Shown: positions 1 to 64,000 of the stretch, in pieces | How positions within the stretch are numbered: position 1 is the stretch's first letter | Layout of the letters: each line of letters begins with the position of its first letter | From: an uncultured Alphaproteobacteria bacterium | Lineage (GTDB): Bacteria > Pseudomonadota > Alphaproteobacteria > Rhizobiales > Kaistiaceae | Assembly (NCBI GenBank): GCA_963730325.1 | Contig: CAVSRC010000006.1 | Coordinates: 2,693 to 66,692, forward strand | DNA: 64,000 bases | Direction: 5' to 3' | The notes under the pieces: generated by a model | Database searches by the model: none | What the model was told of the DNA's origin: nothing | Seen by the model: the letters and a program-made list of their open reading frames with translations, nothing else | Translations under genes and position numbers: made by a program

Positions 1-333
1 GTCGTCCACGAACGGGCGTTGTTCTACGCCACTGGCGGCTTGGCGGTCGCGGGCATCAACAACAGCGGCATTGACGACGATGAGCTCTATGAAGGGCCGC
101 TTTGGAGTTCAAACTCCACTCGTGTCGGCTTTACGCTTGGCGCTGGCGTTGAAATGGCACTGCACAGCGGATGGTCGCTGAAGCTGGAAGGCCTTTACAT
201 GGATTTCGGCTCATCGACCCTGCCGCCCAATCCGGGGACAGAGTCACAATATACCTGCTCCGCACCCGCGTGCCGCATGACCGTTAGCAATAGTGCAGTC
301 GTGTTTCGAGTGGGCGCCAACAAGCACTACTGA
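1..333 (+). CDS. Omp25/Omp31-like outer-membrane beta-barrel (porin family) protein, C-terminal part; 5' end lies outside the window
   Basis: The frame of ORF 19..333 stays open to nt 1. The pattern YATGGLA..GFTLGAGVE..WSLKLEGLYMDFG..VVFRVGANKHY resembles the last strands of Rhizobiales Omp25-type barrels, including the terminal aromatic residue. Confidence 0.7.
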   Translation, partial: VVHERALFYATGGLAVAGINNSGIDDDELYEGPLWSSNSTRVGFTLGAGVEMALHSGWSLKLEGLYMDFGSSTLPPNPGTESQYTCSAPACRMTVSNSAVVFRVGANKHY

Positions 334-370
334 TTGGGCAATAGAAGGCTGCCCCGCAGTGGCTGGCTGA

Positions 371-958
371 TTGGCTCGATGTCGCGGAGGCTTTTCAAGG
401 CGAGACCGGCGAACTTTCCGGCTCTGGCCGATGGCGCGTCAGGTTATCCCCGTGGCATGGGCTCGGTTGGACCGGGAGCAAATTCACCGCGATCTTTATG
501 ACGTGCTTCGGCCCATGCAGTCCCGCGAGCGGCAGGGTGTCATGGAGCAAATCCGCGCCCTTCGCGGCGACAAGGGCCTCACAACGTCTGACCGCCCAAT
601 GAACGTTGGCGAGATTCAAACCCTCACCAGGGAAGGCCCGTGGACAATCGGCGCCCACTCGGTCACCCACCCGCTTCTTGCCGACATCGCATTGAGCGAG
701 GCGGCCTACGAGATCGCGCAATCGCGCCGCGCCTGCGCCGCTCTTTCGGACATGCCCATGGACAGCTTCGCCTATCCCTATGGCTCCTTCGACAGCAACA
801 CCTGCGCGCTGGTGAAGGAAGCCGGCTTTCGCCACGCCTGTTCGACCGTCGGGAGCGCCGTCTCCCCGTCGTCGCCCCTCTTCTCCCTGCCACGCTTGCA
901 GGTTCCGAACCTCGGTGGCGACGCATTCGCCGAATGGCTTCAGGACCAGGCGCCGTAG
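371..958 (+). CDS. Polysaccharide deacetylase (NodB-fold) family protein, N-terminally truncated; probable gene remnant
   Basis: NodB motifs HSVTHP and FAYPYG are present. The upstream TFDDG-type motif region is missing because the ORF cannot extend past about nt 371 (the porin gene ends at 333). Confidence 0.55.
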   Translation: MARCRGGFSRRDRRTFRLWPMARQVIPVAWARLDREQIHRDLYDVLRPMQSRERQGVMEQIRALRGDKGLTTSDRPMNVGEIQTLTREGPWTIGAHSVTHPLLADIALSEAAYEIAQSRRACAALSDMPMDSFAYPYGSFDSNTCALVKEAGFRHACSTVGSAVSPSSPLFSLPRLQVPNLGGDAFAEWLQDQAP

Positions 959-1695
959 CGCGCCGCATTGACGCCGGCGGCGGACCTGGGTCCGGGCCGA
1001 GACGGAACGGAAGGCCCGCCGAACGTCCGTTCGAATGCGCCGGTTCGCCGGCGCGCGCATGGGACGCTCCGCCCATCAAGCGCAATTCCACAGGTATTTG
1101 AGCTACTTAGGAGAAGGTGCGGCGTCATGGCTCCCGGCAACCGTCGCGACGGACGTGCCCCGCCAACCCGCGACAACGGCAAATCTTGACGCCGCCCTTG
1201 TCCGGAACCAGATTCTGTTCAGCAGCCTGTCGAACCACGACAGCGGGTCCGCAGGGACCTTGCAGTGGGGGGAGCGAAAGGGGCTGAAACATGAGACAGC
1301 ATCACGCCGATATAACAGCGACGTTCACAGACCGGTGGATGGCCGGCAGATTTGCCATGCATTGCCGAGCCGACGGATATCCCGGCGAACGAGACGGGGA
1401 AACCGTTGTCACCGTGACCGTAAACAGCGACCGGGATGAACGGATCGTCCTGGGCCTGGCCGAGGGAGTTCAAGGGTACAGCCAAGGTACTAGCCGACGT
1501 GGAGTGAGCATCCCCGCGTCACCCTGCCGACGGAGGCCCGCCAGACGGTCCCGCGAGGACCCCTGGAGCGGGGCTTGATTCTTGTGGGTCCACTTCAAGC
1601 GCAATGGGCTCACCCCCTGCCGACTGCCAAGGTCGCCGCGTCGTCTCCGCCTTCATCGCCACCGCCTTTGCCCAGAGCAACGCCTGACACCCGGA

Positions 1696-1730
1696 CGAAG
1701 AAAAGCCCGTCTCGATCGCTCGAGACGGGC
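1696..1730 (-). terminator. Rho-independent terminator downstream of the VOC-like remnant
   Basis: Perfect 11-bp stem gcccgtctcga/tcgagacgggc (1705-1715 / 1720-1730) with a 4-nt loop. On the minus strand it is followed by ttttcttcg. Confidence 0.6.
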
Positions 1731-1761
1731 TCGATCCGTCATTTTTCAATCAGGCACCACG

Positions 1762-1998
1762 TCAGTCGGTGTTGACCAGGCGTTCGCCCGGGGTCTTGGG
1801 CTCCCACAGAACGGTCTTGCCGCTCTTGTCATGGGCGATGCCGTCTTCGCAGCTCACCAGCTCGAGGTTCATGCCCCACGGCGTCACGAAATAGATCCAG
1901 GTGAGGCCGGCGAGCAGCTTTTTCAGCTTGGCGTTCTCATGAGCCTGTCGCAGTGACGCCTTGAAGAGGAACCGTCCGCATCTCTGCGCGGTCCGCAA
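1762..1998 (-). pseudogene. VOC/glyoxalase-family C-terminal remnant
   Basis: TWIYFVTPWGMNLELVSCEDG resembles the last beta-alpha-beta module of VOC proteins. The missing N-terminal half would have to overlap the LacI gene ending at 2062. Confidence 0.4.
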
Positions 1999-2061
1999 CG
2001 GGTCATTCAGGACCGAAACCGACGGCTCTGGCTGTCAGTGCATGTCGCCTTCGCGACACGG

Positions 2062-3051
2062 TCAGCCGCTTTCGCTTTCGATCAAGCGCACCGGGAGCCT
2101 GATCACCGGCTCCTTGATTTCGCGCTTCAGGGACAGCGCGATCGCCAGCTCTGCAGCCCTGGTTCCGATCTCCGCCCTGGGGATACTCACATAGGTAAGC
2201 GGCACCGGCAGGTACCGGTTGAGCTCGACCTCGCCGATGCCGACGATCGCAACGTCCTGGGGAACCCTTATGCCTTCCCTGAGAAGCTGGAGAAGCGTCA
2301 CCGGAGTCCAGATCTCGCCGGCTACGACGAGTCCGTCGAACCTGACGTTGCGCGCCAATTGCGTCGCAGCGTTTTGGCCGGCAACGACGCCATGGTCCAC
2401 CTGCACCATCCGCTCCGATGCGATTTCAAGACCCGCCTCCCGATGGGCCAGGCGATAACCGGCAAGGCGGTCCCGTGCATTGGTTGTCTGCCTCACATGG
2501 CCGCTGATGATGGCGATCTGCCTGCGGCCCGTGGCGATCAGCCGCCGGGTAGCGACATAACCTGCCTCAAGGTCGGAGTGCCCGACTGCGAAATGGATCG
2601 GCTGTTTCGACAGGTTGCCGACTTCGATCGGCGGCACAGGCAGCGACCTTATGAGGTTGGCGCTTTCCGGCGTATGGCCGATGGAAGGCAGGAGAATTGC
2701 CTTTACACGCTGCGCCAGAAGTGCGGCAACGGCCTGTGGCTCGCGCTTCTTGTCGTAGTTGATCGTCTGCAGCACAAAGTCAGCGCGGGCCTTTTCGAAA
2801 ACCGAGCGCACCGCATCGATGAACGGCAGGTAGACCAAGTCCTGCAGTGTCGCCACGACAACACCGAAGGCGCGCGTACGCTGCGACGCCAGGTGGGACG
2901 CCGCCCGATTCCCGTAATAGCCTATCTCCTTGGCGACCTCGAGGATGCGCTTGCGCGTTTCCGGCTTGATTGGCGCGCCGTCCAGAAACGCGCGCGAAAC
3001 CGTCATTTGGGAGAAGCCGCTCAGCCGCGCCACATCGTAGGTCGTCGGCAT
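2062..3051 (-). CDS. LacI family transcriptional regulator
   Basis: N-terminal HTH YDVARLSGFSQMTVSRAF followed by a periplasmic-binding-fold effector domain. ATG at 3051 places the HTH at the N-terminus; the ORF is open to 3117. Confidence 0.9.
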   Translation of the reverse strand: MPTTYDVARLSGFSQMTVSRAFLDGAPIKPETRKRILEVAKEIGYYGNRAASHLASQRTRAFGVVVATLQDLVYLPFIDAVRSVFEKARADFVLQTINYDKKREPQAVAALLAQRVKAILLPSIGHTPESANLIRSLPVPPIEVGNLSKQPIHFAVGHSDLEAGYVATRRLIATGRRQIAIISGHVRQTTNARDRLAGYRLAHREAGLEIASERMVQVDHGVVAGQNAATQLARNVRFDGLVVAGEIWTPVTLLQLLREGIRVPQDVAIVGIGEVELNRYLPVPLTYVSIPRAEIGTRAAELAIALSLKREIKEPVIRLPVRLIESESG

Positions 3052-3349
3052 GCTGCGCGCGGGCCATTCGCTGGCGCGCGCTTCTTTCGATTTCCGGCGG
3101 CGAGGCGAATTGGTCATCCTGGGCCGTGAGGCTCGTCTACGGGAGTTTCGGCGCGCGCCCTATGGGCCTTCGGTGGACAAACGTCGCGGGCCGATGTGAC
3201 CTTCCCCACGGGTGGTTGCAATCGAGGCAGGTTTCGAGCGGCAGTGCCCATGTCGGACGAGACCGGGCCGAAGCGAAACTAGACGGAAGGTTGGTCGGGC
3301 GCAACGCTGCACGCCGTGGTCGAGAGCCAGGCTGACCTTGTGGGCCGGA

Positions 3350-4249
3350 TTACGGCTCCGCGATCGAGCGCATCAGGGTCTCCTTGGCGGAGGCCAGATG
3401 CGCCGCACACGCCAGTTGCGCCAGGGACGGTTTCCGGGTCTGCAGAGCGTCGATGTAGACGAGGTGTTCGCGCAGCGCCACCTCATTGCGCTGGCGCTCG
3501 TCACGCTTGTTCCACTGGTAGTGATAGTGGAAGATCAGGGTGATGATCTCGTAGAAGCCTTCGATGAATCTGTTCGGATCTGCAGCGTTTATCAGGCGGT
3601 GAAAACGGCTGTCGATGTCCGAGAAATCATGGAACCGATCGTCGATCTCCGACAGCAGCGCCAAATGTTCCGCGCGAATTGCGTCGAGCTGAACCCAGCG
3701 CGGTGAACTCTCCGGCAGCTTTGCGAAAGCCACGGCCGAGCGCAGTTCAAACATCTCGCGGATCTCGAAAAGCTCCAGGCCGAACGCCGTCGTAAAGCCA
3801 CTGAAGACCCAACCGGCATTTGGGCGCTTCTTGATGAGCCCGAACCGCTGGAAGCGGTTCAGGAACTCGCGAACGCTGCTGGTCGCCACGCCAAACCGCC
3901 GGGCGAGTTCCAGCTCGTTGATGGCCGTTCCCGGATGCGCGTTTCCCCTCAGCATCCAGTCCATGAAGCGCTTTTCAACGTTCGCGGCGGTGGAGACCGT
4001 TTCGGCCTGGGGAAAGCGGCGGATCGATCGTGGTGAAAGGCGAACGAAGCGGTCGCGACCGCTTCCCTTCACGACGCCATTCTCGGACAGCACGTCGAGA
4101 ACCTTGCGTACCGTGGCGCGGCTGACGTTGAGCTGTGCGCCGAGTTTGGCCTCCGACGGAAGCGGCTGTCCGTCCTCGAAATTCGAGATCACGTCGAGGG
4201 CATCGTTGAAGGCGCATTTGAAGACGGTATCGGATTTCATATCGATCAC
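3350..4249 (-). CDS. GntR/FCD family regulator with two tandem winged-HTH modules
   Basis: First wHTH: LPSEAKLGAQLNVSRATVRKVLDVLSENGVVKGSGRDRFV. Second wHTH: INELELARRFGVATSSVREFLNRFQRFGLIKKRPNAGWVF. An all-helical FCD-like C-terminal domain follows. Confidence 0.85.
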   Translation of the reverse strand: MIDMKSDTVFKCAFNDALDVISNFEDGQPLPSEAKLGAQLNVSRATVRKVLDVLSENGVVKGSGRDRFVRLSPRSIRRFPQAETVSTAANVEKRFMDWMLRGNAHPGTAINELELARRFGVATSSVREFLNRFQRFGLIKKRPNAGWVFSGFTTAFGLELFEIREMFELRSAVAFAKLPESSPRWVQLDAIRAEHLALLSEIDDRFHDFSDIDSRFHRLINAADPNRFIEGFYEIITLIFHYHYQWNKRDERQRNEVALREHLVYIDALQTRKPSLAQLACAAHLASAKETLMRSIAEP

Positions 4250-4285
4250 CTCCCGCCCAATTCGGTCGTTTACTCGATAAAATAC

Positions 4286-4336
4286 AGTTTGACCTTATTC
4301 CAAACTATGGCTTTTCTCCATAACAAACGCTGTTTG
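4286..4336. promoter_or_regulatory. Candidate GntR operators in the divergent promoter region
   Basis: Inverted repeats share one half-site: AGTTTG-N9-CAAACT (4286-4306) and CAAAC-N3-GTTTG (4324-4336). They lie in an unusually AT-rich spacer between the GntR gene and the ABC permease gene. Confidence 0.4.
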
Positions 4337-4368
4337 CGCAATCACAAATGCGTTGAGCGGGGGGAAGG

Positions 4369-5415
4369 GTGACAGGGGCAACGCGCGACGCATCGAATGC
4401 CGTCTCGCCCGATGGCGGCCACACCGGCAGCACGATGGTCATCGCGCTCAGCCTGCGGCTCGTCAGCATCGGCCCCCTGCTGATCCTCATCGTTCTGGTG
4501 GCGGGGATCAGCCTGCTCACGCCGTATTTCCTGACGCCCATCAACATCAAGAACATCCTGGCGCAGACGGCGGTCATCGCCATTGTCGCGCTCGGTCAGC
4601 ATCTGGTCATCCTGACCAGGGGCATCGACCTTTCGGTGGGCTCGAACCTGGCGCTGGCCACCGTCATTGGCGGCCTGCTGTTCCGGGTCACCAACTCGGC
4701 GGCGCTGGTCATTGCGGCGATCCTCGTCACCGGCGCGCTTGTCGGTTTCGTCAACGGCGCCGTCTACGTATTCGGGCGCCTGCCGCATCCCTTCATCATC
4801 ACGCTCGCGACCCTCAGCGTCTGTCGCGGTCTCGCGCTCGAATTGTCGATCGGGCACACCACCATGCGTGGCATGCCCGACGCCGTCGTTGCCGTCGGCA
4901 GCGGAGAAACCTTCGGCGTTCCCAACGCCTTCTTCGTGGTTGTCCTGGTCGCGATCGCCATCTTCGTCATGGCGAAATTGATGGTCTGGGGCCGCTGGAC
5001 CTACGCCGTCGGCGGCGAGCCGGAAGCGGCCGTCGAGATGGGCATCCCGGTCAAGTGGGTGCTGCTGTCGACCTATGTGATCTCCGGCCTGTGCGCGGGA
5101 ATCGGCGCGGTCGTGCTGGCGGGCCGCACGGCGGCCAGTTCGCCGCTCTACGGCAACCTGCTCGAGCTCGACACCATCGCCGCGGTCATCATCGGCGGGG
5201 CGAGTTTCCTCGGCGGCCGCGGCCACATCGGCAACGCGCTCGTCGGCGCCGTCATGATCGGCGTCATCCGCAACGCCCTCAACCTGCTCGACGTCGACGT
5301 GTTCTTCCAGATGATCGCCATCGGCCTGGTCATCGTTGTGGCGGTCGAGGCGGACGTGCTGCGCAACTATCTGGAAGGGCATGCCCGCACCCTCCAGGCA
5401 GCGAGGGCGCAATGA
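4369..5415 (+). CDS. Sugar ABC transporter permease (ribose/CUT2 type)
   Basis: Multi-pass hydrophobic protein with RbsC-like architecture. Its stop overlaps the ATG of the ATPase gene (ATGA at 5412-5415). Confidence 0.9.
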   Translation: MTGATRDASNAVSPDGGHTGSTMVIALSLRLVSIGPLLILIVLVAGISLLTPYFLTPINIKNILAQTAVIAIVALGQHLVILTRGIDLSVGSNLALATVIGGLLFRVTNSAALVIAAILVTGALVGFVNGAVYVFGRLPHPFIITLATLSVCRGLALELSIGHTTMRGMPDAVVAVGSGETFGVPNAFFVVVLVAIAIFVMAKLMVWGRWTYAVGGEPEAAVEMGIPVKWVLLSTYVISGLCAGIGAVVLAGRTAASSPLYGNLLELDTIAAVIIGGASFLGGRGHIGNALVGAVMIGVIRNALNLLDVDVFFQMIAIGLVIVVAVEADVLRNYLEGHARTLQAARAQ

Positions 5416-6176
5416 CCGCCGCGCCGACCGCCCCCGTTCTCACGGTTCGCAACGCCGACAAGCACTTTGGCGCCGTCCATGCCCTGAAGGACGTCAGCCT
5501 GGACGCCTATCGCGGCGAGGTGCTGGCGCTGCTCGGCGACAACGGCGCCGGCAAGTCGACGCTGGTCAAGTGCATTGCCGGCGTTCACGCGTTGGACGGG
5601 GGCGAGATACTGCTCGACGGCGAACGCACCGCTCTGCATTCGCCGGCTGCCGCGCGCCGCGCCGGCATAGAGACCGTCTACCAGGACCTCGCTCTCTTCG
5701 ACAATCTGACGCCGGCCCAGAATTTCTACTGCGGGCGCGAGATCGCATTCCCCAATTGGCTGCCGCGCGGCATGCGCTTCCTGCGCCAACGTGCCATGGA
5801 CCGCGAAGCGGCCGCGGTGATCGACCGCCTCAAGGTCAAGCTGCCCAAGTTCGACGCGCCGGTGGCGCTGATGTCCGGTGGACAGCGGCAGGCCATCGCC
5901 GTCGCCCGCGCCACGGTCTTCGCGGGCAAGCTGGTCATCCTCGACGAACCGACGGCCGCCCTCGGCCTGCGCGAGTCGCGCAAGGTCCTCGACCTGATCA
6001 AGCAGCTCCGCGCCGAGGGCAATGCCGTGATCCTCATCACCCACAACATGGAACATGTGGTCGAGCTTGCCGACCGCGCGGCCGTCCTGCGCCAGGGCCG
6101 CAAGGTCGGCGAACTGAAACCGGACCGTTCGAACCGGCAGGAGCTGGTCTCCATGATCGTCGGTGCGGAGGTCTAG
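5412..6176 (+). CDS. Sugar ABC transporter ATP-binding protein (single ABC domain)
   Basis: Walker A GDNGAGKST, signature MSGGQRQ, Walker B LVILDEPT. Translationally coupled to the permease. Confidence 0.9.
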   Translation: MTAAPTAPVLTVRNADKHFGAVHALKDVSLDAYRGEVLALLGDNGAGKSTLVKCIAGVHALDGGEILLDGERTALHSPAAARRAGIETVYQDLALFDNLTPAQNFYCGREIAFPNWLPRGMRFLRQRAMDREAAAVIDRLKVKLPKFDAPVALMSGGQRQAIAVARATVFAGKLVILDEPTAALGLRESRKVLDLIKQLRAEGNAVILITHNMEHVVELADRAAVLRQGRKVGELKPDRSNRQELVSMIVGAEV

Positions 6177-6253
6177 CGAGATTCGCCGCCAATCGCGCGG
6201 CGGATGAACGGAGTCGGTCCGTTGAGGGCTGACCCAAAATGGGAGATGGAGCC

Positions 6254-7168
6254 ATGAGACTGAAACTCATGCTGGGGGGCCTGATACTCGCCGTCGCGGC
6301 AGCGGGACCCGCCCTGGCAGCTGACAAGATCAAGATCGGGTACATCACGAAGTTCCCGGTGCCTTACTTCCAGACCATGGAAGATGCCGCCAAGGCCTGG
6401 GCCAAGGACCATCCGAACGTCGAGATCGTCTACGGCCAGGGCGCGGCGGCGACCGACATCGAAGGCCAGATCGCGCTCATCGAGAAGATGGTCGCCCAGG
6501 GCGTGCAGGGCATTGCCATCACGCCGGTCGATCCGAGCGTATCGACCACGCTCGACAAGGCCGTTGCGGCGGGCGTCAAGGTCGTTCTGATGGACAACAG
6601 CATCCCCGGTTGGGAGAACGGCACGTCGCTGGCAACCACCAACAACCTCGAGGCCGGCAAGCTCGCCGGTGAATACCTCAAGACGGTGCTCAAGGATGGC
6701 GACAAGCTCGGCATCCTCGAAGGCGTTCCGGGCGTTCCTTCTCTGGACGACCGGGTCAACGGCATGCTCGCGGGGCTGACGGGCGTCAACGTCGACATCG
6801 TCGGCAAGGGCGCCACGGGCTGCACGGAGGAGAAGGGCATCAACGTCGCGCAGGACATCCTGACGGCGAATCCCGAGATCAAGGCGATCTACTCGGCCTG
6901 CGGCCCGCCCGCCGCCGGTGCCGCCCAGGCGATCAAGAACGCCAAGCTCGACCACCACATCATCCTGGTCGGCTTCGACTTCTGCTGCGGCGAGCCGGAA
7001 GCCATCGCCGCCGGCGACGAGGACGCCTCGGTGGCTCAGTTCCCGGCCAAGATGTCGGAGTATGGCGTCGATGCGCTGGTCAAGGCGATCAACGGCGAAA
7101 AGGTCGAGCCGCTGATCAACTCCGGCGCCGCGCTGGTCACCAAGGACAACATGGCCGAGTTCCAGTAG
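6254..7168 (+). CDS. Periplasmic sugar-binding protein (CUT2 type)
   Basis: Signal peptide MRLKLMLGGLILAVAAAGPALA, then a type I periplasmic-binding fold. GGAG-like RBS before ATG 6254; alternative ATG at 6239. Confidence 0.9.
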   Translation: MRLKLMLGGLILAVAAAGPALAADKIKIGYITKFPVPYFQTMEDAAKAWAKDHPNVEIVYGQGAAATDIEGQIALIEKMVAQGVQGIAITPVDPSVSTTLDKAVAAGVKVVLMDNSIPGWENGTSLATTNNLEAGKLAGEYLKTVLKDGDKLGILEGVPGVPSLDDRVNGMLAGLTGVNVDIVGKGATGCTEEKGINVAQDILTANPEIKAIYSACGPPAAGAAQAIKNAKLDHHIILVGFDFCCGEPEAIAAGDEDASVAQFPAKMSEYGVDALVKAINGEKVEPLINSGAALVTKDNMAEFQ

Positions 7169-7178
7169 CGCCCGTCGC

Positions 7179-7203
7179 GGGGGCCGGACCGTCTCCGGCC
7201 CCC
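7179..7203 (+). terminator. GC-rich hairpin after the binding-protein gene (possible terminator or attenuator)
   Basis: Perfect 10-bp stem gggggccgga/tccggccccc with a 5-nt loop. No U-tract follows. Confidence 0.35.
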
Positions 7204-7259
7204 GCCCCCACCCCTGTCGCTCAAACCAGATCCGGCATCTGCGCAGCGAGGCACCAACG

Positions 7260-8258
7260 ATGGAACTGATCGATGCGTTGGTATGCGTCGAGCCCGGCAG
7301 GCTCGAATTGGCGCGGCGCCCCGTTCCGTCGCTTGCGGCGACGGATGCCTTGGTGCGGCCGCGGCGCGTCGGCATCTGCGGCACCGATTTTCACATCTTT
7401 GAGGGCAAGCATCCCTATCTGAACTATCCGCGCGTAATGGGCCATGAACTCGCTGTCGAAGTCGTCGAAGCGCCTCCCGCTTCGGGTCTGGCGCCAGGCG
7501 ACATGTGCGTCGTCAATCCGTATATCTCCTGCGGCCATTGTGTCGCGTGCCGCGCCGGCAAGCCGAACTGCTGCGTCGAGATCGCGGTCCTCGGCGTTCA
7601 TCAGGACGGTGGCATGGCTGACCTCATGGTGCTGCCGGTCGTCAACCTCATCCGGACGCCGGGCCTCACCGCCGACGAATGCGCAACAGTGGAATTTCTA
7701 TCGATCGGAGCACACGCGATCAGGCGCGGCGCGGTCACCAGCCAGGACAGGGTGCTCGTGGTTGGCGCCGGCCCGATCGGCCTTGGCGTCGCTTTGTTTG
7801 CGGGCCTTTCGGGTGCTGCGGTCGCCGTCTTCGACCGCGACGAGGAGCGAGCCACGGCTGCGCAATCGATCTCCGGTGCAGACGTCCTGGGCCGAGCTGA
7901 TATCGATGCCGCCACCGACGGCTTCGACATCGTGTTCGATGCCACCGGCAATCAGCAGTCGATGGAGAAGGGGTTCGATTTTGTCGCCCATGGCGGACGC
8001 TACGTCCTCGTAAGCGTGATCAAGGGTCCGATCACGTTTGCGGATCCCGACTTCCATCGCAAAGAAATGACGCTTAGCGGCAGCCGCAACGCCACCAACG
8101 ACGACTTCGGGCGCGTTATCGCGGCCATTCACGATGGGCTGGTTCCGATCGGCCGCTTGATCACCCACCGCACCACCCTTGAGGAGGCCGTCAAGGACAT
8201 CCCGCGATGGGCTTCCGACAGGTCCGGCCTCACAAAGGCGCTGATCGAAATCAGCTGA
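7260..8258 (+). CDS. Zn-dependent alcohol/polyol dehydrogenase (MDR family)
   Basis: Catalytic-zinc region GICGTDFH..GHE, structural-zinc cluster CGHCVACRAGKPNCC, and Rossmann motif VGAGPIGLG. Confidence 0.9.
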   Translation: MELIDALVCVEPGRLELARRPVPSLAATDALVRPRRVGICGTDFHIFEGKHPYLNYPRVMGHELAVEVVEAPPASGLAPGDMCVVNPYISCGHCVACRAGKPNCCVEIAVLGVHQDGGMADLMVLPVVNLIRTPGLTADECATVEFLSIGAHAIRRGAVTSQDRVLVVGAGPIGLGVALFAGLSGAAVAVFDRDEERATAAQSISGADVLGRADIDAATDGFDIVFDATGNQQSMEKGFDFVAHGGRYVLVSVIKGPITFADPDFHRKEMTLSGSRNATNDDFGRVIAAIHDGLVPIGRLITHRTTLEEAVKDIPRWASDRSGLTKALIEIS

Positions 8259-8261
8259 CAT

Positions 8262-8497
8262 GGCGCTTCAAGAGGGGCGTCGTTGGCATGCGCGCGGTAC
8301 ACGCGTTGCCGGGTCGACCAATTCGCCCAGTCCAGCGTCTGAGCGATGCGTTCCGGCCTGGTGACTCCGACCACGGTAGACGTCACGCGCGGGTCGCGCA
8401 TGGAGAACTGCAACGCTGCCGCGCCCGTCGGCACACGGTAGCGAGCGCAAATCGCCTCGATGCGGCGCTCGAAGGCGGCACTGCGAGCCTGGGGCAG
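8262..8497 (-). pseudogene. Aldo/keto reductase 3' fragment (last 75 codons or so only)
   Basis: RIEAICARYRVPTGAAALQFSMRDPRVTSTVVGVTRPERIAQTLDWANW matches the AKR C-terminus. The rest of the gene is absent because the livF-like gene ends at 8499. Confidence 0.6.
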
Positions 8498-8498
8498 C

Positions 8499-9206
8499 CT
8501 ACGCGCCGAGATAAGCCTGACGGACGCGATCGTCGTGGAGCAGGGCCTCGCCGGTGCCTGACAGTGCCACCCTGCCGTTCTCGATGACATAGGCGAAAGC
8601 CGCCAGCTTGAGAGAGGCGGCGACGTTCTGCTCGACCAGAACGCAGGTGATGCCGGCCGCGTTCAGATCGGCGATCGTCTTGAGCACGCCCTGAACCGCC
8701 AGCGGCGCCAGGCCGAGCGAGGGCTCGTCGAACATGATGAGATCGGGCGAGCCCATCAGGCAACGCCCGATGGCGAGCATCTGCTGCTCGCCACCCGACA
8801 GCGTGCCGGCCGGCTGGCGGCGGCGTTCCGCCAGGCGCGGGAACATGGTCATCACGTGCTCGAGGTTGCGGTGCCGGTCGGCGCGGGCCCTGGGCAGCAT
8901 GGCGCCCATGGCGAGGTTCTCGGCGACCGACAGGCTCGGGAAGACCTGGCGGCCCTCGGCGACCTGGCCGATGCCAAGGTCGCAGACCTGGTGGCTGGGC
9001 CGGCCGGCGATATCCTCACCGCGATAGAGGATGCGGCCGCGCGCCGGGCGATACATGCCGGCGATCGTGCGGATGAGCGAGGTCTTGCCGGCGCCGTTGG
9101 CGCCGACGATGGCGACGATGGCGCCTTCCTCGATCGTAAGCGATACGCCGTCGAGCGCCTGGGCGTCGCCATAGAACAGGTCGAGCTCTTCGACGGAGAG
9201 GATCAT
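8499..9206 (-). CDS. LIV-type (HAAT family) ABC transporter ATP-binding protein, LivF-like
   Basis: Walker A GANGAGKTS, signature LSGGEQQ, Walker B LIMFDEPS. ATGA overlap with the upstream LivG-like gene. Confidence 0.9.
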   Translation of the reverse strand: MILSVEELDLFYGDAQALDGVSLTIEEGAIVAIVGANGAGKTSLIRTIAGMYRPARGRILYRGEDIAGRPSHQVCDLGIGQVAEGRQVFPSLSVAENLAMGAMLPRARADRHRNLEHVMTMFPRLAERRRQPAGTLSGGEQQMLAIGRCLMGSPDLIMFDEPSLGLAPLAVQGVLKTIADLNAAGITCVLVEQNVAASLKLAAFAYVIENGRVALSGTGEALLHDDRVRQAYLGA

Positions 9207-9931
9207 GCCGGCGTCTCCACGCCGAGATAGGATTCGATGACGGCGGCATCGCGCACGACGGCCTCGGGCGGGCCATCGGCGATACGCGCGCCGTGATGCA
9301 GGACGGCGATGTGCGAGGCGAGCGCCATCACCGCGCGCATGACGTGCTCGATGAGGACGATGGTGAGCCCGGTGTCCCGGTTGAGCGCCTTGAGCACCGC
9401 GACCAGGCGGTCGGTCTCGGTGGGTCTCAGGCCTGCCATCACTTCGTCGAGCAACAGCAGCTTGGGGTCGGTGGCGAGCGCCCGCGCCACTTCCAGCCGC
9501 TTGCGGTCGGGCAGCGTCAACGAGGCGGCGCGCTGATGGCGCTTGTCGTAGAGGTCGAGCCGGCGGAGCAGGTCGTGGGCACGATCACGCGCCGCGGGCA
9601 CGCTGGCGCGATGCAGAAGCCCGCCGATGATGACGTTGTCCTCGACGGTGAGGCCGGGAAACGGCCGCACAAGCTGGAAGGTGCGTCCGATGCCGCGCCG
9701 GCACACCTTGTCGGCGGAGAGCCCGTCGATGCGCTGGCCGGCGAAGGTGATGGTGCCGCCGTCGGGGTCGAAGACGCCGGCGATCATGTTGAAGAGCGTC
9801 GTCTTGCCGGCGCCGTTGGGGCCGATCACACCGCAGATCTCGCCGGCCTCGACTTCCAGCGACACCTCGTCCACCGCCACCAGGCCGCGGAAGCGTTTGG
9901 TCACGTCGTCGAGGACAAGCAGCGCACTCAC
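9203..9931 (-). CDS. LIV-type ABC transporter ATP-binding protein, LivG-like
   Basis: Walker A GPNGAGKTT and Walker B LLLLDEVM. The GTG start at 9931 overlaps the permease stop (GTGA). The longer track ORF to 10780 is an antisense-frame artefact. Confidence 0.85.
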   Translation of the reverse strand: MSALLVLDDVTKRFRGLVAVDEVSLEVEAGEICGVIGPNGAGKTTLFNMIAGVFDPDGGTITFAGQRIDGLSADKVCRRGIGRTFQLVRPFPGLTVEDNVIIGGLLHRASVPAARDRAHDLLRRLDLYDKRHQRAASLTLPDRKRLEVARALATDPKLLLLDEVMAGLRPTETDRLVAVLKALNRDTGLTIVLIEHVMRAVMALASHIAVLHHGARIADGPPEAVVRDAAVIESYLGVETPA

Positions 9932-10932
9932 CGGTCGTCCTCCGTCAGCCGCAGGCGGCGCGCCAGCCATGGCCACAAGCCGCCGGGCAGCGCCACGATG
10001 ACGAAGAACAGGCAGACGCCGTAGAGCACCTGCTTGGCGCCCGGAATGTCGATGCCGACGGCGGCGAGCAGGCCGTTCAGGCCCTCGGCCAGGCCGGTCA
10101 GCAGGAAGGCGCCGATGATGGGGCCGAAGAGCGTGCCGAGCCCGCCGATGATCGGCCCGACGATGAGCTCGATGGAGCGCGAGATGTGGAAGACCTGCTC
10201 GGGAAACAGGTTGTTGTAGTAGAAGGCATAGAAGACGCCGCCGAAGGCGGTCATGCCGGCGGAGATGACGACGGCAGCCATCTTGTAGGCGAAGGTGTTG
10301 ATGCCGACGGCGCGCGCCGCCTCCTCGTCCTCGCGGATCGCCAGCCAGTAGTAGCCCATGCGGCTGTTGAGCATCAGGCGGCAGGCGATGAGCGCGGCGA
10401 CCGCGGCCGCCAGCATGACGTAATAGAACATGACCGGCGGGCCGCGCAGCGACCAGACGTCGACATGGCCCTGTGTGGCGACGGGCAGGAAGAAGCCGCC
10501 CGAGCCGTTGACGATCGATAGATGGTCGAAGCCGATGCGGGCGAACTCGGCAAAGGCGATGGTGAGGATGGCGAAATAGACGCCGGTGACGCCGAAGCGC
10601 AGCGCCAGGAAGCCGATCGTGGCGCCGGCCAGCATGGTGAGCGGTACCGAAGCGAGGAAGCCGAACCACGGGCCGACGCCGTAATCCTTGAAGAGAAGCG
10701 CCGCGAGATAGCCGGCAAGCCCGACATAGAGGGCGTGGCCGAGGGAGAGCTGGCCGGCGAAGCCCATCATCACGTTCCACGCCTGGCCGACATAGGCGAA
10801 ATAGAAGATGAGGATGAGGACGGTGACGAGATAGTCGCCGGCGAAGAAAGGAGCGGCAAGAAGAGCGGCGAGCAGGAGGGCGAGCAGGACCAGGCCGCGC
10901 GGCGACAGGCCGAGGCGCAAGCGCTCCATCAT
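9928..10932 (-). CDS. LIV-type ABC transporter permease, LivM-like
   Basis: Hydrophobic multi-pass protein starting MMERLRLGLSPRG. The start lies 1 nt after the LivH-like stop. Confidence 0.9.
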   Translation of the reverse strand: MMERLRLGLSPRGLVLLALLLAALLAAPFFAGDYLVTVLILIFYFAYVGQAWNVMMGFAGQLSLGHALYVGLAGYLAALLFKDYGVGPWFGFLASVPLTMLAGATIGFLALRFGVTGVYFAILTIAFAEFARIGFDHLSIVNGSGGFFLPVATQGHVDVWSLRGPPVMFYYVMLAAAVAALIACRLMLNSRMGYYWLAIREDEEAARAVGINTFAYKMAAVVISAGMTAFGGVFYAFYYNNLFPEQVFHISRSIELIVGPIIGGLGTLFGPIIGAFLLTGLAEGLNGLLAAVGIDIPGAKQVLYGVCLFFVIVALPGGLWPWLARRLRLTEDDR

Positions 10933-10933
10933 C

Positions 10934-11818
10934 TCAGGCCTTCCTGCCGAGGATGCCCTGCGGGCGGAAAAGGAGCACCAGCACGAGGATGGCGAAGCCG
11001 AACATGCTCTTGGCCGAGGGCGTGAACAGCAGGCCGGCCATCGCCTCGGTGAGGCCGATGAGAATGCCGCCGAGAAGGGCGCCCGGCATCGAGCCGAGGC
11101 CGCCGGTGATGACGATGACGAAGGCAAGCAGCGTATAGGCGGGGCCGAGCGCCGGGGTCACGTCGATGAGCAGCACCAGCATGGAGCCGGCGGCGCCGAC
11201 GCAGGCGGCGCCGAGACCGAAGGTGAGCGCATAGAGGTGCTGGACGTCGAGGCCGACGACCAGCGCCCCGGTGTGGTTGTCGGCCGCGGCGCGGATGGCG
11301 GTGCCGAGGCGGGTGAAGCGGAAGAAGGCATAGAGCGCGGCGGCGACGACGATGGAGACGGCGGCGGCGTAGAGCTTGGTGGCGTCGATGATCAGCGCGC
11401 CGACGGCGAAGCTGTCATAGGAATAGGCGGTCTGCACGCCCTGAGCGTCCGGCCCGAAGATGATCAGCAGGACGTTGGAGATGATGATCGCGATGGCGAT
11501 CATCAACAGGAACTGGCTGGTCTCCGCGCGGGTGATGAAGGCGTTGACGACGCGCCGCTGAAGCAGGTAGCCGAATGCGAACAGCACTGCCGCGATCGGC
11601 ACCAGCATGATCAGCGGATCGAGGCCGAAGCTAGCGAACAGGGTGACGGCGATGTACATCGCTATCGTCATCATCTCGCCATGGGCGAAATTGACGACGC
11701 GCACGACGCCGAAGATGACCGAAAGGCCGAGCGCCATCAGCCCGTAAACCAGGCCGGTCAATACGCCGCTGACGGCAACGTTGAGATAGACCTCGGCAGG
11801 CACCGCCCGTCCCCACAA
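10934..11818 (-). CDS. LIV-type ABC transporter permease, LivH-like
   Basis: LivH-like multi-pass protein (..FAHGEMMTIAMY..). Confidence 0.9.
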   Translation of the reverse strand: MWGRAVPAEVYLNVAVSGVLTGLVYGLMALGLSVIFGVVRVVNFAHGEMMTIAMYIAVTLFASFGLDPLIMLVPIAAVLFAFGYLLQRRVVNAFITRAETSQFLLMIAIAIIISNVLLIIFGPDAQGVQTAYSYDSFAVGALIIDATKLYAAAVSIVVAAALYAFFRFTRLGTAIRAAADNHTGALVVGLDVQHLYALTFGLGAACVGAAGSMLVLLIDVTPALGPAYTLLAFVIVITGGLGSMPGALLGGILIGLTEAMAGLLFTPSAKSMFGFAILVLVLLFRPQGILGRKA

Positions 11819-11870
11819 AGCGGCTCCGGCCGCAGGTCGCGGCCGGAGCCTGAGCCCGCTTCGAAACGCC

Positions 11871-13127
11871 CTAGCGTTCGTTATACGGCTTCATCGGCCA
11901 TTCCGTCTTATCCGACGCCGCTTCCTTGGGCGCGATGGTGACCAGCTTGCCACCGCGGTTCTGGATGGCACCGTCCTTGACGCCGGCGTTCTGGCCCTTG
12001 GCATCGAACTTGATGCCGGGCCCGATGCTGACATTGTCGGTGATGTCGGTGGCGCGGATCGCCTCGGTGAGTGCGTTGGGGTCGGTCGAGCCGGCGCGCT
12101 TGTAGGCGTCGGCGGCGACCATCAGCGCCTCGAAGGTGAAGATGTGGTTGGTGTTCAGGTTGACGCCCGGGAAGGATTTGGCGATCGCCGCGTCCAGCAC
12201 GCCGGAGAGCTTCTTGTGGGGATCGTACCAGGGCACGAAGCTGATCGGCCCGTCCGAGTACTTGCCCAGCGTCTTCAGATACTGGTCCTCGTACCAGCCG
12301 GGACCCATGCTGAGCACGGCCTCGGGGGTCCAGCGCTGCTTGATGAGTTCGCGGGTCATCAGGATGGCGTCGTTGAGGCGGCTGACGAGCAGGAGGAGGT
12401 CGGCCTTGGCGGCCTTGGCCTTGGCCACCTCGACCGACAGGTCCTTGGTCGCCGGGTCGTAGGCGATCTCGTCGACGATCTTGTAGGGCAGCGGGAACTT
12501 GGAGGACACGATGCCGATGCCCTTGGCCATGGCGGTGCCGAAGGTGTCGTTGACGTGCATGAACACCGCCGTCTTCGGCGACGCACCGGTCATGCCGAAG
12601 ATTTCCATCTGGTTGGCGAAGGCATCGCCAAGGATGGTCGGCGCGGTGGGGAAGTTGCGGAAGACGAACTTGTAGCCCTGCTCGGTGATGTCGGGCGCCG
12701 CGGCGATGTTGATGACGAAGGGAATGCCCTTCTGCTCGGCGACCTGGGCGATGGCCGAGCTCTCGCCGGAATCGAAGGCGCCGACGAGAAGCTGGGCGCC
12801 GTCGCTGATCATCTTCTCGGCGCGCGAGCGGGCGGTATCGACGCTCGATTCCGTGTCGCCGCTCATGATTTCCAGATCGGGATAGCCGAGATCCTTGAGG
12901 ATCGGCCCGGCGATGTCGACGCCGCGCTGGCAATCCTGGCCGATGCCGGCCATGTAGCCGGAACGCGGCAGGATGACGCCGACCTTGAGCGGACCGCCGG
13001 CGGCACGGACGATGGAGAACGGTGCCGTCCCGGCGATGAGGCCAAGGGCACCGGCGCCCGCGGCAAAGGTGCGGCGGGTCATGCGCGGACCGGTACGAGC
13101 GGCCCAGGACTGCGACTTGCGGCTCAT
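11871..13127 (-). CDS. LIV-family periplasmic substrate-binding protein; candidate aromatic-acid/hydroxycinnamate binder
   Basis: Twin-arginine-like signal TRRTFAAGAGALGLIAG, then a type I PBP fold. GGAGGG RBS before ATG 13127. Sits in an operon with the hydroxycinnamate catabolic genes. Confidence 0.85.
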   Translation of the reverse strand: MSRKSQSWAARTGPRMTRRTFAAGAGALGLIAGTAPFSIVRAAGGPLKVGVILPRSGYMAGIGQDCQRGVDIAGPILKDLGYPDLEIMSGDTESSVDTARSRAEKMISDGAQLLVGAFDSGESSAIAQVAEQKGIPFVINIAAAPDITEQGYKFVFRNFPTAPTILGDAFANQMEIFGMTGASPKTAVFMHVNDTFGTAMAKGIGIVSSKFPLPYKIVDEIAYDPATKDLSVEVAKAKAAKADLLLLVSRLNDAILMTRELIKQRWTPEAVLSMGPGWYEDQYLKTLGKYSDGPISFVPWYDPHKKLSGVLDAAIAKSFPGVNLNTNHIFTFEALMVAADAYKRAGSTDPNALTEAIRATDITDNVSIGPGIKFDAKGQNAGVKDGAIQNRGGKLVTIAPKEAASDKTEWPMKPYNER

Positions 13128-13144
13128 CTCATTTCCCTCCCTTT

Positions 13145-14017
13145 TCAAAGCCTGAGCAGGCTTCTTGCATTTTCCTTCAAGATCAGCGGTCGGACATCGG
13201 GCTTGATGTCGAGCGCCGCGAAATCCGCCAGCCAGCGATCGGGCGCGATCAAGGGCCAGTCGGAACCGAACAGCACTTTGTGCTTCAGAATGGAGTTGGC
13301 GTATTTCACCAGGATCGGCGGAAAGTATTTCGGCGACCAGCCGGAGAGGTCGATATAGACGTTCGGCTTGTGCTGGGCGACGGCGAGCGCCTCCTCCTGC
13401 CATGGAAAGGAGGGGTGCGCCAGGATGATCGGCATGTCGGGAAAATCGGCGGCGACGTCGTCCAGATAGAGCGGATTGGAATATTTCAGCCGCATGCCCA
13501 TGCCGCCCGGCATTCCGGAGCCGACTCCGGTCTGGCCGGTGTGGAAGAGTGCCGGAACGCCGGCCTCGGCGATCGCCTCGTAGAGCGGGTAGGCGCTGCG
13601 GTCGTTGGGATAGAAGCCCTGCATGGTGGGGTGGAACTTGAAGCCGCGGATGCCGAACTCCGCGACCAGCCGCCGCGCCTCGCGGACGCCGGCCTTGCCC
13701 TTGGCGGGGTCGATCGAGGCGAAAGGAATAAGGACGTCGGAGAACTGGTTGGCTAGCTCTGCCATCTCCTCGTTGGCGTAGCGGCGGAAGCCGGTCTCGC
13801 GCTCGGCGTCGACGGGGAAGATGACGCAGGCGATCTTGCGCTCGCGGTAATAGGCGGCGGTCTCCGGCACGGTCGGCGGATGCTTGTGGGGCGACTTGAA
13901 ATAGGCGCTCATCGCCGCCTGGAAATCGTCGTAGCCGTCGTCCGGGTGGGTGCCGCAGGGCTCCTCGGCATGGGTGTGGATGTCGATGGCGACGATCGTG
14001 TCGAGGTCGATGGTCAC
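13145..14017 (-). CDS. Amidohydrolase_2 (metal-dependent TIM-barrel hydrolase) family protein
   Basis: Metal motif IDIHTHA near the N-terminus, plus HPSFPW and GSDWP motifs. The GTG start at 14017 overlaps the MarR stop (GTGA). Confidence 0.85.
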   Translation of the reverse strand: MTIDLDTIVAIDIHTHAEEPCGTHPDDGYDDFQAAMSAYFKSPHKHPPTVPETAAYYRERKIACVIFPVDAERETGFRRYANEEMAELANQFSDVLIPFASIDPAKGKAGVREARRLVAEFGIRGFKFHPTMQGFYPNDRSAYPLYEAIAEAGVPALFHTGQTGVGSGMPGGMGMRLKYSNPLYLDDVAADFPDMPIILAHPSFPWQEEALAVAQHKPNVYIDLSGWSPKYFPPILVKYANSILKHKVLFGSDWPLIAPDRWLADFAALDIKPDVRPLILKENARSLLRL

Positions 14018-14529
14018 GAATCCCCCGCGCGGTTCGCCAGCTTCGCCAGAAGCCGCAGCAGGGTGTCGCGCTCGCGTGCGGTAAGCGCCGCGGTCGCCGC
14101 CCGGTCGCTGACGGTCAGTTGCGGGACGGTCGCGTCGACCGCGACGCGGCCGTTGTCGGTGAGGTGCAGTTCGACGGCGCGGCGGTCGTTGGCCGGCACC
14201 CGCCGCTCGATCAGGCCCCGGTCCTCGAGCAGGCGGATGATCTTGGCCATATTCGACCACTTGATGCGCAGCGCATCGGCGAGCACGCCCTGTCGCACGC
14301 CGGGATTGCCGCCGACGGCAACCAGGACACCTATCTGGCCGGGCGTAACGCCGCGCACCCCGAAATCGCGGAAGAAGGATTCGAAGAGCTGGACCTGCGC
14401 CAGGCGCAGCATGAAACCGGCGAGTCCAGCGAGCGGTCCGAACTCCACCTCGTCGGGGGTGGCCGGCGGCGCCAGCGCGATCTTCTCGTGGCGCGTCACT
14501 GGCGGCTTACCTCTTGAGAGGCGCGGCAA
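14014..14529 (-). CDS. MarR family transcriptional regulator (HcaR/CouR-like by context)
   Basis: wHTH region GQIGVLVAVGGNPGVRQGVLADALRIKWSNMAKIIRLLEDRGLIER. The start is uncertain: 14529 overlaps the hydratase 3' end, and an alternative GTG lies at 14499. Confidence 0.85.
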   Translation of the reverse strand: MPRLSRGKPPVTRHEKIALAPPATPDEVEFGPLAGLAGFMLRLAQVQLFESFFRDFGVRGVTPGQIGVLVAVGGNPGVRQGVLADALRIKWSNMAKIIRLLEDRGLIERRVPANDRRAVELHLTDNGRVAVDATVPQLTVSDRAATAALTARERDTLLRLLAKLANRAGDS

Positions 14530-15289
14530 CCTTCGCCGCGCGCTTGTCGAGAAAGGCCTTCAGGCGTTCGTTCGCCTCCGGGTCCGTCTGGGTGAAGGAG
14601 GCCATCAGGGATTCAACGAAGAGACCGTCGTCCTGGGCCATGTCCTGGATGCGCGGCAGCGCATTGATGATGGCGTAGTTGGAGAGCGGCGCATTGTTTG
14701 CCGCAATTCGGGCCAGCTCCTTCGCCTTGGCGAGCGCGGTGCCCTGCGCAACGACGTACTGCACCAGATTGCAGCGCTCGGCCTCCTCCGCGTCGAGCAC
14801 CCGCCCGGTCAGCATCAGGTCGGTCATGCGCGCGACGCTCATCAGGCGCGCCACCTTCACCGAACCGGAGCCACCGACGAAGATGCCGCGCTGGCCCTCG
14901 GGCAAGGCGAAGAAGGCGGTTGCATCGGCGACGCGGATATGGGTCGAGGCGGCAAGCTCCAACCCGCCGCCGACGACGGCGCCGGTGAGCGCGGCGACAA
15001 AGGGGATGGTGCCGCGCTGGATGCGCTCGAAGACAGCATGCCAGCGGCGCGAGCCATGGATGCCTTCGATCGGCGTCTTGGTCATGTGCTCGGCGAGGTC
15101 GAGGCCGGAACAGAAGTGCTCGCCGACGCCATGGATGACGCCGGCCCTGGCCTCCCGCGAGGCACGCTCGATCGCACCCGCCAACGCCTCGACCACCACG
15201 TCCGAAATGGCGTTGCGCTTCTCCGGCCGGTTGAGGGCAATCAGCGCAATCTCGCCCTCAAGGGCATAGGTCACCAGCAGTTTGGACAT
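14507..15289 (-). CDS. Enoyl-CoA hydratase/isomerase (crotonase) family protein
   Basis: Crotonase motifs FCSGLDL and VVGGGLELA. The ATG at 15289 (MSKLLVTYALEG) is the first plausible start. Confidence 0.9.
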   Translation of the reverse strand: MSKLLVTYALEGEIALIALNRPEKRNAISDVVVEALAGAIERASREARAGVIHGVGEHFCSGLDLAEHMTKTPIEGIHGSRRWHAVFERIQRGTIPFVAALTGAVVGGGLELAASTHIRVADATAFFALPEGQRGIFVGGSGSVKVARLMSVARMTDLMLTGRVLDAEEAERCNLVQYVVAQGTALAKAKELARIAANNAPLSNYAIINALPRIQDMAQDDGLFVESLMASFTQTDPEANERLKAFLDKRAAKVAAPLKR

Positions 15290-15383
15290 GGATGCCCGGC
15301 TTCCTCCCATGACCGCATTTCGGCCCGTTTCAAGGGCTCTGGCGGTGTCCGGGCCGGCTGTCGGGTGCATTCGCGCCGGCCAA

Positions 15384-15406
15384 ATTTGTTTCCTAGTGGA
15401 CGAAAT
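15384..15406. promoter_or_regulatory. Candidate MarR operator in the divergent hydratase/synthetase promoter region
   Basis: 23-bp imperfect palindrome ATTTGTTTCC-TAG-TGGACGAAAT in the AT-richer core of the 200-bp divergent spacer. Confidence 0.3.
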
Positions 15407-15519
15407 ACCGGCTGGCGTGTCAAGATCAATCGGTCGGGCCGCGTTGCCAGGCCGGCTGGAGGGAGGCTGGCAGGGCGCTATATTTCAGCGTGCCCGGTCG
15501 CGTGGGGAGGACACGCCTT

Positions 15520-17403
15520 TTGAATGCAGCCGTTTCGAACGTCGCTGCCATCGAGGCGGCGCCGTTACGCAAGGTCCGTTTCTGGGAACCGGAGGTCCTT
15601 GTCAACCGGCGGCCGGACGGGACCATCCTGGTGCGCCAGGCCGGGGACCTGCCGCCGTTTCCGCCGCGGCTGACCGACCGGCTGGTGCATTATGCCGGAA
15701 CCACCCCCGACACGCTTTTCCTCGCCGACCGCAATGGCGAAAGCGAGGACTGGCGCCGGGTCACCTACGCGGAGGCGCTCGATCGCGTGCGCCACATCGG
15801 CGAGGCGCTCATCGAATTCGACCTGTCGCTCGATCATCCGCTGCTGATCCTGTCGGGCAACGATATCGAGCACGCCCTGCTCGGGCTCGCCGCGCAATAT
15901 GTCGGCGTTCCCTACGCCTCGGTCTCGCCGGCCTATTCGCTGGTCTCAACCGATTTCTCCAAGCTGCGCGGCATCGTCGACACGCTGCAGCCGGGCCTGG
16001 TCTTTGCCGCCGACGGCGAGCCGTTCGGCCCGGCGATCCAGGCGGTGGTGCCGGCACCGACGCCGATCGTTTCGGTCACCAATCCACTGCTCCACCGCAC
16101 CAACGTTGCCTTCGTCGAGCTGGAAGCCCATCGGCTGACCGGCGCCGCCGACGCTGCGCACGAGACCGTCGGGCCGGATACCGTCGCCAAATTCCTCTTC
16201 ACCTCCGGCTCGACCGGCTCGCCCAAGGCGGTCATCAACACCCAGCGCATGATGACCGCCAATCAGGAGATGGTGCGCGACTGCTTCGCCTACATGGTCG
16301 AAGAGCCGCCGATCGTGCTCGACTGGGCACCGTGGAACCACACCGCCGGGGGCAACAAGGTGTTCAACATGGTGCTCTACAACGGCGGCACCCTCTATAT
16401 CGACGATGGCCGCCCGACCCCGGCGGCGATCGGCAAGACCGTGCGCAACCTGCGCGAGGTGGCGCCGACCTGGTACTTCAACGTGCCCAAGGGCTACGAG
16501 GAGTTGATCCCCTTTTTGGAAGAGGACGCGGAACTCAGGCAGCGCTTCTTCAGCCGCCTGAGCATGATGATGTATGCCGGCGCCGGCCTCGGCCAGCACA
16601 CCTGGAGCGCGCTCGAGCGCCTGGCCGTGCAGGCGACCGGCGAGCGCGTGCTGCTGGTCACCGGCCTCGGCTCCACCGAGACCGCGCCATTCTCGATGAT
16701 GTGCACCGTCGACCAGCGTGTTGCCGGCAATATCGGCGTGCCGGCGCTCGGCATCGAACTCAAGCTGGTGCCGGTCGAGGGCAAGCTCGAGGCCCGCCTC
16801 AAAGGCCCCAACATCACGCCTGGCTATTGGCGCGACCCGAAGCGGACGGCGGAAGCCTTCGACGAGGAGGGGTTCTATCGTCTCGGCGATGCCTTCCGCT
16901 TCGCCGACCCGGACGACGCGTCGAAAGGCTTCTATTTCGACGGGCGCATCGCCGAGAACTTCAAGCTCAACACCGGAACCTGGGTGAATGCCGGCACACT
17001 GCGCGCCCAGCTCGTCGATGCCCTCGGTGGTCTGGCGCGCGATGCCGTGATCACCGGTCTCGACCGCGATTTCGTCGGCGCCATCGTCGTCCCGGACATG
17101 ACGGCCTGCCGTGTGCTTGCGGCCGGTACGACGGACGCTACACCGGTCGCGGAGATCCTCGACGACGACCGCGTGCGCGCCGATTTCGGCGTCCGCCTCG
17201 CCGCTCTGGCGCGGGAGAGCACCGGCTCGTCGACACTCATCCGGCGGATCGTCCTCTATGGCGGGGCATTATCGATCGATCGGGGTGAACTCACCGACAA
17301 GGGCTCGCTCAACCAGCGCGCCGTGCTCGCCAACCATCCCGACCTCGTCGAAGAGATCTACGAGGGCTCGCCGCGGGTGATCGCGTTCAGAAAGGGCGGG
17401 TGA
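15520..17403 (+). CDS. Feruloyl/hydroxycinnamoyl-CoA synthetase-like AMP-dependent ligase
   Basis: AMP-binding motif FTSGSTGSPKAV and overall similarity to Fcs-type ligases. TTG at 15520 follows a GGGGAGGA RBS; the ORF is open from 15490. Confidence 0.85.
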   Translation: MNAAVSNVAAIEAAPLRKVRFWEPEVLVNRRPDGTILVRQAGDLPPFPPRLTDRLVHYAGTTPDTLFLADRNGESEDWRRVTYAEALDRVRHIGEALIEFDLSLDHPLLILSGNDIEHALLGLAAQYVGVPYASVSPAYSLVSTDFSKLRGIVDTLQPGLVFAADGEPFGPAIQAVVPAPTPIVSVTNPLLHRTNVAFVELEAHRLTGAADAAHETVGPDTVAKFLFTSGSTGSPKAVINTQRMMTANQEMVRDCFAYMVEEPPIVLDWAPWNHTAGGNKVFNMVLYNGGTLYIDDGRPTPAAIGKTVRNLREVAPTWYFNVPKGYEELIPFLEEDAELRQRFFSRLSMMMYAGAGLGQHTWSALERLAVQATGERVLLVTGLGSTETAPFSMMCTVDQRVAGNIGVPALGIELKLVPVEGKLEARLKGPNITPGYWRDPKRTAEAFDEEGFYRLGDAFRFADPDDASKGFYFDGRIAENFKLNTGTWVNAGTLRAQLVDALGGLARDAVITGLDRDFVGAIVVPDMTACRVLAAGTTDATPVAEILDDDRVRADFGVRLAALARESTGSSTLIRRIVLYGGALSIDRGELTDKGSLNQRAVLANHPDLVEEIYEGSPRVIAFRKGG

Positions 17404-17422
17404 GAGAAGCGAGTAGTGAGTA

Positions 17423-17478
17423 GCGAATGGCGAATAGTGGGGCGTAATCGGCACTTCTATTCGCTATTCGCTATTCGC
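17423..17478. terminator. Hairpin built from GCGAATA heptamer repeats between convergent genes
   Basis: gcgaatggcgaatag (17423-17437) pairs with ctattcgctattcgc over a roughly 15-bp stem with one G-T pair. An extra tandem tattcgc copy follows. It lies between the synthetase stop (17403) and the SDR stop (17479). No U-tract. Confidence 0.4.
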
Positions 17479-18240
17479 TCATTTCGGCGCCATGCGCAAC
17501 GCGCCGTCGAGGCGCACGACTTCGCCGTTGAGATAGGGATTGGTGATCATCGCCGCGACCAGCGCGGCGAACTCGTCCGGCTCACCAAGGCGGGCGGGGA
17601 AGGGTATCGATGCCGCCAGCGCTGCCTGCGTCTCCTCGGGCAGTTCCTCCACAAGCGGCGTGCGGAACAGGCCGGGCGCAATGGTCAGCACTCGGATGCC
17701 GAAGCGAGCGAGTTCGCGCGCCGCTGGCAGCGTCAGCGAGACGATGCCACCCTTCGATGCGGCATAGGCGGCCTGGCCGATCTGGCCGTCAAAGGCGGCG
17801 ACCGAAGCGGCGGAGACGATGACGCCGCGCTCGCCGGTCGCGATCTCCGGCAGCGTCTTCATGGCAGCGGCGGCAAGACGCATGACGTTGAACGTGCCGA
17901 TAAGGTTGACCCTGACGACGCGCTCGAAGGCGTCGAGCGGCATCGGGCCGTCGCGGCTGACGATGCGCGCCGCTCCGCCGATGCCGGCGCAGCCGATCAG
18001 GATGCGCGCCGGGCCATGCGCCGCGGCGGCCTTCGCGATCGCCGCCTCGACGCTCGCCGCCTCGGTGACATCGCAGGAACAGAAGACGCCCCCGATCTCC
18101 GCGGCGAGACTTTCGCCGGCGGCGGCGTTGCGGTCGAGTATTGCAACGCTTGCGCCTTCGCGCGCCAGCCACAGGGCCGTGGCGGCGCCCAGACCCGATG
18201 CCCCTCCGGTCACCAGTGCGGCCGATCCTCGAATGTGCAC
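17479..18240 (-). CDS. SDR family 3-hydroxyacyl-CoA dehydrogenase-like oxidoreductase
   Basis: Cofactor motif TGGASGLG and catalytic YAASKGG. Resembles HSD17B10/FadB2-type SDRs. Confidence 0.9.
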   Translation of the reverse strand: MHIRGSAALVTGGASGLGAATALWLAREGASVAILDRNAAAGESLAAEIGGVFCSCDVTEAASVEAAIAKAAAAHGPARILIGCAGIGGAARIVSRDGPMPLDAFERVVRVNLIGTFNVMRLAAAAMKTLPEIATGERGVIVSAASVAAFDGQIGQAAYAASKGGIVSLTLPAARELARFGIRVLTIAPGLFRTPLVEELPEETQAALAASIPFPARLGEPDEFAALVAAMITNPYLNGEVVRLDGALRMAPK

Positions 18241-18553
18241 CCGCTTCCCTCACTCTCGATCGCCGCGGCGCTGGAACAGGCTGTCCTGCCCGACGGTCCG
18301 GTTGACGCCTCCACCTCTAGTCCATGTCGTCGTGATCGCAAACGGATCGGTGGCCGCGGCAGGAAATACGACACAGTCGCCCTCGATTGCCAATTCGATG
18401 GCGTTCTTGGCGCCGGCGCGTCGGTGCGGGCGCGGCCGTCAGCTTTCGTGTTCCCTGCTCGCCTTGGCCTGGGCCTTGGGGCCAGGGTGTCCACGCAGGT
18501 AGTGCTGCTCCGGGTGAAGCTTTTTGCGTTGTCGCCGACCCACTGGCCGCCGA

Positions 18554-19543
18554 TCATGCCATTTCCTGCTCTTCCAGTGGTTCTTCGAATGCCGTCACGC
18601 TGCCGGTCATTGCGACCGCGAGGCGATAGGTGCGTGTGGCGCCCGGTGCGAGCATCTTCGCCACCGCGCTGTGGCCGTCCTCCGCACGCGCGCTGGTGCA
18701 AGGCTCGACCGCAAAGATGCCGCTGTGCGGCCTGAGATCGTGCCAGAGCTGCAGGAAGGGTAGCGCCGTCGGGTCGAAGTCGAAGGAAACCGTGAGCTTG
18801 CGCCCATCCTTGAATGGCGTGCCAATCGTCGCCCGCGCCCAATCCGCCTTCCCCGTCGGTACGACCAGGGCCGCTTGCAGAGGTTCCTGCGCGGGGAAGT
18901 CGATCGGCTCCATGACCTGCCGGTCGTTGAGCGCGACCGCGGTTCCCTGCTGGATGGCCGGGTAACCCAGATTGAAGTGGTAGAGCATCGCCTGTGGCCA
19001 CGGCGTGGCGCCGAGGTTCTCCACCGTGTCGCGGATCGTGAAGGTGCTGCCGCCGATCGGCGCCTCGATCCGCCGATGCAGGCGCAGCGCCTCACCGCCG
19101 AGCCGAGCCTGGGTCACCTCGCCTTCGACGTAGAGGACCGGCACGGGAGCGCGCCAATCCTCGCCATAGGCGGTGACCCGCGCCGGCGTGAAGGGCAGCC
19201 GCCCGTGCAGCGGGTGTTCGCCGACGGGCTGGCGCGTATGGTCGAGGCCGCAGGTGACCAGGAAGCCGGAGAAGGACCGGTTGAAGCCGCGCCCGCCGTC
19301 GCCTTCGAGGTCAGTCAGCGCCGGGCTGCGGAAGCCCGCCGGCGCCTGCCAGGCAAGCTGCGTTCCCTTCCACCACAGCGGCCCGATATCGAGCGAGCGG
19401 TCGGAAAGCACCCAGAAATCGAGCCCGCCGCCGGTGGAGAAGGCGAGCGCGCGCACGCCCGTCTCCGGCCCGTCGTCGAGGACGATCCGGCGAACGCTAG
19501 CGACCTGACGCAGGTCGCCGACAAGGGAGGCGAGCGCCGACAC
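18554..19543 (-). CDS. DUF4432 / aldose-1-epimerase-like fold protein
   Basis: Length and motifs (LHGRLPFTPA, MLYHFNLGYP, FAVEPCT) fit the galactose-mutarotase-like DUF4432 family. The GTG start comes directly after the sulfatase stop. Confidence 0.75.
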   Translation of the reverse strand: MSALASLVGDLRQVASVRRIVLDDGPETGVRALAFSTGGGLDFWVLSDRSLDIGPLWWKGTQLAWQAPAGFRSPALTDLEGDGGRGFNRSFSGFLVTCGLDHTRQPVGEHPLHGRLPFTPARVTAYGEDWRAPVPVLYVEGEVTQARLGGEALRLHRRIEAPIGGSTFTIRDTVENLGATPWPQAMLYHFNLGYPAIQQGTAVALNDRQVMEPIDFPAQEPLQAALVVPTGKADWARATIGTPFKDGRKLTVSFDFDPTALPFLQLWHDLRPHSGIFAVEPCTSARAEDGHSAVAKMLAPGATRTYRLAVAMTGSVTAFEEPLEEQEMA

Positions 19544-21097
19544 TCACGTAGCCGCCTTTGCCATGGCGCCGGGACCGCCGGTGCCGTCGGGTTTGAGATC
19601 GAGCCGGGTGAACGCCTCGGGCGGGGCATGGTTGGCGCGCATCAGATCGGCCATCAGGGCGACCATGCGCGCCTCGACCGCCGCATCGGCGAGCGGCGTC
19701 TGCTGGCCGGGATCGGTCTCAAGGTCGTAGAGGCGGGTATCGTCCTCGAGCAGGGCGCCCGGACCGTAGGTGTCGTACATCGGCGAGCGTTCGTTGACCG
19801 GAACCTTGAGCAGCTTCGCCCCCTTGGTGAAGGGGAACGGCTTGGCGAGGTCGGCCGCAGCCATCTCTTCCGCCGAGAAGAAGCCCCAGATATGGGTGGG
19901 CATCACCGTGTACTGGTAGATCTCCTGGCTGCCGAGGTCGGCCGGGAAGCGATGATAGGTGTAGCGGCCGTCGGTGACGTTCACGGCTCCGCCGAAATAG
20001 CCGAAGAGCGCAGCCTCGCGGACTTCAGTGCCGTCGCGTGTCGTGAGCAGCGAATGCCCCTCGTTCTCGGCGGGCGGCGTGAGACCATGAAGGTCGAGCA
20101 TGGTGGCGGCGATATCGATCGTCTGGGTGAGCGCCGCCGAGCGCGTGCCGGCCAGCTCGGACGCCCGCGGGTCGTGCACGAAGAGCGGGATGTGCACCAG
20201 CTCCTCGTAGAGCTGCATGCGGTTCTTGGCCCAGAAGTCGTGCTCGCCGAGCAGGTATCCGTGGTCGGTGGTGACCACCAGCGCGGTGTCCTTCCACATG
20301 TCGTGGCGATCGAATTCGTCGAGCAGCCGGCCGAGCTGGAAATCGCACAGCGAAACCACGGCGTAGTAGTTGGCCCTCAGCTCGTCGCATTCGGCCGGCA
20401 GCTCGTCGACACGGTCGTAGCGCGGCCAGTCGCGAACGGGGCCGTTCCAACCGGTCTCGAACGGCTTCTTGAAGCGCGCCGGCGCGTGGAACGGCTCGTG
20501 CGGATCGAAGGTCTCGATCTGCAGGAACCAGTTGTCGGCATCGCGGTTGCGGGCGAGGAATTCCAGGCCACGGTCGAAGACCTGGACGGACGGAAAATCG
20601 GATTCCTCGCGGATGAACTCGCGATTGACGACGTTCTTGCGCGGATAGGTGCGCTGCGCCGTGCTGAACTGGCGCTCGTGATACATCTCGCGCAGCCGCT
20701 CCCACGGCGGCTGGACCATCGCCTTCCACGCATCGCCTTCCTGGCCGCGGACGAACTCGTAGGAATCGTAGCGGTTGTGATAGGTGGCGCCGCCGTCTTC
20801 CCAATAGTGGTGGTGGTCGGTGACCAAGTGGCTGTAGACACCGGCCTGATAGAGCTGCACGGGAAAGGCGTTGTCGAAGGGCTCCATCGGCCCCCAGCTG
20901 CGGTGCAGGAAGGACAGGCGCCCGGTGAGCATGTCGCGGCGCGCCGGGATGCACGGCATGCTGCCGACATAGTGGCGGTCGAAGGTGACCGCGCGTTGCG
21001 CCAGCCGGTCGAAGTTCGGCGTCGGGATGCGCGCGCCGCCATAGGCGCCAAGCATGTGGCGGTTGAGCGAATCGAAGAGAACGAAAACTGTCTTCAT
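19544..21097 (-). CDS. Sulfatase (formylglycine-type, CxPxR), apparently cytoplasmic
   Basis: Sulfatase signature SMPCIPARRDMLTG (C-x-P-x-R). The N-terminus MKTVFVLFDS begins directly with the catalytic fold, so no signal peptide is evident. Confidence 0.85.
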   Translation of the reverse strand: MKTVFVLFDSLNRHMLGAYGGARIPTPNFDRLAQRAVTFDRHYVGSMPCIPARRDMLTGRLSFLHRSWGPMEPFDNAFPVQLYQAGVYSHLVTDHHHYWEDGGATYHNRYDSYEFVRGQEGDAWKAMVQPPWERLREMYHERQFSTAQRTYPRKNVVNREFIREESDFPSVQVFDRGLEFLARNRDADNWFLQIETFDPHEPFHAPARFKKPFETGWNGPVRDWPRYDRVDELPAECDELRANYYAVVSLCDFQLGRLLDEFDRHDMWKDTALVVTTDHGYLLGEHDFWAKNRMQLYEELVHIPLFVHDPRASELAGTRSAALTQTIDIAATMLDLHGLTPPAENEGHSLLTTRDGTEVREAALFGYFGGAVNVTDGRYTYHRFPADLGSQEIYQYTVMPTHIWGFFSAEEMAAADLAKPFPFTKGAKLLKVPVNERSPMYDTYGPGALLEDDTRLYDLETDPGQQTPLADAAVEARMVALMADLMRANHAPPEAFTRLDLKPDGTGGPGAMAKAAT

Positions 21098-21131
21098 TGT
21101 TGTTGTCCCGACATGATCTGATGCAGGCGGC

Positions 21132-21965
21132 TCACTTGATCGCGCCTGCCGTCAATCCCTTCACGATGTAACGTTGGCCGATGAGCAGCAGGACAAGCGC
21201 CGGCAGGATGGAGAGCGCGGCGCTGGCCGCCATCTGCGTGTACTGAATCTCGTAATCCTGGGCGAACTTGGCGATGGCCACCGGCACCGTTGCCGTCTGC
21301 TTCATGGTCAGGTTGAGCGCGACGGCGAACTCGTTCCAGCTGAAGACGAAGCAGAGCACGGTGGTGGCGGCCAGGCCGGGCGTGATGATCGGCAGGACGA
21401 CCGAGCGGAAGAGCATCGGCGAATTGCAGCCGTCGATGCGCGCCGCCTCGACCAGCTCCCGGGGCACATCGCGCACGAAGACACCCATCAGCCACACCGC
21501 CATCGGCAGATTGAGCGTGGCGTGGGCCAGGATGAGGCCGGTGAAGGTGTTGTCGAGGCCGACCGCCCGCTCCATCGTGTACCAGGCGCTGGCAAGTGCG
21601 ATCGGCGGGATCATGTTGAAGACCAGCGCCCAGCCGAGAAAGATGTGGCCGACCCAGCGCGGCCAGTTCATGCGGTCGAGCGACCAGGCGGCCAGCGTCG
21701 CCGCCGACACGCACAGCGCCGTCGAGACGCCGCCGACGAACAGCGAGTTGCGGTAGTTGATGAGGTAGTCGGAGGTCTTCGAGAAGAGGACCTCGGCGAA
21801 ATTCATCAGCACCGGAGTGAAGAAGAACTGGCCCATGAGCAGCGAGATCTGCGTGCGGAAGCCGGCGGCGATCACCCAGACCACCGGCACCAGCACGATC
21901 GCAGCGACGGCCGAAAGGACCCCGTAGACGAGGAGGTCGCGACGCCTGAGCCACAGCGCGGTCAT
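21132..21965 (-). CDS. CUT1-type sugar ABC transporter permease (MalG-like)
   Basis: Six-TM pattern with an EAA-like loop VEAARIDGCNSPMLFRSVVLPI. ATGA overlap with the upstream permease. The track ORF to 23411 is an artefact. Confidence 0.9.
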   Translation of the reverse strand: MTALWLRRRDLLVYGVLSAVAAIVLVPVVWVIAAGFRTQISLLMGQFFFTPVLMNFAEVLFSKTSDYLINYRNSLFVGGVSTALCVSAATLAAWSLDRMNWPRWVGHIFLGWALVFNMIPPIALASAWYTMERAVGLDNTFTGLILAHATLNLPMAVWLMGVFVRDVPRELVEAARIDGCNSPMLFRSVVLPIITPGLAATTVLCFVFSWNEFAVALNLTMKQTATVPVAIAKFAQDYEIQYTQMAASAALSILPALVLLLIGQRYIVKGLTAGAIK

Positions 21966-22900
21966 GACCGGGCCCTCGCGGCACGCCCGGCCGAGAGCGC
22001 GACGACCAGCAGGAGCGAGATGAAGAAAATGACCACGACCGACATCGCCGAGCCGTAGCCGACGCGGTCCTCGGTGAAGAAGCGCTGGAACAGGGTGAAG
22101 CTCACCACCTCGGTGGCGGTGCCCGGCCCGCCATTGGTCATCAGGTAGATCTCGTCGAAGACCTTGAAGGCGATGACCAGGCGAAAGGCGAAGGTGACCA
22201 GGATGGTCGGGACCATCAGCGGAATGGTGACCAGGCGAAGCTCCTGCCAGGGCGAGGCACCGTCGATGCGCGCCGCTTCGAAGATGTCGGTGGGCAGCGA
22301 TTCGAGGCCGGCGAGGAAGAGCAGGAAGCAGAAAGGCGTCCAGTGCCAGATGTCGACGGCGACGACTGTCGCCAGCGCCGTATACTTGTCGCCGAGCCAG
22401 TCGTGCGCGGCGATGCCGATGAGCCCCAGCGCCTGGTTCACCAGTCCGAAATCGTAGTTGAGCATCAGCTTCCAGATGGCGCCGATGACGATGCCGGGGA
22501 TAAGGATGGGCAGGATGAAGACGGCGCGGAAGAAGACGCGTCCGCGGTCGATGCGGCTGACCAACACGGCGAGCAGGAAGCCGAACACCATCTGGCCGCC
22601 GACGGCGGCGATGGCGAACAGGGTGGTGTTGACCACCCCCGCCCTGAGCAGCGGGTCGTCGAGCAGCTCGGGGTAGTGCGCGAGGCCGACCGGCGTCCAC
22701 GTCGCCTGCCCACCCGTCCAGGAGACGTCGAAGAAGCTGGTGAGGAAGAGATTGGCGAGCGGCAGGACGGCCATGGCGACCATCAGCACCAGCGCCGGGC
22801 CGAAAGCGGCCCAGCGCCAGATGCGATCGTCGTCCAGGGCCCTCATCCGCGCCCTCGCAGTAACCGCCCCGCCGGCGGCAGAGAGCGAGGACACTGTCAT
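21962..22900 (-). CDS. CUT1-type sugar ABC transporter permease (MalF-like)
   Basis: EAA loop FEAARIDGASPWQELRLVTIPL within a multi-pass hydrophobic protein. Confidence 0.9.
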   Translation of the reverse strand: MTVSSLSAAGGAVTARARMRALDDDRIWRWAAFGPALVLMVAMAVLPLANLFLTSFFDVSWTGGQATWTPVGLAHYPELLDDPLLRAGVVNTTLFAIAAVGGQMVFGFLLAVLVSRIDRGRVFFRAVFILPILIPGIVIGAIWKLMLNYDFGLVNQALGLIGIAAHDWLGDKYTALATVVAVDIWHWTPFCFLLFLAGLESLPTDIFEAARIDGASPWQELRLVTIPLMVPTILVTFAFRLVIAFKVFDEIYLMTNGGPGTATEVVSFTLFQRFFTEDRVGYGSAMSVVVIFFISLLLVVALSAGRAARARS

Positions 22901-22915
22901 CGGACCTTCCCGCGC

Positions 22916-24262
22916 TTAGGCCTTCAGCGGCGGCAGTTCGCCGGTCTGGTACTTGTACTTCTCCATGACCTTGTAGATGTCGTCCGACATGCTGTTCAAG
23001 GCATCGATCGCCTTGATCTCGCCGGCAATCGCCCGGTTGAGCCCGACCTCGAGCACGGCGATGACCTCGCTCGCCTCCGGGAAGGCATAGAGGTTGCGGG
23101 CGTGGGGCAGGGCCGCGGCGAGCGGCTTCATCCAGCGGAATTTGCGCTCGTCGGCAATCGGCTCCTTGTAGACCGAGGCATTGAGCGGGATGCCGCCGGC
23201 CTGGGCGTTGGCAAGCTGGGCATCCTTGGTCTGGAACCAGCGGAAGAACTCCACCGCCGCACGCTTGCGCTCGTCGGGCACGTTGTGGGAGATGCCGCCG
23301 AGCCAGTGGCCGAGACCCGGGCCGGTGGGCAGGCCGGGCGCATGCGGTGTCGGGACATATTCGATCTTGTCGACGACGGCCGACTTGTTGGGATCGTCCA
23401 TGGTCGACCATGCCGCAATCACGATGCTGGCATGGGCGCAGTGGCCGGTGACCAGCGACTGGATGATGTCGGCCTGGTCGATCGAGGCGGTGTTGGGATG
23501 GCCGGCCTCGTCCTTGAGGCGCAGGTAGTATTCCAGCGCTTCCTTGCCCTGGTCGTTGTTGAGGATGACGGAATAGTCGCCGGCCGTCTGGTCCTTGAAG
23601 ACGGCGCCGCCCATGCCGAACAGGTAGGGATAGAAGTCGTAGGACACCGTGTTGGCGCCGCGGGCCCCGCGCTGGACGATGCCGTACATCTTGGGCGGAT
23701 CCTGCAGCGCCTTGGCGTTGGCCTCGAGGTCGGCGAAGGTCTCGACCGGCTTCAGGCCCTTCTCCTTATAGAGATCGCCCCGGTAGTAGAGCATCGGGAT
23801 GTTGGGCTGGATGGGCACCGTCATGAGCTTGCCGGACGGTGTCATGGTCTTCTTGGCCGGGTCGAAATAGATGGTGTCACCGAGCGTGAAGAGATCCGGG
23901 TCGAGCTTGAACGACGGATCGATGTCGCTGATGGCGGTGACGAATCCGCCGAAATACATCTCGGTGAACCAGCCCGAATTCAGGATCAGGATGTCGTAGT
24001 CGCCCTGCTTGGCGCGCACCGAGTTGCGCTGCTTCTCCAGCGACCCGGCGAACGGATTGACATCGAGATTGACCTTGTTGCCGCTCTCCTTCTCGTACAG
24101 CTCGACCGTCTTGCGGAAGCTGTCGAACCACGGCGACTGGTTGATGACGATGGTAATCGGGGCGGCCGATGCGGCCCATGTGTAGGGGACCTTTGCGGCA
24201 AGAGCCGCGGCACCCATGCCGACGAGCGCACTGCGACGCGTTAGTTTGGTTCTGCCGATCAT
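22916..24262 (-). CDS. CUT1-type extracellular solute-binding protein
   Basis: Tat-like signal TRRSALVGMGAAALAA. GGAGGG RBS before ATG 24262. Family 1 SBP fold. Confidence 0.9.
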   Translation of the reverse strand: MIGRTKLTRRSALVGMGAAALAAKVPYTWAASAAPITIVINQSPWFDSFRKTVELYEKESGNKVNLDVNPFAGSLEKQRNSVRAKQGDYDILILNSGWFTEMYFGGFVTAISDIDPSFKLDPDLFTLGDTIYFDPAKKTMTPSGKLMTVPIQPNIPMLYYRGDLYKEKGLKPVETFADLEANAKALQDPPKMYGIVQRGARGANTVSYDFYPYLFGMGGAVFKDQTAGDYSVILNNDQGKEALEYYLRLKDEAGHPNTASIDQADIIQSLVTGHCAHASIVIAAWSTMDDPNKSAVVDKIEYVPTPHAPGLPTGPGLGHWLGGISHNVPDERKRAAVEFFRWFQTKDAQLANAQAGGIPLNASVYKEPIADERKFRWMKPLAAALPHARNLYAFPEASEVIAVLEVGLNRAIAGEIKAIDALNSMSDDIYKVMEKYKYQTGELPPLKA

Positions 24263-24349
24263 CTTTGTATCCCTCCCTCGACGATGGCGATGGCAGGAGA
24301 AGGGTGGCACGCCCTCGCCATTACCACAAATAATAAGAGAGACCATTGC

Positions 24350-24368
24350 GATAGCCAATAATCATATC
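24350..24368. promoter_or_regulatory. Candidate LysR box (T-N11-A dyad)
   Basis: GATA-N11-TATC dyad (gatagccaataatcatatc) in the AT-rich spacer between the divergent SBP and LysR genes. Confidence 0.4.
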
Positions 24369-24456
24369 GGTTGCGGGCGCCTCGATTTCATTGCAATAGG
24401 TCCAGTGTGGGCACCGCGCGACGGACCCATCGGTCTTCTCCGCAAACGGGTAAGCC

Positions 24457-25362
24457 ATGCACCTGAGGCAGCTCGAATATTTCCTCGCCATTGCCAAGGC
24501 GCGCAGCCTGACCCTGGCGGCCGCCGAACTCGGCGTCGCCCAGCCGACGCTGACCAGGAGCATTCGCGCCCTGGAGGAGGAACTGGGCGTGAAGCTCTTC
24601 CGCCGCCAGCCGCGCGGCGTCGAGCTGACGAGCTACGGTGAATCCCTGTTCCGTCATGCGCAGACGCTCAACGTCCAGCTCGGCGATGCCATCAAGGAGT
24701 TGCGCTTTCTCCAGGACGGCATGGCCGGTGCGGTCGCCATCGGGGCCGGTCCGGCATGGCTGAGGCGCCTGCTGCCGCTGGCGGTGGCGCGCACGGTCAA
24801 GCGCAATCCGGCGATCCGGGTCCGCGTCGACGGCGGCTTCGACGACGTGCTTCTGCGTGCGCTCAGCCGCGGCGACGTCGATCTCGTCGTTGCCGAGGTT
24901 CCTTCGCCCGAGACGGCGAAGGACTACAAGGTGATCCCGCTGACCTCCGACAGACTGGGCGTCGCCTGCCGCTCGGGCCATCCACTGACCCGCATGAAGC
25001 GCGTCGCCCTCAGCGACCTGCTCGGCTATCCCTGGTCGATGCCGCCGCTATCGACGCGCACCACGCGCCGCCTCAGGGCGCTGTTTGTCGCCGCCGATCT
25101 CGCGCCGCCGGAGATCATGGTCGAGACCGAGTCGATGGCCTTCCTGGTGCAGACGGTGCTCAACTCCGACACGATCACGCTGACCGTGGCCAGCACCATC
25201 CACATGCCGGAATCGAAGGGCCTGCGGCTGGTGAACGTGGCCGGGCTGGCGCCGCGGCGCGAGGCCGGCGTGGTGCTGCGCAAGGACGGATTCCTGTCGC
25301 CGGCGGCCGAGGCGATCGTCGACGAGTTGAAGCGCATCTGCGCGCTGGAACCGACGAACTGA
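24457..25362 (+). CDS. LysR family transcriptional regulator
   Basis: N-terminal HTH MHLRQLEYFLAIAKARSLTLAAAELGVAQPTLTRSIRALEEELG followed by a LysR substrate-binding domain. Confidence 0.92.
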   Translation: MHLRQLEYFLAIAKARSLTLAAAELGVAQPTLTRSIRALEEELGVKLFRRQPRGVELTSYGESLFRHAQTLNVQLGDAIKELRFLQDGMAGAVAIGAGPAWLRRLLPLAVARTVKRNPAIRVRVDGGFDDVLLRALSRGDVDLVVAEVPSPETAKDYKVIPLTSDRLGVACRSGHPLTRMKRVALSDLLGYPWSMPPLSTRTTRRLRALFVAADLAPPEIMVETESMAFLVQTVLNSDTITLTVASTIHMPESKGLRLVNVAGLAPRREAGVVLRKDGFLSPAAEAIVDELKRICALEPTN

Positions 25363-25599
25363 GGTTCTATCCGAGCCTCGCGGCGATGGTCCAGGTTCCG
25401 TGCTTGGAAAGCGGAAATGGCTACTCGCTGCGGTCTTCTATGCTTCAGCCGCAGTTGGCGAAGTCCGGCACCACGGGCGCACTATGCAGAGAGGCACAAG
25501 GGCCTTTGCTTGGGGTTCGATGTGAGCGATCGCTTACCCCCAGCGCTACCCCGACGGAAGTTCCGCCGAGCGTCGATTGCTATAAGCCTTTGAAAAGAT

Positions 25600-25676
25600 T
25601 GGCGCGCCCGAAGAGATTCGAACTCCTGACCCCCAGATTCGTAGTCTGGTGCTCTATCCAGCTGAGCTACGGGCGC
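25600..25676 (-). tRNA. tRNA-Arg (anticodon ACG), CCA encoded
   Basis: Minus strand reads GCGCCCGTAGCTCAGCTGGATAGAGCACCAGACTACGAATCTGGGGGTCAGGAGTTCGAATCTCTTCGGGCGCGCCA. It folds into a cloverleaf with anticodon loop CTACGAA and closely parallels E. coli tRNA-Arg(ACG). Confidence 0.95.
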
Positions 25677-25720
25677 CTGGGCCGTCTGCCGCCGATCGTC
25701 ATGGCGGGCACGGCCGGCCT

Positions 25721-25749
25721 TAGCTACTGAATGGCCTCGCCGATTGCAA
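25721..25749 (-). promoter_or_regulatory. Possible sigma70-type promoter for tRNA-Arg
   Basis: On the minus strand, TTGCAA-17 nt-TAGCTA, with the -10 element about 45 nt upstream of the mature tRNA 5' end. Confidence 0.3.
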
Positions 25750-25846
25750 GGCCCGGCTTGCCCCAGCGTGCCCCATGACGCCCGAGCCTTTCGCGCCCCT
25801 CACGCTTCCTCTACGGTCTCTGGCGGGACCGAGGGAGACGACCCGC

Positions 25847-26380
25847 ATGCGCTTCTCCGCGCTTCTCGGCGGATGGCTGATCGTGGCGGCGCTCGCCGCG
25901 CCGGCGGCGGCGACGCCCTATCCCGGCCAGGTGGCGGCGGCGGAGGCCGGCGACCCGCGAGCCCAGTTCGCGCTCGCCATCATGTACGACACCGGCGACG
26001 GGGTGCCGCACGACTTTCCCCTGGCGCTCACCTGGTTCCGCCGTGCGGCGGAGGGCGGCTACGACGTGGCGCAGGCCAAGCTCGGCCTCATGTACCTGGT
26101 CGGCTGGGCGGTGCCGCGCGACCCGGGCGCGGCGGCGCGCTGGTATCGCAAGGCCGCCGATCAGGGCAACACAATCGCGCAATTGCGGCTGGCGCGGCTT
26201 TCTGCTTACGGCATCGGCGTGCCCCGCTCGCTGGTGGACGCGTATGCGTGGGCGCGGCTGGCGGCGTCCGGGGGCGACAGGCTGGCGGCGTGGCTTGCCG
26301 CGCGCTACGCGGAGCGCATGAGCCCGGACGAGATCGCCGAAGCCGAGACCCGGGTGCGGGCCCGGCGGCCGGCACGCTAG
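25847..26380 (+). CDS. Secreted Sel1-repeat (TPR-like) protein
   Basis: Signal peptide MRFSALLGGWLIVAALAAPAAA. Repeated Sel1 units (AQFALAIMYDTGDGVP.D...A..WFRRAAEGG; AQAKLGLMYLVGWAVPRD; AQLRLARLSAYGIGVPRS). Confidence 0.85.
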   Translation: MRFSALLGGWLIVAALAAPAAATPYPGQVAAAEAGDPRAQFALAIMYDTGDGVPHDFPLALTWFRRAAEGGYDVAQAKLGLMYLVGWAVPRDPGAAARWYRKAADQGNTIAQLRLARLSAYGIGVPRSLVDAYAWARLAASGGDRLAAWLAARYAERMSPDEIAEAETRVRARRPAR

Positions 26381-26386
26381 GCTCAC

Positions 26387-27868
26387 TCAGCCATTGCCGT
26401 TGCGGCCGTTGGCGCGCGGACGATCGGGGATGGTGATGGCGAAGGTGGCGCCGGGGCCGCCATCGACCGGGGCGATGGTGCCGCCATGGGCGCGCACCAG
26501 CTCGGCGGCGATGGCCAGACCCAGGCCGGTGCCGCCCGGACTGACGGACCCCTGGAAGGCGCGGAAGAGCGAGGCGCGCGCCTTTTCGGGCAGGCCGGGG
26601 CCGGTATCGGCGACCCGCACGGTGACGGCCGACCCGTCGCGGGCAGCCGTCACGGTCAGCCGGCAGATCACCGCCGGGTTGGGATCGGCGGCCATCGCCT
26701 GAACCGAATTGCGGCCGAGATTGACCAGGACGCGGAAGAGCTGGTCGGGGTCGGCATCGACCTCGAGACCCGCCGGCACGTGGTTCTCCCAGGTGATCGT
26801 CGGATGCTCGACCACGCCGAGCGCATCGGCGACGTCATCGACCAGCCGGCCGAGGGCGACCAGGCGGCGGGCCGGCGCCGGCTCGCGGGCGCGGCCATAG
26901 GTGAGCGTCGACTGGCAATAGGCGATGGCGCGGTCGAGCGCGCCGATCAGCTTGGGCGCGAAACGCTGGACGTTGGGGTCGGGCAGGCTGCCGAGGCGGT
27001 CGGAAAAGAGCTGCGCCGAGGCCAGCATGTTCCTGAGGTCGTGATTGATCTTGGAAACGGCCAGGCCGAGATCGGCGAGGTGGCGCTGCTCGCGCAGCGT
27101 GCCCTGCAGATCGCGCTCCATGGCGGCCAGACGCTCCTCGGCGATGCCGACCTCGTCGCCGCGGCCGCTCGGCACGATCACGCGGCTGGCGTCCTCCGGC
27201 TCCTCCGAAAACGACATGATGTTCTCGGTGAGGCGGCGCACCGGCCTGACCAGCAGCCGGTTGATGGTGAAGTAGAGCAGGCCGGCGGTGATGATCGAGA
27301 TCAGCGCCGCCAGCCAGACGATGTTGACCGAATAGTCGAGCATGGCGGCGCGCAGCGGCCGGTCGCTGATGATGAGCTCGAGAACCGCGCCGGAGCGCGA
27401 CGCGCCAATGACCCTCAGCGTGCGCGCCTCGCGGGCAAACAGCGTATCGAAGGCATCGACGACCTCGGCGACCGGCTCCATGATCCTGAGATCGGCGGTG
27501 CGATCGACCTTGGGCGGCATGTCGACGGTGGCGATCAGGCGGCTGGCGGCGCCGGTGCGGATGGCGATGGCCTTGGCGCCGACCGCGGTCAGCAGGTCCT
27601 CCTGGATGCTGCGCGGCACCTCGGAGGCGACCGACTCGGCCAGAACCGAGGCGGCGGCATCGGCCATGGTCATGCGGTCCATGAGCCAGTTGGCGCGGAA
27701 ATTGGCGATGGAGGGGACGTAGATCAGCACCTCGGAGAGCATGACGTAGAGCACGGTCAGCGCCAGCAGCTTCCACGACAGGCCGAAGCCGCGCCGCGCG
27801 GAAGCCCTGGATGCTTTCACGGTTTCGGTCGTCTTGTTCTCCTCGCCGTTGCCGGGCCGGTCGGTCAT
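26387..27868 (-). CDS. Membrane sensor histidine kinase (no cognate response regulator adjacent)
   Basis: Two hydrophobic segments, H-box INHDLRNMLASAQLF, and ATPase boxes LVNLGRNSVQAM, DTGPGLP, GTGLGLAIA. Confidence 0.9.
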   Translation of the reverse strand: MTDRPGNGEENKTTETVKASRASARRGFGLSWKLLALTVLYVMLSEVLIYVPSIANFRANWLMDRMTMADAAASVLAESVASEVPRSIQEDLLTAVGAKAIAIRTGAASRLIATVDMPPKVDRTADLRIMEPVAEVVDAFDTLFAREARTLRVIGASRSGAVLELIISDRPLRAAMLDYSVNIVWLAALISIITAGLLYFTINRLLVRPVRRLTENIMSFSEEPEDASRVIVPSGRGDEVGIAEERLAAMERDLQGTLREQRHLADLGLAVSKINHDLRNMLASAQLFSDRLGSLPDPNVQRFAPKLIGALDRAIAYCQSTLTYGRAREPAPARRLVALGRLVDDVADALGVVEHPTITWENHVPAGLEVDADPDQLFRVLVNLGRNSVQAMAADPNPAVICRLTVTAARDGSAVTVRVADTGPGLPEKARASLFRAFQGSVSPGGTGLGLAIAAELVRAHGGTIAPVDGGPGATFAITIPDRPRANGRNGNG

Positions 27869-27872
27869 CGGC

Positions 27873-29336
27873 TCAACCCAGCTTCCTCAGCGCGTTGATG
27901 ATGCGCTTGCGCCAAATGCCGGTCAAACCGGGCTTTTGTGAGCCATCGCGCTCCGCCAGACCGGCGGCGACGCGCCGCGAGATCTCGGCGCGCGTCAGAT
28001 AGGGCGCCGGCAGCGCGGCCAGCGCCGAAAGCGGCAGGTGCTGGGAGACGGCCAGCGACCACAGGGCGATCATCTCGCCGGCATCGTGGCCAGCGATCGC
28101 CGCGCCGAGAACCCGGCCGCCGCGGCCGGCCACCACCTTGATCATACCGGCCGGCATGCGCTCGATCTGGGCGCGCTCGTTCTCGGCGAAGGGGAAGCGC
28201 AGAACGCGCACGGCCGCACCGTGACGGCGGCGCGCCTCGGCCTCGTCGAGGCCGACGCTGGCCAGGCCCGGATCGGTGAAGGCGACGAAGGGCGCTTCGC
28301 CGGACCGGTCGGCGACCGGCAGGCGGAAAAGGATCGCGCGCACCACCTGGCGCGCCTGCGCCTGGCTGCGCGTGGCGTCGGCGCGCCCGGCGACGGCATC
28401 GCCGATGGCATAGACGCGGCGGTTGCCGGTCCTCAGATTGCGGTCGACGACGATGCCGCCGGCATCGGCGCGGATGCCGGCGATGGTGAGATCGAGGCCG
28501 TCGATATTGGGTTTGCGGCCGCCGGCGATCAGCAGATGCGAGCCGTCGATGGCGGCGGCGTCTCCCTCCGGGTCGGAAACGGTGAAGCGCACGCCGCCAC
28601 GGCGCCGGCCGACCGAGACGATATCGACGCCGACGCGCACGCGGATGCCCTCGGCGCGCAGCCGGTCGACGACGATGGCCGTGAGCTCCGGATCGGCCTC
28701 GGGCAGGGCCGGACCGCGATCGAGCACGGTGGTGTCGATGCCGAGCCGGTTGATGGCCTGCGCCAGCTCCAGCCCCTCGCGGCCGGCGCCGAGCACGATG
28801 AGATGGTTCGGCTTGCGGCTGAGATCGAACAGGCCGGAGAGCGTCAGCACGTCGATGCCGTCGAGGCCGGGGATATCGGGTGGCGCCGGCTCGCTGCCGA
28901 CCGCCAGGATGGTGCGGCGGGCGCGGATGGTGGCCTCGCCGGCCTCGATCGTGTCGCGATCGGTGAAGCGGGCGGCCCCCTCGACCACGCGGATATCGAA
29001 GGCGGCCAGGCGCTCGGCCGAGACATTGGCGGCAATCGCGGCACCGACGCCGGCCATATGCTCGCGCACCTTGGCAAAATTGACCTGGAGCGGCGCCCCG
29101 GTGACGCCCATGGCGGGGCCGCGGCGCAGAAATTCGTTGATTTCCGCGGCGACGAGGAGCGCCTTGGCGGGAATCGAGCCGGCGGTCAGGTCGCTGCCGC
29201 CGAGCGGCCCCTTGGCGACCAGGACGACGGGAACGCCCTCGCCGGCAGCGGCAAAAGCCGCGGCAATGCCCGCCGGGCCGCCGCCTATCACGCATATGTC
29301 AGGAGTCAGGGTGTCCGGCATGTGTGTCGTCTTCAA
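27873..29336 (-). CDS. Class I pyridine nucleotide-disulfide oxidoreductase homologue (lipoamide dehydrogenase-like) lacking the redox-active cysteines
   Basis: FAD motif VIGGGPAG and NAD motif VLGAGREG are retained. The canonical GGTCLNVGCIPSKALL site reads GGSDLTAGSIPAKALL, so both Cys are replaced. The stop lies 4 nt before the kinase start. Confidence 0.85.
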   Translation of the reverse strand: MKTTHMPDTLTPDICVIGGGPAGIAAAFAAAGEGVPVVLVAKGPLGGSDLTAGSIPAKALLVAAEINEFLRRGPAMGVTGAPLQVNFAKVREHMAGVGAAIAANVSAERLAAFDIRVVEGAARFTDRDTIEAGEATIRARRTILAVGSEPAPPDIPGLDGIDVLTLSGLFDLSRKPNHLIVLGAGREGLELAQAINRLGIDTTVLDRGPALPEADPELTAIVVDRLRAEGIRVRVGVDIVSVGRRRGGVRFTVSDPEGDAAAIDGSHLLIAGGRKPNIDGLDLTIAGIRADAGGIVVDRNLRTGNRRVYAIGDAVAGRADATRSQAQARQVVRAILFRLPVADRSGEAPFVAFTDPGLASVGLDEAEARRRHGAAVRVLRFPFAENERAQIERMPAGMIKVVAGRGGRVLGAAIAGHDAGEMIALWSLAVSQHLPLSALAALPAPYLTRAEISRRVAAGLAERDGSQKPGLTGIWRKRIINALRKLG

Positions 29337-29435
29337 ATCCTAGCGATTCCTGCGGTCGAAACGGTGGCAATGATAGCCGCTTTCCGGTAAAAGCCACCGC
29401 ACGAGAACGACCGCCGCGGCCGGAGGTGGTTCGCG

Positions 29436-29464
29436 TTGACTCGATTCAACCCGCTCCTTATAAG
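29436..29464 (+). promoter_or_regulatory. Sigma70-type promoter of rpmH
   Basis: TTGACT (29436-29441), 17-nt spacer, TATAAG (29459-29464), about 35 nt upstream of the rpmH ATG. Confidence 0.5.
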
Positions 29465-29499
29465 CCCGGCGCGGCCGGTCCGCGCGGAGACGACACGAT

Positions 29500-29634
29500 A
29501 TGAAACGTACCTATCAACCGAGCAAGCTGGTCCGCAAGCGCCGCCACGGCTTCCGCGCGCGCATGGCCACGACCGGCGGCCGCAAGGTGATTGCCGCCCG
29601 CCGCTCCCGCGGCCGCAAGCGGCTCTCGGCCTGA
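29500..29634 (+). CDS. rpmH: 50S ribosomal protein L34
   Basis: Own translation: [44 protein letters not shown] (44 aa, below the ORF-track cutoff). Conserved position upstream of rnpA. Confidence 0.97.
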
Positions 29635-29655
29635 GGTCGGGCAGATCCGGCCGGC

Positions 29656-30015
29656 ATGGAGCGCCTGAGGCGCCGCGCCGATTTCAAGGCTGTTGCCGGC
29701 GGCAGACGGGTCTCGCGACCGGGTTTCGTGCTGCAGGCGCGAGAGAATTCCGAGGGCGACGGGCAGAATCCACCGCGGATTGGGTTCACGGTGACGCGGA
29801 AAATCGGCAATGCGGTCGTGCGCAATCGCATCCGCCGGCGGCTCAGGGCAGCGGTCGGCGCCGTCGGTGGAAACCTTGAAACCGCCACGGATTATGTGCT
29901 TGTCGGGCGTCGTGCCGCCCTGACCCTTCAATTCCAGCGGCTGGTTACCGATCTAGAGACCGGGTTGGCCGCACTATCGCGCAACCGACAAGCGCCGGAC
30001 AGGTCCGTTCAATGA
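29656..30015 (+). CDS. rnpA: Ribonuclease P protein component
   Basis: Basic RNR-like motif KIGNAVVRNRIRRRLR. In the rpmH-rnpA-yidC synteny, with an ATGA overlap with yidC. Confidence 0.92.
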   Translation: MERLRRRADFKAVAGGRRVSRPGFVLQARENSEGDGQNPPRIGFTVTRKIGNAVVRNRIRRRLRAAVGAVGGNLETATDYVLVGRRAALTLQFQRLVTDLETGLAALSRNRQAPDRSVQ

Positions 30016-32042
30016 CCGACAATAATCGCAATTTCATCGTGGCGATCGTGCTGTCGATGGTCGTTCTGTTCGGCTGGCAGTTCTTCATTGCCGGGCCGCA
30101 GATCGACCAGGCGCGCAAGCAGCAGGAGGCCGCCCAGCAGCAGGCGGCGGAACAGCAGCAGCAGCAAGCGCAGCAGCCGGCAGCGACGGCCGACCAGTCC
30201 GCAAGCGGCGCCGGCACCACGCCGGCACCGGCGGCCGGCACGGCGCCCGCAGCGTCGGTGCAGCAGACGGCCGAAACCCGCGACGAGGCGCTCGCCCAGA
30301 GCAAGCGGGTGCCGATCGCGACGGCGAGCATCACCGGCTCGATCAACCTCACCGGCGGCCGCGTCGACGATATCCGCCTCAACGACTATCACGAGACCGT
30401 CGACAAGCAGAGCCCGACCATCATCCTGCTCAGCCCGAGCGGCGGGCCGGAGGCCTATTTCGCCGATTTCGGCTGGGCGGGCGCGGCCGGCGCCGGACCC
30501 CTGCCCGGTCCCTCGACCGTATGGACGGCACCGGCGGACGCGACGCTGACGCCGGACACGCCGGTGACGCTGACCTACGACAACGGCGCCGGCCTCGTCT
30601 TCAGCCGCCAGATCGCCATCGACGACAAGTTCATGCTGACGGTGAACGACAGCGTCACCAACAAGGGCAATGCCAGCGTCGCCCTGTCGCCCTACGGCCG
30701 CATCACCCGCGTCGGCGAGCCCAAGGTCTCGGGCTACTGGATCCTGCATGAGGGCCTGGTCGGCGTGATCGGCGACAAGAGCCTGCAGGAATACAAGTAC
30801 AAGGACATCCTGAAGGACCACGAGGTGTCGTGGACCGACAAGACCGGCGGCTGGCTCGGCATCACCGACAAGTACTGGGCGGCGACGCTGATCCCCGAGC
30901 AGACCCAGGCCTACACGGCGCGCTATATCGGCAAGGAAAGCGGCACCACGCCGGTCTACGAGACCGACTTCACCGCCGCGGCGGAGTCTCTCGCGCCCGG
31001 CGCGACCATCAGCCAGACCACCCACCTGTTCGCCGGCGCCAAGCAGGTGAGCGTGCTGTCCGCCTACAGCAGCAAGCTCGGCATCGAGAAATTCGACCTG
31101 CTGATCGACTGGGGATGGTTCTTCTTCATCACCAAGCCGATGTTCTACGTGATCGACTGGCTGTTTCGCGTGTTCGGCAATTTCGGCGTCGCCATCCTGC
31201 TGGTGACCGTGATCGTCAAGGCGATCTTCTTCCCGCTCGCCAACAAGTCCTACAAGTCGATGAGCGCGATGAAGAAGGTGCAGCCGCAGATGACGGCGCT
31301 GCGCGAGCAATACAAGGACGACAAGGTCAAGCAGCAAGAAGCCTTGATGCAGCTCTACAAGACCGAGAAGATCAACCCGCTCGCCGGCTGCTGGCCGATG
31401 GTGATCCAGATCCCGGTCTTCTTCTCGCTCTACAAGGTGCTGTTCGTCACCATCGAGATGCGCCACGCGCCGTTCTTCGGCTGGATCCAGGACCTCTCGG
31501 CGCCCGACCCGACGCACATCTTCAACCTGTTCGGACTGCTGCCCTACGACCCGGCAACGGTGCCGATGATCGGCTCGTTCCTGGCGATCGGCATTTGGCC
31601 GGTGATCATGGGCATCACCATGTTCGTGCAGATGAAGCTGAACCCGACGCCGCCCGACCCCACCCAGGCGATGCTGTTCACCTGGATGCCGGTGCTGTTC
31701 ACCTTCATGCTGGCGTCGTTCCCGGCCGGCCTGGTGATCTACTGGGCGTGGAACAACACGCTGTCGGTGACCCAGCAATACATCATCATGCGGCGCCAGG
31801 GGGCCGAGGTGGATCTCCTCGGCAACATCCTCGGGACCTTCGGGGTGAAGCCGAAGAAGAAGCCGGTTCATGTCGCCGCGCCGTCGAGCAGCCACGCCCC
31901 GGCAACGCCGAAGGCGGCCAACAATTCGGCGGCGCCGCAGGCGACCCAGCGCAAGTCGGCAAAATCGACGGTGAAATCGCGCCGCGCTGCCCGGGCCAAG
32001 GCGAAGTCCAAGGCCGCCAAGCCCGCCGACGCCAAGAGCTAG
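30012..32042 (+). CDS. yidC: Membrane protein insertase YidC
   Basis: N-terminal TM, large periplasmic domain, and the conserved 60-kDa IMP core (..[12 protein letters not shown].., ..[10 protein letters not shown]..). Also a Q/A-rich insert and a long Lys/Ala-rich C-terminal tail. Confidence 0.95.
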
Positions 32043-32058
32043 AGGCGACGGGCAGCCC

Positions 32059-32709
32059 ATGCCCGAGATCGACGACGCGCAAAAAGAGGCCGAGCGCCTG
32101 GAGGCGGGACGGCTGTTCTTCGCCAGGCCATGGCAATTCATCGCCGGGGCGCCCAAGGCCGCCGACCTGCCCACCGCCGATGCCGTCGAGGTCGCCTTCG
32201 CCGGCCGGTCGAATGTCGGCAAATCGTCGCTGTTGAACGCCCTCACCGGCAGGAACGCTCTGGCGCGCACCTCCAACACGCCGGGGCGAACGCGCGAGCT
32301 CAACCTGTTCTCGGCGGAGGCGGGCGTGGCCATCGTCGACATGCCCGGCTACGGCTATGCGCGCGCCTCGAAAGCCGACGTGGCGGCGTGGACGCGCACG
32401 GTGTTCGACTATCTGCGCGGGCGGCCGCGGCTGAGGCGCGTCTATGTGCTGGTCGACGCCCGCCACGGCCTCAAGCCCAATGACACGGAGGCGCTCGCCA
32501 CCCTCGACAAGGCGGCGGTCTCCTATCAGATCGTGCTGACCAAGGCGGACAAGGTGAAGGCCGGCGAACTGCCGGAGGTCATCGCGGCGACGGCGGCGAA
32601 GCTTGCCAAGCGCCCGGCGGCGCACCCTGAGGTGCTGGCGACATCGTCGACGACCGGCGCAGGAATCGCCGAACTCAGAGCGGAGATCGCAGCGCTGGCT
32701 TCAAAATGA
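32059..32709 (+). CDS. engB: Ribosome biogenesis GTPase YsxC/EngB
   Basis: G1 [15 protein letters not shown]3 DMPGYG, G4 TKADK. Conserved position after yidC. Confidence 0.93.
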
Positions 32710-32714
32710 GCGCG

Positions 32715-32847
32715 AGGTTCCCGCGCAGGCGGGAACCCAGTAGCCGCCGAAATCCGTTGTTTGAGCCGTGCGGCCGCCAACAGGACCGATGCTCCAAATC
32801 GCCAGTCCTTGCGATTACTGGGTCCCCGCCTGCGCGGGGACCTACAA
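32715..32847 (+). repeat. 133-nt MITE-like palindromic element, copy L
   Basis: 27-nt terminal inverted repeats (ggttcccgcgcaggcgggaacccagta vs the reverse complement of tactgggtccccgcctgcgcggggacc; 25/27 match). Each TIR is itself a 9-bp hairpin. Near-identical copy at 33179-33312. Confidence 0.8.
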
Positions 32848-32848
32848 G

Positions 32849-33148
32849 TCACCGCCACGCTGCAATCATTGGATACAGATCATCCCAGTTGGGATTCTTC
32901 TCTTCGATCAGGCGCACCTTCCAGGCGCGATTCCATTTCTTGATCTGCCGCTCGCGCAAGATCGCCTGCTCGAGATCGTCGTAAGGCTCGAAATAGACGA
33001 GTCGCGTTACGCCGTATTTCTTCGTGAAGCCCGGAGCGGCCTTTGCTCGGTGCTCGAACACGCGCCGGACGAGGTCGTTGGTCGAACCGACATAGAGTGT
33101 GCCGCCGATGCGGCTGGCGAGAATGTAGACGTAGCAATCTCCGGCCAT
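32849..33148 (-). CDS. GIY-YIG (URI domain) nuclease family protein
   Basis: GIY-YIG motif YVYILASRIGGTLYVGSTNDLVRRVFEH..G plus downstream LVYFE and E..IK.W elements. 99 aa. Confidence 0.88.
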   Translation of the reverse strand: MAGDCYVYILASRIGGTLYVGSTNDLVRRVFEHRAKAAPGFTKKYGVTRLVYFEPYDDLEQAILRERQIKKWNRAWKVRLIEEKNPNWDDLYPMIAAWR

Positions 33149-33178
33149 GACCGCAGTATAGTGTCATTCTCACAGCCC

Positions 33179-33312
33179 AGGTTCCCGCGCAGGCGGGAAC
33201 CCAGTAGCCACCGAAGGTCCGTTGTTTGAGCCGTGCGGCCGCCAACAGGACCGATGCTCCAAATCGCCAATCCTTGCGATTACTGGGTCCCCGCCTGCGC
33301 GGGGACCTACAA
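33179..33312 (+). repeat. 133-nt MITE-like palindromic element, copy R
   Basis: Direct repeat of 32715-32847 with 3 substitutions and a 1-nt indel. Same 27-nt TIR structure. Confidence 0.8.
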
Positions 33313-33376
33313 ACCTCGGTTTGTCCCCCTGTCGCAAACCCGGTATAGACCGGCCCTCACCAGACGGACGACGATC

Positions 33377-34282
33377 ATGAGCCAGACCACCGACCAGGAC
33401 ACCGCCGAGGCGATCGCCCGCGCCCGGCTGATCTCGGCGGCGCTGCCCTACATGCTGGCCTATGACGGCAAGGTGGTGGTGGTGAAATATGGCGGCCACG
33501 CCATGGGCGACCCGGACCTTGCCAAGGCGTTTGCCCGCGACATCACGCTGCTCGAGACCTCCGGCGCGCGCCCTGTGGTGGTGCATGGCGGCGGACCCCA
33601 GATCGGCGACATGCTGAAGCGCCTCGACATCCAGTCCGAATTCCGCTCAGGCCTCCGCGTCACCGACAAACGCACCGTCGAGGTGGTCGAGATGGTGCTC
33701 GCCGGCTCGATCAACAAGGAGATCGTGATGGCGATCAATGCCGAGGGAGGCAAGGCGGTCGGCCTCTCCGGCAAGGACGGCAACATGGTGTTCGCCGAAA
33801 AGGTGACGCGCAGCGAGATCGACCCCGATTCCAATATCGAGAAGATCGTCGATCTCGGCTTCGTCGGCGAACCGAAGAAGGTCAACCGCGCGGTGATCGA
33901 CATGGTGCTGTCGGCCGAGCTGATCCCGGTGATCGCGCCGGTGGCGCCGGGGCTGGACGGGGCGACCTATAACGTCAACGCCGATACCTTTGCCGGCGCC
34001 GTCGCCGGCGCGCTCGGCGCCACGCGCCTGCTCTTTCTCACCGACGTGCCCGGCGTGCTCGACAAGAACGGCAAGCTGCTCAAGGAGCTGACCGTGGGCG
34101 ACGTGCGCAAGCTGATCGCCGACGGCACCATCACCGGCGGCATGATCCCCAAGGTCGAGACCTGCATCGAGGCGCTCGGCCGCGGCGTCGAGGGCGTCGT
34201 CATCCTCAACGGCAAGACGCCGCATGCGGTGCTGCTCGAGCTCTATACCGACCACGGCGCCGGCACGCTGATCCTGCCATGA
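33377..34282 (+). CDS. argB: Acetylglutamate kinase
   Basis: [10 protein letters not shown] and [10 protein letters not shown] motifs and AAK fold. ATG at 33377; the upstream part of the track ORF runs through the repeat element. Confidence 0.95.
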
Positions 34283-35016
34283 ACGCCCGGCTGCCTGCCC
34301 CCGACGGGCCGGCGCTCACCCGGTTCCTGGGCATCGACAACTGGGTCTTCGACCTCGACAACACGCTCTATCCGCGCCACGTCAACCTGTTCGTGCAGGT
34401 CGACCGGCGCATCCGCGCCTATGTCGGGCGGCTGCTCGACATCGGCCCGGACGAGGCCCATCGCGTGCAGAAGGACTATTACCAGCGCTACGGGACGACG
34501 CTGCGCGGGCTGATGGAGGAGCACGGCATCCAGCCCGACGACTTCCTCGAATACGTCCACGACATCGACCATTCGGTGGTCAAGCCGGACCCGCGGCTGG
34601 CCAGGGCCATCGAGCGGCTGCCGGGGCGCAAGTTCATCTTCACCAACGGCTCCAGAGCGCATGCCGAGAAGGTGGCGGAGCGGCTCGGCATTCCCGACCA
34701 TTTCGAGAGGATCTTCGACATCGTCTCGTCCGAGCTCCTGCCCAAGCCCAACCGCGAGACCTATGACCGCTTTCTCAGGGTCACCGGCGTCGATCCCAGG
34801 CGGGCGGCGATGTTCGAGGACCTGGCGCGCAATCTGGAAGCGCCCAAGGCGCTCGGCATGGCGACCGTTCTGGTGGTGCCGCACGGCACGCGCGAAGTGC
34901 TGACCGAGGACTGGGAGCTGGAAGGCCGCGACGCGCCGCATGTCGAGTTCGTCAGCGACGACCTCGCCGGCTTCCTCGAGGCGGTGCTCAAGGCAGGCGG
35001 CAACAAGCGGGGCTGA
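34279..35016 (+). CDS. Pyrimidine 5'-nucleotidase (HAD superfamily)
   Basis: HAD motif I DLDNTLY, motif II FTNGS, motif IV FEDLARN. ATGA overlap with argB. Confidence 0.85.
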
Positions 35017-35055
35017 GGCCCTCAATTCCGGCTGGAAGTGCGATAGGCTGCCGCG

Positions 35056-36351
35056 ATGACCCTGATCGCCATCGTCGTCATCGCGCTTCTGATCGTCCTC
35101 AACGGACTGTTCGCCCTTTCCGAGATGGCGCTGGTCTCGGCGCGCCGGACCCGGCTGGAGGCGATGGCCAGGCGCGGCAACCGGGGCGCCACGACGGCCC
35201 TGGCGCTGATCGCCGATCCCAGCCGCTTCTTCGCCACCGTGCAGATCGGCATCACGCTCATCGGCATCGTCGCCGGCGCCTTCAGCGGCACGACGCTGGC
35301 CGACCCGCTTGCCCGGCTTCTCCGGCCGGTGATCGGCGCGCACAGCCATGCCGTCGCGCTGGTCGTCGTGGTGACGCTCATCACCTATCTGTCGCTGATC
35401 GTCGGCGAGCTGGTGCCCAAGCGGCTGGCGCTGACGCGACCGGAGCGGTTCGCCGCGGCGATTGCCCGGCCGATGCAGACGCTTTCGACGATCGCGGCGC
35501 CGGCGGTGTGGCTGCTCAGGCATTCGACCGAGGCGGTGCTCAGCCTCACCGGGCGGCCGGCGGCGCGCGAGACGACGGTCACCGAGGACGAGGTCAAGTC
35601 GCTGATCGCCGAGGGCACGCGGGCCGGCATCTTCGCGCCGGAGGAGCATCTGATGATCAACGGCGTGCTCAGGCTCGCCGACCGCTCGGTGCGGGCGATC
35701 ATGACGCCGCGCGCCGAAGTCGCCTGGATCGACCGGGCGGCGGAGCGCGACCGTCTGGTCGCGGCGGTGACGGCGAGCCGCCATACGCAGTTCATCGTCT
35801 GCGATGGCTCGATCGATGCGCCGGTCGGGCTGGTCAGCACGCGCGACCTGCTGGCGGCGCTGCTCGCCGACCGGCCGCTCGATATCGGCGCCCTGATGAC
35901 GTCGGTGCCCTTCGTGCCCGAGCACACGCCGGTCATCCGGCTGATCGAGGTATTCCGCCGGGCGCACCGGCGCACCGCGGTGGTGGTCGACGAATACGGC
36001 GTCACCGAAGGCGTGGTCAGCGCCACCGACATTCTGGAGAGCATTGCCGGCGCCCTGCCGGATGTCGGCGAGACGCCGGAGAAATCGGTGGTGCGCCGGG
36101 CGGACGGGTCGCTGCTCATCGACGGCATGCTGCCCATCGACGAGTTCGAGGAGCTGACCGGACGGCACGACCTGCGCGGCGGCGCCGATTTCGAGACGCT
36201 TGCCGGCCTGGTGATCAACCGCCTCGGCCGTCTGCCGGACATCGGCGACCGGGTCGCGGTGGACGGGATGACGCTGGAGGTGGTCGACCTCGACGAACGG
36301 CGCATCGACCGGCTGCTGGTGACCCTGCCGCCCCCGTCCGACGAGGGGTGA
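35056..36351 (+). CDS. CNNM/TlyC-family membrane protein (DUF21-CBS pair-CorC_HlyC)
   Basis: Four N-terminal TM helices (DUF21), a CBS pair region, and a C-terminal CorC_HlyC-like domain (..LPIDEFEELTG..ETLAGLV..GRLP..GD..). Confidence 0.88.
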   Translation: MTLIAIVVIALLIVLNGLFALSEMALVSARRTRLEAMARRGNRGATTALALIADPSRFFATVQIGITLIGIVAGAFSGTTLADPLARLLRPVIGAHSHAVALVVVVTLITYLSLIVGELVPKRLALTRPERFAAAIARPMQTLSTIAAPAVWLLRHSTEAVLSLTGRPAARETTVTEDEVKSLIAEGTRAGIFAPEEHLMINGVLRLADRSVRAIMTPRAEVAWIDRAAERDRLVAAVTASRHTQFIVCDGSIDAPVGLVSTRDLLAALLADRPLDIGALMTSVPFVPEHTPVIRLIEVFRRAHRRTAVVVDEYGVTEGVVSATDILESIAGALPDVGETPEKSVVRRADGSLLIDGMLPIDEFEELTGRHDLRGGADFETLAGLVINRLGRLPDIGDRVAVDGMTLEVVDLDERRIDRLLVTLPPPSDEG

Positions 36352-36427
36352 CGCCGGCGCGCGTTGACTTCCCCCGGTGCCCAATTATGGTCCGCGCGCC
36401 CGATCATCGACCAACGGACCTGCCTCC

Positions 36428-37277
36428 ATGACCCCCTCCACCGCCGCCCTGCAAGACAACCATCGAGGCGGCCTACGAAGACCGCGACACCATCGGCCCG
36501 GAGACGACCGGGACGTTGCGCGATGCGGTCGACGCCACGCTCGGCCTGCTCGACAGCGGCGCGGTGCGCGTGGCGCAGAAGACCGATACCGGCTGGACGG
36601 TCAACCAGTGGCTCAAGAAGGCGGTGCTGCTCTCCTTCCGCCTCAATCCGATGGATCTGATCCCCGGCGGCCCGGATGGCGGCGGCTGGTGGGACAAGGT
36701 GCCCTCCAAGTTCGCCGGCTGGGGCCCGGCCGAATTCGCCAAGGCCGGCTTCCGCGCCGTGCCCAACTGCATCGTGCGGCGCTCGGCCTATATCGCGCCG
36801 GGCGTGGTGCTGATGCCCTCCTTCGTCAATCTCGGCGCCCATGTCGATTCCGGCACCATGGTCGATACCTGGGCGACGGTCGGCTCCTGCGCGCAGATCG
36901 GCAAGAACGTGCATATCTCCGGCGGCGCCGGCATCGGCGGCGTGCTGGAGCCCCTGCAGGCGGGGCCGGTCATCATCGAGGACAACTGCTTCATCGGCGC
37001 CCGCGCCGAGGTGGCCGAGGGTGTCATCGTTGGCGAAGGTTCGGTGCTGTCGATGGGCGTCTATCTCGGCGCCTCGACCAAGATCGTCGATCGCGCCACC
37101 GGCGAAATCCACATGGGGTCCGTGCCGCCCTATTCGGTCGTCGTCTCCGGCTCGCTGCCCGGCAAAAACCTGCCCGGCGAGAATTACGGCCCATCGCTCT
37201 ATTGCGCCGTCATCGTCAAGAAAGTCGACGAAAAGACCCGCTCAAAAACGTCGGTCAACGATCTGCTCAGAGACTAG
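36428..37277 (+). CDS. dapD: 2,3,4,5-tetrahydropyridine-2,6-dicarboxylate N-succinyltransferase, with an apparent 1-nt frameshift near codon 10
   Basis: Body of the protein ([15 protein letters not shown]..., hexapeptide repeats) is in the frame of ORF 36516..37277. That frame has a stop at 36429-36431 and no canonical start before TTG 36516. A plausible N-terminus [10 protein letters not shown] with ATG 36428 lies in the +2 frame. One extra base around 36456-36460 (gacaacc) joins the two. Confidence 0.8.
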
Positions 37278-37342
37278 ATACGACTCGTTTCCGCCTGTAG
37301 TCTCGGCCCCCTCATCGAACACGCATCCAGAAGGGGGACGTT

Positions 37343-37612
37343 ATGGGTGGATTTCGACGCTTCATCATCAAGACCGCTGAAGTGATGATGGTGATCTTCG
37401 TCGTCCTGCTGACGATCGCGTTGGCGATCAGCAGCGCGGCCGGGGCGCAGGAATACGGTACCGCGGCTGCGATCGTGGCCTTCTTCGTCGGCGGAATCCT
37501 CGGGTTCATCATCGCAGCGGTGCTGGCGGCCTTCTTCTTCCTGCTCGCCGAGATCGCCGCCAATACGCGCCAGGAAGTGCTGGAGCGGGAGCACCCGCAT
37601 CCGCAGAGCTGA
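37343..37612 (+). CDS. Small hypothetical membrane protein (two hydrophobic helices)
   Basis: AGGGGGA RBS. Two long hydrophobic segments, then a charged tail. High GC3. Confidence 0.6.
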   Translation: MGGFRRFIIKTAEVMMVIFVVLLTIALAISSAAGAQEYGTAAAIVAFFVGGILGFIIAAVLAAFFFLLAEIAANTRQEVLEREHPHPQS

Positions 37613-37676
37613 CGGCGTCGGCGAGGATGCCTGAGCCGTTACCTGCCGGAAGCGGACCAAAATGGGAGGGGCCAGC

Positions 37677-38126
37677 ATGAACTTCGACTACAACCATCTC
37701 TATCTGACCACCGAGGGCCGCATCGGCCGCCAGACGTTCTGGATCGGTACCATTGCGCTCGTCGTCGTCAGTATCGTGGTCAACGTGATCATCGGCGCCA
37801 TCTTCGGCTGGGCGAGCTTCGCCATGTTGCTGGTCTCGTTCATCGTCCAGCTCGTGCTGGCCTATCCGGCCTACGCGCTGATGGCGAAGCGCTTCCAGGA
37901 CCGGGCCAAGCCGGGCATCTATGCCGCCGCCGTCGTCGGCATCAACATCCTGTTCTCGCTGTTGACGCTGATCGGGCTGACCGGCACGCCGGGCTCGTAC
38001 AACATCTTCGGGACGCTGATCTCCCTCATCGGGGTGGCGATCGGCATCTGGATCCTGATCGAGCTCGGCATCCTGCGCGGTACGGTCGGCGACAATGCCT
38101 ATGGCCCCGACCCGGTCCAGGGCTAG
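37677..38126 (+). CDS. DUF805 family inner-membrane protein
   Basis: DUF805 signature GRIGRQTFW near the N-terminus, four hydrophobic helices, and C-terminal G..G.N.YGPDP. GGGAGGGG RBS before ATG 37677. Confidence 0.8.
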   Translation: MNFDYNHLYLTTEGRIGRQTFWIGTIALVVVSIVVNVIIGAIFGWASFAMLLVSFIVQLVLAYPAYALMAKRFQDRAKPGIYAAAVVGINILFSLLTLIGLTGTPGSYNIFGTLISLIGVAIGIWILIELGILRGTVGDNAYGPDPVQG

Positions 38127-38189
38127 GCCGGGCGGCAGCTTGATGGAGCAGGCGGAGGCGGCGCCAGCGGCGCTTCCGCCTGTGTCGTG

Positions 38190-38561
38190 ATGCGGCCGGT
38201 CCGCATCAACGACCTGATGGTCTTCTTCTTCATTGCCGGCGGGCGGATCACCCGCCAGGAATACTGGCTCGGCCTCGCCTTCGTTTACGCCGCCAACGCG
38301 GCGCTCGTCGCCTTCGCGCTGCATCAGGCGGACCGCGACCTGGCGCTCGGCCTGGCGATCATGGTCACGACCTTCCCCTCGACGGTGGCGGTGTTCGTGC
38401 TGGCGGCCAAACGCTGCCATGACCTGGCGCTTTCCGGCGCGATGACGCTGCTCCTGCTGGTGCCGATTGTCGGCCTCTTCTGGCTGATCGGCCTGGGCGT
38501 CGTGCCCGGCACTGCCGGCCCCAACCGCTTCGGGCCGCCGCCCCGTTTCCGCCCCGGCTGA
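38190..38561 (+). CDS. DUF805 family inner-membrane protein (second paralogue)
   Basis: GRITRQEYW motif, KRCHD motif, and C-terminal PGTAGPNRFGPPP. Confidence 0.8.
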   Translation: MRPVRINDLMVFFFIAGGRITRQEYWLGLAFVYAANAALVAFALHQADRDLALGLAIMVTTFPSTVAVFVLAAKRCHDLALSGAMTLLLLVPIVGLFWLIGLGVVPGTAGPNRFGPPPRFRPG

Positions 38562-38658
38562 CGGTCACGATTCGACCCGGATCGGCCGCCATGATTGACG
38601 GCCGGAGGCAAGCCTCGCTAAACCGCAGGCGCGCACCTCTCCCTGGCACGCGAGTCCG

Positions 38659-39843
38659 ATGACCCAGACACATGACCCGGCCGCCTTGCTGAAGGCGCTG
38701 ATCGCGTGCCGCTCCGTCACCCCGGCCGACGACGGCGCGCAAGACTGGATGGCCGAGGTGCTGACCGGCGCCGGCTTCGCGGTCGAGCGGCTGACCTTCT
38801 CGGCGCCCGGCACGCCGGACGTCGACAACCTGTTCGCCAGCATCGGCAGCGGCGCGCCGCACCTGGTCTTCGCCGGCCACACGGACGTGGTGCCGGCGGG
38901 CGAGGAGGCGCGCTGGAGCCACCCGCCCTTTGCCGGCGAGATTGCCGGCGGGGCGCTCTACGGGCGCGGCGCGGTCGACATGAAGGGCGGTATCGCCTGC
39001 TTCATGGCGGCGGCGCTCGGCAAGCTTGCCGAAGACGGGCAGGCGCACGGCACACTGTCGCTCCTCATCACCGGCGACGAGGAAGGCCCCTCGGTCAACG
39101 GCACGGAGAAGGCGCTCGCCTGGGCGCTGGAACAGGGCCAGCACTTCGACGCGGCGCTGGTCGGCGAGCCGACGTCGCGGGTGAAGCTCGGCGATACGGT
39201 CAAGACCGGCCGGCGCGGCGGCCTCTCGGCAACGATCACGGTCACCGGCCGGCAGGGCCACGCCGCCTATCCGCACCTCGCCGACAACCCGATGCACAAG
39301 ATGATCCGCATCCTCGACCGGCTGGAGCGCCTGTCGCTCGACGAGGGAACGCGCGACTTCGAACCGTCGAACCTCGAGATCACCAGCGTCGATACCGGCA
39401 ACCCGGCCTTCAACGTCATCCCGGCGAAGGCGGAAGCCAAGCTCAACGTGCGCTTCAACGACACCTGGACGCTCGAATCGCTCGAGGCCCATCTCAGGGC
39501 CGAGATCGAGGCGGCAGCGGCAGAGGCCGCGGGCAAGGCACGGGTCGAATTCAAGGTCGTGCGCGGCAGCCAGTCCTTCCTCACCGAGCCCGGGCCGCTC
39601 ACCGACAGCCTGTCGCAGGCGATCGGCGCGGTGGCCGGCATCTTCCCCTCGCCCTCCACCGGCGGGGGCACCTCCGATGCGCGCTTCTTCAAGGAGGTGT
39701 GCCCGGTGGTCGAGTTCGGCCTGGTCGGCGACACCATGCATCAGGTCGACGAGCGGGTGCCGCTCGCCGACCTCGCACAGTTGACTGCGATCTACCGCGC
39801 CTTCCTCGACCGGTTCTTCGCCGCCGGCGCGGCAGGCGCCTGA
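38659..39843 (+). CDS. dapE: Succinyl-diaminopimelate desuccinylase
   Basis: M20 peptidase motifs FAGHTDVVP, GRGAVDMKG, ITGDEEG. Length and overall similarity fit DapE. Confidence 0.93.
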   Translation: MTQTHDPAALLKALIACRSVTPADDGAQDWMAEVLTGAGFAVERLTFSAPGTPDVDNLFASIGSGAPHLVFAGHTDVVPAGEEARWSHPPFAGEIAGGALYGRGAVDMKGGIACFMAAALGKLAEDGQAHGTLSLLITGDEEGPSVNGTEKALAWALEQGQHFDAALVGEPTSRVKLGDTVKTGRRGGLSATITVTGRQGHAAYPHLADNPMHKMIRILDRLERLSLDEGTRDFEPSNLEITSVDTGNPAFNVIPAKAEAKLNVRFNDTWTLESLEAHLRAEIEAAAAEAAGKARVEFKVVRGSQSFLTEPGPLTDSLSQAIGAVAGIFPSPSTGGGTSDARFFKEVCPVVEFGLVGDTMHQVDERVPLADLAQLTAIYRAFLDRFFAAGAAGA

Positions 39844-40445
39844 TGGACCGCGCCGAGATCGTCCGATCGCTGAGGGGGGCATGGCGGCTGTTCCTCGGCC
39901 GGCCGGACGCCATGCGCTTCTTCGACACCAGCGTCGACGGTTTCTGGCGCTCCTTCCGCGCGATCATCCTGGTGGCGCCGCTCTATGGACTGACGGCGCT
40001 GGCCGACCGCTACGACCTGCTGACCGACGCCAACCCGACCGACGATTTCACCAACGGCCAGTTCTGGGCGGCGAAATCGCTGACGCTGGCCCTCGACTGG
40101 GTGGCGCTGCCGATCCTGCTCGGGCTCCTCGCCGATTTCATCGGCATACGGCGCGGCTACCCCGGCTATGTCGTGGCGCGCAACTGGGCGACGGTGCTGA
40201 TGATCGTTCCGTTCGCGGCGATCGCGCTCCTCGACCTCTCCGGCATGGCCACCACCAAGGTGCTGGTGCTGCCGTCGGTGGTGGCGCTGGCCGCCACCTT
40301 TCTCATGAGCTACGCGATCGCGCGCAAGGCGCTCGGCGCCAGCGGCGACGTCGCCGTCGCCTTTGTGGTGCTCGATCTGCTGGTCAGCCTCGTCATCGTC
40401 ATGACGGCCAATCGGCTGTTCGGCATCGATTCCGTGATTCAGTAA
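39843..40445 (+). CDS. Hypothetical integral membrane protein
   Basis: ATG overlaps the dapE stop (TGATG). Four to five hydrophobic helices. No family recognised. Confidence 0.65.
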
Positions 40446-41176
40446 TCCACTGCCACCAGATAGAGCCCGTCGGGCGGGGCCACCGGGCCGGAGCGCGTGC
40501 GGTCGCAGGCCTCCAGTGCCGCGCCGACGGCGGCAACCGGCCATTTGCCGTCGCCGACCTTCTTCAGCGTGCCGACCATGGAGCGCACCTGATTGTGCAG
40601 GAAGGAGCGCGCCTCGGCGACGACCATGATCTCGTCGCCGGCGCGCGAGACATCGAGCCGGTCGAGCGTCTTCACCGGCGATCTGGCCTGGCACTCCGAC
40701 GAGCGGAAGGTGGTGAAATCGTGCTTGCCGACGAGCGCCTGGGCGGCGGCGTGCATGGCCTCGTGATCGAGGCGCTGGGAGACCCACCAGACGCGGCCGC
40801 GGTCGATGACCGGCGGGGCGCGGCGATCGAGCAAGCGATAGAGGTAGTGCCGCTTCACCGCCGAGAAGCGGGCGTCGAAACCCGCCGCGACCGCCTCCGC
40901 CGAAAGGATGGCGACGGTCTCCGGCTTGAGATGGGCGTTGAGGGCGTCGCGCACGGTGTCGGCCGGCCAGTCGCGGGCAAGGTCGATGTGGGCCACCTGA
41001 CCCAGAGCATGAACGCCTGAATCGGTGCGCCCGGCACCCTTGACCACGACCGTCTCGCCGGTGAAGGCGGTGACCGCCTCCTCGATCGCCTGCTGCACCG
41101 CGCGGCCGTTCTCCTGACGCTGCCAGCCGACAAAGGGGCGGCCGTCATATTCGATGGTGAGCTTGTAGCGCGGCAT
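40439..41176 (-). CDS. truA: tRNA pseudouridine(38-40) synthase
   Basis: Catalytic motif [12 protein letters not shown]-terminus [12 protein letters not shown]. Confidence 0.93.
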
Positions 41177-41177
41177 C

Positions 41178-42101
41178 TCAGACGAGGCGGCCGAGGGCGC
41201 CATGCAGGCCGCGCAGGAACTCGGCCGCCGCCACGGCGCCCTTTCCGGCGCGCTGTACCTGCACCAGCCGCACGGCGCCGGAACCGCAGGCCACGGTCAA
41301 CTGATCGTCGAGCACGCTGCCGGGCGCGCCATCGCCCTCGGCCAGCGTCGCGCGCAGGATTTTCATGCGCTCCGGTCCCTTGCCGAGATCGGCCTCGCAC
41401 CAGGCGCCCGGAAAGGGCGACAGGCCGCGAATGTGATTGTGGACGTCCGTCGCCGGGCGCGACCAGTCGATGCGGGTCTCGGCATTGTCGAGCTTCTTGG
41501 CGTAGGTGACGCCTTCTTCGGCCTGCGGGGTGAAGCCGAGATCGCCGCGCGACAGGGCGGCAAGCGCGCGCACCATGAGGTCGGCGCCGAGGGCGGCGAG
41601 CGTGGCCGCCACTTCGCCGGCGGTGGCGTCGGGCGCGATCGCGAGGCGCTCGCTCATGGCGACCGGGCCGGTATCGAGCCCCTCCTCCATGCGCATGACC
41701 ATGACGCCGGTCTCCGCATCGCCGGCCATGATGGCGCGGGCGACGGGCGCGGCACCGCGCCAGCGCGGCAGCAGCGAGCCATGCAGGTTGACGAAGCCGT
41801 GCGGCGGAACGTCGAGGAAGGCTTTCGGCAGGATCTGGCCGTAGGCGGCAACGACGCCGACATCGACGCCGAGGCCGGCGAAACGCTCCGCCTCGCCCTC
41901 GTTTCTCAGGCGGGCGGGCGTGAAGACCGGCAGGGCGAAGCGCTCGGCGACCTCATGCACCGGCGACTTGCGCTCGGCCATGCCGCGGCCGGCGGCGCGC
42001 GGCGGCTGGGTGTAGACGGCGGCGACGTCATGGCCCTGGCCGACGATCTCGGTCAGCGTCGGGACGGCGAAATCCGGTGTTCCGAAGAAAGCGATGCGCA
42101 T
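41178..42101 (-). CDS. fmt: Methionyl-tRNA formyltransferase
   Basis: [15 protein letters not shown]-terminus and [13 protein letters not shown] motif. In the def-fmt-truA neighbourhood. Confidence 0.93.
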
Positions 42102-42188
42102 GGGGCGCGGCATAGCGCCCCCTCGGCGTGCCGGCAAGGCGGCAGCCGGCGCTTGCGACGCGCCGGCGACCGATTGTCCGCGAGCGGC

Positions 42189-42449
42189 TCAGTAGCGGCA
42201 GCGATCGCGATAGTACTTGCCGTGATACTTGTAGGTGCACCAGCCGTCGTTGAGGTGGTTGACCAGAACCGCACCGGCAAGCGCACCGATGCCGGCACCG
42301 ACGACCGCACCGCCGACCGAACTGGTGGCGATGCCGCCGAGCGCGGCGCCGATACCGGCGCCGGACAGGGCGCCCTCGGTGGTCGTGCACCCGGCAATGC
42401 CGAGGCTGAGGGCCGAAACCGCCGCCACGGCCAGAACCGTCTTTCTCAT
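42189..42449 (-). CDS. Glycine-zipper lipoprotein
   Basis: Lipobox LSLGIAG-C, Gly-zipper segment GAGIGAALGGIATSSVGGAVVGAGIGALAGAV, and a Cys-containing C-terminal tail. Confidence 0.75.
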   Translation of the reverse strand: MRKTVLAVAAVSALSLGIAGCTTTEGALSGAGIGAALGGIATSSVGGAVVGAGIGALAGAVLVNHLNDGWCTYKYHGKYYRDRCRY

Positions 42450-42583
42450 GTCAGCTCTCCCTGTTGTGCTCGTCTGACAAAGCCGTGGTTATCGCCCCGG
42501 CCGCGCGCCAATCAAGGCCGCTGCATTATGGCCGAAACGAGGCTTTGTTGTGAAGCAGGCGCGCCCGAAGGACGCCACGGTTC

Positions 42584-43126
42584 CTACAAGGCCGGCGGTT
42601 TGCCGCCGATTTTCGCCTGCTTGGTGAACTTCTTGATCACCATGTCGCGCTTCAACTTGGACAGGTAGTCGATGAACAGCTTGCCCTCGAGATGGTCGAT
42701 CTCGTGCTGCATGACGACGGCGAGCCAGCCATTGGCCTCGACCTCGTGCGGCTTGCCGTCGCGGTCGAGATAGGCGACGCGCACCTGGGCCGGCCGCTCG
42801 ACCTCGGCGAAATATTCCGGAATCGACAGGCAGCCTTCCTCGGCGGTGGCCACGTCGTCGGAGCGCCACAGGATCTTCGGATTGACCAGGAAGAGCGGAT
42901 CGGGCTTGGGCTCCTCCTCATCCGATTCGCGCGAGGCGACGTCGATGGTGATGACGCGGCGCGGCACGCCGACCTGGATGGCGGCGAGCCCGATGCCCGG
43001 CGCCTCGTACATGGTCTCCAGCATGGAATCCATGAAGGTGCGCAGCTCGTCGTCGACCCGTTCGACGGGGGCGCTCCGCATGCGCAGCTTGCGGTCAGGC
43101 AGGGTGATGATATCGAGCTTTGACAC
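42584..43126 (-). CDS. def: Peptide deformylase
   Basis: Motifs [26 protein letters not shown]. Confidence 0.95.
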
Positions 43127-43182
43127 GCGCTTCAGATATGAGAGGAACCCTTCCGGGTCAACGCTTTCGACAGGATTCGGGG

Positions 43183-43350
43183 ATGGTCAGGAAACCGAAA
43201 AAGGCGGTCCCCCGCAGGCTGAAGCGCAATCCGGTCGCCCGATCGCTCGCCTCGCCGCTGTTCCGGGAAAGGAAAGTCGAACGGCCCGACCGGCCGAAGC
43301 GCAAGCCGAAGCACCCGAAACGGCCGGATGAGGACGAAGCCGGCGAATAG
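43183..43350 (+). CDS. Small highly basic hypothetical protein (55 aa)
   Basis: [55 protein letters not shown]. Codon third positions are GC-biased like genuine genes. No family recognised. Confidence 0.4.
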
Positions 43351-43397
43351 CCGATTTCCGCCAGATTCAGCGGTTTTCGCCCTTTCGGCCGCAATTC

Positions 43398-43598
43398 CTA
43401 GAAGATTTCGCTGAGGGAATGGTCCCGACGGACGTGCCGAGGGTGCAGATCGCGCTCCGGCGAAGCCGTGGAGGCCGGCCGGTCCGGGCCGCCCGAACCG
43501 CCCCTGCGATCGCCGGTCGCCTGACCGTCCGCCGGCCGCTCCGCCGCCTCGCGTCTGCCGAATGTGCCTCTGCTGCCGGCCTCGGTCCGCATTCTCAT
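43398..43598 (-). CDS. Possible small hypothetical protein
   Basis: M(RM)RTEAGSRGTFGRREAAERPADGQATGDRRGGSGGPDRPASTASPERDLHPRHVRRDHSLSEIF. GGAG precedes two ATGs (43598/43592). High GC3. Divergent from the LuxR gene. Confidence 0.3.
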   Translation of the reverse strand: MRMRTEAGSRGTFGRREAAERPADGQATGDRRGGSGGPDRPASTASPERDLHPRHVRRDHSLSEIF

Positions 43599-43767
43599 CG
43601 TCTCCGTTCCCGTTGTTTCGCGGCGGGACGCTAGGCGATGGCCCAGGACGCACGCGTCGTTCGGTCGGGGGATATGCGCTTCACGAAGCGGTGAATTCGA
43701 GGCGGGGGGTGTGACGGCCGTCACAGGCCGCCGAATAGACAGCGCACTTCGGCTGTTCCCGCCGTCC

Positions 43768-44895
43768 ATGACCGAAATCGAATTGCTGTCGACGCTGGTC
43801 GGCGAGATCTATGACGCCACGCTCGACCCGACGCTCTGGAGCGCCGCGCTCGACCATGCGGCACGCTTCGTCGGCGGATGCGCGGCGGCCCTGTTCACCA
43901 AGAGCGCCAGCCTGAGCGGCGCCAACGCCTTCGATTCGGGAATCGAGACGCGCTACACCACGGCCTATTTCGACACCTACATCAGGATCGATCCGCTGTC
44001 GCTCGGCCACGTCTTCGCTGCCACCGGCCAGCCCACCGCCGTGACCGACCTGATCGCCTATGACGAATTCCTCGATTCCCGCTTCTACGCCGAATGGGCG
44101 CGGCCGCAGGGCTTCGTCGATTTCGCCGGGGCGGTGCTCGACAAATCGTCCGGTGGCTCGGCCATGTTCGGCGTCTTCCGCCACCAACAGGACGGCGTGG
44201 TTGGCGACGAGACGCGCCGGCGCATGCGGCTGGTCGTGCCGCACGTTCAGCGGGCGGCTCTGATTGCCGGCGTGATCGACCAACAGACAACGGCGGCCAC
44301 GAACCTGACAAACGGTCTCGATGGCGTCGCCTGCGGTGTGTTCCTGCTCGACGCCGAGATGCGCGTCCTGCATGCCAATGTCGCCGGGCGCCGTATGCTG
44401 GACGGCGCCGATGTGCTGCGCATCGCCAATGGCCGGTTCACCGCCGGCGAGCCCGCTGCGGACGGCGAGCTCGGCCAGATCGTCGCCACGGCGGCAACCG
44501 GCGACCGGACGCTCGGCGTCCGCGGCATCGCCCTGCCGCTCATCTCCAGCGACGGCGAGCGTCACGTCGCCCACGCCCTGCCGCTGGCCTCCGACGCCCG
44601 CGGGGACGCCGGCGGACGCCGCGCCGTCCTGGCGCTCTTCGTTCACAAGGCGACCGTCGCGGCGCCGTCGATGCCGGAAGCGATCGCCCGCGCCTATGGA
44701 CTCACGCTGACCGAGCTGCGCGTCCTGCTGGCCATCGTCGATGTCGGCGGCGCGCCGGAAGTCGCGGACGCGCTCGGCATCGCACCGAGCACGGTGAAGA
44801 CCCATCTCGGACGACTCTACGAAAAGACCGGCACGCGCCGACAGGCCGACCTCGCCAAGCTGGTTGCCGGCTACGCGACGCCGCTGCTGCGCTAG
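43768..44895 (+). CDS. LuxR-family transcriptional regulator with N-terminal sensor (PAS-like) domain
   Basis: C-terminal HTH LTLTELRVLLAIVDVGGAPEVADALGIAPSTVKTHLGRLYEKTG. The N-terminus MTEIELLSTLVGEIYDATLDP is typical of this rhizobial regulator class. Confidence 0.88.
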   Translation: MTEIELLSTLVGEIYDATLDPTLWSAALDHAARFVGGCAAALFTKSASLSGANAFDSGIETRYTTAYFDTYIRIDPLSLGHVFAATGQPTAVTDLIAYDEFLDSRFYAEWARPQGFVDFAGAVLDKSSGGSAMFGVFRHQQDGVVGDETRRRMRLVVPHVQRAALIAGVIDQQTTAATNLTNGLDGVACGVFLLDAEMRVLHANVAGRRMLDGADVLRIANGRFTAGEPAADGELGQIVATAATGDRTLGVRGIALPLISSDGERHVAHALPLASDARGDAGGRRAVLALFVHKATVAAPSMPEAIARAYGLTLTELRVLLAIVDVGGAPEVADALGIAPSTVKTHLGRLYEKTGTRRQADLAKLVAGYATPLLR

Positions 44896-45038
44896 AGGTC
44901 TCCGCCTCTCCATTTCGTGATCGCGGCATCCGCCGATCGGGGGACGCGACCCCGCGAGGGCATCGGCAATGTCCGCGCCCCAACCGATGCCAGCCGAGAG
45001 CTCCCTCCGGCGGCGCATCAGTCGACAATGAGGTTCCC

Positions 45039-45287
45039 ATGCCGGAAATCGCCGCACGGCTGCCAGACCGATCCCGGCCGCACAGTGCCATCGGCACGTT
45101 CGTGCTGGCGGTGAAACGCGCCGGGGCGGCGTATGTCCGATGGCGGCTGCGGCGCAAGACGGCCCGCATGCTGAGCGGGCTCAGCGACGACATGCTGAAG
45201 GATCTCGGCGTGACGCGATCCGACCTGTGTCGCTATCGCGGCAAGGACACGGTCCACAACCGGCAATCCGTCGACCGGCGCCGCTGA
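45039..45287 (+). CDS. DUF1127 domain small protein
   Basis: Own reading of the 3' part of track ORF 44094..45287: MPEIAARL...RRKTARMLSGLSDDMLKDLGVTRSDL. This carries the DUF1127 signature L..LSD..L.D.G..R. Confidence 0.75.
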   Translation: MPEIAARLPDRSRPHSAIGTFVLAVKRAGAAYVRWRLRRKTARMLSGLSDDMLKDLGVTRSDLCRYRGKDTVHNRQSVDRRR

Positions 45288-45360
45288 AGGCGTCGGCCAG
45301 CAGGTGGCCGACACCGCCACCGACACAATCCCCACGCAACTGCAAACGAGGAGACCACGC

Positions 45361-45852
45361 ATGAACAAACGCCATTGGCTTGCCGGATTGACTTTCCTGG
45401 CCATCTTCGCGGCCGGTGCCGCGACGGCGGCGGAGAACCCGCTGGCGGAGCATGTGCGCAGCGCCAACGACCGTTTCAAAGATGTGAAGGCGGCGCTGGC
45501 CGAGGGCTATGCGCCGATCCCCTGCGCCAGCGGCGTCAACGGCGGCGCCATGGGCATTCACTACGTCAACGCGAAATACCTGAAGGATGACGGCCTCGAC
45601 GTGGCGCACCCGGAGGCGGTGATGTACGAGCCGGGCCCGGACGGCAAGCTGACCCTGATCGCGGTGGAATACATCACCACCAAGGGGCCGGCCCAGCTTG
45701 AAGGCCACCTGTTCAACTTCACCGGCGCGCCCAACCGCTATGGCCTTCCCGCCTTCTATGAGCTGCACGTGTGGGCGTGGAAGGAGAACCGGACTGGCAC
45801 GTTCGCCGACATGAACCCCAACGTGTCGTGCGACGCCGCGACCGGCCAATAG
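45361..45852 (+). CDS. Secreted hypothetical protein
   Basis: Signal peptide MNKRHWLAGLTFLAIFAAGAATA. Mature part not recognised. Confidence 0.7.
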   Translation: MNKRHWLAGLTFLAIFAAGAATAAENPLAEHVRSANDRFKDVKAALAEGYAPIPCASGVNGGAMGIHYVNAKYLKDDGLDVAHPEAVMYEPGPDGKLTLIAVEYITTKGPAQLEGHLFNFTGAPNRYGLPAFYELHVWAWKENRTGTFADMNPNVSCDAATGQ

Positions 45853-45887
45853 GGTGATCCTCCTGATCTCCCGGCTCTCCCCCTCGG

Positions 45888-45914
45888 CCCGGGCCGGCGC
45901 AATGCCGGCCCGGG
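45888..45914 (+). terminator. GC-rich hairpin after the secreted-protein gene
   Basis: Perfect 11-bp stem cccgggccggc/gccggcccggg with a 5-nt loop. No clear U-tract. Confidence 0.35.
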
Positions 45915-45979
45915 TCGGCAGACCGCGGGCGGGAAAGTTCCCGTTTTGTACTCGTCGGTCTTCGGGTTACTCTTACCGG

Positions 45980-47185
45980 ATGAACGAAACGATCTATCGA
46001 TTCGGCGATGTCACCATCACCGGCGCGACGCTTGCTGCCGGCGCGGCGGCGGCGCTGCTGCTGGTGCTGCTGGTCATCACCCTTGTCGCCTGGCGCCGGG
46101 CAGCGCAGCGCGTGACGGCGCTGGAAGAGGCGCGCGAGGACGGCATCGCGGCCGGTCTGGCGGCGCTCCGCGATCATCAGAGCCAGATCACCGGCCAGGT
46201 ACGTAACCTGACCGACCGGCTCGACAATTTCGGCCACCGGGTCGGCCAATCGGTGAGCGAGACGGCGCGCGGGACACATGACAGCCTGGCAAAACTCGGC
46301 GAGCAGACCCATGAGAGCCTGGCCAAGCTCGGCGAGCGGCTGGCGGTGATCGACAAGGCGCAGCGCACGATCACCGACCTGTCGGGCCAGGTGGTCGAAT
46401 TGCAGCAGATCCTCGCCAACAAGCAGCAGCGCGGCGCCTTCGGTCAGGCGCGCATGGAAGCCATCGTCGGCGACGGCCTGCCGGCCTCGGGCTACCGGTT
46501 CCAGGCGACGCTGTCCAACGGCAACCGGCCGGACTGCCTGATCCTCTTCCCCAATGGCGGCCCGAGCCTGGTGATCGACGCCAAGTTTCCGCTGGAGGGG
46601 TGGAGCGCCATCCGCGCGGCGGAGACGCCGGAGGGCAAGAAGGCGGCGGAGAGCCAGTTCCGCCGCGACACGCTGAAGCACGTCCAGGATATCGCCGAGC
46701 GTTATCTGGTCACCGGCGAGACGCAGGACACCGCCTTCATGTTCGTGCCGTCGGAATCGATCTTCTTCGATATCCACGAGCACTACGAAGACATCGTCCA
46801 GAAGGCGCACCGGGCGAGTGTGGTGATCGTCTCGCCGTCGCTGCTGATGCTGTCGATCCAGGTGGTGATGTCGCTCTTGCGCGACGCGCGCATGCGCGAG
46901 CAGGCGCACATCATCCAGCAGGAGGTGATCCGGCTGATGGACGATGTCGGCCGGCTGGACGACCGGGTGCGCAAGCTTGGCGTCCACTTCAACCTGGCCA
47001 ACAAGGACATCGAGGACATCCTCGTCTCCAGCCGCAAGATTTCCGGGCGCGGCGAGAAGATCAAGGCGGTCGAGGTGGAAGACGGCAATGCGCCCGCCGA
47101 GGTGCCCGAGGCACCGGCGCGGCCGGCCCCGGCACAGCGCAGCGCGCCGCCGCAACTGCCCTTTTCGACGTTCGAGGAAGTGTGA
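45980..47185 (+). CDS. rmuC: DNA recombination protein RmuC
   Basis: N-terminal TM, coiled-coil region, and RmuC nuclease-like C-terminal domain (..PDCLILFPNGGPSLVIDAKFPLE..FMFVPSE..). Confidence 0.9.
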   Translation: MNETIYRFGDVTITGATLAAGAAAALLLVLLVITLVAWRRAAQRVTALEEAREDGIAAGLAALRDHQSQITGQVRNLTDRLDNFGHRVGQSVSETARGTHDSLAKLGEQTHESLAKLGERLAVIDKAQRTITDLSGQVVELQQILANKQQRGAFGQARMEAIVGDGLPASGYRFQATLSNGNRPDCLILFPNGGPSLVIDAKFPLEGWSAIRAAETPEGKKAAESQFRRDTLKHVQDIAERYLVTGETQDTAFMFVPSESIFFDIHEHYEDIVQKAHRASVVIVSPSLLMLSIQVVMSLLRDARMREQAHIIQQEVIRLMDDVGRLDDRVRKLGVHFNLANKDIEDILVSSRKISGRGEKIKAVEVEDGNAPAEVPEAPARPAPAQRSAPPQLPFSTFEEV

Positions 47186-47194
47186 GGCAGCAGC

Positions 47195-47518
47195 ATGGTC
47201 AGGATCAGCATCTTCTATCCGAACACGGCGAACGCCCGTTTCGACATGGACTACTACATCGAGACGCACATGCCGGCGTCGATCGAACGACTTTCCGCCG
47301 GCAAGGGCTTTCGGGGCGTTTCGGTCGATCGCGGCATCGGTGGCGGCGCGCCGGGTACACCGCCGGCCTATGTGGCGATGTGCCAATACCTGTTCGATAC
47401 GGCCGAGGACTTCATGTCCGCCTTTGGGCCGCACGCGGAGTTCCTGCAAGGCGACATTGCGAACTACACCGACATCGCGCCGGTGATCCAGATCAGCGAC
47501 GTGGCCATCGCCCGCTGA
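47195..47518 (+). CDS. EthD family reductase
   Basis: MVRISIFYPNTANARFDMDYYIETHMP... is typical of the EthD (TIGR02118-like) dimeric alpha/beta-barrel family. Confidence 0.85.
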   Translation: MVRISIFYPNTANARFDMDYYIETHMPASIERLSAGKGFRGVSVDRGIGGGAPGTPPAYVAMCQYLFDTAEDFMSAFGPHAEFLQGDIANYTDIAPVIQISDVAIAR

Positions 47519-47912
47519 AAATACTTATCCCCGCCCCCTGAACCGCCCCCATATTGGTTGGCATCCCCGCTCGAATGAGGGCGCCGTCCGGAGGCGTTCG
47601 TTCGGTGGAGCGGGGTGCGGCGCCCCCGCGCTTTCGGTTTCGCAGACCGGTGCCCGGGGCGTTCCCGGCGGGACCGTCGGCACTACGACCGGCCGCCCTC
47701 AGGGCTTGAACCCCGCGCCAATGCTGGGCGTAGCGCTCGCCGGGAGACGAAAGAAAATCGCCGCGGCGGGCGCTCGGGTCGAGTGCCCCCAATCTTCGCG
47801 GAGTAACCGCACGGCATTCGCCGGGCGCCCGCCACCCCCTCATGCCTCCGGGCAAGGGGAGCGGTCTTTGAAAGGTCAAAACCCGGTGCGAAACCGCGCG
47901 CGGGAACGAACC
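47515..47912 (+). repeat. Conserved intergenic element, copy A (candidate structured RNA)
   Basis: Blocks nearly identical to the reverse complement of 57439-57925 alternate with diverged blocks that preserve base pairing. No conserved ORF. Confidence 0.7.
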
Positions 47913-47919
47913 ATCTCGT

Positions 47920-47945
47920 GGTCCCCGCGAAGGCGGGGACCCAGT
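47920..47945. repeat. Solo hairpin related to the TIR of the 133-nt element
   Basis: ggtccccgcgaaggcggggacccagt differs from the 33.2-kb TIR only in the loop. Confidence 0.6.
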
Positions 47946-48041
47946 CGTCGCCAATGCTGGCGGCTCAATCCCGGGCGCCGGCGTTTACCGGGCGCCCGGC
48001 CGGCGCCGGGCACCCCAGGAGCCTGGCGCAACGTCGTGCCG

Positions 48042-48644
48042 TCAGAACCCCCTTCCGCCCTTCAGGAACTCCAGCTCCTCCTCCGTCGATTCGCGGCCGA
48101 GCGCCGCGTTGCGGTGGGGAAAGCGGGCGAACTTGCGGATGATGTCGCGGTGCTTGGTGGCGTAGTCGAGCTGCTCGCGGGCGCTGTCGAGACGGTCGAG
48201 GGGGACTTCCAGCGTGCGCTCGGCAAAGAGCGTCACCGACATGTCCTGATCGGCGACCGCCTCGCTGTGCTCGAAGGGGAGCATGACGAAGGTCTGCTCG
48301 ACCACGAAGAAGCGGCGCCAGCCGCCGGCCACCAGCTGACGGGCGAAGGACAGGGCAGCGGCATCGCAGGCGAAGGCCTCGCCGCTGTCGCGGTGGATCT
48401 GGCGCGGGAACTGGTCGAGCAAAACGATGAGGGCCACCTGCTGACGCCTCGTCAGCGATGCGAGATCCCAGACGGCGTCGCGCGCGGCGACGGTGTCCGC
48501 GCCCCAGGTGTCACGGATATGGGCGTCGATCTCCGGGGTCGGCCGGAACCAGGCCGTGCGCCGTTCCTCGTCCGGCTGGTCGTCCCACGCCTTGAGGTCG
48601 CCGAACCAGTAGAGATAGACCGCGTCCAGGATGGTCACGTCCAT
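48042..48644 (-). CDS. DUF924 family protein
   Basis: Helical protein of about 200 aa with W.G.L..WD and FPRNAALGR-like (FPHRNAALGRES) motifs characteristic of DUF924. Confidence 0.8.
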   Translation of the reverse strand: MDVTILDAVYLYWFGDLKAWDDQPDEERRTAWFRPTPEIDAHIRDTWGADTVAARDAVWDLASLTRRQQVALIVLLDQFPRQIHRDSGEAFACDAAALSFARQLVAGGWRRFFVVEQTFVMLPFEHSEAVADQDMSVTLFAERTLEVPLDRLDSAREQLDYATKHRDIIRKFARFPHRNAALGRESTEEELEFLKGGRGF

Positions 48645-48659
48645 GTCTTCCCCCTTCTG

Positions 48660-49265
48660 CTAGAACGGCGTGCGCTGGCGGATGGCCGCCGAAAGCGTGC
48701 CCTCGTCGAGATAATCGAGTTCGCCGCCGACGGGAACGCCGTGGGCCAGGCGCGAGACCTTCACGTCGAGGCCGGCGAGCCGGTCCATGATGTAGTGCGC
48801 GGTGGTCTGGCCCTCGACGGTGGCGTTGACCGCGAGGATGACCTCGCGCACGCGGCCCTCGGCGACCCGCGCCACCAGCCGGTCGATGCCGAGATCGTCC
48901 GGTCCGACGCCATCGAGCGGCGACAGCGCCCCGCCGAGGACGTGGTAGCGGGCGTTGAGCGCCCCGGCGCGCTCCAGCGCCCACAGGTCGGCGACGTCCT
49001 CGACCACCACGATCATGCCCTCCTCGCGGCGCGGATCGGCACAGATGGTGCACGGATCGCTGGTATCGATGTTGCCGCAGGTGGAGCAGACCACGACCGT
49101 CTCCAGCGCCACGTCCATGGCCCTGGCGAGCGGGGTCAGCAGCTCGTCCTTCTTCTTGACCAGATGCAGCGCGGCGCGGCGGGCCGAACGCGGCCCCAGG
49201 CCCGGCAGCTTGGCAAGAAGCTGGATCAGACGCTCGATTTCGGGGCCGGCGGCGGAACGGGGCAT
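48660..49265 (-). CDS. recR: Recombination protein RecR
   Basis: HhH N-terminus, C4 zinc finger [16 protein letters not shown], and Toprim domain. Confidence 0.95.
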
Positions 49266-49392
49266 GAATCGGTTAACCTCGCTTGAAACCCAGCCACAAA
49301 CGGCCTGGCGGGGTTCCTGTCAACTCGGGCCGCGCGCGCCATCCGGCAAAGCCTGATAGAATGAGGTGGGCGATGTCTTGCGAGAGTGATCC

Positions 49393-50022
49393 ATGCGAAA
49401 ATTGCTGCCAACCCTTGCCTGTCTCGTCGTCACCGCCTGGGCGGCGGCCGGGCCGGTCCATGCCGCGCCGATTTCCATCATGCAGTTGATGGCACCCACC
49501 GCGCTGCCCGACATGGCGCTCGGGCAACCCACCGCACCGGTGACGATCATCGAATACGCCTCGATGACCTGCCCGCATTGCGGCAATTTCGACAAGACCG
49601 TCTTCGACACGCTGAAGACGGACTATGTCGACACGGGCAAGGTCTATTACGTGTTCCGCGAATATCCGCTCGACGAGCTCGCCTTCGCCGCATCGATGGC
49701 GGCGCGCTGTGCCCCGGCGGACAAGTACTTCCCGATCATCGATACGCTGTTCCGCACGCAGAACGACTGGGCCTTCGTGCAGAATCCGGAGCCGGCGCTG
49801 GTCGCCCAGCTTGCCGCCTTCGGCTTCACGCACGATTCGTTTGCCGCCTGCCTGAAGAAGAGCGACATCGCCGACGGCATCGGCGAGATCGCCAAGCGCG
49901 CGCAGACGGAATTCGGCGTCGAGGGCACGCCGACCTTCTTCATCAACGGGGAGAAGCATGTCGGCGAGATGGACGTCGCCGGGATGAAGGCGATCCTCGA
50001 TCCGCTGCTGGCGAAGAAATAG
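49393..50022 (+). CDS. DsbA-family thiol:disulfide oxidoreductase (CPHC)
   Basis: Signal peptide, then a thioredoxin fold with active site CPHC. Confidence 0.88.
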   Translation: MRKLLPTLACLVVTAWAAAGPVHAAPISIMQLMAPTALPDMALGQPTAPVTIIEYASMTCPHCGNFDKTVFDTLKTDYVDTGKVYYVFREYPLDELAFAASMAARCAPADKYFPIIDTLFRTQNDWAFVQNPEPALVAQLAAFGFTHDSFAACLKKSDIADGIGEIAKRAQTEFGVEGTPTFFINGEKHVGEMDVAGMKAILDPLLAKK

Positions 50023-50166
50023 CAGAAGCCCGCCGCGCACCGGGTTTTCCGCCGGGATCGGGCCTGGGCTTGCGGCCGATTGCGGCGGCGGGCGGTAAAC
50101 TTGCCGCTTGTGGCCGTTGCCGCGAAAGTCGATGATGGTGGCGGGGGTATCCTTCGGGACGTTTCA

Positions 50167-50796
50167 ATGCACAGATTGCTTCCTGCCTTCCTTGGCCTCC
50201 TTGTCGCCGCCTGGGCCGTTGCCGCGCCGGCACGGGCCGAGCCGGTCTCCATCATGAAGCTGATGGCGCCGGGGCCCCTCCCCGAAATGGCCCTCGGCGA
50301 TCCCGCAGCACCGGTGAGCATCGTCGAATATGTTTCGCTGACCTGCTCGCATTGCGCCAATTTCCACGCCGAGACCTTCGACGCGCTGAAGACCAACTAT
50401 ATCGATACCGGCAAGGTCTATTACGCGCTCAGGGAATTTCCGATCGACTCCCTCGCCTTCGGCGCAATCATGATGGCGCGTTGTGCGCCCAAGGACCAGT
50501 TCTTCCCCATCGTCCAGGCGCTGTTTCGCGAGCAGAGGAACTGGGCGTTCGTGGAGAGCCCGGCGGTCGCGCTGCTTGCCCAGCTCGAGCCCTTCGGTTT
50601 CACCGAGGCATCCTTCGAGGCCTGCCTGGGGGACGGCGACCTCGCCAAGAGCATCGGCACCATCGCCCAGAGCGCGCAGAACGCGTTCGGCGTGCACGGC
50701 ACCCCGACCTTCTTCATCAATGGCGAGAAGCACGTCGGCGCGATGGGATTCGCGGAGATGGCGGCGATCCTCGACCCGCTGCTGGCGAAGAATTAG
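50167..50796 (+). CDS. DsbA-family thiol:disulfide oxidoreductase paralogue (CSHC)
   Basis: Signal peptide MHRLLPAFLGLLVAAWAVAAPARA and active site CSHC. Collinear similarity to the preceding gene, so a tandem paralogue. Confidence 0.88.
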   Translation: MHRLLPAFLGLLVAAWAVAAPARAEPVSIMKLMAPGPLPEMALGDPAAPVSIVEYVSLTCSHCANFHAETFDALKTNYIDTGKVYYALREFPIDSLAFGAIMMARCAPKDQFFPIVQALFREQRNWAFVESPAVALLAQLEPFGFTEASFEACLGDGDLAKSIGTIAQSAQNAFGVHGTPTFFINGEKHVGAMGFAEMAAILDPLLAKN

Positions 50797-51318
50797 TCAG
50801 CGAATGAACTGGTCGACATAGGCGGCGCCGAGGCCGATGGCAGCGTAGTGCTTGCGGCACATGGCGATCTTGGAGAAGACGTCCTCGTAGCCGAGCGCAT
50901 TCCCGTCGGGATCGACGTAGAGCATGATGCCGTTGACCTGGAAGAGCGTGATCATCTCCGGGCAATCGTCGGGGACGACCAACGTGTGGGTCTCGCCGGG
51001 CGGCTCATAGACATAGCCGCCCTCCTCCGCCACCCAGTCGTGCTCGAGATAGTGCCACCTGCCCTTGAGCACGATGCCGTGGACGGGGTTGGTATGGCGG
51101 TGGCGGGAGAGGACGCCGGAGCGGGTCACTTTCAGCAGGTTGACCCAGTAACCCTGCGACACCGACAGACAGAGGGGGCGGAACCAGACATTCTCCGCCT
51201 GCGGCACCCAGATGCGTTCGTCTTCCGGCACGGCGGGCGCGACGACCAGATCGGCCGCCATCTCGGCCGGCTGCGGCAGCCGATAGGGCGTGCGCCGGTC
51301 CGCCGCGTCGCTGGTCAT
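50797..51318 (-). CDS. Cupin protein of the 2,4'-dihydroxyacetophenone dioxygenase-like family
   Basis: Cupin His cluster SRHRHTNPVHG..GETH. Its ATG overlaps the ybaB stop (ATGA at 51315-51318). Confidence 0.75.
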   Translation of the reverse strand: MTSDAADRRTPYRLPQPAEMAADLVVAPAVPEDERIWVPQAENVWFRPLCLSVSQGYWVNLLKVTRSGVLSRHRHTNPVHGIVLKGRWHYLEHDWVAEEGGYVYEPPGETHTLVVPDDCPEMITLFQVNGIMLYVDPDGNALGYEDVFSKIAMCRKHYAAIGLGAAYVDQFIR

Positions 51319-51647
51319 GAGAAGGGCAGGTTCATGCCCGGCGGCAGCTGAAGGCCGCCGGTCATCGCGCGCATCTTGTCGGCGAGCACCTGCTCCGCCT
51401 TGGCGCGGGCGTCGTTGACGGCGGCGACGATGAGGTCCTCAAGGATCTCGGCGTCCTCCGGTTTGATGAGCGACGGGTCGATCTTGAGGCGTTTCATCTC
51501 ACTCTTGCCGGTCATGACGACCGAGACCAGACCGCCGCCGGCGGCGCCCTCGACTTCCATGGCGGCGACCTCCTCCTGCAGAGCCTGCATCTTCTCCTGC
51601 AGTTCCTTGGCCTGCTTCATCATGCCCATCAGGTCGCCAAGCGCCAT
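51315..51647 (-). CDS. ybaB: YbaB/EbfC nucleoid-associated protein
   Basis: MMKQAKELQEKMQALQEE... is typical of the YbaB family. Lies immediately downstream of dnaX. Confidence 0.93.
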   Translation of the reverse strand: MALGDLMGMMKQAKELQEKMQALQEEVAAMEVEGAAGGGLVSVVMTGKSEMKRLKIDPSLIKPEDAEILEDLIVAAVNDARAKAEQVLADKMRAMTGGLQLPPGMNLPFS

Positions 51648-51650
51648 CGG

Positions 51651-53399
51651 TCAGTCATCCTCATCTGCTGTGTCGTCGGGGATCGGCGGCAATGCGTCGT
51701 CGGCCGCCGGCCCGGCGGCACCGGCGCCCAGAACGCGCACATCGACGATCTCGGCGCCGGGGAAGGTCTGCAAAACGGCGGCGACCAGCGGGTCGGCGCG
51801 GGCGTCATCGACCAGTTGGTCCTGGGCTTGTCTGCGCTGTTCGGCAATGGTCGGACCGCCGCCCTCGCGCGCCACCGCGATCATCCAGCGGGTGCCGGTC
51901 CATTCTTCCAGTTTCTTCGACAGCATGCCGGCGAGGCCGGGCGAGGCGTGCTCGGTGAGCGCGATCTCGATGCGGCCCGGCTCGAAGCGGACGAGGCGCA
52001 CATAGGTCTCAAGCTCGTGCTTGAGCTTCAATTCGCGATGCGTACCGGCAAGCGCCACCACGTCGGCGAAGGCGGCGACATGGGCGGTCGGCGCCGCGCG
52101 GGGCGCCGGTTCGGCCGCCGGAGCGCGCGCGCCTGCGGCCGTACCTGTGGCGCTCATGCGGGCGCGGCTGCCCTCGCCGGAGGGCGGCGGCGTCCGGTTG
52201 GGCGCGGGCGATGCGCCGCCATTGCCTTTCAGGGTGCGCAACGCCTCGTCAGGCGTGGGCAGATCGGCGGCGTGCGCCAGGCGCACGATGACCATGTCGG
52301 CGGCGGCCAGCGGCCGCGACGCCTCGCGCGTCTCCTCGATGCCCTTGAGCAGCATCTGCCAGGCGCGGGCGAGCGCGCGCAGCGACAGCTTGCCGGCAAA
52401 GCCGCTGCCGCGCTCGCGCTCTTCCGTCGTCAGCGCATCGTCTTCGGCCGCGCCCGGTGCGAGCTTCAGCCTTGTCACCAGATGGGTGAAGGCGGCGAGG
52501 TCCTCCAGAACGACGGCCGGGTCGGCGCCGACATCGAACAACTGCTTCAGCCGGGTGAGCGCCGCCGCAACGTCGCCGCCCATGACCTCCTCGAAGAGAT
52601 CGATGACCAAGGCGCGATCGGCGAGCCCCAGCATCTCGCGCACCTCGCTGGCCGAGACCGCGCCGGCAGCGTGGGCGATCGCCTGATCGAGGATCGACAG
52701 CGCATCGCGGACGGAGCCCTCGGCGGCGCGGGCGATCATGGTGAGCGCCGCATCGTCGATGGCGACCTTCTCCCTCGCCATGATCTCCTTCATCAGGCCG
52801 ATCAGCGCCCCCGGCTCGATGCGCCGGAGGTCGAAGCGCTGGCAGCGCGACAGCACGGTGACCGGCACCTTGCGCACTTCCGTGGTGGCGAAGATGAACT
52901 TGACGTGCTCCGGCGGCTCTTCCAGCGTCTTCAAGAGGCCGTTGAAGGCGGCCTTGGAGAGCATATGCACTTCGTCGATGATGTAGACCTTGTAGCGGGC
53001 GATGGCCGGCTTGTAGCGCACCGCCTCGATGATCTCGCGGATATCGTCGATGCCGGTGTGGGAGGCGGCGTCCATCTCGATGACGTCGACATGGCGGCCT
53101 TCCATGATCGCCGCGCAGTGCTCGCCCATCTCGTCCATATCGATGGTCGGCTGGTCGACCTTGCCGGGAACGGAATAATTGAGCGCACGGGCGAGGATGC
53201 GGGCGGTGGTGGTCTTGCCGACGCCGCGCACGCCGGTGAGCATGTAGGCCTGGGCGATGCGGCCGCTGTGGAAGGCGTTGGTGAGCGTGCGCACCATCGG
53301 CTCCTGGCCGATGAGATCGACGAAGCTCTGCGGCCGGTACTTGCGGGCAAGCACGCGATAGGGGCCGGCGCTGGCTTGCTCCTGTCCGGTACCGTCCAT
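51651..53399 (-). CDS. dnaX: DNA polymerase III subunits gamma/tau
   Basis: YRVLARKYRPQSF start region, Walker A GVRGVGKTTTARI, Walker B IIDEVHML, sensor motifs. ATG at 53399. Confidence 0.95.
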   Translation of the reverse strand: MDGTGQEQASAGPYRVLARKYRPQSFVDLIGQEPMVRTLTNAFHSGRIAQAYMLTGVRGVGKTTTARILARALNYSVPGKVDQPTIDMDEMGEHCAAIMEGRHVDVIEMDAASHTGIDDIREIIEAVRYKPAIARYKVYIIDEVHMLSKAAFNGLLKTLEEPPEHVKFIFATTEVRKVPVTVLSRCQRFDLRRIEPGALIGLMKEIMAREKVAIDDAALTMIARAAEGSVRDALSILDQAIAHAAGAVSASEVREMLGLADRALVIDLFEEVMGGDVAAALTRLKQLFDVGADPAVVLEDLAAFTHLVTRLKLAPGAAEDDALTTEERERGSGFAGKLSLRALARAWQMLLKGIEETREASRPLAAADMVIVRLAHAADLPTPDEALRTLKGNGGASPAPNRTPPPSGEGSRARMSATGTAAGARAPAAEPAPRAAPTAHVAAFADVVALAGTHRELKLKHELETYVRLVRFEPGRIEIALTEHASPGLAGMLSKKLEEWTGTRWMIAVAREGGGPTIAEQRRQAQDQLVDDARADPLVAAVLQTFPGAEIVDVRVLGAGAAGPAADDALPPIPDDTADEDD

Positions 53400-53451
53400 A
53401 CGTCTTTCGTATCGCTCCGGCCCGCGGCGGGCACTGAAATCCAAGGGAAAG

Positions 53452-53549
53452 GTGGGAGACCGGCAGGCGACCCGCGCCGAAACTCGTTAGGGCTGCTTCC
53501 TTCCGGACCTGACCCGGTTGGCGAGCGACACGTCCGCCGCCGGCCTCCC
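53452..53549 (-). ncRNA. ffs: Signal recognition particle RNA (small/4.5S type)
   Basis: The minus strand contains the invariant domain IV sequence GGUCAGGUCCGGAAGGAAGCAGCC. It is closed by a terminal helix GGGAGGCCGGCGG / CUGCCGGUCUCCC. Typical position upstream of dnaX. Confidence 0.9.
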
Positions 53550-53687
53550 GAGGGCACCATATCATGTTGACCACCGGCCGGGGCAAGGGTCGCCGGCAGG
53601 CCTTTTTCCGCCAATTGCCCTGTGATGCACGGCCCTGTCGTCGTATGGTCGCGGCCGATTGCACCCGCTTCTCACGATCGAGCCGTC

Positions 53688-54113
53688 ATGTCCGAAGCCT
53701 TCACCCTCGACCCGCGCCTTGCCGCCGATTCGACGCACATAGCCTCGCTGGGCCTTTCGGACCTGCGCCTGATGAACGATGCCCGCGTCCCCTGGCTGCT
53801 GCTCGTGCCGCGGCGCGCCGGCATGGCCGAAATCATCGACATGGAGAAGCCCGACCGGGCACGGCTTTTCGAGGAGATCGTGGCGGTAATGACCGCGCTC
53901 AAGGCGGCCACCGGCTGCGACAAGCTGAACGTCGCCGCGCTCGGCAATCAGGTGCGCCAGCTTCATGTCCATGTCATCGCCCGGTTTCAGAGTGACGTTG
54001 CCTGGCCGAACCCGGTATGGGGAACCGGCGCGCCGGCTGCCTATGACGACGAGAGGCGGGACAAGCTGATCGCCGACCTCACCGCCGACATCAGCGCCGC
54101 CCTTGCCGCCTGA
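53688..54113 (+). CDS. HIT family protein
   Basis: Histidine triad QLHVHVIAR and HIT-fold length. Confidence 0.85.
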   Translation: MSEAFTLDPRLAADSTHIASLGLSDLRLMNDARVPWLLLVPRRAGMAEIIDMEKPDRARLFEEIVAVMTALKAATGCDKLNVAALGNQVRQLHVHVIARFQSDVAWPNPVWGTGAPAAYDDERRDKLIADLTADISAALAA

Positions 54114-54132
54114 CCACGACGCGAGACCTGGA

Positions 54133-55074
54133 ATGACCAGCCTTTTCGACGGTCTGCCCGCGGTCGAACCGAGCAGCCTGACCGGCTTTTCCGGCAACGT
54201 CATCGACCGGCGGAGCGAGGCGCGCACGGCGGACTCACTTGCCGGCGCGCTCGCCGACGCCGCGGCGCGGCTCTACCTCTTCCGCGGCGAACCGGCGCTC
54301 ATCAAGACCGGCGACGACCCGCTGTTCACGGCGGCCGAGGCGCGGGCGCTCGGCGCCAGCCTCGATGCGGCGGTGCTGCTCGGCTGGAGCGACAGCGGCC
54401 CGCGGCTCGCCGCCGCGCTCGCCGAGGAAGCGCCGATCGACGAGACCAAGGTGGCCGCCGTGACGCTGCGGACGCTGGCGAGTTCCGCCTTGCTCCCCGC
54501 CGACCATCTCGGCGCGCTGGCGCAGGCGCGCGCGCTCCTCAGCTGGCACATTCGCCACGGGTTTTGCGCCGTCTGCGGCACGGCGACGACAAGCACGCTC
54601 GGCGGCGCTCGGCGCGACTGCCCGAACTGCGGGGCACAGCACTTTCCGCGCACCGACCCGGTGGTCATCATGCTCGCCATCGACGCCGGCTCGGGCGGCG
54701 AACAGGCGCTGCTCGGCCGCTCGGCGCGCTTCAATGCGGGCATGTATTCGTGCCTCGCCGGCTTCATGGAGCCGGGCGAGACCATCGAGGACGCGGTGCG
54801 CCGCGAGACGGCCGAGGAATCCGGCATCCGCATCGGGCGCGTGCGCTACCACGCCAGCCAGCCCTGGCCCTTCCCCTCGTCGCTGATGATCGGCTGCTAC
54901 GCCGAGGCGCTGTCGACCGCGATCCGCCGGGACGAGAACGAACTGGAGGACTGCCGCTGGTTTTCGCGCGAGGACGTGCGCCGCATGCTCGCCGGCAACC
55001 ACAAGGAAGGCATCACCGTGCCGGTCTCGATGGCGATTGCCAGCCATCTGATCCGGGGGTGGGCCTATGCGTGA
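54133..55074 (+). CDS. nudC: NAD+ diphosphatase (NADH pyrophosphatase)
   Basis: Zinc ribbon CAVCG...CPNCG, Nudix box GFMEPGETIEDAVRRETAEESG, and SQPWPFP motif. Confidence 0.9.
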   Translation: MTSLFDGLPAVEPSSLTGFSGNVIDRRSEARTADSLAGALADAAARLYLFRGEPALIKTGDDPLFTAAEARALGASLDAAVLLGWSDSGPRLAAALAEEAPIDETKVAAVTLRTLASSALLPADHLGALAQARALLSWHIRHGFCAVCGTATTSTLGGARRDCPNCGAQHFPRTDPVVIMLAIDAGSGGEQALLGRSARFNAGMYSCLAGFMEPGETIEDAVRRETAEESGIRIGRVRYHASQPWPFPSSLMIGCYAEALSTAIRRDENELEDCRWFSREDVRRMLAGNHKEGITVPVSMAIASHLIRGWAYA

Positions 55075-55178
55075 CATGGGACCGTGCCTGTCACATGTGC
55101 GTGACGGCATAGGTTCCGGGGGCGGCCAATGGTAGCGTCGGCCCTGAGCTAACGAGACCTTTGCCAAGGGGCCCCGCG

Positions 55179-55739
55179 ATGCGCCGACCGATCGTCTATT
55201 CCATCTCCCTGATGCTGGCGACGCTTGCCGGCGCCAGCCAGGCCCCCGCCGCCGACGGCGACCTCCCCGGTGCCAGCGACTATCCCGGCATCGAACGCTT
55301 CACCGGCAGCATCATCACCGGATACGACGCCAGGGATTTCGACGCGACGCGCCTGCAGACCGCGCCGTTCCAGAACGGCAATGCGACCGGCGACAAGCGG
55401 CCGGAAGGCCGCGTGACCCGCATCGCCTACCGCACCAGGCCCGGCCCCTCGATACCGGAGGTGGCGCAAAGCTTCGAGACCGAGCTTGCCGAGGCCGGAT
55501 ACGAAACGGTGTTCACCTGCAACGCCGAGGACTGCGGCGGCACCTTTTTCAGCCAGGCCGTCGACGCGCTGTTCGTGCCGCAGATGTGGGTGAACGGGGT
55601 CAACTACCGCTACGTCGTCGGCCGCAAGGAAGGCGACGACGGCGCCGAGACCTGGGCGACGGTGCTGGTCAGCCACCACGCCGATTTCGTCACCGCGCAA
55701 CTGGTGGTGACCGAGGTCGGCGCCGCCACAGGTCAGTGA
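55179..55739 (+). CDS. Secreted DUF4892-like protein
   Basis: Signal peptide [24 protein letters not shown]. The YPG..R..GS.I..Y...DFD...L pattern is typical of DUF4892. Confidence 0.65.
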   Translation: MRRPIVYSISLMLATLAGASQAPAADGDLPGASDYPGIERFTGSIITGYDARDFDATRLQTAPFQNGNATGDKRPEGRVTRIAYRTRPGPSIPEVAQSFETELAEAGYETVFTCNAEDCGGTFFSQAVDALFVPQMWVNGVNYRYVVGRKEGDDGAETWATVLVSHHADFVTAQLVVTEVGAATGQ

Positions 55740-55774
55740 TCGATACCGAGGTCGAGCCGTAGGGCGGGGCCCGC

Positions 55775-56047
55775 ATGAAGCGGACGCTTGTTCTGGCACT
55801 ACTGCTGCTCGCCGGGTGTGACAAACCCGGCGAGTGGAGCGCGATCGTCTATCCAGACCGCACCGACCGCACCCATTTCGAGGTGACGCCGCGCTTCCAG
55901 ACGTTTTCCTACTGCCGCGACCAGGCCATCGAGCGGATGAAGGCGATCGAGGTCAGTGTCGGCGGGGGCGACTACGAATGCGGCCGCAACTGCCAGCTCG
56001 AGGGCGATCCACACAAGATGAACATCTGCGAGGAGAAACGGAAATAA
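55775..56047 (+). CDS. Small lipoprotein
   Basis: Lipobox LLLAG-C and a Cys-rich mature part. 90 aa. Confidence 0.7.
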   Translation: MKRTLVLALLLLAGCDKPGEWSAIVYPDRTDRTHFEVTPRFQTFSYCRDQAIERMKAIEVSVGGGDYECGRNCQLEGDPHKMNICEEKRK

Positions 56048-56217
56048 TTGCCGGCCGCCGGCGGCGTCCGGCGCTTGCATCGCCTCGGCCGCTCGGCCAA
56101 TCTTGCAGCATCCACACCCAAGGCGCCTGTCGATTCGCCCAAGTGCCGGGCCGGCCGCACGGCCGCCCGCCTTTCCCCTCGCGAAACCCGGGCCCTCACC
56201 CGCGAAGGCTGAATCCC

Positions 56218-57159
56218 ATGAAGACCTATACCGTTCCCCACACCGATTTCACGGTGCCCAGCGTCGTGCTCGGCCTGATGCGCATCGCCAAGATGAGCGA
56301 CGGCGACATCCAGAAGCTGGTCGGCACCGCCCTCGACAATGGCATCACCTTCTTCGACCACGCCGACGTCTATGGCGGCGCCGTGCATCGCTCGGAGGAG
56401 CGTTTCGCCGAGGCGATGAAGTTCTCGGCCGCCCAGCGCGAGGAGATCGTGCTGCAGAGCAAGGCCGGCATCAACATCACCAACGGCCCCGCCTATTTCG
56501 ACTTTTCCGCCGAGCACATCCTCGAGGCGGTCGACGGGTCGCTGAAGGCGCTGAAGACCGACTATCTCGACGTTCTGCTGCTGCATCGCCCCGACACGCT
56601 GTTGGAGCCGGAGGAGATCGCCGCCGCCTTCGACAAGCTGGAGGCGGCGGGCAAGGTGCGCCGTTTCGGCGTTTCCAACCAGACGCCCGGCCAGATCGAG
56701 CTGATCAAGACGGCGGTCAAGCAACCGCTGCTCTTCAACCAGGTGCAGCTCTCGATCACCCACGCCAACCTGTTCGCGCAAGGCATCGCCGTCAACATGA
56801 ACGGGCTCGGCCAATCGGTCGTGCGCGACAACGGCCTGCTCGACTATTCGCGGCTGAAGGGCATGATGCTGCAGGCCTGGTCGCCGTTCCAGAAGGGCTT
56901 CTTCGACGGCGTGTTCATCGACGACCGCGAAAACCACGCCGAACTCAACGACGTGCTCGACGAACTGGCCGCGAAATACGGCGTGACGCCGACCGGCATC
57001 GCGGTGGCGTGGATCGTGCGCCATCCGGCCAACATCCAGGTGGTGCTGGGCACCACCAATCCGGGGCGCGTGGCCGAATCCGCCGCCGGCTCGGACGTCA
57101 CCCTCAGCCGCGAGGAGTGGTACCGCCTGTTCCGCGCCGCCGGACACACGGTGCCGTAG
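56218..57159 (+). CDS. Aldo/keto reductase (YdhF-like)
   Basis: AKR motifs GITFFDHADVYG, LDVLLLHRPD, GVSNQTPGQIE. ATG at 56218. Confidence 0.9.
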   Translation: MKTYTVPHTDFTVPSVVLGLMRIAKMSDGDIQKLVGTALDNGITFFDHADVYGGAVHRSEERFAEAMKFSAAQREEIVLQSKAGINITNGPAYFDFSAEHILEAVDGSLKALKTDYLDVLLLHRPDTLLEPEEIAAAFDKLEAAGKVRRFGVSNQTPGQIELIKTAVKQPLLFNQVQLSITHANLFAQGIAVNMNGLGQSVVRDNGLLDYSRLKGMMLQAWSPFQKGFFDGVFIDDRENHAELNDVLDELAAKYGVTPTGIAVAWIVRHPANIQVVLGTTNPGRVAESAAGSDVTLSREEWYRLFRAAGHTVP

Positions 57160-57250
57160 GGGGGCGGCTTCGGCGTTCCACGAAACACCCTGGGGTGCTC
57201 GGCCTCGACCGGGCACCCGGCAAGCGCAGGCCACGGTCTCTTGCCAATAC

Positions 57251-57322
57251 CCCCCTCCCTTCGCGCCTAACTCGCTTCGCTCCCAAGGCGCGAAGCCCTC
57301 CCCCGCAAGGGTGGAGGGGGAG
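57251..57322 (+). repeat. Double-hairpin R element, copy R1
   Basis: cccctccct + hairpin 1 (cttcgcgcc/ggcgcgaag) + ccctccccc-gcaa-gggtggaggggg. Confidence 0.7.
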
Positions 57323-57438
57323 CAAGCCGAAAGGCTCGCGCTTTGATGGCACTGCCGTCGTGTTGGGGTCCTCTCCCCCCTTGCGGGGGAGAGATAGAGA
57401 GGGGGGTACGGGCACGCACCTATCGCCACCAAGACACA

Positions 57439-57925
57439 GCTTCCCGTTCCCGCGCGCCGGAAGCACCGGGGTTTGACCTTTCAAAGAGCATCCTCATGGC
57501 CTGGACCATGAGGGGATGGCGGGCGCTCGATGAGCACCAGTCTGTAACTTTGTGGGGCGCTCAGCCGAGCGCCCGCCGCGGTGGTTTTTGCTCCGGTCCC
57601 GCCTGGGCCAGACGAAGGCAAGGCGGCTCCATCCGGACGACCGACCTTTGGACCACCACGGCGCCGATGCCGGTTTCCCGTATCGCACTGGCCGTGGCTG
57701 ACCCTCGCCTGCCTTTAGCGCTGCCCTTTCGGGGCAATGGCGCGCGGCGGAGGACAAGCCTCCGCTGGCGGGCTTCCGAGCCCACGCCGCTCCGCTTGCG
57801 AGGCGGAAACGGCGGACACCGCACCCCGCTCCCATCTCAAGACGCCTCCGGAGACGCCCCTCATTCGAGCGAGGATGCCAACCAATATGGGGGCGGGTGA
57901 GCGAGCGGGGATAGATTTCTTTTCA
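57439..57925 (-). repeat. Conserved intergenic element, copy B (candidate structured RNA), inverted relative to copy A
   Basis: The reverse complement aligns with 47515-47912 from tgaaaa...tatccccgc to ...ctttgaaaggtcaaa..cgcgcgggaacg. The central part is longer. Confidence 0.7.
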
Positions 57926-58022
57926 TGGGCGCTCGCAGAAGACGTGGATGGCCGGGACGAGCCCGGCCATGACGAGAGACTGTGAACGCGGGCGGAGGAG
58001 AGCCGCACCATCACCACAGCCT

Positions 58023-58093
58023 GAGCCCCTCACCCTGTTCCTCCAGGCTCTCTCCGTTCGCCAAGAGGAACAGCCCTCTCCCTGTGGGAGAGG
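58023..58093 (+). repeat. Double-hairpin R element, copy R2
   Basis: gagcccctcaccct + hairpin 1 (ctgttcctc/gaggaacag) + ccctctccc-tgtg-ggagagg. Confidence 0.7.
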
Positions 58094-58169
58094 AAACCCA
58101 CCAGCCGACGCCACAAGCTGCCTCTCCCGACGGGAGAGGAAATTCCGCCACAGCGCCTGCTGCGATTTG

Positions 58170-58236
58170 CCTCTCCCAAAGGGAGAGGGCTTTCGTGCCT
58201 TATGAGCGGAGCGAATTAGGCACAAAGGGTGAGGGG
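58170..58236 (-). repeat. Double-hairpin R element, copy R5 (inverted), abutting the DUF559 start codon
   Basis: The minus strand reads cccctcaccct + hairpin 1 (tttgtgcc/ggcacgaaa) + gccctctccc-tttg-ggagagg. Confidence 0.7.
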
Positions 58237-58587
58237 ATGAAGCCTGTCGGGATTGCCCGCCGTCTGCGCCGCGAGGCGACCGACGCGGAGCGGCGCCTAT
58301 GGTCACGACTGCGCAACCGGCAGGTGGGCGATGTCAAATTTCGCAGGCAGGTGCCCATCGGTCCCTTCATTGCAGATTTTGCCTCCGTCGAGGCGAAGCT
58401 GGTCATCGAAGTCGACGGCAGCCAACATGCCGAAGAAATCGAGGCGGATCGGCTGCGGTCCGATGCGCTCGGCGAGGCGGGTTACCTCGTGCTTCGCTTC
58501 TGGAACAACGACGTGCTCGACAATATCGATGGTGTCGTGAAGGAGATCGAGAGGACACTGGCCGCTCGGCCGGTGGACAATCGCTAA
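58237..58587 (+). CDS. DUF559 (Vsr-like endonuclease fold) protein
   Basis: ARRLRREATDAERRLWSRLRNRQ..KFRRQ..IG.FIADF......LVIEVDG.QH...........D..L...G..VLRFWNNDV is the DUF559 signature. ATG at 58237; the upstream part of the track ORF is translated repeat sequence. Confidence 0.88.
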   Translation: MKPVGIARRLRREATDAERRLWSRLRNRQVGDVKFRRQVPIGPFIADFASVEAKLVIEVDGSQHAEEIEADRLRSDALGEAGYLVLRFWNNDVLDNIDGVVKEIERTLAARPVDNR

Positions 58588-58592
58588 GGTCT

Positions 58593-58663
58593 CAGCCCCT
58601 CACCCTGTTCCTCTAGGCTCGCTTCGTTCGCCAAGAGGAACAGCCCTCTCCCGGCGGGAGAGG
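58593..58663 (+). repeat. Double-hairpin R element, copy R3
   Basis: cagcccctcaccct + hairpin 1 (ctgttcctct/agaggaacag) + ccctctccc-ggcg-ggagagg. Starts 6 nt after the DUF559 stop. Confidence 0.7.
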
Positions 58664-58687
58664 AAACACGTCGAGAGGCGCCGCCCC

Positions 58688-58753
58688 CTAAACCAGCCCC
58701 TCCGGGTAGACGCCGAGGATGCGCACGCGGGTGGAGAAGAACTCCAGCTCCTC
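58688..58753 (-). pseudogene. Duplicated 3' fragment of pheA
   Basis: Encodes EELEFFSTRVRILGVYPEGLV*. It is identical in nucleotide sequence to the real pheA end (58874-58954) apart from one substitution and a 15-nt in-frame gap (ASSFR). Confidence 0.75.
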
Positions 58754-58782
58754 TGGCCGCTCGGCCGGTGGACAATCGCTAA
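58754..58782 (+). pseudogene. Duplicated last 29 nt of the DUF559 gene
   Basis: tggccgctcggccggtggacaatcgctaa is identical to 58559-58587. Confidence 0.75.
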
Positions 58783-58787
58783 GGTCT

Positions 58788-58856
58788 GAGCCCCTCACCC
58801 TTCGCCTCTAGTTCGCTGCGCTCACAAGAGGCGAAGCCCTCTCCCTGTGGGAGAGG
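58788..58856 (+). repeat. Double-hairpin R element, copy R4
   Basis: gagcccctcaccct + hairpin 1 (cttcgcctct/agaggcgaag) + ccctctccc-tgtg-ggagagg. Confidence 0.7.
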
Positions 58857-58873
58857 AGACCCGTCGCCGCCCC

Positions 58874-59722
58874 CTACACCAGCCCCTCGCGGAACGAGCT
58901 TGCCGGGTAGACGCCGAGGATGCGCACGCGGGTGGAGAAGAACTCCAGCTCCTCCAGCGCCAGCGCCAGCGGGCGGTCGTCCGGGTGGCCTTCGACATCG
59001 GCAAAGAACTGGGTGGCGAAGAACTGGCCGTCGAGCTGGTAGCTCTCCAGCTTGGTCATGTTGACGCCGTTGGTGGCGAAGCCGCCCATCGCCTTGTAGA
59101 GCGCGGCCGGCACGTTGCGCACGCGGAAGACGAAGGTGGTGATGACCATGCCCTTGCCGCGGCGGGCGCGCACCTCGTCCTTCGACAGGATGACGAAGCG
59201 CGTGGTGTTGTGGGCGGCATCCTCGACGTCCTCCTTGAGGATATCGAGGCCGTGGACTTCCGCCGCGATGGCCGGGGCCAGCGCCGCCTGCGTGATATCG
59301 CCGGCCTCGGCGACCTCGCGCGCGGCACCGGCGGTATCGCCGGAGACGACGGTCTTCCAGCCGTGCCGGCGGATGATGTTGCGGCACTGGCCTAGCGCAT
59401 GGATGTGGCTGTGGACGGTCTTGATCGTCTTCAGCGTGGTGCCCCTCGGCGCCATCAGCTGGAAGCGGATGGGGAGAAAATGCTCGCCGATGATGTGCAG
59501 CCGGGAGCTCGGCAGCAGGTGGTGGATATCGGCGACGCGGCCGGCGAGCGAATTCTCGATCGGGATCATGGCGAGGTCGGCGGTGCCCTTGTCGACCGCG
59601 GCGAAGCAATCCTCGAAGGTCGGACAGGGAATTGCCTTGGCCTTCGGGTAGACCTCGTGGCAGGCGACCTCGGAATTGGCGCCGGGCTCGCCCTGGAAAA
59701 CGATCGTCTTTGGTTTCGGCAT
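58874..59722 (-). CDS. pheA: Prephenate dehydratase
   Basis: PDT domain (IVFQGEPGANSE..., TRF motif HNTTRFVIL) followed by an ACT domain. ATG at 59722. Confidence 0.93.
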   Translation of the reverse strand: MPKPKTIVFQGEPGANSEVACHEVYPKAKAIPCPTFEDCFAAVDKGTADLAMIPIENSLAGRVADIHHLLPSSRLHIIGEHFLPIRFQLMAPRGTTLKTIKTVHSHIHALGQCRNIIRRHGWKTVVSGDTAGAAREVAEAGDITQAALAPAIAAEVHGLDILKEDVEDAAHNTTRFVILSKDEVRARRGKGMVITTFVFRVRNVPAALYKAMGGFATNGVNMTKLESYQLDGQFFATQFFADVEGHPDDRPLALALEELEFFSTRVRILGVYPASSFREGLV

Positions 59723-59823
59723 GACACGCACCCCTTTTCGCGCCGTGGCTTAGCGCAGCAGGCGAGAAACGGGAAGCTTTGTCTGCCGTGTCCCGCTGGC
59801 GCTCGACGTGGCCCGTGGAACGG

Positions 59824-61893
59824 TCAGGTCGCGCCCGGGGCGAGCGGAACAGCCAACAGGAAACTCGTGCCGCTCTTGCGTTCGGGCACGATTGTCAAGG
59901 AAAGGCCGCGATCGCGCGCAAGCGAACAGGCGATCGACAGGCCGAGGCCGTGCCCCTGGGGAGCGGAGGCATCCGCAGCAAGCCGCACCGCGCGCCCGCT
60001 CGCCCTGGCGAAGTCTGCGGCCGTCATGCCCGGCCCGGTATCGTGCACCTCGATACGCAGCGATCGCCCGTCCCGCCGGCAGCCGAGCAGGACGCGGCCT
60101 TGCCGTGTATATTTGATCGCATTGGCGACCAGATTGGTGACAATGCGCATCAGGACGAGCGGTTCGACGGCCGCCTGAGCCGAGGTTCCGACATAGCGGA
60201 GCTCGAGCGCCTTCTCGGCTGCATCCGGCAGGAACATCTCGTGGATGCCCTTGAGCACATCGCCGACGGCGAGTTTCTCCGTTCCCTCGTCCGCCCCGGT
60301 TGCCGGCGGCACCGGTTCCATGGCGATTGCACGATCCAGATGCCCGGTCAGAAGCTTCTCGAGATAGTCGAATGTGCCCTCTATGCGCTTGCGGCGCGCC
60401 GAGTCGGTGCCGTGGTCCGCCACCAGTCCCCTCAGGTCCAGTCGCAGCGCGTGCAGCGGCTGGTTCAGGTCGTGGATGGCGTCGGTGATCCGCCGCCCCT
60501 TCATGTCGGCCAGTCGACAGACAAGCGCGTATTGCTCTTCCAGATCCTGCAGCCTCTGGCTGAGTTCCAGACTGCGCATGGTGGTGTCGAGATTTTCCTT
60601 CAGCGCTTGATGGCGGGCCTGCCGCAGTTGGTTGAAATGGTCCCAGATCGCCAGTCCCATCAGCGCCGCATCCAGCACCATCACGATGCGCATGGAATCG
60701 AACTGCACCTCCTCCGATATCTCGATCCCCAGCCAGTGGCGGGCCGTCATGATCGCACTTGAGATGACGGCCCCGGTCCAGGCGATCACGTAGAAACGCA
60801 CCTGCTTGAAGCGGGTCCGCGCGGCAACAAGGCCCGCCATGACGAAGAGCAGGATCGCCGCGAAGGCGACCAGCACGAGTATCTTCTTGATCTGCTGGTC
60901 TTGCTGGTCGTCGAGCAAAGCGGAGGCGAGCAGCATGCCGAGCGTGACCAGGACGACCGCGCCCAGCGACTTGTCGAGTAGCGGGTGGTAGCGGCGCGTC
61001 TGCAGGAAGAGCATCGCATAGACGGCGCCGCACAGGATGATGCCGGAACCGAGCAGGATGGTTGCGTTGCTGTTGAAATGGGGCGCGTCCGGCCACAGGA
61101 ATTTGAATGCGCTGCCGTCCGCGTGCATGATGAAGAGAAGCGCGCTGCCCGAATAGCCGGCATAGGCGAGGAACACCGGTCGCCGCACAATCGCAAAGGC
61201 GAAGAGCGCGATGAGGATGAGGATCAGCATCATCCCGTAGTAGACGAAGTTCTTCGCCGTCGCGCGCGCGCTGATCGCCTCGAAACTCTCCAGCAACTCG
61301 ATGGAAAAGGCGAGCGCGGAGGATCCGCCGGACCAGTAGCGGACATAGACAGTCTTGTGGGCACCGGCAGGCAGGATCATGGGCACGGCAAGCTGTGGAT
61401 AGGACAGCGGACGCGCGGAGAAGGGCGAGTCGGCGTCCTGGTTCGCAAGCGTTTCGAACGAACCGTCGTCACCGACCAGATAGACGGTGAAGAGCTGCAG
61501 GAAATTCTCGCGAAACAGGAGCCGCCAGCGTTCCAGCGACGGGCTGTGGTTGGTCAGCGAGAAGCGCAGCCAGATGACCGACCCGGTATAGCCGAAATCG
61601 GCGCTGCGACCCTGAACGGGCTGAAAGCGCGCCGACACGTCCGGCCGGGTCACGTCTTCGATCCCGAGTTTCCGGCCCGGATCGAGAAGATAGTCGACAT
61701 GCCCCTGCATGCCGCCGACGCCAACCGGACCGCGAAGGTCGATGCCCGGACTTGCACTCGCCGTGATTGTATGAAGGATGACGACGAGACAAGCCGCAAC
61801 CAGGATTAGGTGCCGCTGCCGCGGGATCCGTGCGAACGCAGCCAGGACACGGATGGCTCCATGCCGATCACAGCGGTTATCGCCGACGACCAC
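59824..61893 (-). CDS. 7TMR-DISM-type sensor histidine kinase
   Basis: Signal/anchor LILVAACLVVILHTITASA, 7TMR-DISMED2-like extracellular domain (YLLDPGRKLGIEDV..FGYTGSVIWLRFSL), seven hydrophobic helices, H-box DAIHDLNQPLHAL, and ATPase boxes NLVANAIKY, DTGPGM, GHGLGLSIA. The start is uncertain; the first canonical in-frame start upstream of the signal sequence is GTG 61893. Confidence 0.85.
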   Translation of the reverse strand: MVVGDNRCDRHGAIRVLAAFARIPRQRHLILVAACLVVILHTITASASPGIDLRGPVGVGGMQGHVDYLLDPGRKLGIEDVTRPDVSARFQPVQGRSADFGYTGSVIWLRFSLTNHSPSLERWRLLFRENFLQLFTVYLVGDDGSFETLANQDADSPFSARPLSYPQLAVPMILPAGAHKTVYVRYWSGGSSALAFSIELLESFEAISARATAKNFVYYGMMLILILIALFAFAIVRRPVFLAYAGYSGSALLFIMHADGSAFKFLWPDAPHFNSNATILLGSGIILCGAVYAMLFLQTRRYHPLLDKSLGAVVLVTLGMLLASALLDDQQDQQIKKILVLVAFAAILLFVMAGLVAARTRFKQVRFYVIAWTGAVISSAIMTARHWLGIEISEEVQFDSMRIVMVLDAALMGLAIWDHFNQLRQARHQALKENLDTTMRSLELSQRLQDLEEQYALVCRLADMKGRRITDAIHDLNQPLHALRLDLRGLVADHGTDSARRKRIEGTFDYLEKLLTGHLDRAIAMEPVPPATGADEGTEKLAVGDVLKGIHEMFLPDAAEKALELRYVGTSAQAAVEPLVLMRIVTNLVANAIKYTRQGRVLLGCRRDGRSLRIEVHDTGPGMTAADFARASGRAVRLAADASAPQGHGLGLSIACSLARDRGLSLTIVPERKSGTSFLLAVPLAPGAT

Positions 61894-62478
61894 GCTTTCA
61901 TCGTTGCCGGCATCTCGGCGGCGCTCGCCGAAACCTTCGGCTTCGATATCGTGGGTACGGCCCGCGACGGCATCGAGGCGATCGTGCTGATCAAGAAGCA
62001 CCGCCCCGACTGCGCGATTCTCGACCTCTCCATGCCGGGCGCCAACGGCCTCGAAGTCTTCGTCGAGGCAAGGCGCTGGTCGCCACAGACCCGCGTGGCG
62101 ATCGTCACCGGCAATCCGTCCGCCGCGATGTTCGCGCAGCTCGTCGGAGCCGGCGTCGACGGCATCTTCCTGAAGAGCGCCCCCGCCGAGGAAATCTGCG
62201 CCGGTCTCGGCGCAGTCGCGCGCGGCGTCAGGGTCATTCCGCCTGAAATCGGCACCGCCGGCCACCCTGGCAGCGAGAATGCGGAACTGACCGCCCGAGA
62301 AATCGAGGTCCTGCATGGCATCGCCCGCGGCATGTCCAACGCGCAGATGGCCGAATCGCTTGGCGTCAGCCCCAAGACCGTCGACAGCCACCGCACGACA
62401 CTGATGCGAAAGATGGACGTCCATTCCACCGCCACGCTTCTGGTTCGTGCAATCCGCGACGGCCTGATCGACGTATGA
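61861..62478 (+). CDS. NarL/FixJ-family response regulator
   Basis: REC domain (VIADDH, DLSMPG, K in FLKS) plus LuxR-type HTH LTAREIEVLHGIARGMSNAQMAESLGVSPKTVDSHRTTLMRKM. Confidence 0.92.
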   Translation: MPITAVIADDHAFIVAGISAALAETFGFDIVGTARDGIEAIVLIKKHRPDCAILDLSMPGANGLEVFVEARRWSPQTRVAIVTGNPSAAMFAQLVGAGVDGIFLKSAPAEEICAGLGAVARGVRVIPPEIGTAGHPGSENAELTAREIEVLHGIARGMSNAQMAESLGVSPKTVDSHRTTLMRKMDVHSTATLLVRAIRDGLIDV

Positions 62479-62625
62479 CAGAGCGGTCGGGCGACAGCCG
62501 CTATTAATCACCACTGCGGTGGCGAATGTAAATTCAGGTGATCACCCGATATCGAAGCCACCTTCGCTTGGGCATCGTCCTCCGCGCTGAATGCGGGGGC
62601 GAAAACCGATCGGAGGTATTTGGTA

Positions 62626-63045
62626 ATGAAGAAATTGCTCGCAGTGTTGGCCATCTGTGTCTTTGCGACGCCCGCGCTTGCAGCGCAGCATTGGGGGAGC
62701 TTCAAGGACAACGGATGCGTCTCCGGCAAGGGCCGGAAGTTCCACGTCTACTCGTCGGTCCTGTGGGGCATTCCCTGGGGCGCAAGCTGGGAAGTTGCCT
62801 GCTCGAAAATGCCGGCCAGGGTTCACGGCCAGAATTTCTCGCACCCCACGGCCTGCGTGAAGGCGAGCGTCGTCGATGCGATCGGCATAGCTGGCACCGT
62901 GCTCGGGGTGGCGGGCATTGTCTATCCGCCCGCGGGCGTCGTCGGCACCGTCGTCGGCGCATCCGCGATCGCGATGGACAAGGGCGGCGTCGGCGCCCTG
63001 AACATGTGGGGCGTCTTCTACGTTCAGGATCCCAGCTGCCGATAG
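62626..63045 (+). CDS. Secreted hypothetical protein with Cys residues and a Gly-zipper-like hydrophobic segment
   Basis: GGAGG RBS. Signal peptide MKKLLAVLAICVFATPALA. Several Cys in the mature part. Segment VVDAIGIAGTVLGVAGIVYPPAGVVGTVVGASAIAM. No family recognised. Confidence 0.7.
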   Translation: MKKLLAVLAICVFATPALAAQHWGSFKDNGCVSGKGRKFHVYSSVLWGIPWGASWEVACSKMPARVHGQNFSHPTACVKASVVDAIGIAGTVLGVAGIVYPPAGVVGTVVGASAIAMDKGGVGALNMWGVFYVQDPSCR

Positions 63046-63126
63046 AGTCCGGCGAACGCCGGCGGGTATGGCCCCCGGAGCGGCGATACCGCTTTTCGAA
63101 GGCGAGATGCCGCGCCCGGGGGAACC

Positions 63127-63870
63127 CTACGGCTTCAGCAGCTCCCGCGCCCGCTCGAGGTCGGCTTGCGTGTCGACGCCGAGCGGCACGGTGTCGACGA
63201 TGGCGACATCGATGCGCATGCCGTTTTCAAGCGCGCGGAGCTGCTCGAGCCGTTCGCGCGTCTCCAGCGGCGTCGGCGTGAGCGTGACGTAATGCTCCAG
63301 CGCCGAGCGGCGATAGGCGTAAAGACCGATATGGTGATAGAGCGGCCCCGGGCCGGAGGGCGCGGTGGCGCGGGTGAAATAGAGCGCGCGCAGGATGCCG
63401 GCATCCTCCTCGCCAAGCGTCAGCGGGCTGCCGACCACCTTGACCACGTTGGGGTCGGTCTTCTCCTCCTCGCGGGCGATGACGGCGCAGATGGTGCCGA
63501 TATCGACCTCCGGCAAAGCGAGCGGCGCCAGCGCCGCCTGGACGGTCGCCGGCGAAACGGTCGGCAGGTCGCCCTGCAGGTTGACGACGATCTCCTCGTC
63601 GGCGCCGATCAGCCCCAGCGCCTCGTGGATGCGCGAGGTGCCGTTGACATGGTCGGCGCGGGTCATCACCGCCTCGCCGCCGGCAAGCTCGATGACGCTG
63701 GCGATGGCGAGATCGTCGGTGGCGACCACCACCCGGCCGAGGCCGGCCTCGACCGCCCGGCGCCAGACATGGACAATCATCGGGTGGCCGTTGATGTCGG
63801 CCAGCGGCTTGCCCGGCAGGCGGGTGGAGGCCATGCGGGCGGGGATGAGGACGATGGCGCGCTCGGTCAC
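63127..63870 (-). CDS. kdsB: 3-deoxy-manno-octulosonate cytidylyltransferase (CMP-KDO synthetase)
   Basis: N-terminal [15 protein letters not shown] motif and overall KdsB length and fold. Confidence 0.93.
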
Positions 63871-64000
63871 GGGCGGATTCTTGGGCTAGACTGCGGAAAC
63901 GGACAAGTTCGAGGACGACAATAAGTCTCAATCCCGCCGGCTTATACGTGTTGCCTCAAGCGGCGGAAAGCTTGTAGTTTCCGCGCCTGCGGGCGGCTGG

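What the first reader, a model, noticed from the sequence alone, without database searches (positions are those of the whole stretch)
26387..29336. Cysteine-less lipoamide-dehydrogenase homologue placed directly upstream of an orphan membrane histidine kinase
The 487-aa flavoprotein keeps the FAD (VIGGGPAG) and NAD(P) (VLGAGREG) dinucleotide motifs. The class I redox-disulfide site GGTCLNVGCIPSKALL reads GGSDLTAGSIPAKALL, so both Cys are lost (to Asp and Ser). The C-terminal His-Glu dyad region (H-P-T-L-S-E in LpdA) reads P-Y-L-T-R-A-E. It therefore cannot act as a disulfide reductase. Its stop is 4 nt from the start of a sensor histidine kinase that has no response regulator nearby. One plausible reading is a degenerate enzyme reused as an NAD(P)H/FAD-binding redox sensor that feeds the kinase. 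A secreted Sel1-repeat protein converges on the pair.
Basis: partly seen in the sequence, partly recalled or inferred. Interest (0 to 1): 0.6.

Follow-up and report, generated by a model that had tools for sequence, protein, structure and literature searches.

The report
Cysteine-less flavoprotein in the cenK operon
A mercuric-reductase-like flavoprotein that has lost its catalytic cysteines is still kept directly in front of the cell-envelope sensor kinase CenK. This gene pairing turns out to be old and widespread in Alphaproteobacteria, so it gives a testable lead to CenK's unknown input signal.

Summary
The 482-aa flavoprotein (27873-29321, minus strand) has Asp and Ser where the CxxxxC cysteines should be. 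It has one Cys in total, intact FAD and NAD(P)H glycine motifs, and stops 4 nt before a 493-aa membrane histidine kinase.

New findings:
- The kinase is very probably the orphan cell-envelope kinase CenK.
- The flavoprotein is the orthologue of S. meliloti "merA1". The ancestral layout is rpmH <> dedA(TVP38)-flavoprotein-cenK.
- In 74 of 121 other CenK-bearing alphaproteobacterial genomes the flavoprotein lies directly upstream of cenK. All 20 sampled there keep both cysteines.
- The Tyr-type C-terminal motif (PY[PL]T..E) is typical of the whole clade and of MerA. It is not decay.
- Cysteine loss happened at least 6 times. One loss lies at the base of the Bauldia family (Kaistiaceae), where dedA is also gone.
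- Cys-less proteins stay under purifying selection (dN/dS 0.24-0.39). They keep the FAD motifs and a clade-specific C-terminal helix. Only 40 of 119 keep the NAD(P)H motif.

Best reading: an FAD-binding pseudo-reductase kept as a dispensable accessory of CenK. Binding to CenK is not shown. The scan noted the same kind of protein in two other genomes.

The parts
27873..29321 (-). Cys-less MerA1-type class I flavoprotein (482 aa from ATG 29321; alternative TTG 29336 gives 487 aa)
   Evidence: Pfam Pyr_redox_2 + Pyr_redox_dim. All NCBIfam models score below cut-off. AF2 model has pLDDT 90.4. Foldseek TM is 0.84-0.88 to LpdA and MerA.
29268..29285 (-). FAD-binding GxGxxG (GGGPAG)
   Evidence: The three glycines are 99% conserved in 119 Cys-less and 100% in 21 Cys+ relatives. 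The following acidic residue E36 is Ala only in this protein (29214-29216).
29163..29201 (-). Former redox-disulfide site GGSDLTAGSIPAK (Cys1 to Asp44, Cys2 to Ser49)
   Evidence: In 119 relatives the Cys1 position is N (80) or D (36), and the Cys2 position is S, A, T or G.
28773..28790 (-). NAD(P)H-site GxGxxG (GAGREG), intact here
   Evidence: Intact in only 40 of 119 Cys-less relatives against 21 of 21 Cys+.
27984..28004 (-). C-terminal PYLTRAE: MerA-type Tyr...Glu in place of the HPT..E dyad
   Evidence: Aligns to MerA 'apyltmae'. PY[PL]T..E occurs in most Cys+ and Cys- clade members.
27876..27917 (-). Clade-specific basic amphipathic C-terminal helix IWRKRIINALRKLG
   Evidence: AF2 predicts a helix at 469-481 after a disordered linker. 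The tail is conserved in Cys+ and Cys- orthologues and absent from the paralogues.
27869..27888 (-). Junction: GAGGAAG Shine-Dalgarno inside the flavoprotein 3' end, TGA, 4-nt spacer GCCG, then the kinase ATG
26387..27868 (-). CenK-type orphan sensor histidine kinase (493 aa; two TM segments at about 33-55 and 180-203, periplasmic loop of about 125 aa, H-box INHDLRN with H276, HATPase_c)
   Evidence: Single copy in the genome and in 37 of 41 relatives. Its context matches S. meliloti SMc01718-merA1-SMc01716 (cenK).
29322..29499 (.). 178-bp divergent promoter region between the flavoprotein-cenK operon and rpmH
   Evidence: The same rpmH<>...cenK frame is found in other Hyphomicrobiales.
29500..29634 (+). 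rpmH (ribosomal protein L34), the syntenic anchor, followed by rnpA (from 29656; stop not pinned) and yidC (30012-32042)
   Evidence: Pfam Ribosomal_L34 at 4e-23 and Ribonuclease_P at 7e-25. YidC domains.

Best explanation
What it is (well supported). The gene is the Bauldia-family (Kaistiaceae) descendant of a MerA-like class I flavoprotein, annotated 'merA1' in Sinorhizobium. Ancestrally this gene sits in the operon dedA(COG0398/TVP38)-flavoprotein-cenK, divergent from rpmH-rnpA-yidC. In this family the dedA gene was deleted. The flavoprotein lost its redox disulfide (Cys1 to Asn/Asp, Cys2 to a small residue). The gene stayed translationally coupled to cenK.

How it works (inferred).
- It can no longer reduce disulfides or Hg(II).
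- It still folds as the dimeric flavoprotein and most likely still binds FAD.
- It keeps the clade's basic amphipathic C-terminal helix, which I read as a membrane or partner contact.
- It is retained as a non-catalytic, dispensable accessory of the membrane kinase CenK. It may tune CenK activity or expression, possibly through the state of its flavin.

CenK then signals to the response regulator CenR, encoded elsewhere, to control cell-envelope genes.
For: Identity and clade:
- The flavoprotein is monophyletic with the cenK-linked flavoproteins and separate from the genome's own LpdA/GR-type paralogues (SH-aLRT 99).
- It shares the PY[PL]T..E motif and the C-terminal tail with them.
- S. meliloti lists SMc01718 (TVP38)-merA1-SMc01716 (cenK) as a putative operon (PMC12445080). 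SMc01716 is cenK (PMC9561847 and PMC1233412).
- A Rhizobiaceae locus shows VTT-Cys+ flavoprotein-kinase.

Linkage:
- In every one of about 31 related genomes with the flavoprotein, the kinase lies immediately downstream.
- Across the class it lies directly upstream of cenK in 74 of 121 CenK-bearing genomes, and within 2.6 kb in 6 more (hand tally).
- 16 of 20 sampled loci also have dedA upstream.

Retained function:
- dN/dS is 0.24-0.39 for Cys-less pairs.
- 145 positions are at least 90% conserved, Asn/Asp is fixed at Cys1, and FAD GxGxxG, E36 and GD are 97-100% conserved.
- The protein has no hydrophobic segment, so it is cytoplasmic.

Context:
- The CenK signal is explicitly unknown (PMC10470753).
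- The CenR regulon includes dsbC, msrA, ccm genes and the thioredoxin-like SrlA.
Against: - No direct evidence of contact with CenK.
- CenK persists without the flavoprotein in Bradyrhizobium, Mesorhizobium, Brucella, Nitrobacter and one Bauldia genome, where rpmH sits 225-341 bp from cenK.
- The Cys+ flavoprotein also occurs in genomes without CenK: 140 genomes have the flavoprotein against 123 with CenK. Its primary role is therefore not kinase-bound.
- Selection on the Cys-less form is relaxed compared with Cys+ forms (dN/dS 0.09-0.15) and with the neighbouring kinase (0.12-0.30).
- The window's own protein uniquely has Ala at the FAD-ribose Glu (E36), so FAD binding may be weakened here.
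Confidence: 0.45

Rival explanations
1. It is still an enzyme. It would be a flavin-only oxidoreductase that does not need the disulfide, for example an NADH:quinone reductase/diaphorase or a transhydrogenase-like activity. This is the role reported for cysteine-deficient relatives such as M. tuberculosis LpdA (Rv3303c) and SthA (from my own knowledge). The link to cenK would then be only shared transcription.
For: - The window's protein keeps both GxGxxG motifs, the GD motif and an acidic residue at the end of the NAD beta2 strand.
- The fold is fully canonical.
- Cys+ orthologues occur without CenK, so the clade has a kinase-independent job.
- Rv3303c (1xdi) is a detectable homologue at 8.6e-34.
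Against: - The NAD(P)H GxGxxG motif is intact in only 40 of 119 Cys-less relatives, with Asp, Asn or Thr at the second Gly. No NAD(P)H-dependent activity can therefore be the conserved function of the clade.
- NF005883 (quinone dehydrogenase LpdA) and NF003585 (SthA) score far below cut-off, 199 against 479 and 187 against 465 bits.
- E36 is Ala in this protein.
Confidence: 0.25
2. It is a decaying relic. Once dedA and the disulfide were lost, the gene became functionless. It persists only transiently, or because its reading frame carries the promoter-proximal part and the ribosome-binding site of cenK.
For: - The whole gene was deleted repeatedly in the same syntenic slot.
- There is a fragment in L046 and an N-terminally truncated copy in L054.
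- dN/dS is 2-3 times higher than in Cys+ orthologues.
- The NAD motif is eroding.
- The Cys-less clade sits on a long stem branch of 0.6.
- The cenK Shine-Dalgarno sequence lies inside the gene.
Against: - dN/dS is well below 1 in all ten Cys-less Kaistiaceae pairs.
- No stops or frameshifts occur in about 120 full-length homologues spanning 55-100% identity.
- 145 positions are at least 90% conserved, including the FAD motifs, Asn/Asp at Cys1 and the C-terminal tail.
- Translational coupling would not conserve the amino-acid sequence.
Confidence: 0.15
3. One reading: a degenerate enzyme that binds NAD(P)H and FAD and reports the cytoplasmic NAD(P)H/NAD(P)+ ratio to the kinase.
For: Both dinucleotide motifs are intact in this particular protein. 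The operon link is conserved. From my own knowledge there is a precedent in Caulobacter KidO, an NAD(H)-binding oxidoreductase homologue that regulates the kinase DivJ.
Against: Two thirds of the Cys-less relatives have a broken NAD(P)H motif while still linked to the kinase (L003, L007 and L011-L017). Linkage predates Cys loss.
Confidence: 0.1

Closest known systems
Sinorhizobium/Ensifer 'MerA1' (gene between SMc01718 and SMc01716; Smed_0084 in E. medicae) and the NCBIfam subfamily NF004991 (PRK06370.1-3, FAD-containing oxidoreductase)
   Same: Same clade by tree. Same PY[PL]T..E motif and C-terminal R-rich tail. Same position upstream of cenK and divergent from rpmH-rnpA-yidC.
   Different: MerA1-type proteins keep GGDCLNYGCVPSK and an intact NAD(P)H motif and are preceded by a TVP38/DedA gene. 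Here both cysteines and the dedA gene are gone. The score against NF004991 is 309 bits against a 620 cut-off, and a Cys+ orthologue reaches 450. The biochemical function of MerA1 itself is not established. Only Hg-related expression was reported (PMC7840509).
Mercuric reductase MerA (Tn501 1zk7/1zx9; Lysinibacillus 5x1y)
   Same: Best solved sequence match (2.7e-57), same fold, same Tyr-type 'PYLT..E' motif.
   Different: No CxxxxC, no C-terminal Cys pair, no mer operon. TIGR02053 scores 293 against 454 bits. It cannot reduce Hg(II).
Cysteine-deficient flavoprotein disulfide reductase relatives: M. tuberculosis LpdA Rv3303c (1xdi) and soluble transhydrogenase SthA
   Same: Class I fold with an incomplete disulfide/His-Glu apparatus. 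They show that the scaffold can be reused without disulfide chemistry (my own knowledge; homology).
   Different: Those enzymes keep one Cys and a functional NAD(P)H site and are not kinase-linked. Here both Cys are lost and the NAD(P)H motif is dispensable in the clade.
COG0398 DedA/TVP38 proteins fused or adjacent to pyridine nucleotide-disulfide oxidoreductases
   Same: The ancestral operon partner. The fusion with PF07992/PF02852 is the commonest COG0398 fusion (PMC10127716). 16 of 20 sampled alphaproteobacterial cenK loci have it.
   Different: In the window's genome the operon-type DedA was not found. The three other VTT proteins match at E >= 4e-4 only.
CenK-CenR cell-envelope two-component system (Caulobacter CC0530/CC3743, R. 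sphaeroides RSP_1056/RSP_0847, S. meliloti SMc01716/SMc03820)
   Same: [quoted passage not shown] It is orphan and single copy, and has the S. meliloti cenK gene context.
   Different: Orthology rests on synteny and distribution, not on a direct alignment with a named CenK. The CenR partner in this genome was not identified. The CenK papers I read do not mention the flavoprotein neighbour.
KidO of Caulobacter (NAD(H)-binding oxidoreductase homologue that regulates the kinase DivJ and FtsZ)
   Same: A precedent, from my own knowledge, for a catalytically inactive oxidoreductase homologue acting on a histidine kinase in Alphaproteobacteria.
   Different: Unrelated fold (aldo-keto reductase). No sequence relationship. 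Not tested here.

Membership tests
Class I pyridine nucleotide-disulfide oxidoreductases (LpdA/GR/MerA group) | Two-Rossmann fold plus dimerisation domain (Pyr_redox_2, Pyr_redox_dim) | tested here: met
   Pfam 2.9e-45 and 4.6e-20. AF2 pLDDT 90.4. Foldseek TM 0.84-0.88.
Class I pyridine nucleotide-disulfide oxidoreductases (LpdA/GR/MerA group) | FAD GxGxxG and GD motifs | tested here: met
   GGGPAG and IGD are present. The ribose-binding Glu36 is Ala in this protein only.
Class I pyridine nucleotide-disulfide oxidoreductases (LpdA/GR/MerA group) | Redox-active CxxxxC next to the flavin | tested here: not met
   GGSDLTAGS. There is a single Cys in the protein, at residue 10.
Class I pyridine nucleotide-disulfide oxidoreductases (LpdA/GR/MerA group) | NAD(P)H GxGxxG | tested here: met
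   GAGREG is present here, but the motif is intact in only 40 of 119 Cys-less relatives.
Dihydrolipoyl dehydrogenase | TIGR01350 score above cut-off and the HPT..E His-Glu dyad | tested here: not met
   259 against 408.8 bits. The motif is PYLTRAE.
Mercuric reductase MerA | TIGR02053 cut-off, CxxxxC, C-terminal Cys pair, mer operon | tested here: not met
   292.6 against 454.45 bits. No cysteines at the site or in the tail. The neighbours are rpmH and a kinase.
Mercuric reductase MerA | Tyr in the C-terminal PYLT..E motif | tested here: met
   Aligned to 5x1y 'apyltmae'.
cenK-linked MerA1-type flavoprotein clade | Monophyly with the flavoproteins encoded upstream of cenK, apart from the housekeeping paralogues | tested here: met
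   Quick IQ-TREE with 55 rows, SH-aLRT 99.
cenK-linked MerA1-type flavoprotein clade | Position: same strand, directly upstream of cenK, divergent from rpmH | tested here: met
cenK-linked MerA1-type flavoprotein clade | Clade-specific basic C-terminal tail ending in FG/LG | tested here: met
   IWRKRIINALRKLG.
cenK-linked MerA1-type flavoprotein clade | NF004991 subfamily cut-off | tested here: not met
   309 against 620 bits. A Cys+ orthologue also falls short at 450.
CenK histidine kinase (for the downstream gene) | Two TM segments with a periplasmic loop of about 130 aa, DHp H-box, HATPase_c, orphan | tested here: met
   Description in PMC1233412.
CenK histidine kinase (for the downstream gene) | Gene context of a named cenK (S. 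meliloti SMc01718-merA1-SMc01716) | tested here: met
CenK histidine kinase (for the downstream gene) | Specific phosphotransfer to CenR | not testable with these tools
   Needs biochemistry. CenR was not identified in this genome.

The most novel reading that the evidence does not exclude
The DedA(TVP38)-flavoprotein module encoded with cenK across Alphaproteobacteria is the long-sought input, or a modulator, of the CenK-CenR cell-envelope pathway. It would couple membrane-lipid or thiol-redox status to the kinase. In the Bauldia family the flavoprotein has been stripped of catalysis and survives purely as a regulatory pseudoenzyme bound to CenK.
Probability: 0.25. Interest if true: 0.8.

Novelty: new variant of a known kind. 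Interest (0 to 1): 0.6.

Why it matters
CenK-CenR is essential or important for envelope integrity and cell division in Caulobacter, Rhodobacter and Sinorhizobium. Its activating or inhibiting signal is explicitly unknown (PMC10470753). A gene pair kept in about 60% of CenK-bearing genomes, usually together with a DedA-family membrane protein, is a concrete candidate for that input. It is genetically testable in tractable model species with existing reporters, for example S. meliloti PsrlA-gfp.

The Cys-less Bauldia-family proteins work as a natural separation-of-function experiment. Whatever keeps them under selection does not need disulfide chemistry, the DedA partner or, in most members, NAD(P)H.

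If instead the protein is a flavin-only enzyme or a slowly dying relic, the finding is ordinary comparative genomics.

Tried and rejected
- Complex prediction. The flavoprotein (alignment A3) was run against the CenK cytoplasmic part, residues 206-493 (alignment A2). Score 0.00, no verdict, so it counts as neither support nor evidence against.
- Sel1-repeat neighbour as an ExoR-like periplasmic partner of the kinase. Rejected, because no homologue was found next to cenK in any of the loci with downstream flank, including a same-genus locus. Its NCBIfam hits (MerG 88.7 against 350 bits, ExoR 28 bits) are weak.
- Nearby response regulator. The only one in the window is NarL/GerE-type, 34 kb away.
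- A dedA remnant in the 178-bp upstream region, or an operon-type DedA elsewhere in the genome. None was found. The ORFs 29436-29879(+) and 29458-29931(-) are artefacts over rpmH and rnpA.
- Misalignment hiding the cysteines. Excluded, since the protein has one Cys.
- Assignment to LpdA, MerA, GR, SthA, RclA or quinone-reductase LpdA equivalogs. All score far below cut-off.
- Statistical test of co-loss of dedA and the cysteines. The direction is consistent (3-4 of 5 independent pairs, none opposite), but there are too few pairs (p 0.125-0.5).
- Literature searches for the neighbours of Caulobacter and Rhodobacter cenK. These found only RSP_1057 listed as 'Detoxification' in the RpoHII regulon. 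Its identity as the flavoprotein is unverified.
- Identification of CenR in this genome. Not attempted, because no reference sequence was available.
Full report
**1. The observation**

Two minus-strand genes fill 26387-29336. The upstream one translates to a class I flavoprotein with these motifs:
- VIGGGPAG;
- GGSDLTAGSIPAKALL;
- VLGAGREG;
- PAPYLTRAE.

Its likely start is ATG 29321, giving 482 aa, identical to the database entry P0004. It has Pfam Pyr_redox_2 and Pyr_redox_dim. Every NCBIfam equivalog scores far below cut-off. The best are NF004991 at 309/620, MerA at 293/454 and LpdA at 259/409 bits.

Alignment to solved MerA and LpdA puts Asp44 and Ser49 on the two catalytic cysteines. It puts 'apyltrae' on MerA's 'apyltmae'. 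The protein has one Cys in total (C10), so a misalignment cannot hide a CxxxxC. The genome's five paralogues all have C....C and HPT..E.

The stop codon is followed by GCCG and the ATG of a 493-aa kinase. A GAGGAAG sequence lies inside the flavoprotein's 3' end. The kinase has two hydrophobic segments (about 33-55 and 180-203), an H-box (H276) and HATPase_c. Of the 34 receiver-domain matches in the genome, the nearest is a NarL-type regulator 34 kb away.

**2. What the two genes are**

The kinase is single copy here and in 37 of 41 related genomes. Named Hyphomicrobiales carry an orthologue at 50-57% identity. These include Mesorhizobium, Bradyrhizobium, Nitrobacter, R. palustris, Brucella, Phyllobacterium and Azorhizobium.

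[quoted passage not shown] Orthologues were listed in just these genera (PMC1233412). S. meliloti cenK is SMc01716 (PMC9561847). A transcriptome table lists SMc01718 (TVP38/TMEM64), merA1 (NAD(P)/FAD-dependent oxidoreductase) and SMc01716 as one putative operon (PMC12445080).

A Rhizobiaceae locus (L029) shows exactly that layout: VTT-domain protein, Cys+ flavoprotein, kinase. In the window, rpmH (29500-29634), rnpA and yidC lie divergently upstream.

The same rpmH<>...cenK frame recurs in other loci. The spacing depends on which genes are present:
- about 2.4-3.4 kb with dedA and the flavoprotein;
- about 1.6 kb with the flavoprotein only;
- about 1.2 kb with dedA only;
- 225-341 bp with neither.

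I conclude that the kinase is the CenK orthologue and the flavoprotein the MerA1 orthologue. This orthology rests on synteny, architecture and distribution. I could not align against a deposited CenK sequence.

**3. How old the linkage is**

In the 41 relatives, every genome with the flavoprotein orthologue (E < 1e-90, about 31 genomes in 17 families) has the kinase immediately downstream.

I also searched an even sample of 250 alphaproteobacterial genomes that are at least 90% complete. The kinase is present in 122 of them. One, G247, is unpublished and is left out of the counts below.

| Position of the flavoprotein in the 121 remaining genomes (hand tally) | Genomes |
|---|---|
| Directly upstream of cenK, same strand | 74 |
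| Within 2.6 kb, same strand | 6 |
| Elsewhere in the genome | 26 |
| Not found | 15 |

The flavoprotein is also present in genomes without the kinase (140 genomes in all). I fetched twenty adjacent pairs from different families. All have GGDCLNxGCVPSK and an intact GGGPIG. Nineteen show PYPT..E, and nearly all show the basic C-terminal tail. Sixteen have a detectable dedA upstream.

The DedA(COG0398)-oxidoreductase association is known as the commonest fusion of that DedA subfamily. Its function is unknown (PMC10127716). The CenK papers I read do not mention these neighbours, and they state that the CenK signal is unknown.

**4. The cysteine loss**

All readable sequences among the 120 closest database homologues (55-100% identity) lack both cysteines. 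On a tree of 50 cenK-linked flavoproteins rooted with the own paralogues, the Bauldia-family clade (22 rows) is monophyletic. It sits on a long stem and is entirely Cys-less. Further losses occur in Pseudolabrys-type and other lineages. At least 6 changes of state are needed.

| State of the 50 cenK-linked loci | dedA upstream | no dedA upstream |
|---|---|---|
| Cys+ | 20 | 1 |
| Cys-less | 2 | 27 |

In independent contrasts, dedA goes the same way in 3-4 of 5 pairs and never the other way. There are too few pairs for significance. The operon-type DedA was not found anywhere in the window's genome.

**5. Is the Cys-less protein alive?**

dN/dS (NG86) values:

| Gene set | dN/dS |
|---|---|
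| Cys-less flavoprotein pairs | 0.24-0.39 |
| Adjacent kinase in the same pairs | 0.12-0.30 |
| Closely related Cys+ flavoprotein pairs | 0.09-0.15 |

Conservation among 119 Cys-less homologues:

| Feature | State |
|---|---|
| Cys1 position | Asn 80, Asp 36 |
| Cys2 position | Ser, Ala, Thr or Gly |
| FAD GxGxxG | 99% |
| Ribose-binding Glu36 | 116 of 119 (Ala only in the window's protein) |
| GD motif | about 100% |
| NAD(P)H GxGxxG intact | 40 of 119, against 21 of 21 Cys+ |

The C-terminal tail is kept. AlphaFold predicts it as a helix (469-481) behind a disordered linker, on an otherwise canonical fold (pLDDT 90.4).

So the protein is under real but relaxed purifying selection. It conserves FAD binding and the tail, but not NAD(P)H binding. 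Signs of decay exist elsewhere: a fragment in L046, a truncated copy in L054 and clean deletions.

**6. Explanation**

Shown:
- identity and clade;
- loss of the disulfide;
- a MerA-type Tyr motif shared by the whole clade;
- an ancient operon link with cenK and dedA;
- loss of dedA in this family;
- purifying selection;
- a retained FAD signature and tail, and an eroding NAD(P)H site.

Inferred: the protein is a cytoplasmic, FAD-binding pseudo-reductase retained for a role that needs neither disulfide chemistry nor DedA. Given the unbroken translational coupling, that role is most simply an accessory one for CenK at the membrane.

The thiol-redox flavour of the CenR regulon fits a redox-related input but does not prove one. 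That regulon includes dsbC, msrA, ccm genes and thioredoxin-like SrlA.

They are weighed in their own sections. Dispensability in many lineages and the lack of any interaction evidence keep my confidence moderate.

**7. Novelty**

Cysteine-deficient members of this enzyme family are known. The DedA-oxidoreductase association is also known. The gene order can be read from S. meliloti annotation.

I did not find the following described:
- the class-wide dedA-flavoprotein-cenK unit as a feature of the CenK system;
- a stably maintained, doubly Cys-less, family-wide subclade with a decaying NAD(P)H site.

I class it as a new variant of a known kind. It has practical value as a lead to the CenK signal. 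Two earlier first-reader notes of this scan describe the same kind of protein in two other genomes.

Noticed in passing
window 29436-29931: The long ORFs listed on both strands here (29436-29879 +, 29458-29931 -) are high-GC artefacts. The real genes are rpmH (29500-29634, +) and rnpA (from 29656, +; stop not pinned), followed by yidC.
   Followed up: yes
window 25775-26380 (+): Sel1-repeat protein with a signal-peptide-like N-terminus and a weak MerG-like hit (88.7 against 350 bits). Its stop codon lies 6 nt from the kinase stop, leaving no room for a terminator hairpin between the convergent genes. It is not conserved next to cenK in relatives.
   Followed up: partly
window 29214-29216 (residue 36 of the flavoprotein): The Glu that binds the FAD adenosine ribose is Ala in this protein. 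116 of 119 Cys-less and 21 of 21 Cys+ relatives have Glu. This could weaken flavin binding in this particular strain.
   Followed up: no
window 61810-62478 (+): The only response regulator in the window is NarL/GerE-type. It is not the OmpR-type partner expected for CenK.
   Followed up: partly
L046:3454-3783; L054:3020-3916; L056:2407-4161: In other Hyphomicrobiales MAGs the flavoprotein upstream of cenK is a 110-residue fragment (L046), lacks its N-terminal half (L054), or has lost its stop so that the frame runs on into the kinase region (L056). These look like stages of gene decay in the same slot.
   Followed up: partly
G015, G018, G022, G024 (same family as the window): The four family members that keep the kinase but lack the flavoprotein have the most divergent kinases (57-63% identity to the window's, against 65-71% for genera that keep it). 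This could reflect phylogeny or co-evolution. It is not resolved.
   Followed up: no
literature, R. sphaeroides RSP_1057: The gene numbered next to cenK (RSP_1056) is listed as 'Detoxification' in the singlet-oxygen RpoHII regulon (PMC3441632). If it is the MerA-like flavoprotein, the Cys+ form is stress-induced. Its identity was not verified.
   Followed up: partly
class-wide sample: The Cys+ flavoprotein orthologue is also present in about 30 small alphaproteobacterial genomes (1.3-2.5 Mb) that lack a CenK orthologue. Several hits lie in open frames of 700-800 aa, which suggests DedA fusions.
   Followed up: no

Follow-up and report, generated by a model that had tools for sequence, protein, structure and literature searches.

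The locus described here lies between engB and argB in a 64-kb stretch of DNA, called the window. The left boundary gene, engB (yihA/ysxC GTPase; positions 32059–32709, plus strand; Pfam MMR_HSR1, E 1.8e-18), encodes a protein that is 83–90% identical to EngB of the relatives L008 and L088–L091, and the product of the right boundary gene, argB (acetylglutamate kinase; 33377–34282, plus strand; Pfam AA_kinase, E 7e-50), is 92–95% identical to the relatives' copies. Between them are a gene for a 99-residue single-domain GIY-YIG nuclease on the minus strand (32849–33148), which we assign to the Ssn family and call ssn, and two repeat dimers. Dimer 1 (32715–32847), which sits between the convergent engB and ssn, begins 6 nt past the engB stop (32709), and the ssn stop codon lies 1 nt from its right end, as had been read from the letters originally. 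Dimer 2 (33179–33312), a direct copy of dimer 1, is located between the start of ssn and a conserved block, GTTTGTCCCCCTGTCGCAAACCCGGTATAGACCGGCCC, upstream of argB (33319–33356, plus strand). This block is almost unchanged in the window, L008 and L088–L091, at occupied and empty sites alike, and bounds all insertions at the engB–argB junction on the right. No Rfam family was found at the locus at either gathering or permissive thresholds.

The Pfam GIY-YIG domain (PF01541, E 1.2e-15) spans residues 5–77 of the Ssn protein and no second domain was found. The AlphaFold2 model (pLDDT 84.7) consists of one compact domain with the GIY-YIG fold, and its top Foldseek matches are UPF0213 BH0048, Slx1 and the N-terminal domain of UvrC. 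We know of no reported association of the UPF0213/YhbQ–YazA proteins with repeats. Their member BH0048 (PDB 1zg2), the best solved-structure match, is similar to Ssn in size and fold, but it is distant in sequence (E 2.9e-06, 30% identity) and hence represents a different subfamily. Three residues of the window protein, Y8, Y19 and E66, are invariant in an alignment of 17 sequences. Their spacings of 11 and 47 residues are those of Y6, Y17 and E64 in SsnA of Neisseria meningitidis, where mutation of these residues abolishes cleavage (PMC11893778), and in one 95-residue homologue (P0062) the Tyr, Tyr and Glu are found exactly at positions 6, 17 and 64. The gene is under purifying selection, with a dN/dS of 0.16 against the L008 copy. 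Homologues 81–86% identical to the window protein occupy unrelated gene neighbourhoods; a scan of a genome-contig collection returned no relative above 78% identity, and an exact look-up of the window protein found no contig on record.

The original prediction held that ssn might be transcribed as a leaderless mRNA, and this is only weakly supported. A −10-like hexamer, TATACT (33155–33160, minus strand), read from the sequence, lies 6 nt upstream of the ATG, and the 6 nt in between contain no purine-rich stretch resembling a Shine-Dalgarno sequence, but a consensus scan found no full sigma-70-type promoter at ssn. The same hexamer stands at the identical distance from the start in L090, and L008 has TAGACT 10 nt upstream. 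A leaderless ssn mRNA is thus plausible.

The two repeat dimers

The two dimers align over 133/134 nt with 97.0% identity, the differences being three substitutions and one indel. Each consists of two hairpins of the SRM type placed head to head, around a spacer of 73 nt in dimer 1, in the manner of a REPIN, and each ends in inverted repeats that are 93% complementary over 28 nt or 88% over 33 nt. As proposed from the start, every arm is itself a hairpin with a 9-bp stem and a 4-nt loop (GGTTCCCGC-GCAG-GCGGGAACC and GGTCCCCGC-GCAG-GCGGGGACC), and where one arm has T and the other C, the partner strand carries the compensating A or G. The whole element folds with −80.2 kcal/mol (z = −7.1).

The arms were scored against the NTS consensus of Neisseria, CGTCATTCCCGCGMAVGCGGGAATCYRG. 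The left arm of dimer 1, CGAG-GTTCCCGC-GCAG-GCGGGAAC-CCAG (32713–32740, plus strand), agrees with it at 24/28 positions; the mismatches fall in the 4-nt tag and in the first stem pair, where the change is compensated. The right arm, GTAG-GTCCCCGC-GCAG-GCGGGGAC-CCAG (32818–32845, minus strand), agrees at 20/28 positions, and the arms of dimer 2 at 23/28 (33177–33204, plus strand) and 20/28 (33283–33310, minus strand). A solo half-element with a further arm, CGTG-GTCCCCGC-GAAG-GCGGGGAC-CCAG (23/28), followed by about 20 nt that resemble the spacer, is located at 47917–47962 on the plus strand. A solo hairpin had been expected there and is confirmed at 47920–47941; the similarity of arm and partial spacer reaches 47962 (43 nt at 84%). 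The window therefore holds two full copies of the dimer and one half copy, and the hairpin pattern occurs in it five times against an expectation of 0.00 from 100 shuffles.

All five window hairpins have a stem of 8–9 bp, a loop of GCAG or GAAG and a CCAG tail. The four nucleotides before the stem are CGAG, CCAG, GTAG (twice) and CGTG, none of which is (C/T)GTC, and the published SRM search pattern (HGTCWY...), which requires the absent GTC, has no match at this locus. A 22-nt probe from the dimer spacer, searched against metagenome contigs in a collection that does not include the window, gave one chance match in an unrelated coding region, and has no bearing on copy number. The near-identity of the two dimers is most likely the result of a recent duplication or of gene conversion between them.

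Relation to Ssn, CGTC-tagged and REPIN systems

The locus resembles a system described by Chenal et al. (2025, Nat Commun, PMC11893778), in which single-domain GIY-YIG nucleases, named Ssn and of the cd10448 type, bind a hairpin repeat (NTS/SRM) in its single-stranded form and cleave immediately 5' of the hairpin. Four Ssn homologues were shown to bind and cut, always single-stranded and never duplex DNA; cutting in N. meningitidis depends most on the three bases that precede the stem, and in Neisseria the role shown for Ssn is in natural transformation (PMC11893778). The window shares with this family a protein of about 95–100 residues made of a single GIY-YIG domain with equal Tyr/Tyr/Glu spacing, and a gene flanked on both sides by hairpins whose stem, loop and CCAG tail give the 20–24 matches out of 28. 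It differs in that its hairpins are without the (C/T)GTC tag, and in that each flank is a full head-to-head dimer, the two being direct copies. The original prediction of a unit built on a small stand-alone nuclease was correct about the GIY-YIG gene and the repeats, both of which are real, but missed that this kind of unit had already been published as the Ssn/SRM system.

The repeats themselves are of the CGTC-tagged REP kind. These REPs have a stem of 8–9 bp, a loop of 4–5 nt, a short unpaired CCA tail and a 5' tag CGTC (or TGTC/CCTC), occur in Bradyrhizobium and Rhodopseudomonas, and were found without any transposase or dedicated enzyme (Di Nocera, De Gregorio, Rocco, BMC Genomics 2013, PMC3733652). 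The window copies agree with them in the stem, the 4-nt loop, the CCA tail, the intergenic position and the head-to-head dimers of two different stems. The tag is missing in the window; it is TGTC or CGTC in nearly all hairpins of 83 related loci. Whereas PMC3733652 found no dedicated enzyme for the REPs, the repeats of the window and those of Chenal et al. lie on either side of a GIY-YIG gene.

A second likeness is to the REPIN–RAYT systems (Bertels and Rainey 2011, PMC3116915; Nunvar et al. 2010), where two inverted hairpins also surround a spacer, the nuclease gene is itself flanked by repeats, and the spacers drift but the arms stay conserved. The enzyme in those systems is an HUH tyrosine transposase of the IS200/IS605 type rather than a GIY-YIG nuclease, and in the system discussed here the tag is not as a rule GTAG. 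No relevant publication that links GIY-YIG proteins to MITEs, REPINs or Bradyrhizobium came up in the literature searched for these links.

The suspected link between the hairpins and GIY-YIG genes was borne out in 83 related loci, where the motif has a density of 4.84 per kb up to 200 nt from the gene and of 0.109 per kb elsewhere, a 44-fold difference, with at least one motif in 71 of the 83. Of 87 loci, 55 have the published SRM pattern within 250 nt of the gene, 23 of them on both sides. The association also holds when the motif, instead of the gene, is the starting point: among 120 loci chosen only because they contain an exact NTS, eight carry an Ssn homologue, which in six of them lies 29–94 nt from the NTS, and the window protein is 49–64% identical to these eight homologues over 85–92 residues (E 1e-26 to 1e-32). 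One locus (L126) has the layout NTS–ssn–NTS. The commonest layout in the 83 loci is one hairpin per side, not two dimers. In 14 loci two inverted hairpins, tails inward, enclose the gene in the geometry of the short dimers, and in ten, the window and nine others, the gene is flanked by similar dimers in direct orientation, which are 81–100% identical to each other but 73–83% identical to other dimers of the same locus. The tag before the stem is TGTC in 157 and CGTC in 64 of 238 hairpins (221/238 together), with CCAG as the tail. The window is not alone in departing from this, for the loci of the closest homologues (L002, L003, L084–L087 and L090) are likewise without the GTC tag and fail the SRM pattern.

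Gene and hairpins could be neighbours by chance, with ordinary REP-type repeats spread by another enzyme, or terminators, piling up in non-essential spacers. The 136 motif matches found far from ssn genes in 1.25 Mb fit such an origin, as does the position of dimer 1 between convergent genes, which could make use of a terminator. Yet the excess per base beside the gene would still be several-fold if the far sequence were restricted to an assumed non-coding share of about 12%, the layout is consistent in orientation, the association does not depend on starting from the gene, and chance is contradicted by the published biochemistry of the four homologues that bind and cut, so that mere coincidence is hardly credible. 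We conclude, with a probability of about 85%, that the locus is an Ssn-type system, that is, an ssn nuclease gene together with its matching NTS/SRM hairpins, arranged as REPIN-like dimers.

The junction in related genomes

The engB–argB junction was compared in six roughly equidistant genomes (the window, L008, L088, L089, L090 and L091). A search for empty sites had been suggested, and two were found: L088 and L089, with EngB 89–90% identical, have an engB–argB spacer of 64–71 nt that contains neither gene nor hairpin. An intact ssn with repeats downstream or on both sides is present in three of the six junctions. The window has a dimer on each side of ssn, L008 has ssn and a downstream dimer only, L091 has ssn and two downstream dimers, and L090 has a frameshifted ssn pseudogene with an upstream dimer. 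At the position of dimer 1, L008 and L091 hold an element of the same kind with different stems and a spacer that cannot be aligned, and L090 holds none. Dimer 2 is missing in L008 and L091, and at its position L090 has the same arm types in the same orientation around a different spacer. Four occupied genomes show four different arrangements: ssn and each dimer have thus been gained, lost or converted independently. The idea that ssn arrived only recently at the junction fails, since L008, L090 and L091 carry a copy there too.

Two further readings of the ssn alleles were considered and set aside. Replacement of ssn as a cassette was suggested by a proportion of synonymous differences (pS) of 0.60–0.63 against 0.18–0.38 in the flanking genes, two to three times higher, but this is not decisive, because ssn has much weaker codon bias (GC3 0.74 against 0.87–0.93 in the neighbouring genes) and because the excess appears in every pair, even L008–L091, whose proteins are 90% identical. 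A mosaic origin of the L090 allele is weakly supported: over its first 60 nt, identity is 80% with the window and 78% with L008, and the remainder resembles L008 at 86–97%. The junction of Bradyrhizobium and Rhodopseudomonas was rejected as a true empty site and is not comparable, because another small gene lies between engB and argB, an unannotated ORF whose translation looks like a DUF423-type membrane protein.

The original prediction regarded dimer–gene–dimer as a composite mobile unit that moves as one, with the 133-nt elements as its ends and the GIY-YIG protein as its transposase or cargo. The direct, nearly identical dimers that flank the gene in the window and nine other loci agree with this picture, and so do the relatives with empty sites and the many different neighbourhoods in which homologues are found. 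The arrangements at the junction, with gene and downstream dimer in L008, gene and upstream dimer in L090 and two downstream dimers in L091, do not: the parts come and go separately and therefore do not form a fixed composite transposon. As in the first reading of the sequence, no target-site duplication was found, there being no duplicated flank in comparison with either the empty (L088, L089) or the partly occupied (L008, L090, L091) sites; the prevalence of single hairpins in the 83 loci and the sparing of duplex DNA by the tested Ssn members also weigh against a composite transposon, which we judge improbable.

Empty sites and a gene that almost always adjoins a repeat might instead point to a free-standing homing endonuclease, which would break the duplex at a hairpin or dimer and be copied in by repair, and the GIY-YIG superfamily does contain homing endonucleases. 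The window protein, though, is a bare catalytic domain of 99 residues with no added DNA-binding region of the sort found in I-TevI and the Seg proteins. Its single match to a homing-type family, the group I intron endonuclease model TIGR01453, scores 21 bits, far under the cut-off of 56. The empty sites contain no hairpin to act as a target, and duplex DNA is not cut by the tested Ssn proteins, which makes homing a very unlikely explanation.

Possible action of Ssn and its meaning

If the window Ssn behaves as the four tested homologues do, it would recognise its hairpin only as single-stranded DNA and in one orientation only, and would cut a few nucleotides 5' of the stem, sparing duplex DNA and RNA. 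On this analogy each dimer would have its cut sites immediately beyond its ends, on opposite strands. Since the tag bases matter most in N. meningitidis and the tag is missing here, the window enzyme may cut differently or bind without cutting. Ssn probably acts on single-stranded DNA arising from replication, repair or DNA uptake, and by analogy with RAYT and REPIN the system is likely to be a selfish or domesticated partnership between a nuclease and its repeats; these are the weakest steps of the proposed mechanism.

The Ssn-type reading leaves room for an extension that does not exclude it, namely that Ssn replicates the repeats as a counterpart of RAYT. The hairpin–gene–hairpin form would then be autonomous and the short dimers would be gene-less derivatives that spread via single-stranded intermediates. 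This idea, also raised by Chenal et al. (PMC11893778), gains from the lack of a known transposase for CGTC REPs (Di Nocera et al., PMC3733652), from the 14 loci in which inward-tailed inverted hairpins enclose the gene in the geometry of a short dimer, and from the independent presence or absence of dimers at one locus. The family has, however, been shown only to cut and never to join strands. To our knowledge, GIY-YIG enzymes form no covalent DNA intermediate, and the spread of repeats would therefore require a host step of ligation or repair. A minor point against the extension is that a dimer with the window spacer was not met elsewhere in metagenome contigs, a collection to which the window's genome does not belong. 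Replication of the repeats by Ssn is accordingly a tentative proposal, possible but doubtful.

A bolder version, which we think unlikely, is that Ssn is the long-missing maker and spreader of CGTC-type hairpin dimers, the GIY-YIG counterpart of RAYT, with direct dimers as its footprints and a tag-less sub-group that follows a shifted cutting rule. If it were true, the direct dimer copies beside the gene could be footprints of Ssn action: cuts at both outer edges of a dimer on opposite strands, followed by fill-in around the inserted gene, would duplicate the whole dimer and yield dimer–gene–dimer without an ordinary short target duplication. In the sub-group without the GTC tag, to which the window belongs, protein and repeat would pair under an altered cutting rule. 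Ssn nucleases have been on record as a family only since 2025; if they spread their own repeats, this would explain the CGTC REPs.

What is new here is a further example of the published Ssn system, occupying a site that stands empty in close relatives. For the possible mobilisation of its repeats by Ssn, the engB–argB junction provides a natural test case, in which relatives at about equal distance show the site empty, filled in part or in full, or decayed. The locus also points to a sub-group of proteins and repeats without the usual GTC tag, which is useful for mapping shifts in the specificity of Ssn, also with a view to tools that act on single-stranded DNA.

The ssn gene and its flanking repeats

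The engB-argB junction (engB end at 32709, argB start at 33377) carries ssn, a 99-aa open reading frame on the minus strand (32849-33148; Pfam GIY-YIG, E 1.2e-15), between two repeat dimers, dimer 1 at 32715-32847 (133 nt) and dimer 2 at 33179-33312 (134 nt). By pairwise alignment the dimers are 97% identical over 133/134 nt. Each has 28-nt inverted ends with 93% complementarity, and each end forms a 9-bp stem with a 4-nt loop. The two arm types differ by one T/C, and the partner base co-varies, leaving both stems perfect. The whole dimer folds far more stably than shuffled sequence (z = -7.1), and the window holds five occurrences of the hairpin pattern, four at the ssn locus and one at 47920, against 0 expected from shuffles. 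The original prediction of two near-identical copies with terminal inverted repeats, of stem-loops with compensatory mismatches, of a bracketed GIY-YIG gene and of a related solo hairpin near 47920 is borne out; this structure is real and non-random, and its general nature was guessed well.

The solo hairpin abuts the first of two copies of a ~400-450 nt non-coding element (47520-47915, plus strand; 57460-57915, minus strand), whose 5' ends (72 nt at 86%) and 3' parts (43 nt at 79% and 37 nt at 78%) are conserved while their middles differ; no Rfam family matched this element, even at permissive thresholds. A second repeat family, at 57988-58862, has three copies with a CCCTCTCCC...GGGAGAGG hairpin and a GAGCCCCTCACCCT box, and similar elements ('cccttctccc...gggagaagg') lie in the engB-argB spacers of the Bradyrhizobium loci L032, L040 and L075. 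The 300-nt direct repeat at 49602-50675 (74% identity, 774 nt spacing) is probably two neighbouring paralogous genes.

The Ssn protein is modelled as one compact domain (pLDDT 84.7), and the solved structures closest to it in fold are UPF0213 BH0048, Slx1 and the UvrC N-terminal domain. Y8, Y19 and E66 are invariant across 17 homologues and are spaced like the residues whose mutation abolishes cleavage by SsnA of N. meningitidis; from such tested homologues we infer the cutting mechanism. The gene is under purifying selection (dN/dS 0.16, against the relative L008) and has a GC3 of 0.74 versus 0.87-0.93 for its neighbours. In every pair its synonymous divergence is above that of the flanking genes, which is not taken as proof of gene replacement because its codon bias is weaker. 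A -10-like TATACT is found 6 nt upstream of the ATG, and the relative L090 has this hexamer too; L008 has TAGACT 10 nt before its ATG. A consensus scan found no full promoter upstream of ssn, and its mRNA, judged from these sequences, is possibly leaderless or near-leaderless. An 18-nt stretch, GTGTCATTCTCACAGCCC (33161-33178), separates the ssn leader from dimer 2 and is also missing from L008; it may be what is left of an earlier hairpin, since its first bases are TGTCAT, the tag that canonical hairpins usually carry.

A very probable member of a published nuclease-repeat system

Hairpins of this kind were named 'CGTC-tagged REPs' by Di Nocera et al. (2013; PMC3733652). A stem of 8-9 bp, a loop of 4-5 nt and a CCA tail characterise them; most form head-to-head dimers, and they are frequent in alpha-proteobacteria including Bradyrhizobium; 'no dedicated transposase' was found for them (PMC3733652). 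According to Chenal et al. (2025; PMC11893778), N. meningitidis SsnA is a 94-aa protein consisting of one GIY-YIG domain; it binds NTS, a hairpin repeat (CGTCATTCCCGCGMAVGCGGGAATCYRG), as single-stranded DNA only and in one orientation only, cuts a few nucleotides upstream of it and limits natural transformation in Neisseria. Homologues of SsnA were found across many phyla, with related motifs (SRM) on their flanks, and the authors likened NTS-ssnA-NTS to an insertion sequence or to a RAYT-REP pair and proposed domestication (PMC11893778). The window locus very probably belongs to this already published system, with local peculiarities.

Relatives of the window Ssn number in the thousands, mostly on short metagenome contigs; close homologues (81-86% identical) lie in very different gene neighbourhoods with the same hairpins adjoining. 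A scan of species-representative genomes yielded 80 loci, from Bradyrhizobium, Rhodopseudomonas, Pseudolabrys, Tardiphaga, Bauldia, Rhodomicrobium and further relatives. A strict motif (CCGC, 3-8 nt, GCGG, 2-5 nt, CCAGT) counted in 83 loci gave 158 matches in the 32.7 kb within 200 nt of ssn (4.84 per kb) and 136 in the remaining 1.25 Mb (0.109 per kb), a 44-fold higher density near the gene, with at least one near-gene match in 71 of the 83 loci. The excess remains several-fold even when only non-coding far sequence is counted, its share being assumed, not measured, at ~12%. The suspected association of the repeat with small GIY-YIG genes is confirmed by this excess, and the gene-hairpin pairing is a general one. 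In the commonest layout (14 loci) a single hairpin stands on each side with its CCAGTA tail inward; the full dimer on each side, as in the window, is rarer. Among 120 motif-only loci from an exact-NTS scan of viral contigs, 8 code for a homologue that shares 49-64% identity with the window Ssn, 6 of these 29-94 nt from the NTS; in locus L126 the order is NTS-gene-NTS. At least two ssn genes are present in some genomes: L028/L048 and L030/L061 represent two assemblies with two separate loci each, and the two copies in L032 lie 4 kb from one another.

Hairpins lacking the usual tag

The five window hairpins match NTS at 24, 20, 23, 20 and 23 of 28 positions, with mismatches mostly in the four bases before the stem (the tag) and in the first stem pair, where the change is compensated. 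Their tags are CGAG, CCAG, GTAG, GTAG and CGTG, whereas TGTC or CGTC stands before the stem of almost every hairpin in the 83 related loci. Because of this deviation, the published SRM pattern has 0 matches among the window hairpins; it has a match within 250 nt of the gene in 55 of 87 related loci. The tag-less form is common to the window and its closest homologues (L002, L003, L084-L087 and L090). Since the three bases before the stem weighed most for cutting in Neisseria (PMC11893778), this sub-group may follow a different cutting rule.

Gain and loss at the engB-argB junction

Relatives were found by EngB, and six genomes were compared (the window, L008 and L088-L091), in which yidC, engB and argB show similar divergence in every pair (pS 0.15-0.38). 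The window has a dimer on both sides of ssn, L008 has one dimer and then ssn, and L091 two dimers and then ssn. In L090 (3167-3560) ssn is a pseudogene with several frameshifts, its DNA 92% identical to the intact L008 gene; the downstream dimer is absent, and the upstream one has the window's arm types. The empty site sought in relatives exists in L088 and L089, where spacers of 64 and 71 nt hold no gene and no hairpin. With junction states so varied, ssn and each dimer are gained and lost separately, which rules out the fixed composite unit originally proposed; immobile ancient sequence is ruled out by the variable states, empty sites included. All inserts lie between the engB stop (+5-12 nt) and a conserved block, GTTTGTCCCCCTGTCGCAAACCCGGTATAGA, upstream of argB, and no target duplication is visible at them; the original prediction had likewise found none for the window's unit. 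This 38-nt block (GTTTGTCCCCCTGTCGCAAACCCGGTATAGACCGGCCC, 33319-33356) is near-invariant in the six genomes, whereas all that lies to the left of it varies; it probably serves as promoter or operator of argB.

The window dimers are alike even in their spacers (97%), and the same-position dimers of relatives have unrelated spacers. At nine other loci the two flanking dimers share 81-100% identity, as against 73-83% with other nearby dimers. The likeness of the window dimers is best explained by a recent duplication or by gene conversion between the two flanks; a bolder and rather unlikely alternative is that one dimer was cut in staggered fashion at its outer edges and then filled in, giving the pair.

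In Bradyrhizobium and Rhodopseudomonas (L026, L032, L038, L044, L074, L076 and others) an unannotated ~120-aa open reading frame lies between engB and argB, presumably a DUF423-type membrane protein, judging by its translated sequence. As ssn lies 3-9 kb away in these loci, on either side, its copies seem to gather near the engB-argB gene cluster. Ssn may also spread the repeats, and the polymorphic engB-argB junction would be a good place to study this.

What the first reader, a model, noticed from the sequence alone, without database searches (positions are those of the whole stretch)
47515..47912. Unassigned ~400-nt conserved non-coding element (copy A) with structure-preserving substitutions; second, inverted copy 10 kb away
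A non-coding stretch begins at the stop codon of the EthD-like gene (tgaaaa...tatccccgc) and recurs in inverted orientation at 57439-57925. Near-identical blocks alternate with diverged blocks. Examples of the conserved blocks are ccgcccccatattggttggcatcc, cgctcgaatgaggg, ggagcggggtgcgg, ccgcggcgggcgctcgg and ctttgaaaggtcaaa. The diverged positions keep base pairing in three places. (i) The 13-bp long-range stem ggcgggcgctcgg (47765-47777) / ccgggcgcccgcc (47821-47833) has a T-G pair in A where copy B has T-A, and B has a terminal G-T pair. (ii) The imperfect hairpin at 47835-47861 is replaced in B by a different, perfect hairpin cctcatgg/ccatgagg (57492-57513) at the same relative position. 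(iii) The stem ccccgctc/gagcgggg (47565-47572 / 47608-47615) reads cctcgctc/gagcgggg in B. Every non-Watson-Crick pair is a G-U only when read on the A(+)/B(-) strand; on the other strand they would be A-C mismatches. That points to a transcribed RNA or a single-stranded intermediate rather than a duplex protein-binding site. Indels break all reading frames between the copies. From memory it does not match RNase P RNA, tmRNA, 6S, SRP RNA or common riboswitch cores.
Basis: seen in the sequence. Interest (0 to 1): 0.8.

Follow-up and report, generated by a model that had tools for sequence, protein, structure and literature searches.

The report
New large structured RNA gene family
The two inverted 400-485-base non-coding stretches are real copies of an undescribed, highly folded RNA gene found so far only in a few uncultured soil alphaproteobacteria, where it comes and goes between genomes and loci; its function is unknown.

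Summary
Copy A (47517-47912, +) and copy B (57441-57924, -) share conserved blocks separated by diverged blocks that keep base pairing.

Five more full copies and one fragment came from related uncultured Hyphomicrobiales-like assemblies. Across the seven copies, 51-84% identical, the helices stay about 96% paired, against 35-55% in slid controls. The 3' domain has 8 pairs changed on both sides. The long variable domain has 15 among only three sequences. G-U cells outnumber A-C cells 36 to 4, which fixes the functional strand as A(+)/B(-). GNRA-type loops cap several hairpins, and indels break every reading frame.

No Rfam family, tRNA/tmRNA, plasmid, phage or viral match exists.

The element is accessory and mobile. 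Copy B sits at a conserved locus (aldo-keto reductase to pheA) where two relatives lack it or keep only a stub. Copy A is a 527-bp insertion where relatives' EthD and DUF924 genes overlap at CTAG, with no terminal inverted repeats and no target duplication. A third locus exists in another assembly.

Best reading: a new lineage-restricted large structured ncRNA that probably acts in trans. A non-autonomous mobile RNA or ssDNA element is the main rival. Function is not established.

The parts
47517..47912 (+). Copy A, core of the structured element (short, 'A-type' variable domain)
   Evidence: Aligns with B, L009, L029, L031, L032 and L033. Covariance models R1 and R2 score 115 and 133 bits.
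47517..47622 (+). Copy A, 5' domain: AU-rich leader GAAAATACTTATCCCC, conserved unpaired block CCGCCCCCATATTGGTTGG, helix P2 (47561-47572 / 47608-47618) enclosing hairpin P3 (47582-47596), and internal loop GAATGAGGG
   Evidence: RNAalifold and pair counts: 96% of cells paired against 38-55% in slid controls. P2 has a T-A to C-G double change in L029. The P3 loop is CCGG, or CATG in L029.
47617..47764 (+). Long-range helix P4 (GCGGCG 47617-47622 with CGCCGC 47759-47764) closing the variable domain (47623-47756). Its first two bases compete with the GCA/TGC extension of P2.
   Evidence: C-G in A, U-A in B and L031, U-G in L009, L029 and L033. The A-type variable domain folds into 41 conserved pairs, 3 of them compensatory, with GAAA and GCAA loops in L009 and L029.
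47765..47833 (+). Helix P6, a long hairpin (GGCGGGCGCTCGG / CCGGGCGCCCGCC plus an inner extension)
   Evidence: 20 pairs, 97% paired, 4 with changes on both sides, for example TCTGG/CCAGA in L032.
47835..47861 (+). Hairpin P7. Its sequence is free but it is always a hairpin. Its 5' strand CCCCUC is also complementary to the GAGGGG of the 5'-domain internal loop.
   Evidence: A different self-complementary sequence occupies this place in each of the 7 copies. The alternative pairing was found as inverted repeat I5.
47864..47875 (+). Conserved unpaired block GTCTTTGAAAGG, 3-5 nt after P7; boxA-like
   Evidence: Present in 6 of 7 copies. It matches the gamma-proteobacterial boxA consensus GYTCTTTAANA at 10 of 11 positions (PMC5725501). 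A functional link is inference.
47886..47908 (+). Hairpin P8 (GTGCG/CGCGC, 47886-47899) and the invariant 3' block GCGGGAACG (47900-47908)
   Evidence: 9 pairs, 97% paired, 3 with changes on both sides (helix 3).
47913..48041 (+). 3' appendage of copy A: a REP-like double-hairpin module plus the tail ...CCTGGCGCAACGTCGTGCCG. It is part of the inserted DNA.
   Evidence: Homologous to the L009 appendage; 80% identity over about 530 bp for core plus appendage. The first hairpin recurs at window 32713-33307 and the second at 57189-57231. Relatives have no DNA at all at this site.
57441..57924 (-). Copy B, core of the structured element (long, 'B-type' variable domain, 57586-57816)
   Evidence: R1 scores 110 bits and R2 139 bits. 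The B-type variable domain has 82 conserved pairs, 15 with compensatory changes, among B, L031 and L032.
57411..57440 (-). Tail of copy B (..GGTGGCGATAGGTGCGTGCC), the same motif that ends the appendage of A and L009 and follows L031 and L033
   Evidence: Read directly from the sequences.
47195..47518 (+). EthD-like gene. Its stop codon TGA is made of a host T plus the first two bases of the insertion.
   Evidence: Pfam EthD. In relatives it ends ...CGCTAG, overlapping the DUF924 stop.
48042..48644 (-). DUF924 gene, convergent with EthD. Its stop is TCA on the + strand, at the right junction of the insertion.
   Evidence: Pfam DUF924. Relatives.
56230..57159 (+). Aldo-keto reductase gene, convergent with copy B. 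It marks the conserved locus.
   Evidence: Pfam. Orthologues at 85-91% identity have the element downstream in L029, L031, L032 and L033.

Best explanation
The two stretches are genes of a previously undescribed family of large (about 400-485 nt), multi-domain structured non-coding RNAs, transcribed from the A(+)/B(-) strand.

A conserved 5' domain (P2/P3) and a conserved 3' domain (P6, P7, P8) form the core. A long-range helix (P4) holds out a peripheral domain that comes in a short form, a long form and an intermediate form. A few strictly conserved unpaired blocks (CCCCCAUAUUGGUUGG, GAAUGAGGGG, GUUCUUUGAAAGGU, GCGGGAACG) are the likely contact or active surfaces.

I infer that the RNA acts in trans as a stand-alone folded RNA, probably protein-bound, and not as a cis-regulator, because no neighbouring gene is conserved. 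It is dispensable and lineage-restricted. It lives in a recombination hot spot and has been copied to new loci as DNA.

Shown: the fold, the strand, the lack of coding capacity, the lack of any known relative, presence/absence at one locus, and the insertion that made copy A.

Inferred: that it is transcribed, that it acts in trans, and that the boxA-like block recruits Nus factors.
For: - Two copies in the window, with chance expectation about 0.
- Seven full copies in five assemblies, 51-84% identical in the conserved domains.
- 3' domain: 96.4% of cells paired against 35-44% when slid; 8 pairs changed on both sides; 0 of 500 shuffles reach the observed values for paired cells, cells changed on both sides, further pair types and covariation score, and 1 of 500 for the count of pairs changed on both sides.
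- 5' domain: 96% paired against 38-55% when slid.
- B-type peripheral domain: 82 pairs, 15 compensatory, among three sequences. A-type: 41 pairs, with hairpins capped by GAAA and GCAA loops in L009 and L029.
- 36 G-U cells against 4 A-C cells.
- Indels of 1-2 nt inside the conserved blocks exclude a shared reading frame.
- No Rfam family matches at any threshold, and no tRNA or tmRNA is found there.
- No conserved neighbouring gene. The downstream partner is convergent DUF924 for A; convergent AKR for B, L029 and L032; a GGDEF gene with its own AT-rich upstream region for L031 and L033; and an ABC ATPase for L009.
- A precedent exists for lineage-restricted large RNAs of unknown function: the smtA 'Soda Lake' motif, over 350 nt and found only in Thioalkalivibrio (PMC11109978).
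Against: - There is no expression evidence. No sigma-70-like promoter or canonical terminator was found at either copy, and the 5' and 3' ends of the transcript are undefined.
- The helix that would join the two ends (UCCCCGC with GCGCGGGA) is not kept in four of the seven copies.
- Covariation in the 5' domain is weak.
- Only seven sequences from close relatives are available, so phylogenetic non-independence inflates the shuffle statistics.
- One copy (L029) lacks both the CCCCCAUAUUGG block and the boxA-like block, so these 'functional' motifs are not universal.
- Minimum free energy alone does not pick the strand: z = -2.5 for + and -3.3 for -.
- Mobility without an adjacent enzyme gene fits a parasitic element as well as it fits a cellular RNA gene.
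Confidence: 0.5

Rival explanations
1. It is a non-autonomous mobile element. Its folded RNA or single-stranded DNA serves as the substrate or guide of an enzyme encoded elsewhere in the genome, in the manner of orphan IS200/IS605-type elements with omega-RNA, IS110 bridge-RNA ends, or ORF-less retroelements. The structure serves the element's own propagation.
For: - Copy A is a clean 527-bp insertion in the middle of CTAG, where the EthD and DUF924 stop codons overlap in three relatives. It has no terminal inverted repeats and no target duplication.
- The same unit (core + REP-like module + tail) lies at a third, unrelated locus in L009.
- Short and long forms do not follow the locus: L029 has the short form at the AKR locus, and the window has the long form there.
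- At the AKR locus the element is absent from L035 and truncated in L030.
- The 5' flanks differ in every genome.
- The 5' flanks of A and L009 (GTGGCCATCGCCCG and GTGGCGATGCCCG) resemble the element's own 3' tail (GTGGCGATAGGTGCGTGCCCG). This is what site-specific insertion would leave. It was read and not tested statistically.
Against: - Copy number is low. Only 7 copies and 1 fragment turn up in 235 kb around them, and one exact-motif hit among 185,579 species genomes.
- None of the sampled copies lies next to a TnpB, IscB, IS110 recombinase, reverse transcriptase or integrase gene. The only transposase is an unrelated ISAs1-type DDE gene in L029.
- HEARO, IS605-orfB and group II intron models in Rfam do not match.
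- The distance between the flank motif and the element start is not fixed (0-3 nt).
- Only one insertion event has a matching empty site.
Confidence: 0.25
2. It is a cis-acting part of a transcript. One version is a 3'-UTR or transcript-end structure. Another is a leader with an antitermination signal (variable hairpin plus boxA) or a terminator/antiterminator switch (P7 against the long-range GAGGGG/CCCCUC pairing) that controls read-through into what lies downstream.
For: - Copy A starts at the stop codon of EthD.
- P7 followed by UCUUU was flagged as terminator-like in B.
- The 5'-domain loop GAGGGG is complementary to the 5' strand of P7 in all copies, giving two exclusive folds (I5).
- The block after P7 matches boxA at 10 of 11 positions.
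- In L031, L033 and L009 a gene follows on the same strand.
Against: - Four of seven copies face a convergent gene, so nothing lies downstream to regulate.
- No upstream gene is shared. B has about 950 bp of repeats upstream.
- The U-tract is 3-5 nt away from the hairpin and is missing in L029.
- A size of 400-485 nt with a covarying peripheral domain is far more than a terminator or nut site needs.
- The GGDEF gene of L031 and L033 has its own AT-rich upstream region about 300 bp away.
Confidence: 0.12
3. It is a DNA-level feature: a mosaic of intergenic repeats (REP/BIME/RIME-like), a recombination (att) site, or a decaying remnant with no present function.
For: Every copy is embedded in REP-like repeats, and a REP module sits between core and tail in A, L009, L029 and L032. 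It lies in a region that gains and loses genes such as MazEF, a Shedu-like SduA gene, DUF559 and an IS. L030 keeps only a 3' stub.
Against: - REP-type repeats are short and multi-copy. This is a 400-485-nt unit with one or two copies per sampled region.
- Compensatory changes in at least five helices and the 36:4 G-U to A-C asymmetry show selection on one folded strand, not on duplex DNA.
- Sequence blocks stay identical between copies that are only about 55-70% identical elsewhere.
Confidence: 0.08

Closest known systems
Orphan large structured bacterial ncRNAs (OLE, GOLLD, ROOL, raiA motif, smtA 'Soda Lake' RNA)
   Same: It is several hundred nucleotides long and has many covarying helices with strictly conserved junction nucleotides. 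It has no coding capacity and no obligatory neighbouring gene. Its distribution is patchy or lineage-restricted, and it is often linked to mobile or variable DNA (PMC11109978, PMC12286853).
   Different: It shows no sequence or structure similarity to any of them (Rfam scans). It occurs in high-GC uncultured alphaproteobacteria. It has interchangeable short and long peripheral domains. One documented insertion sits exactly between two overlapping convergent genes.
Guide or scaffold RNAs of IS200/IS605 and IS110 elements (HEARO/IscB omega-RNA, TnpB omega-RNA, bridge RNA), including orphan copies
   Same: It is a structured RNA carried by DNA that inserts without terminal inverted repeats or target duplication. 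There is a possible short sequence resemblance between the left flank and the element's right end.
   Different: None of the 7 copies lies near a nuclease or recombinase gene. Rfam HEARO and IS605-orfB models give nothing. Copy number is low, and the RNA is larger than bridge RNAs or TnpB omega-RNAs.
rrn-type nut site (boxB hairpin, then boxA) bound by NusB/NusE
   Same: A hairpin of free sequence is followed within a few nucleotides by G(Y)UCUUUGAAA, which matches GYTCTTTAANA at 10 of 11 positions (PMC5725501).
   Different: It lies near the 3' end of the conserved unit, not at the start of a long transcript. No rRNA or other long untranslated cargo follows. It is absent from L029. Binding was not tested.
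REP/BIME and Rhizobium RIME intergenic repeats
   Same: It is intergenic, lies between convergent genes, and is GC-rich and hairpin-forming. True REP-like modules are attached to it.
   Different: The core is 4-10 times longer and low-copy. It has a multi-domain fold with covariation and a strand bias.

Membership tests
Any Rfam 15 family (4227 models, including RNase P, tmRNA, 6S, SRP, riboswitches, HEARO, IS605-orfB, group II intron domains, OLE/GOLLD/ROOL/raiA) | A covariance-model score at or above the family's gathering threshold | tested here: not met
   At gathering thresholds the whole window gives only tRNA-Arg and SRP RNA, both elsewhere. Permissive scans of A, B, L032 and L029 give only sub-threshold, mutually inconsistent hairpin hits.
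tRNA / tmRNA | Cloverleaf or tRNA-like domain with a tag reading frame | tested here: not met
   ARAGORN finds only tRNA-Arg at 25600-25676.
MITE / classical insertion sequence | Terminal inverted repeats and a target-site duplication | tested here: not met
   No inverted repeat joins the two ends of the 527-bp insertion. The junctions read cgcT|GAAAA...GTGCCGTC|Agaac against the empty site cgcTAGaat, with no duplication.
MITE / REP-type repeat | Many copies per genome | tested here: not met
   Models R1 and R2 find 7 copies and 1 fragment in 235 kb. The exact-motif scan of 185,579 species genomes gave one true hit, and the JGI metagenome scan gave none.
Composite transposon bounded by the two inverted copies | The segment between the copies moves as a unit and is absent or relocated in relatives | tested here: not met
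   The 10 kb between the copies (recR, ybaB, dnaX, SRP RNA, HIT, NUDIX, OmpA-like, AKR) keeps the same order in relatives that lack copy A.
IS200/IS605-type element or orphan omega-RNA | Association with TnpA, TnpB or IscB genes in at least some copies | tested here: not met
   No such Pfam family appears among the called genes within +/-10 kb of any copy.
IS200/IS605-type element or orphan omega-RNA | Insertion immediately 3' of a fixed 4-5-nt target, without duplication | tested here: inconclusive
   There is no duplication. The left flanks share GCCC 0-3 nt from the element start, but the spacing varies, and only one empty site is available.
Riboswitch / cis-regulatory leader | A conserved downstream gene or gene class on the same strand | tested here: not met
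   The downstream gene is convergent in A, B, L029 and L032. It is a GGDEF gene in L031 and L033 and an ABC ATPase in L009.
boxA / nut-like antitermination site | Match to the boxA consensus, next to a hairpin | tested here: inconclusive
   6 of 7 copies match GYTCTTTAANA at 10 of 11 positions, 3-5 nt after the P7 hairpin. L029 lacks the match. The organism's own rrn boxA is not in the data.
boxA / nut-like antitermination site | NusB/NusE binding and resistance to Rho | not testable with these tools
   This needs biochemistry or genetics.
Structured non-coding RNA (generic) | Helices kept by compensatory substitutions on one strand | tested here: met
   for covariation; 36 G-U against 4 A-C cells.
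Structured non-coding RNA (generic) | A transcript of defined ends | not testable with these tools
   No expression data are available, and consensus promoter and terminator scans are empty.

The most novel reading that the evidence does not exclude
The element is a self-contained mobile RNA gene of a new kind. Its ornate fold would be a ribozyme or guide that, alone or with a host or trans-encoded enzyme, directs its own site-specific insertion at gene termini. Copy A sits exactly inside the overlapping stop codons CTAG, with no terminal inverted repeats or duplication, and the left flank resembles the element's own tail. The short and long peripheral domains would be exchangeable modules.
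Probability: 0.15. Interest if true: 0.85.

Novelty: new member of a known kind. Interest (0 to 1): 0.6.

Why it matters
Large bacterial RNAs with intricate, covariation-supported folds are rare. Historically they have turned out to be ribozymes, ribonucleoprotein scaffolds or guide RNAs.

This one has no relative in Rfam. It has a modular peripheral domain and a boxA-like block. It also shows direct evidence of gain, loss and relocation among close relatives, next to toxin-antitoxin and Shedu-like defence genes.

If it is expressed, it adds a new class to the short list of orphan large ncRNAs. It also offers a tractable comparison within one lineage: genomes with it, without it, and with two copies. 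If instead it is a protein-less mobile element, it would point to an unknown mobilisation mechanism. Its very narrow known distribution limits its general importance for now.

Tried and rejected
1. Known RNA families: Rfam at gathering and permissive thresholds on four copies, plus ARAGORN. Nothing found.
2. Plasmid and phage collections with both copies in distant mode. No match.
3. Exact-motif scans. Genomes gave 1 true hit among 11. JGI metagenomes gave 0 of 6. Viral contigs gave 0 of 9. The 5' block varies by 1-3 bases even in true relatives (L031, L032, L033) and is replaced in L029, so exact patterns under-sample the family.
4. A six-frame translation of both copies used as a protein query, to catch spurious ORF calls over other copies. 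Nothing found, probably because the candidate list saturated.
5. Exact-protein look-ups of the window's EthD, RecR and DUF924. Not on record.
6. Coding hypothesis. Rejected because of the indels.
7. Composite transposon and MITE. Rejected (see the membership tests).
8. Sigma-70, sigma-54 and EcfG-type promoter readings of the conserved AT-rich blocks, checked by eye. Spacing or conservation fails. The automatic scan found none.
9. A terminal helix joining the 5' UCCCCGC to the 3' GCGCGGGA, as RNAalifold first proposed. It is not kept in L009, L031, L032 and L033.
10. A pseudoknot between the 5' block and the boxA-like block. Duplex folding gave no consistent pairing.
11. Similarity of the GGTTGGCATCC block to a tRNA T-arm, and of the element to a two-piece tmRNA or RNase P, checked from memory. 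The key positions are not met and there is no model hit.
12. Organism name from cluster members. None is recorded.
Full report
**The observation.** Window 47515-47912 (+) and 57439-57925 (-) are two copies of one element. The 21-mer CCCCCATATTGGTTGGCATCC and the block CTCTTTGAAAGGTCAAA each occur only in these two places in the 64 kb, with about 0 expected by chance. Identical blocks alternate with diverged blocks, and B carries about 90 extra bases in its interior.

GC3-based gene calling and Pfam give the context.
- A lies between the convergent EthD-like gene (47195-47518, +) and the DUF924 gene (48042-48644, -).
- B lies between an aldo-keto reductase gene (AKR, ends at 57159, +) and pheA (58874-59731, -).
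- About 950 bp of REP-like repeats lie on B's 5' side.
- The ORF that would end at B's first base (57923-58306) is not a gene.

**Known families.** Rfam at gathering thresholds finds only tRNA-Arg and SRP RNA elsewhere in the window. Permissive scans of four copies give only inconsistent sub-threshold hairpin hits. ARAGORN finds no tRNA or tmRNA here. Neither copy matches any plasmid or phage record.

**Relatives.** An exact-motif scan of one genome per species returned a single true hit, L009. It is an uncultured alphaproteobacterial MAG with an A-like copy about 540 bp from a contig end. Metagenome and viral scans returned only chance matches.

Homologues of the flanking DUF924 and AKR proteins led to contigs of related uncultured bacteria. 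Their DUF924 is 84-87% identical and their AKR 85-91%; the nearest named AKRs are from Devosia, at about 77%. Four of these contigs carry a full copy downstream of AKR, in the orientation of B:
- L029:11181-11600
- L031:12660-13141
- L032:11097-11572
- L033:12728-13174

L030 keeps only the last 50 nt or so, L035 has none, and L034 is not syntenic.

Covariance models of the 5' and 3' domains find nothing more in 235 kb of window and loci. The element is therefore low-copy.

**Structure.** The seven copies are 61-84% identical in the 5' domain and 51-83% in the 3' domain.

| Region | Pairs | Cells paired | Slid controls | Pairs changed on both sides |
|---|---|---|---|---|
| 3' domain (P6, P8) | 32 | 96.4% | 35-44% | 8 |
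| 5' domain (P2, P3) | 18 | 96% | 38-55% | 2 |
| Long (B-type) interior, 3 sequences | 82 | not counted | not run | 15 |
| Short (A-type) interior, 3 sequences | 41 | not counted | not run | 3 |

- In the 3' domain, none of 500 shuffles reaches the observed paired fraction, cells changed on both sides, further pair types or covariation score. One of 500 reaches the count of pairs changed on both sides.
- In the 5' domain, P2 changes from CCCCGCTC/GAGCGGGG to CCCCGCCC/GGGCGGGG in L029.
- A long-range helix P4 (GCGGYG/CRCCGC) closes the interior. It is C-G in A, U-A in B and L031, and U-G in others.
- Hairpins in the interiors are capped by GNRA-type loops such as GAAA and GCAA.
- Hairpin P7 has a different sequence in every copy but is always a hairpin.
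- Across P2, P3, P6 and P8 there are 36 G-U cells and 4 A-C cells. The folded strand is therefore A(+)/B(-).
- Minimum free energy alone does not separate the strands.
- Indels of 1-2 nt inside the conserved blocks rule out a shared reading frame.

**Unpaired conserved blocks.** CCGCCCCCAUAUUGGUUGG precedes P2. GAAUGAGGGG sits in the P2 internal loop. G(Y)UCUUUGAAAGGU follows P7 by 3-5 nt. GCGGGAACG ends the core.

The third block matches the gamma-proteobacterial boxA consensus GYTCTTTAANA at 10 of 11 positions (PMC5725501). From memory, Gram-positive rrn boxA sequences carry G at the discordant position. Together with the free-sequence hairpin before it, this resembles an rrn-type boxB-boxA pair. 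That is a lead, not a finding.

The loop GAGGGG is complementary to the 5' strand of P7 (CCCCUC) in all copies (I5). Two exclusive folds are therefore possible. No double substitution tests this pairing.

L029 has replaced both the first block, with a self-contained hairpin TGACG...CGTCA, and the boxA-like block. It still keeps all helices.

**Gain, loss and movement.** In L012, L029 (same contig as L013) and L033 the EthD and DUF924 genes overlap, and the junction sequences read for L012 and L013 show the overlap as ...CGCTAGAAT.... In the window the same site reads ...CGCT|GAAAATAC...GTGCCGTC|AGAAC....

This is a 527-bp insertion in the middle of CTAG. The insertion supplies the last two bases of EthD's new stop codon and the first two of DUF924's. 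It has no terminal inverted repeat and no duplication.

The inserted unit is the core, a REP-like double hairpin and a short tail. The same unit, 80% identical over about 530 bp, lies in L009 upstream of an ABC ATPase gene, which is a third locus.

A is of the short type, like L029 at the AKR locus. B is of the long type. A is therefore not a recent duplicate of B.

At the AKR locus the DNA on the element's 5' side differs in every genome:
- repeats in the window
- an ISAs1-type transposase, MazEF and DUF559 in L029
- MazEF, a Shedu-like SduA_C gene and DUF559 in L032
- unknown ORFs in L031
- a truncated DUF559 in L033

The 10 kb between A and B (recR, ybaB, dnaX, SRP RNA and others) is conserved housekeeping synteny in relatives without A. 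The inverted pair is therefore not a transposon.

**Interpretation.** The evidence establishes a single-strand fold under selection, with no coding capacity and no known relative. The most economical reading is a gene for a large structured ncRNA that acts on its own, because no neighbouring gene is conserved. Like other orphan large RNAs, it is lineage-restricted and tied to variable DNA (PMC11109978; PMC12286853).

I give this 0.5. No transcript, promoter or terminator is shown. The documented insertion fits equally well a non-autonomous mobile element whose fold serves a trans-encoded enzyme (0.25). The left flanks of A and L009 resemble the element's own tail, which hints at site-specific insertion. 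I could not test that with one empty site.

A cis role, as a terminator/antiterminator or nut-like signal, is weakened by the convergent neighbours and by the size of the fold (0.12). A purely DNA-level repeat or remnant is contradicted by the covariation and the G-U bias (0.08).

**Novelty and score.** This is a new RNA family of the known general kind 'orphan large structured bacterial ncRNA', with unusual evidence of relocation. It is real, clean and untouched by current databases. It is known so far from only a handful of uncultured genomes, and no function is in hand. Interest: 0.6.

Noticed in passing
window 53454-53546 (-) and 25600-25676 (-): Bacterial small SRP RNA (60.6 bits) just upstream of dnaX, and tRNA-Arg(ACG). 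Both are ordinary housekeeping RNA genes.
   Followed up: yes
window 47920-47962, 32713-32748, 32800-32842, 33180-33205, 33276-33307; also 47977-48019 and 57189-57231: Two families of REP-like GC-rich hairpin repeats, for example GTCCCCGCGAAGGCGGGGACCCAG, are dispersed in the window and attached to copy A. Similar modules follow the core in L009, L029 and L032.
   Followed up: partly
window 57925-58874 and 57160-57410: The DNA on both sides of copy B is filled with other repeat types (CTCTCCCACAGGGAGAG, TCATGGCCGGGCTCGTCCCGGCCATCCACG, CTCTCCCCCGCAAGGGGGGAGAG). The 127-codon ORF 57923-58306 across them has no Pfam hit and low GC3, and is probably spurious.
   Followed up: partly
L029:11655-15961, L032:11835-14779, L035:11286-12104, L030:7271-7621, L031:13618-14753: The AKR-pheA interval is a gene-exchange hot spot in relatives. 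It holds an ISAs1-type DDE transposase, MazE/PemK toxin-antitoxin pairs, a Shedu-like SduA_C protein, DUF559/MTES_1575 endonuclease genes and unannotated ORFs. The window has none of these.
   Followed up: partly
L012:10597-10600, L013:10597-10600, L029:651-654: In relatives the convergent EthD and DUF924 genes overlap by the palindrome CTAG, which serves as the stop codon on both strands. Copy A was inserted exactly in its middle and rebuilt both stops.
   Followed up: yes
L032:11560-11590 (-), L033:13160-13190 (-): In these two copies the 5' leader forms a perfect 9-bp hairpin (GGGGACAAC-GAATAA-GTTGTCCCC). Its left arm is missing in the other five copies, so the true 5' end may differ between copies.
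   Followed up: no
L033:13169-13306: A DUF559 gene is cut to 45 codons right at the 5' boundary of the element. This suggests an insertion or deletion event with an endpoint at the element's start.
   Followed up: no
window 47566-47581 with 47837-47852; equivalent positions in all copies: The internal-loop block (A)UGAGGGG is complementary to the 5' strand of hairpin P7, CCCCUCAU, over 5-8 bp in every copy. It competes with P7 itself, as a possible pseudoknot or switch.
   Followed up: partly
window 55834-57159: The longest ORF for the aldo-keto reductase is 441 codons, but homologues are 309-313 aa. The real start is probably near 56230.
   Followed up: partly
L030 (ERZ25039500 contig_23186), L035: Several housekeeping genes (ybaB, dnaX, pheA, NUDIX) are split into fragments in these contigs. 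The assemblies probably carry frameshift errors, so absence or truncation of the element there should be read with some caution.
   Followed up: no
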